From NCBI GenBank assembly GCA_048886185.1, contig JBHLKY010000021.1:1-12922 (forward strand): a stretch of DNA of 12,922 nt, given 5' to 3'. Positions 1 through 12,922 of this stretch are shown in pieces (position 1 is the first letter of the stretch; each line of letters opens with the position of its first letter). Source of the DNA: Candidatus Hermodarchaeota archaeon. GTDB lineage: Archaea; Asgardarchaeota; Heimdallarchaeia; Hodarchaeales; Hodarchaeaceae. The notes under the pieces were generated by a model that was not told the origin of the DNA, ran no database searches, and saw only the letters and a program-made list of their open reading frames with translations. The position numbers and the translations under genes are program-made.

Positions 1-1
1 A

Positions 2-1987
2 TTTGTTACATTAGGAAGTAGTCGGCCAACACTTCCAACCTATCAAGCATTTGATATAGGCCCAAAATTAAGAGAAATTGGAGTTTCTGACGTCGCTTTA
101 AATCTTGAAACTGAATTTAGTTCAAGCTTTGGCGGTATGGGTGCATCAATAAGCTCTTATAATGAAGGAGACATTGTTTGGAGCCTTTGGTACGATGACA
201 TGACTGGATTATGGCTGAAGCCATACATTGTCGGGGCTATTGGTACTGTTGGAGAGGTTTGGGTTGATCTTGATCTAGATTGGCCAGATCCTTCAGATCC
301 CAGACCAGTACCAGAAATCACACAAGAAGATATCGATTTCATTCTAAGTGAATTTGAAAACAATATATATCCAAAAACTATCTCCTACTTTGCTGAACCA
401 GATTTTCATACAGGAGAAAACTCAGTACTGGCTGGTATGCTTGGTTTACCTAGTGATTATTACTTTGACGCCACTGGACGCACTATCATTATGGTATCAA
501 ACATAGGTGATGAAAATTACTACGATTCAGACTATCCAATTTACATTGCAGGTTTTTATTGGGGTACGTACGAATATTATTTTGACAGGAATATTGTTAA
601 CATTGACGCTTGGAACTTTCAATCTAAACCAAGTACACTAGCACATGAGATGCAACATCTTATCCATGCCGATTATAATTCACTTGACGCCACTTTCATG
701 AATGAAGGATGTTCTACATTCACTGAATGGCTTTGTGGATATGGTGTACCTTGGGGTGATATTGAATGGTACTTAACAACACCAGACAACTCACTCATAG
801 AGTGGGGTGATCAAGGAGGTATAAATATTCTAGCTGATTATGGTGTAGTATTTCTCTGGGCAATGTACCTCAACGATCATTTTGGAACTGAATTTCTAGG
901 TAATTTTGTTCGAACAGGAATACCAGGAATTGATGGTCTTAATTCCGCTCTCTTCCCCAAAAATTTCGACGAAATATATCATGATTGGCGTATAGCTAAT
1001 CTAATTCACTCTGACAATCCAGGAGGAGGTAAATACAACTATAAAACTATCGATCTATCTGAAGCAGAGGTTGAAGCACGAGTTTATGACGTAACTCCAG
1101 GAGAAACACCAATCAAGGGAACGGATTTTGGAGTAACAAGATCTATTCTAGATGACTCAACAAAGATGTATATGGTTAGTTCGTACGGAACAGACTATGT
1201 AAGACTGACAGGTTTTACAGAAGACGATGATGTCCTTTTCCTTTTTGATGGAGACAATGTAGCAAATCTAGCTCCACAATGGAGAAGAGTAGATGAAGAG
1301 AATGATGGAAACGATGATTTAGAATGGTGGTCAACATTAGCAGGAAACCTAGCAGATCTGAGTATTGTTACAGAAGTTACTTTACCAGATACGGAAACTG
1401 TGACTTTATCATTTGATACATATTACCAAATCGAGACTTACTGGGACTTTGGCTTTGTACAAATATCTAATGATGGTGGAGAAACCTGGAGTTCTCTATC
1501 AAATGATTATACAACATCTCTATATGAATCAGGTGCACACCCAGATATTGTCTCTAACCTTCCAGGACTAACTGGTTGGAGCGTCGATTGGATGTCAATG
1601 GACTTCGATCTATCAGATTATAGTGGAGAAACAGTGTTAATACGCTTTCGCTATATGACAGACTGGTATACTGTTTTTGATGGATTCTATGTGGATAACA
1701 TAGCAATTAATGGAGAAACTATTGATAACGCGGATACAGTGGTCACTTTTTCACCATTAGAACCTCCAATGTATGTTGACACTGATTTTGTTGTTACACT
1801 AATTAAAGTCCAAATGAAACGTGGAGTACCAAAATACAGGCATATCAAGACATTCAAGATAAATCATTATACTGAGACATTTGCAAAAATGATTAATGGT
1901 TTTGTAGACGGAAGTGATTATGTCCTTCTGATTGTGAGTCCTACCCAAGGACCTGCAGACTATCAGTTTACGATCTCGTACAAATGA
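2..1987 (+). CDS. Zinc metallopeptidase (gluzincin-type HEXXH + NEGxS) with C-terminal immune-inhibitor-A/MAM-like beta domain; probably secreted; 5'-partial
   Basis: LAHEMQHLIH zinc motif followed by MNEGCSTFTE (third ligand Glu). The C-terminal TLSFDTYYQIETYWDFGFVQISNDGGETW...IRFRYMTD...GFYVDNIAI segment is typical of InhA/M6-associated beta-sandwich domains. The frame is open from position 2 (FVTLGSSRPTLPTYQAFDIGPKLRE...) to the ATG at 137, so the true start probably lies upstream of the window. Confidence 0.8.
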   Translation, partial: FVTLGSSRPTLPTYQAFDIGPKLREIGVSDVALNLETEFSSSFGGMGASISSYNEGDIVWSLWYDDMTGLWLKPYIVGAIGTVGEVWVDLDLDWPDPSDPRPVPEITQEDIDFILSEFENNIYPKTISYFAEPDFHTGENSVLAGMLGLPSDYYFDATGRTIIMVSNIGDENYYDSDYPIYIAGFYWGTYEYYFDRNIVNIDAWNFQSKPSTLAHEMQHLIHADYNSLDATFMNEGCSTFTEWLCGYGVPWGDIEWYLTTPDNSLIEWGDQGGINILADYGVVFLWAMYLNDHFGTEFLGNFVRTGIPGIDGLNSALFPKNFDEIYHDWRIANLIHSDNPGGGKYNYKTIDLSEAEVEARVYDVTPGETPIKGTDFGVTRSILDDSTKMYMVSSYGTDYVRLTGFTEDDDVLFLFDGDNVANLAPQWRRVDEENDGNDDLEWWSTLAGNLADLSIVTEVTLPDTETVTLSFDTYYQIETYWDFGFVQISNDGGETWSSLSNDYTTSLYESGAHPDIVSNLPGLTGWSVDWMSMDFDLSDYSGETVLIRFRYMTDWYTVFDGFYVDNIAINGETIDNADTVVTFSPLEPPMYVDTDFVVTLIKVQMKRGVPKYRHIKTFKINHYTETFAKMINGFVDGSDYVLLIVSPTQGPADYQFTISYK

Positions 1988-1990
1988 TTT

Positions 1991-2038
1991 GATGAGTGAT
2001 CAAAAAAAATCATTCACCATCCCCTTTTTTCTTTTTTT
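1991..2038 (+). terminator. Putative terminator: imperfect hairpin followed by oligo-T tracts
   Basis: Immediately after the TGA at 1985-1987: GATGAGTGAT-CAAAAAAA-ATCATTCACCATC imperfect inverted repeat, then CCCTTTTTTCTTTTTTT. Confidence 0.65.
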
Positions 2039-2203
2039 AAAACGTTATTCTGATTATAGATTTGTGTAATGATTCTCTATCTATTCCGTATGAAATTTCC
2101 AAATAATTTCCTCATGTTTGCAATTAAGATAATTCCATAAATTCTTCTGTAACTATATTAACTCTTAGAATCCCTTTAAGACATTTCTAAGTTTTTATTG
2201 AAA

Positions 2204-2256
2204 ATCAATATTGATCTCATATATATCGATATAATTGAGAAAGAGATATCTCTTTC
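2204..2256. promoter_or_regulatory. Cluster of three perfect palindromes with a TATA-like element upstream of the DUF6206-like gene
   Basis: ATCAATATTGAT (2204-2215), TATATCGATATA (2222-2233) and GAAAGAGATATCTCTTTC (2239-2256). An ATATATAT run at about 2219-2226 is TATA-like. Confidence 0.45.
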
Positions 2257-2277
2257 AATGTTTCTTTAACACCATAA

Positions 2278-3252
2278 ATGAGGCTTCTTATGAACATTAA
2301 TTGGGAATTATTGAATGAATTTGAAAATTCAATTGATACTATTCATCCTGAGAAAGGGAAGGTTCCAATCAATATTCTTGGTTATGGGGAGATTAGTATA
2401 GTTTTTGAAATTGTCAATGATGAACAACAAATTGCTTATAAACGCCTCCCTATATTTGATACAGAATTACAAGTGAATAGACACATCAAAGCTTATAAGC
2501 TTTATCATCAAATTCTTCTAGGACTTGGTCTTACTGTTCCTCCTTTTGATGCAGGATGGATCCGACATCAAAAGGGACCCATTGTACTTTATTGTGCCCA
2601 GGAAAAAGTCCCTGTAGAAACTGTAGGCCATAAGATTATTCATCATTCTATTTCTAAAGACAAGATTAACACATTAGTTCTCCTGCTTATGCGAGAGATG
2701 TATAAAATCTGGGCATTTAACAACCGAAGTAAGAGTTTAAAGGTTGGTTTGGATGGCCAAATATCAAACTGGGTTGTAAAGGATTATGATCCTCACAATC
2801 CTAATATCACAGAGGAATCTCAGCTTATTTATCTCGATACTTCCACACCTATATTTAGGAAACATGGTATAGAGGGGATGGAACCAGTTCTTTTTTTAAA
2901 AAGTGCTCCTTTCTTTCTTAGATGGTTATTGAAAGCGTTGTTTCTTAAAGAAGTAATGGATCGCTATTATGATTGGCGATTAGTGACAATTGATTTGATT
3001 GCGAATTTTTTCAAAGAACAGCGACCTGAATTAATCCCTGATTTAATAGAAGTAGTAAATAATTTCTTCACACAGGAGGTTAAAGACTTAAACATTGAAC
3101 CTCTCACTTATAATGAAGTGAAAAAGTATTATGACGAGGATAAACAGATCTGGGTTATATTCCAAACCGCTCGACGACTTGATCGATATATCCAGACAAA
3201 ATTATTCCGAAAACAGTACAACTTTTATCTTCCAGGAAAAATCGAAAGATAA
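2278..3252 (+). CDS. DUF6206-like protein with protein-kinase-like motifs (start may be ATG 2290)
   Basis: Motifs ILGYGEISIVF, AYKRLP, GLDGQISNW and YLDTSTP, which I recall as characteristic of DUF6206 (no search run). Their order matches the kinase Gly-loop, VAIK, catalytic-loop and DFG elements. Confidence 0.7.
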   Translation: MRLLMNINWELLNEFENSIDTIHPEKGKVPINILGYGEISIVFEIVNDEQQIAYKRLPIFDTELQVNRHIKAYKLYHQILLGLGLTVPPFDAGWIRHQKGPIVLYCAQEKVPVETVGHKIIHHSISKDKINTLVLLLMREMYKIWAFNNRSKSLKVGLDGQISNWVVKDYDPHNPNITEESQLIYLDTSTPIFRKHGIEGMEPVLFLKSAPFFLRWLLKALFLKEVMDRYYDWRLVTIDLIANFFKEQRPELIPDLIEVVNNFFTQEVKDLNIEPLTYNEVKKYYDEDKQIWVIFQTARRLDRYIQTKLFRKQYNFYLPGKIER

Positions 3253-3274
3253 TCATTGTTAAAGGTTTTAGTTT

Positions 3275-5278
3275 TTATTCTCCTACTCGTTTAAGTATAT
3301 TGATTACTTCGGATAATGGGAGATCAAGGAAGTCTCCTGGATTTCTTCCTTTAGAATCTGCGATAACAGTCTGTAATTTCAATCCTGTTCGACTGATGTA
3401 GTTAATATAGGATTGATCCAAATGAAGGATTTCATTGAGTTCCATTAAATCCTCATACTTGGGGAGAGATCCTCCCATATCTTTTCTTAACCAATGCCCT
3501 ACAGTATGTTTATATTCAGGAGGAAATTTTTTAGTTAAGGTGTTTTTAGTCAAACCACTCTTAACTCTATAGAGATTTAGATAGTCTGAAATCATACTTT
3601 GCTTAACTTTGTAATACCTTTTGAGACTAAAATATTGTTCCTCAACAGAAACTCTAGCTCCAGGGGATTGCCCGATATTAATCCTGTCAACATCTTTGAA
3701 CTTCCCATTGTAGTCTTTTCTCGTGTTTTTCTCTGAAACTTGAATATCTTCCAAATCATATTTAGGCTGTACACTTGGATTTATTTCCAAAAGCTTTGGA
3801 ATGCTTTGGACATCCTTCCATAACAGTAAAGAACACGAGGGACAAAAGATTGATTTACTATAATGATGATATCTTGTTAATTCAGTCTTACATGCAGGAC
3901 AAATCATTATAACAGTTTTTTGGCTTCGATCCATATTAATAACTTCTTCTAAAGAATATTTTCCTGATTTCCATTTGACTACAATCCAATGAGGTAATCC
4001 ATTAGGATGAAATGAAAGAACTTTGCCAATAAGTCCTTTATCAGGTGTTTTGTATAGTGTTTGTGGTTTTTCTACCCGATATCCCATAAAATCAGTTTCT
4101 TTCCAGTCATCAGTAATAGTATATTTATGAACAATCCTGATACTATCAAGATTAAACCGATAACGGACAGACTTAATATCTTTGACTAACATGAAAATAG
4201 GAATCCAATCATTTCCTTGAGGTACCACTATCATATTGCGAATGATCCAACCATGATCGTTTAGCTGAGTAATAGAGAAAATATTTACAATATTATGATT
4301 TGGTAACCCTAAAAAGAAAATTCCATCATCGTTTAGTGTGTCAGAAAAATTGTTATTGAAAAGAAGGGGAAGGAATGAATTAAATTCTTTTGTTTCTTTA
4401 AAAATTTTGATAACCACTTTCCCAAAATCAATCTTAAAATCACTAATAATTTTTTCATTTCGTGGAATGGTTAAGTTAGGGACAAGGGGGCGAATTTGAA
4501 AAGATTCTGAGGGAATTCTCTTGATTTTAGCCTTTTTAATGTTACAACGTTTCTTAATGATCTTAATATAGTCATGATAAGCTTCAATCATGATTGAAGA
4601 CATTTTTATTGGATTAAAATATCCTTCAGAAATATTTTGAACCGCTTTACATGTAGTTCCTGATCCTGCGAAAGGATCAAGTATTAACGCATCATTCGGA
4701 AGTCCATATTTTAATAATGCTTCAACAAGCTTCTCAGGATAGGTAGCCATATGTTTAAAAGGTACTGGTTGAAGAGGTATCCTCAAAATATTAGAAATAT
4801 TCGCCTTCTTCAAAAATATGTTGTAATAATTTTGTTTTCCCTTAGAAAACACGAATATTGGTTCATAGGTATTTGTAAATCGATTCTTGACACTTGCAGG
4901 CATGTGATTAGTTTTAAACCAAATTATCAGGTTTTCTAGATTCCATCCATCTGTGACTAAATAATATGCTAATAAATAGGGAATCATGGCTAAAGGGGTA
5001 TTTCCGTACTTACTAACATATTTATCTCCAATATTTAAATAAAAAATTCCCTCTGGTTTTAATTTGAGCCGTAGTAAGTTAAAAATAGTTGTTAATTTTG
5101 ATAGATAACTGATTAGTGTTGATTCATTTCCTATTTGTTCCTTAAATCCGTAATCTCTTTGTGACCAGTAGGGAGGTGAAGTGACTACACAGTCAACGGA
5201 ATTGTCTTCTAATGTAGAGAGACCTGCCCAAACGTCTCCGTGAAGAACTTTATGATCATTCATTGATTCCAAATTCAT
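3275..5278 (-). CDS. Beta-class site-specific DNA methyltransferase (N6_N4_Mtase, SPPY, likely N4-cytosine) with long C-terminal extension
   Basis: VVTSPPY (S codon at 5179) precedes LDPFAGSGTT (4678-4658), the beta-class motif order. Also LKPEGIFYLNIGD, IIWFKTNHMP and HMATYPEKL. The ORF-track start at 5338 is a TTG with a non-homologous leader; ATG 5278 or 5263 is more likely. Confidence 0.88.
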   Translation of the reverse strand: MNLESMNDHKVLHGDVWAGLSTLEDNSVDCVVTSPPYWSQRDYGFKEQIGNESTLISYLSKLTTIFNLLRLKLKPEGIFYLNIGDKYVSKYGNTPLAMIPYLLAYYLVTDGWNLENLIIWFKTNHMPASVKNRFTNTYEPIFVFSKGKQNYYNIFLKKANISNILRIPLQPVPFKHMATYPEKLVEALLKYGLPNDALILDPFAGSGTTCKAVQNISEGYFNPIKMSSIMIEAYHDYIKIIKKRCNIKKAKIKRIPSESFQIRPLVPNLTIPRNEKIISDFKIDFGKVVIKIFKETKEFNSFLPLLFNNNFSDTLNDDGIFFLGLPNHNIVNIFSITQLNDHGWIIRNMIVVPQGNDWIPIFMLVKDIKSVRYRFNLDSIRIVHKYTITDDWKETDFMGYRVEKPQTLYKTPDKGLIGKVLSFHPNGLPHWIVVKWKSGKYSLEEVINMDRSQKTVIMICPACKTELTRYHHYSKSIFCPSCSLLLWKDVQSIPKLLEINPSVQPKYDLEDIQVSEKNTRKDYNGKFKDVDRINIGQSPGARVSVEEQYFSLKRYYKVKQSMISDYLNLYRVKSGLTKNTLTKKFPPEYKHTVGHWLRKDMGGSLPKYEDLMELNEILHLDQSYINYISRTGLKLQTVIADSKGRNPGDFLDLPLSEVINILKRVGE

Positions 5279-5356
5279 CAGTACGGTTATTTGATATTCT
5301 AGGTTACAGTTTAGGTTGTTATAAAGATAAAAGGACAAGTGAACTATTTAAGCATA

Positions 5357-5695
5357 TTAGATAATCATTACATGGAAACCCGCTTTAATCCATGATTCCA
5401 AAGTGGGATGGCCAGATAAACTTCCATCAATAGGTAATTCCTGTCGCTGTGCAGCTTCTAGTGCACCCGTTGCCTTGGCACAAACTTCACAGACTGCAGC
5501 TACTAATTTTTCTTTCTTAAGTTTCTCAAATTTTTCGTATCTTTTATTTTCATATTCACTAATTAGTGTACATGCCTCACTTTCAAAAACAACACCAATT
5601 TCATAACCTTTTTGAGCTAAATCAAACACATTCAAGAGGATATGGGTGAAAACTCCTTTATTGTTATTGAAAAGCACAAAAAGTTGTTTTTTCAT
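5357..5695 (-). CDS. DsrE/DsrF-like family protein
   Basis: 112 aa with VVFESEA, AAVCEVCAKATG (CxxC) and GHPTLESWIKAGFHVMII C-terminus typical of small DsrE-like proteins. SD-like AGGTG lies about 8 nt upstream of the ATG. Confidence 0.75.
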   Translation of the reverse strand: MKKQLFVLFNNNKGVFTHILLNVFDLAQKGYEIGVVFESEACTLISEYENKRYEKFEKLKKEKLVAAVCEVCAKATGALEAAQRQELPIDGSLSGHPTLESWIKAGFHVMII

Positions 5696-5734
5696 CGTTC
5701 AACACCTATTAAATTGAGATCAATAAAACTTGTA

Positions 5735-5751
5735 TAAGAATATTTAAATAT
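5735..5751. promoter_or_regulatory. Palindromic TATA-box-like element between divergent DsrE-like and RuBisCO-like genes
   Basis: ATATTTAAATAT (5740-5751) is a perfect palindrome containing TTTAAATA on both strands. It is preceded on + by purine-rich AAGAA (BRE-like) and lies about 30 bp from ATG 5781 and about 45 bp from ATG 5695. Confidence 0.5.
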
Positions 5752-5780
5752 CCTTGATAAAAAAAGTTGAGGCTTAAGAA

Positions 5781-7139
5781 ATGGTAAAAAGATTGAAAGT
5801 GGATAGTTACGCTGATTTGAAATGGGGATATTACCCCGAGGGAGTACAAGAATCTATTAATTCAGATGATTATGTGATTGGAATCTATTATGCTGCATTC
5901 AGTAGTACTCTTGACCCTTGGTATATGGGAAAAGTAGTTATTCAAGAACAGACAGTTGGTTCTTACTATCCAGTACATAGTGACCCCCGTGAGATCCTTC
6001 GAAGGTTCTCAGGTAAGGTTATCGGGGTTTATGAAATACCCCCTTATGAAATAGGTATTCCAAACGAAGTAAAAGAACGCCAATATATTATTCAAGTTGC
6101 TTATCCCCTTGAAGGATTAGATACGCAATTTCCTCTACTTTTAACTACCCTGATGGGAAATATAAGTATGGGAGGTAAAATAAAACTTCTAGATGTTATC
6201 TTCCCTCAAACCTTTTTATCTGAATTCATAGGACCAAAGTTTGGAATAGAGGGGATTCGAAAACAATTGACTATTCCAGAGCGACCTTTTTTAACAAATA
6301 TAGATCATGCTTATACCTTAGAAGATGGAAAATCTCTCTTCTATGAAGCAGCTATGGGTGGGGCTGATGTTATTAAAGATGATGAAAGTACAGCTGGTGA
6401 TATAAAATACTTGCCATTAGAAGATCGTGTAACAGCTTACATGGAGATGCGAGATAAAGCTAGGGAAGAAACAGGAGAAGATACTATCTATATGGTAAAT
6501 ATAACAACAGGTCCTCAAAAAATAATGGAGAATGCCCAAAAGGCGATCGATTGCGGTACTAATGGACTTATGGTTAATTATCTCACTGTAGGTCTACCTG
6601 TTGTACGTGAATTAGCTGCAGATGAGAGTGTTAAAGTCCCAATCTTGGGACATATGGATTTCGCTGGAGTATATTATGAATCTTCCATGTCTGGTATATC
6701 ATCTTTTCTGATTATGGGGAAGCTTGCCCGATTGGCTGGTCTCGATGCATTAGTATATCCTAGTGCATATAGTAAAGCACCCTTTATTCGTGATAAATAT
6801 CTTGCGTGTGCAAAAGCACTTCGTTATCCCTTTGGCCATTTGAAACCAGTTCTACCAATGCCATCTGGAGGAGTCACTCCTGGTATCGCATTACGTATCA
6901 TGAAAGACCTGGGTAAGGATATTATGATTGGTGCGGGTGTTGGTATTCACTCTCATCCCAAAGGGACTCGTGCAGGAGCCAAAGCTTTTCGTCAAGTAAT
7001 TGATATAGGTATGATACACCTTGATGAAGCAGCTGAAGATCTTGAAGATTATTTAGATGACCATGAAGGAGATTATATCGAATTGCAGCAGGCCTTAGAA
7101 TCATGGGGGAAAGCTGGTATTAAATACCTCGATACTTAG
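5781..7139 (+). CDS. RuBisCO-like protein (form IV RLP), divergent active site
   Basis: GGADVIKDDE carbamylation motif (K codon 6375), EQTVGS (E60 equivalent), LMGNISMGG (N123), FIGPKFGIEGIR, ILGHMDFAG (H294; R295 replaced), YSKAPF (K334), PMPSGG and HSHPKGTRAGA. The lack of R295 and the KPKxG motif excludes a bona fide carboxylase. Confidence 0.9.
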   Translation: MVKRLKVDSYADLKWGYYPEGVQESINSDDYVIGIYYAAFSSTLDPWYMGKVVIQEQTVGSYYPVHSDPREILRRFSGKVIGVYEIPPYEIGIPNEVKERQYIIQVAYPLEGLDTQFPLLLTTLMGNISMGGKIKLLDVIFPQTFLSEFIGPKFGIEGIRKQLTIPERPFLTNIDHAYTLEDGKSLFYEAAMGGADVIKDDESTAGDIKYLPLEDRVTAYMEMRDKAREETGEDTIYMVNITTGPQKIMENAQKAIDCGTNGLMVNYLTVGLPVVRELAADESVKVPILGHMDFAGVYYESSMSGISSFLIMGKLARLAGLDALVYPSAYSKAPFIRDKYLACAKALRYPFGHLKPVLPMPSGGVTPGIALRIMKDLGKDIMIGAGVGIHSHPKGTRAGAKAFRQVIDIGMIHLDEAAEDLEDYLDDHEGDYIELQQALESWGKAGIKYLDT

Positions 7140-7160
7140 ATCAGTAAATGACTTATTATT

Positions 7161-8384
7161 TTATGATCCAAATTTAGTTGTCTGTCCAGCAAGACCGAAC
7201 ATAATAGGAAGAACTTCCAGTCCCATAAGATGACCCAGTCCTCCTTTCATTACAGGGCGTTCACCAAACTCAGAAACATGATCAGAACGAACTCCTTCAC
7301 CTACCATTAAAATGGGTAGTGGATCAGAGGAATGATCCCTCAATATACAAGGTGTACTATGATCTCCAGTGATACATATAAGAGTTTCCGGTAGTAATTC
7401 CAGAAGTGGTTCGATTGCAATATCTATTTCATCAATGAATTCCATTTTTTGAATTGGTTTGTTATCATGGCCCATATTATCTGTTCCTTTTACATGCAAA
7501 AAAGCGAATTGAGCTCTTTCCAGAGATTTCATGACAGCACTGATTTTGGATGGAAGATCAGTTGGGACACCTCCCGTTCCTTTGTGTTCATTGTTTATTC
7601 TCATGCCACAAATTGAGGCCACGCCTTTGTATAACCCTCCTCCCGCTACGCATTCAGCAGTTAACCCGTATTTTGTCTGAAATCTTTCTAAGTGAGGAGC
7701 TTTTCCAGCACCTCTTACTAATAAGTAATTGGCTGGTAGCTTATTCTTCTCAATTCTTTCTTTATTAACCTCTAGCCCCTCCATAATATCAGCTGCTGTT
7801 CTAATGAACTGGTTTAGTACCCGAGCTGTCTTTTCACCTTCAGAGCTTGTAGCTATAATAGGTGTTGGTTCTTTATTTTCAATTTTTGGATCATTAGCGG
7901 TCACAGTACTTGTTAATCCAGGGCCCCTTAACACAAGCGCTGCACGATGATCTACCCCAACCTTGAAAATTACTTCTACATCTTCAATTAGAATATTTTG
8001 TAGAGCTGATTCAATTTGTTGGGTTCCCTCGGAAATTCTGCCAGCTCGTCGATCAATAATTTTCCCTTCTTTAATTGTAGCCATATTTGTTCGGAATGCG
8101 ATATCACCTGGTTTTACAGGTAGATCTGTACCAGCAGCCTCGAATGGGCCTCTTCCTGTATAAACCTCAAAAGGATTATACCCAAAAAGGGCTAGGTGAG
8201 CAGTGTCACTCCCTGGAGTGACCCCTCGTCCAATTGTATGTAATTGACCAGTTATTCCCATTTGTGCCATTTTATCCATTGTAGGTGTTTTAGCAGCTTC
8301 TAGTGGTGTTCGATTATTCAATTCTGGAATTGGACGATCACCAACACCATCCATTAAGAATAAAAGGAGTTTTCTGTTCTGCAT
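7161..8384 (-). CDS. apgM: 2,3-bisphosphoglycerate-independent phosphoglycerate mutase, archaeal type
   Basis: LMDGVGDRP, TPLEAAKTPTMD, TPGSDTAHLALFGY (catalytic Ser), YTGRGPFEAAG, HVKGTDNMGHD, TGDHSTP and HSSDPLP. ATG at 8384; the ORF-track start at 8393 is a GTG. Confidence 0.93.
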   Translation of the reverse strand: MQNRKLLLFLMDGVGDRPIPELNNRTPLEAAKTPTMDKMAQMGITGQLHTIGRGVTPGSDTAHLALFGYNPFEVYTGRGPFEAAGTDLPVKPGDIAFRTNMATIKEGKIIDRRAGRISEGTQQIESALQNILIEDVEVIFKVGVDHRAALVLRGPGLTSTVTANDPKIENKEPTPIIATSSEGEKTARVLNQFIRTAADIMEGLEVNKERIEKNKLPANYLLVRGAGKAPHLERFQTKYGLTAECVAGGGLYKGVASICGMRINNEHKGTGGVPTDLPSKISAVMKSLERAQFAFLHVKGTDNMGHDNKPIQKMEFIDEIDIAIEPLLELLPETLICITGDHSTPCILRDHSSDPLPILMVGEGVRSDHVSEFGERPVMKGGLGHLMGLEVLPIMFGLAGQTTKFGS

Positions 8385-8445
8385 CTCAAGCACGACAGAT
8401 TCATCATATATTTCACTTATTGGATCACGTTTATTAAATCAATAT

Positions 8446-9573
8446 TTAAACCAATCTGTGAAACTTTTCTGAAAAAGTAGTGAGATGCCTTAATCTTTCT
8501 TGAATTACCCGAACACCGATTCCATGACCTTTAGGGATTTCAATAAAACCATCATTTCCTATTGTTACTGAGGGTTCTACAATATCTTCTTTAAAATACC
8601 GAGAGGTTTCTGATGTGTCTCCAGGGAGGGTAAAACCTGGAAGAGTTTGTAAATGAAGATTAAATGCTCTTCCTATTCCAGTTTCTAACATACCCCCAGA
8701 CCAAACTTCTATTCCATTCGAATTGCAGTAATTATGTATTGATTTTGAGTTTAATATTCCCCCAACTCTTCCTTGTTTAATATTTATGATATGACAACTT
8801 TTTAGATTGATAGCAGCTTTAGCATCGTTAAGATTCTCGATGGATTCATCTAGGCAGATAGGTGTCTTTATTTCTCTCTGTAATAGTGAATGAAAGTAAA
8901 TATCATCATATTCAAGCGGCTGTTCAATCATCATTAAATTAAAATCATCAAATTGCTTCAACAAACAGAGATCTTGAATAGAATAATCACCATTGGCATC
9001 TACCATAAGATCAATATCAGGGAACTCACAACGAATTATTTTAAGAGGATTAATTTCATTTCCTTTCTTAATTTTGATCTTGATCCTGTGATAGTTCTTC
9101 TTCAAAGCCATCTCAATTGATTGCAGGAGTTTATCAGAATCCTGTTTTATTCCGATGCTTATCCCTGACATGATTTTCTTTGCTTCTCCACCAATGATTT
9201 TGTACAATGGCAAGTTTTGTTTTTTGGCTATAAGATCCATTAGAGCGTTTTCGACTGTAGCTTTTGCCATATTGTTTCCTCTAATTTTCCTGAATTTTTT
9301 TACAACCTCCTCTGGTGTAAAATTTTCCATTTTCATAATAATTGGTAATAAAAATGTTCGAATTATATGAAGGGCACTTTCATTGGTTTCACTACTATAA
9401 TACGGCTCAGGGGATGCCACACATTCTCCCCAACCTTCTATTCCCTCGGAATTCAACTTTAAAAGAAGAGCCTCCTTAAATGATTCTACTCCTAAGCTTG
9501 TTTCAAAAGGTTCTACAAGAGGGAGTTTAATAATAAACAATTCTACTGAATCAATATGATTGATGTAAACCAT
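8446..9573 (-). CDS. menC: N-succinylamino acid racemase / o-succinylbenzoate synthase (NSAR/OSBS subfamily, enolase superfamily)
   Basis: PFETSLG 20s loop, GWGECVA, GISIGI, RIKIKIK (KxK catalytic Lys), MVDAN, IEQPL and LDESI metal ligands, INIKQGRVGG second Lys, WSGGMLETGIGRA and LPGDTS. Confidence 0.9.
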   Translation of the reverse strand: MVYINHIDSVELFIIKLPLVEPFETSLGVESFKEALLLKLNSEGIEGWGECVASPEPYYSSETNESALHIIRTFLLPIIMKMENFTPEEVVKKFRKIRGNNMAKATVENALMDLIAKKQNLPLYKIIGGEAKKIMSGISIGIKQDSDKLLQSIEMALKKNYHRIKIKIKKGNEINPLKIIRCEFPDIDLMVDANGDYSIQDLCLLKQFDDFNLMMIEQPLEYDDIYFHSLLQREIKTPICLDESIENLNDAKAAINLKSCHIINIKQGRVGGILNSKSIHNYCNSNGIEVWSGGMLETGIGRAFNLHLQTLPGFTLPGDTSETSRYFKEDIVEPSVTIGNDGFIEIPKGHGIGVRVIQERLRHLTTFSEKFHRLV

Positions 9574-9574
9574 C

Positions 9575-10342
9575 TTAACACGCCTTTTTCAATTTATAAA
9601 AAATTCTCGACTGATCCTCTGAAAATATTAGTTCTTCAACAACAAATCCCCTTTTAAAAGCTGATTTAAACATTTCCCGGGTTTTTATTCTCCAATGATA
9701 AGCTTGGTTTAAATCCTCCCTCTTTAAGGACTGAATATCTTTAGGGATTTCGATATAGGTTATTTTATGTTTGATATTCCCTATCATCTCTTCTGGAACA
9801 TTTTTTATAAGCTTTGGGATCTTTTTATCTATCCGCTGAATTACACGCTCGGATTTCAGATTCCATGTGGCAATTAATCTGTCAGTAGGTAGACCTTTGT
9901 GGAGTCCCTCTCCCCCCTCTCCATAAATATTGCTTTCATATCCCTTACTTATTATTCCTAATCTATGAATGTTGAAAAAAGCATTTAGTGATTCTAGGGG
10001 GTCGAAAAACCACCTAATGACATTGTACCCCATTTTTAGAACCTCTTCTCTTTGGGCTTTTTTTAATAAAAAACCGAATCCACGTCCTTGAAATTCTTTC
10101 ATAACTGCTGTCATATAGGAAAAGAAGAAATATTCTTCTTTATGTTTTCCAATGATGCCATATGTGAAGCCTACACATTCGTTATCGAAGAAAAAACCTT
10201 GAAGCAGACCACCATACTTTTGGGAACTTATCATTAAGAAATGAGGATCTATCTCCAGATCATTAACGCCCCATGCGCTTCTCTGAATCTCAAAGGTTTT
10301 TTTAAATTCATCTATTGTTTCAAGTCTTCGAATCTTTATCAT
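9575..10342 (-). CDS. GNAT-family N-acyltransferase (NSAR-associated; putative succinyl-CoA:D-amino-acid N-succinyltransferase)
   Basis: AVMKEFQGRGFGFLLKKAQRE acyl-CoA-binding motif A, IRWFFDPLESLNAFFNIHRLG and GLPTDRLIATWNL. The stop codon is 1 nt from the NSAR ATG. The likely start is ATG 10342 (MIKIRRLET); the ORF track starts at 10378. Confidence 0.82.
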   Translation of the reverse strand: MIKIRRLETIDEFKKTFEIQRSAWGVNDLEIDPHFLMISSQKYGGLLQGFFFDNECVGFTYGIIGKHKEEYFFFSYMTAVMKEFQGRGFGFLLKKAQREEVLKMGYNVIRWFFDPLESLNAFFNIHRLGIISKGYESNIYGEGGEGLHKGLPTDRLIATWNLKSERVIQRIDKKIPKLIKNVPEEMIGNIKHKITYIEIPKDIQSLKREDLNQAYHWRIKTREMFKSAFKRGFVVEELIFSEDQSRIFYKLKKAC

Positions 10343-10469
10343 AATTTTTCTCCAGCAAAAATCAATAAGTGAAGACATTCTTCAAAAGAAGGTTTATCAG
10401 AATGAAATTGATTAGAAATTTACCTTGAGTTTTTGAAGATATTTATTCCCCCTTAATAATATCCTAAAG

Positions 10470-10503
10470 AAAAATAACAAAAGAATGATTTAAAGAAGAA
10501 TAG
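10470..10503 (-). terminator. Putative oligo-T terminator downstream of the acyl-CoA ligase
   Basis: The minus strand after the stop reads CTATTCTTCTTTAAATCATTCTTTTGTTATTTTTCTTT, pyrimidine/T-rich as in archaeal terminators. Confidence 0.4.
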
Positions 10504-12243
10504 TTACTTTCCTTTCAATACTTCTTCTTTGATAACTCTGCGTAAGACTTTTCCTATAGTGCTTAATGGCAGATCATCACGAAATTCAACTTTCTTTGGA
10601 CGTTTATAACCTGCCATACGATCTCGACACCATTCAATGATTTCTTCCTCTGTTGCTGTTTCCCCCTCCTTGAGAACTAAGTAAGCGGCAACATATTCAT
10701 TTCCTGGTTGATCTTCTTGGGGTAACCCAATAACCGCTGCCAATTTGACCTTTGGATGTTGATACAGAATATCTTCAATTTCACGCGGATATGCTTTTAA
10801 TCCTCCAACAATAACCATATCTTTCTTACGATCAGTAATCACTAAGAATCCTTCTTCTTCGATATGTCCGATATCACCAGTAAGGAAATAACGTCTTCCG
10901 CCAATCTCACGAAATACTTCAGCATTTGCTTTAGGTCTATTCCAGTATCCTTTCATAACTTGAGGGCCAGAGAGAGCTATCTCGCCATCTTCTCCGAGAG
11001 GTAGTTCTTTTGTACCTGTTTCCAAATCAACAATTTTGGTATATGTATCAGGGACAGCTAATCCCACTGTTCCAAATTTCCGATCTCTTTTATTGGTTGG
11101 ATTCAAGTGAGTCAATGGGGATGTTTCTGAGAGTCCATAAGCCTCATAGATTGTTCCTTTAGTTATTCTTTCAAATTCTTTTGCTAACTCTGGCGCTAGG
11201 GGAGCTGCTCCTGAACCACAACCAACAATCGATGTTAAATCGTACTTCTCTACATTTGGATGATTAGCAATAGCAGAGTAGATTGTGGGTACGGCATGTA
11301 ATATAGTTACGCGATCTTTATGAATAGTTTCAAGTATTACTGAAAGTGGAGGTTTTCCAGCTCTCGGATCAATGATAGGAATAACTGTTGCTGCATAAAA
11401 GGCGCCACCAATCATCGTCATCGTAAGACCATATGAATGGTACCAAGGAAGGGCTCCAATAAAAACTTCTTCCCCATATCGAAGTCTTTGAGGTTTTCCT
11501 TCTTCAAGCTCTATTCGACTAAATTCGTCTGCTTGAAGTACATTAGAATAAATATTCCTATGAGACAGCATTACTCCTTTAGGTAAACCAGTTGTGCCAC
11601 CTGTATAGATCAAAACTGCTAAGTCTTCCTCAGGATTAATTTCTATTTTTGGTTTAGTTGATTCAAACTTTAAAATATCTGCAAAAAAGGAAGTAATTTC
11701 TTTTTCATAGAATGGACTTTTAGGAATTTTTCTCAATAATCCTCCAATTACAGCTTTTAGCTTGGGAAGAAAATCTTGTATTTGGCATATAACAACATAT
11801 TTTACTTTTGTTTCTTTGATAGCTTTGTAAGTTGTTGGAGCGAATCTTTCATGATCAAAAGCAAACACCAGGACGACTTCTGAGTCCTCAAGCTGATATT
11901 TCAGTTCATCAGCAGTGTATGTTGGATTACAAGTAACAGCTGTCGCTCCAGCTTTCAAGATCCCGAAAAAGACAATAGGATAGTGAGGAGTATTGGGTAA
12001 GAATATTGCAACTTTATCCCCCTTTTTAACTCCTTGACTAATAAGATAATTTGCTACTTGATTGGCCATTGCATTTGTTTCTGCAAAGGTTGTCGTAGTT
12101 CCCATAAATTTTAAATATGGCAGTTCACCACTTTTTACTGCAGCATCTTCAAGTATCTTATGAAGGGGTTCGTTGGGATATGGTTCTAATGATTTCTTGA
12201 CTGTTTCAGGCCATTTATATTTATGCCAAATCTGTTCTTCCAT
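10504..12243 (-). CDS. fadD: Long-chain fatty-acid--CoA ligase (ANL adenylate-forming superfamily)
   Basis: LIYTGGTTGLPKG P-loop, ALPWYHSYG, GSGAAPLAPE, EAYGLSETSP, TGDIG, ITDRKKDM and LPLSTIGKVLRR (A10 Lys). Confidence 0.9.
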   Translation of the reverse strand: MEEQIWHKYKWPETVKKSLEPYPNEPLHKILEDAAVKSGELPYLKFMGTTTTFAETNAMANQVANYLISQGVKKGDKVAIFLPNTPHYPIVFFGILKAGATAVTCNPTYTADELKYQLEDSEVVLVFAFDHERFAPTTYKAIKETKVKYVVICQIQDFLPKLKAVIGGLLRKIPKSPFYEKEITSFFADILKFESTKPKIEINPEEDLAVLIYTGGTTGLPKGVMLSHRNIYSNVLQADEFSRIELEEGKPQRLRYGEEVFIGALPWYHSYGLTMTMIGGAFYAATVIPIIDPRAGKPPLSVILETIHKDRVTILHAVPTIYSAIANHPNVEKYDLTSIVGCGSGAAPLAPELAKEFERITKGTIYEAYGLSETSPLTHLNPTNKRDRKFGTVGLAVPDTYTKIVDLETGTKELPLGEDGEIALSGPQVMKGYWNRPKANAEVFREIGGRRYFLTGDIGHIEEEGFLVITDRKKDMVIVGGLKAYPREIEDILYQHPKVKLAAVIGLPQEDQPGNEYVAAYLVLKEGETATEEEIIEWCRDRMAGYKRPKKVEFRDDLPLSTIGKVLRRVIKEEVLKGK

Positions 12244-12502
12244 AATCGATCATTCCCAGTTAATTCTGTAATTACCGTTTATTCCTCCCTTTCTTTATAT
12301 AGCTTCCTAGTTTAAGATAACGTATTTCATTCAATTTCTTTCTCTTCTCTTTGAACAATTCTTATATTAATATATGAACCAAATAAATAGAATTAATTCG
12401 TAAAAGGCGGTATATTTTGGTCTAGTTGATTTTTATTGCGTTTTCTTGCTTTTCCCACTAGTTTTAATATCCTTTAATTATCCTTATCTTTATTTCTATC
12501 GC

Positions 12503-12922
12503 CTAGATATCGAAATCAGAATGATAGATTGTTCTGAATACACTCATAAGTAATTTCATTTCATCAAGTGTTATCTTCTTGTCTTTTTGAATTCTTTCAG
12601 CTGTTTTATCGTAGATTCTATTCCATAAGATTGATAATAAACTCTTTTCCTCAACTGTAATGACATTATCCTCCCATGCTTTTCGATAGGCTTGTTTGAA
12701 AGTAGCTATATTTTCGTATATAGATTTAATCATCTTTTTCTCATCTTCGGTTATTTTCCCATCTTGAAGAGCAATAGCAACTAAATCCTGAATTAAATTA
12801 TCTAATTGCCTCATTTCGATAACCTTTGTTATGAAAAACTTCCCATTCTTCTCTACAAATGTTATGCAGTCTCCAATTTTTAAGTTCAGTTTTTTCTGTA
12901 TACTTGAAGGAATTGATACTTG
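12503..12922 (-). CDS. AbrB/MazE/SpoVT-type DNA-binding domain fused to a helical domain with three DxxITxxE repeats (TerB-like); start beyond window end
   Basis: The minus-strand frame from 12922 reads QVSIPSSIQKKLNLKIGDCITFVEKNGKFFITKVIE with no stop, directly into MRQLDN... (36 codons before ATG 12814). This matches the AbrB consensus GQITIPkeiRekLgikeGDxvef. Confidence 0.72.
   Translation of the reverse strand, partial: QVSIPSSIQKKLNLKIGDCITFVEKNGKFFITKVIEMRQLDNLIQDLVAIALQDGKITEDEKKMIKSIYENIATFKQAYRKAWEDNVITVEEKSLLSILWNRIYDKTAERIQKDKKITLDEMKLLMSVFRTIYHSDFDI

Follow-up and report, generated by a model that had tools for sequence, protein, structure and literature searches.

A RuBisCO-like protein subclade with histidine at the position of Lys175 in one genus of Asgard archaea

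The window (the whole stretch of DNA analysed, 12,922 nucleotides of contig JBHLKY010000021.1 of a Candidatus Hermodarchaeota archaeon) contains a gene for a RuBisCO-like protein (RLP), the target of this work, which stands as a lone plus-strand gene amid minus-strand neighbours. These are a divergent gene for a DsrE-like protein, a convergent apgM gene, a GNAT-like gene together with a gene of the OSBS/NSAR family, and an acyl-CoA ligase gene. The features in and around the RLP gene are as follows:

5357-5695, minus strand: gene for a DsrE/DsrF-like protein of 112 amino acids (Pfam score of 20.6 bits, just under the cut-off), separated from the RLP gene by an 85-bp spacer
5741-5748, plus strand: TATA-like box TATTTAAA, a putative promoter element kept in seven orthologous loci
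5769-5772, plus strand: GAGG, a putative ribosome-binding motif before the ATG, kept in seven orthologous loci
5781-7139, plus strand: RLP gene of the 'His176' subclade, a form IV member of 452 amino acids (P0001), with matches to Pfam families and solved structures
8446-10378, minus strand: enolase-superfamily gene of the OSBS/NSAR family (TIGR01928, 358 bits against a cut-off of 200), then a tightly spaced gene of 267 amino acids

The intergenic DNA around the TATA-like box and the GAGG motif has diverged across the same seven loci. The 267-amino-acid gene product matches no Pfam or NCBIfam profile and was called GNAT-like in the first-pass annotation; the pair that it forms with the OSBS/NSAR-family gene is kept in five close relatives.

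The target ORF scores 107.8 bits with PF00016 (RuBisCO_large, cut-off 30.1) and 22.0 bits with PF02788 (RuBisCO_large_N, cut-off 20.7). The solved proteins closest to it in HMMER searches are the MtnW-type RLPs 3fk4, 2oek, 4nas and 2zvi (E values of 1e-67 to 1e-61), the RLPs of C. tepidum (1ykw) and R. palustris (RLP2, 2qyg) being weaker matches than MtnW. When its AlphaFold2 model (pLDDT 93.5) was submitted to Foldseek, the top match was 2oem (TM 0.81/0.90), the MtnW proteins of G. kaustophilus and B. subtilis were nearest, and all top matches were RLP or RuBisCO chains. The protein belongs to the RuBisCO large-subunit superfamily, with an N-terminal alpha/beta domain and a TIM-barrel fold. 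A search of the ESM Atlas with the target returned nothing beyond generic clusters named MtnW.

The genome contains three members of this superfamily, the two besides the target being:

L001:1078-2382, plus strand: form III RuBisCO, which passes TIGR03326 (542 against a cut-off of 497)
L002:1057-2394, plus strand: RLP paralog bearing Lys175, 52% identical to the target

All three were aligned and compared at the 22 canonical active-site positions of RuBisCO listed in PMC9570433. The form III RuBisCO keeps 20 of them, with Val at the positions of T173 and F402 and the others identical, the Lys175 paralog keeps 15 and the target 11. Its 11 differing sites (K175H, deletion of the K177 position, R295M, H298A, H327V, L335A, F402A, G404V, T65S, W66Y and T173I) and a TIGR03326 score of 203.8 (cut-off 497) set the target apart from the bona fide RuBP carboxylases of forms I to III. 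R295, H298 and H327, which presumably make up the P2 phosphate site of RuBisCO, are absent from both the target and the Lys175 paralog; the two RLPs differ at exactly five canonical sites, namely K175, the K177 position, T65, W66 and G404. The target is thus a form IV protein, that is a member of the superfamily without the residues essential for RuBP carboxylation, and the first-pass annotation as a form IV RLP agrees with both the Pfam matches and the missing RuBP residues.

Within the target gene the following active-site elements were assigned by alignment, the second from residue spacing and DSSP (RuBisCO equivalents in parentheses):

5946-5966, plus strand: E56...S61-Y62 (E60, T65 and W66), the part of the active site contributed by the N-terminal domain
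6282-6386, plus strand: R168-PFLTNIDHAYTLEDGKSLFYEAAMGGADVI-K199-D-D-E202, comprising strand beta1, a shortened beta1-alpha1 loop, helix alpha1 and strand beta2 with the carbamylatable Lys and the Mg ligands
6303-6308, plus strand: gat cat, the codons of D175-H176, with H176 at the Lys175 position
6375-6386, plus strand: K199-D200-D201-E202 (KCX201, D202, D203 and E204), K and E being invariant
6651-6653, plus strand: H291 (H294), invariant in all 150 aligned sequences
6774-6776, plus strand: K332 (K334 of loop 6), found without exception in subclade, paralogs and sister-family members
6936-6944, plus strand: G386-V387-G388 (G403, G404 and G405)

The distance from R168 to K199 in the ORF at 5781-7139 is exactly the 31 residues that had been noted at first pass, as compared with 33 to 35 in the other relatives sampled. 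Among the 120 cluster representatives with both anchors it amounts to 34 residues in 99, 33 in 18, 35 in one and 31 in two, and the latter two both belong to the His176 subclade, to which this spacing is confined. No lysine lies between R168 and K184 of the target. The residue aligned with RbcL Lys175 is His176, both in HMMER alignments with the solved MtnW structures 2oek and 3fk4 and in a MAFFT alignment with the form III RuBisCO of the same genome; the three-residue gap is placed by MAFFT at P176-K177-x, directly after the Lys175 position, and by HMMER three residues further on. Since neither alignment leaves a lysine at the position of 175 or 177, Lys175 has been replaced and not deleted. 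The original view that K175 and K177 were both lost through the deletion is therefore right in that no lysine is found at either position, but only the K177 side is deleted and K175 has been substituted by an invariant histidine. According to DSSP, strand beta1 of the target model spans residues 170-175 and is joined to helix alpha1 (180-192) by a loop of four residues (176-179), whereas the model predicted by AlphaFold2 for the Lys175 paralog (pLDDT 95.0) has a loop of eight residues (169-176) between the strand at 164-168 and the helix that begins at 177. In the models, the deletion thus shortens the beta1-alpha1 loop.

Could this arrangement be an assembly error, or the mark of a gene on its way to becoming a pseudogene? 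All 21 homologs with 66-92% identity have the 31-residue spacing and the histidine as well as the motif N-[IV]-[DN]-H-[AST]-[YF], and records from NCBI, JGI, ENA and Logan yield 22 protein clusters with the same deletion and histidine. The homologs carry the names Heimdallarchaeota, Hodarchaeota/Hodarchaeales or Promethearchaeota. Among 83 species genomes of the class, His176 orthologs are confined to the target's own genus, where about 12 of the 22 species genomes, closed chromosomes included, carry one; the initial worry that the deletion might be unique to this assembly is thereby dispelled. The reading frames are intact, and pairwise dN/dS among the orthologs is about 0.02-0.05 (close pairs with unsaturated dS), which is as low as in the Lys175 paralog. 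Recurrence, intact frames and dN/dS values far below 1 together exclude assembly error and decay for all practical purposes, and we give either of them hardly any credence. Flags for internal stops on RuBisCO matches in another family proved to be due merely to terminal stop codons, the gene itself being intact.

Histidine occupies the column of Lys175 in 22 of 22 subclade members and lysine in all 128 others aligned, i.e. 14 of 14 paralogs of the genus, 85 of 85 sister-family members and 29 of 29 representatives. Of the best 150 cluster representatives (50% identity), 129 have K in this column, four have R, two E, and one each T and G, H being seen in the His176 subclade alone. Arginine (four clusters, motif RPxxGVIMRPxxGL) or glutamate takes the place of Lys175 in further uncharacterised clusters of the superfamily (P0182, P0219, P0238, P0239 and P0171, the last with KENE where KDDE is expected), and Lys175 is therefore not absolutely universal. 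The neighbouring D175, which had been proposed together with H176 as a substitute acid/base, is Asp in 15 and Asn in seven of the 22 subclade members; this alternation makes a role as catalytic acid/base unlikely, and the residue may instead cap the shortened loop or a helix, which leaves H176 as the only candidate of the pair. Nor is there, at the level of sequence, a subclade-specific conserved lysine able to replace Lys175: the complete list of subclade-specific basic positions consists of the invariant R348 and of R/K70, K98, K228, R/K372, K375 and R/K397.

What remains of the active site is in part strictly kept and in part rebuilt. KDDE, H291 (H294), K332 (K334) and the SGG motif (S362-G-G) are intact in the target, as was seen at the outset, and the residue pattern of a Mg/carbamate centre is preserved with them. 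K199, E202, H291, K332, N127 (N123) and E56 (E60) are invariant in the subclade, D201 (D203, a Mg ligand) is Asn in three of the 22 members and S362 (S379) is Ala in five. The changes at T65, W66 and G404, which like the D203N exchange had escaped notice at first pass, lie at residues which, together with G403, we take to be contacts of the P1 phosphate in RuBisCO. T65 has become Ser and W66 Tyr or Phe in 22 of 22 members, as opposed to T and W in all 99 sister and paralog sequences, and the position of G404 holds V in 16, S in four and A and T in one each, with Gly elsewhere in 98 of the 99 sister and paralog sequences (Ala in one) and in 25 of the 29 further representatives. The D203N and S379A substitutions and the variable G404 could reflect relaxed catalytic constraint. 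Combined with the loss of a lysine that is otherwise invariant in the alignment, they speak for a pseudoenzyme, i.e. a binding, regulatory or scaffolding protein which has kept the RLP fold and the ligand/metal site without turnover. However, the metal- and substrate-site residues named above as invariant are so together with H176, the replacement is a titratable histidine fixed in every member and not a random residue, and purifying selection on the subclade is as strong as that on the catalytic-looking paralog. We therefore regard a pseudoenzyme as unlikely.

Where did the subclade come from? In an IQ-TREE phylogeny of 85 rows (LG+C20, quick search, SH-aLRT support) it is monophyletic (support 100), its stem measuring 0.52 substitutions per site, and it is nested, again with a support of 100, among the Lys175-bearing paralogs of the same genus. 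The target falls inside a clade of 55 rows (support 99); the MtnW representatives lie outside in a clade of their own. The nesting among paralogs of the same genus identifies the target as the product of a lineage-specific duplication. It has a C-terminal acidic insertion in common with the Lys175 paralog, and the two occur together in at least 10 genomes. The suggestion of a distinct subclade without earlier description is borne out by its monophyly, and no paper describing it was found in the literature searched, which likewise yielded no description of an Asgard or Hodarchaeales RLP and no relevant account of a IV-Aful clade. The target might be an isozyme that acts on the same substrate and in the same reaction as its paralog, for example at another pH or under another condition, with His standing in for Lys. 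The 52% identity, the common insertion and the many active-site residues common to both copies fit such a role, and proton shuttling by histidine is possible in principle. Yet the changes cluster at the active-site contacts (T65S, W66Y/F, G404V) and at the acid/base, the stem branch is long and both copies are retained jointly, all of which makes an isozyme, in our estimate, slightly less probable still than a pseudoenzyme.

The gene neighbourhoods add a further difference between the two copies. The arrangement around the target is kept only among orthologs of at least 88% identity, more distant members having unrelated neighbours, and no conserved operon partner or pathway emerges from the gene context of the His176 copies, a point in favour of a pseudoenzyme. 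The DsrE-like protein was considered as a partner and rejected, as its gene is present in 16 of the 22 genomes of the genus, including some without the RLP, and is located elsewhere in distant RLP-bearing genomes. The parent family, by comparison, is widespread, with members in Asgard archaea, Bathyarchaeia, Thermoplasmata, Chloroflexota, Actinomycetota, Syntrophia and Clostridia, the cultured Eubacterium barkeri and Acetobacterium wieringae among them. In 32 of its 77 loci, across many phyla, the RLP gene is adjoined by an FGGY kinase gene, which as a rule lies immediately upstream and in some cases overlaps it; nearby genes code for a class III aminotransferase in 16 of the 77 loci and for a saccharopine-dehydrogenase-like protein in 11. 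This looks like an uncharacterised pathway of parent RLP, FGGY kinase and aminotransferase/saccharopine-dehydrogenase-like enzymes, and no paper combining a RuBisCO-like protein with FGGY was found in the literature searched. Loci L050 to L125 are those of the sister family, with L066:4421-5974 and 5974-7278 as an example pair. The aminotransferase and saccharopine-dehydrogenase-like neighbours are absent at the target, and no FGGY kinase is found near the His176 copies in 10 genome loci or, as judged from the layout of the ORFs and a search for UbiA/PHP, in two metagenome loci. The copies that have lost the kinase linkage are those with changes at T65, W66 and G404, and the loss also counts against an isozyme of the parent type.

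As to the Lys175 paralog, its own locus (L044:11249-19825, in G000:C4) has no FGGY kinase either; its surroundings comprise genes for an acyl-CoA ligase, an acyltransferase, an aldehyde:ferredoxin oxidoreductase, an SCP2 protein and an Fe-alcohol dehydrogenase. A segmental duplication linking the paralog locus with that of the target was considered, as both have an InhA-like peptidase gene upstream and an AMP-ligase gene downstream, and was dismissed, since identity is only 33% between the ligases and similarity is lacking between the peptidases.

One other gene was followed as a possible functional partner, a DGGGPS-like prenyltransferase of the UbiA family:

L039:3142-4095 (G063), plus strand: DGGGPS-like UbiA-family prenyltransferase, under every NCBIfam cut-off
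L038:11387-12352 (G050), minus strand: DGGGPS-like UbiA-family prenyltransferase, under every NCBIfam cut-off
G000:C22:70736-71674, minus strand: UbiA-family ortholog in the target's genome

In one species the UbiA gene directly follows the His176 RLP gene, in a second a single gene separates the two, and orthologs of at least 56% identity occur in 11 of 12 genomes with a His176 RLP and in one of 10 without (raw concordance 20 of 22). When the link was tested on an RpoB tree, only four independent contrasts resulted, of which three were concordant (p = 0.25), and the DsrE-like control performed equally. The metagenome loci of the His176 RLP contain no UbiA gene. With phylogeny considered the association is not significant, and it is kept here as a lead only; that the His176 RLP works with this prenyltransferase in lipid or isoprenoid-linked metabolism is speculative. 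A polyprenyl-synthase fragment was seen 0.7 kb from the RLP gene in L036.

What, then, might the His176 protein do? The exchange of Lys175 for histidine, the shorter loop and the rebuilt phosphate pocket lead us to suggest that it probably catalyses a reaction without prior description in the RuBisCO family. We envisage that a widespread uncharacterised RLP was duplicated inside one Heimdallarchaeia (Hodarchaeales-type) genus, and that the parent had a core near that of RuBisCO (E60, T65, W66, N123, K175, KCX201, D203, E204, H294, K334, SGG, G403 and G404) without R295, H298 and H327. Along the long stem Lys175 would have changed to His, the three loop residues that follow it (the K177 position among them) would have been lost, and T65S, W66Y/F and G404V/S/A/T would have been acquired, while everything presumably needed for Mg2+ binding via the lysine carbamate and for proton abstraction beside a metal-bound carbonyl would have been kept. 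The enzyme may accordingly enolise or isomerise its substrate in a manner dependent on Mg2+ and carbamate, with His176 assuming the proton-shuttle and enolate-polarising role of Lys175; this substrate would have an anionic tail unlike that of the one which the kinase makes for the parent enzyme. To us this reading, a neofunctionalised Mg2+/carbamate enzyme with His176 as the proton shuttle and a substrate with a different anionic end, has slightly the better chance of being right. Against it stand the missing operon partner, the possible relaxation of constraint at D203, S379 and G404, and the behaviour of R. rubrum RuBisCO, in which substitutions of Lys166 (the equivalent of Lys175), His included, reportedly leave the enzyme nearly inactive. 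Related work by Harpel et al. (2002) is cited in PMC6030380. A bolder extension, which we put forward tentatively and would sooner doubt than assert, is that the subclade represents a new functional class of Mg2+/carbamate enzyme with His for Lys175, whose substrate lacks the kinase-installed phosphate and is perhaps non-phosphorylated or carries another anion, and which arose in the archaeal lineage nearest to eukaryotes.

Few residues of RuBisCO and its relatives are as strongly conserved, or have been studied as closely, as Lys175 (Lys166 in R. rubrum). Strong purifying selection acts on a natural clade that has His in its place and keeps the carbamate/Mg centre, and this clade amounts to a ready-made evolutionary experiment on the role of the residue. 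To our knowledge, every RLP newly assigned so far has brought new chemistry, be it an enolase, a 1,3-isomerase or a decarboxylase/transcarboxylase, and the His176 subclade probably marks a further reaction to be assigned in the superfamily. Moreover, a parent and a daughter RLP lie within one genome, so that the two can be compared cleanly by expression, structure determination and substrate screening.

How does the target compare with the systems already known? It is remote from OiaX, the 3-oxo-isoapionate-4-phosphate decarboxylase, scoring 112.3 bits with NF042437 against a cut-off of 700. The closest characterised relatives are the DK-MTP-1-P enolases MtnW/YkrW of form IV-YkrW, represented by the proteins of Geobacillus kaustophilus (2oek/2oem), Bacillus subtilis (2zvi), B. 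cereus (3fk4) and Alicyclobacillus (4nas). With them the target has in common the KDDE metal/carbamate motif, the H294 equivalent, SGG and the absence of R295, H298 and H327, at Foldseek TM values of 0.8-0.9. It nevertheless misses both MtnW equivalog cut-offs (310.7 against 409 for NF007095 and 262.1 against 513.6 for TIGR03332), which the true members P0142 and P0146 pass with scores of 652-706, and the MtnW clade (support 100) is separate from the one that holds the target. In G. kaustophilus MtnW, in work of 2007 attributed to Imker et al., Lys98 is reportedly the general base and Lys147 the counterpart of K175. The target has Asn (N127) at the N123 position, where MtnW has its catalytic base Lys, and His176 opposite Lys147; conversely it keeps the loop-6 Lys, which is Ser in G. 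kaustophilus MtnW (2oek) in the HMMER alignment. With the form III RuBisCO of its own genome, from which the residue numbering is taken, it shares superfamily and fold. The closest system of all is the one from which it descends. Despite this descent the target lacks every feature that distinguishes the parent family, in which K175, T65, W66, G404 and the 34-residue spacing between R and KCX are kept, the paralog model has an eight-residue beta1-alpha1 loop and an FGGY kinase is the characteristic neighbour; in common with the Lys175 paralog and the parent family it has the fold and the equivalents of E60, N123, KCX201, D203, E204, H294 and K334.
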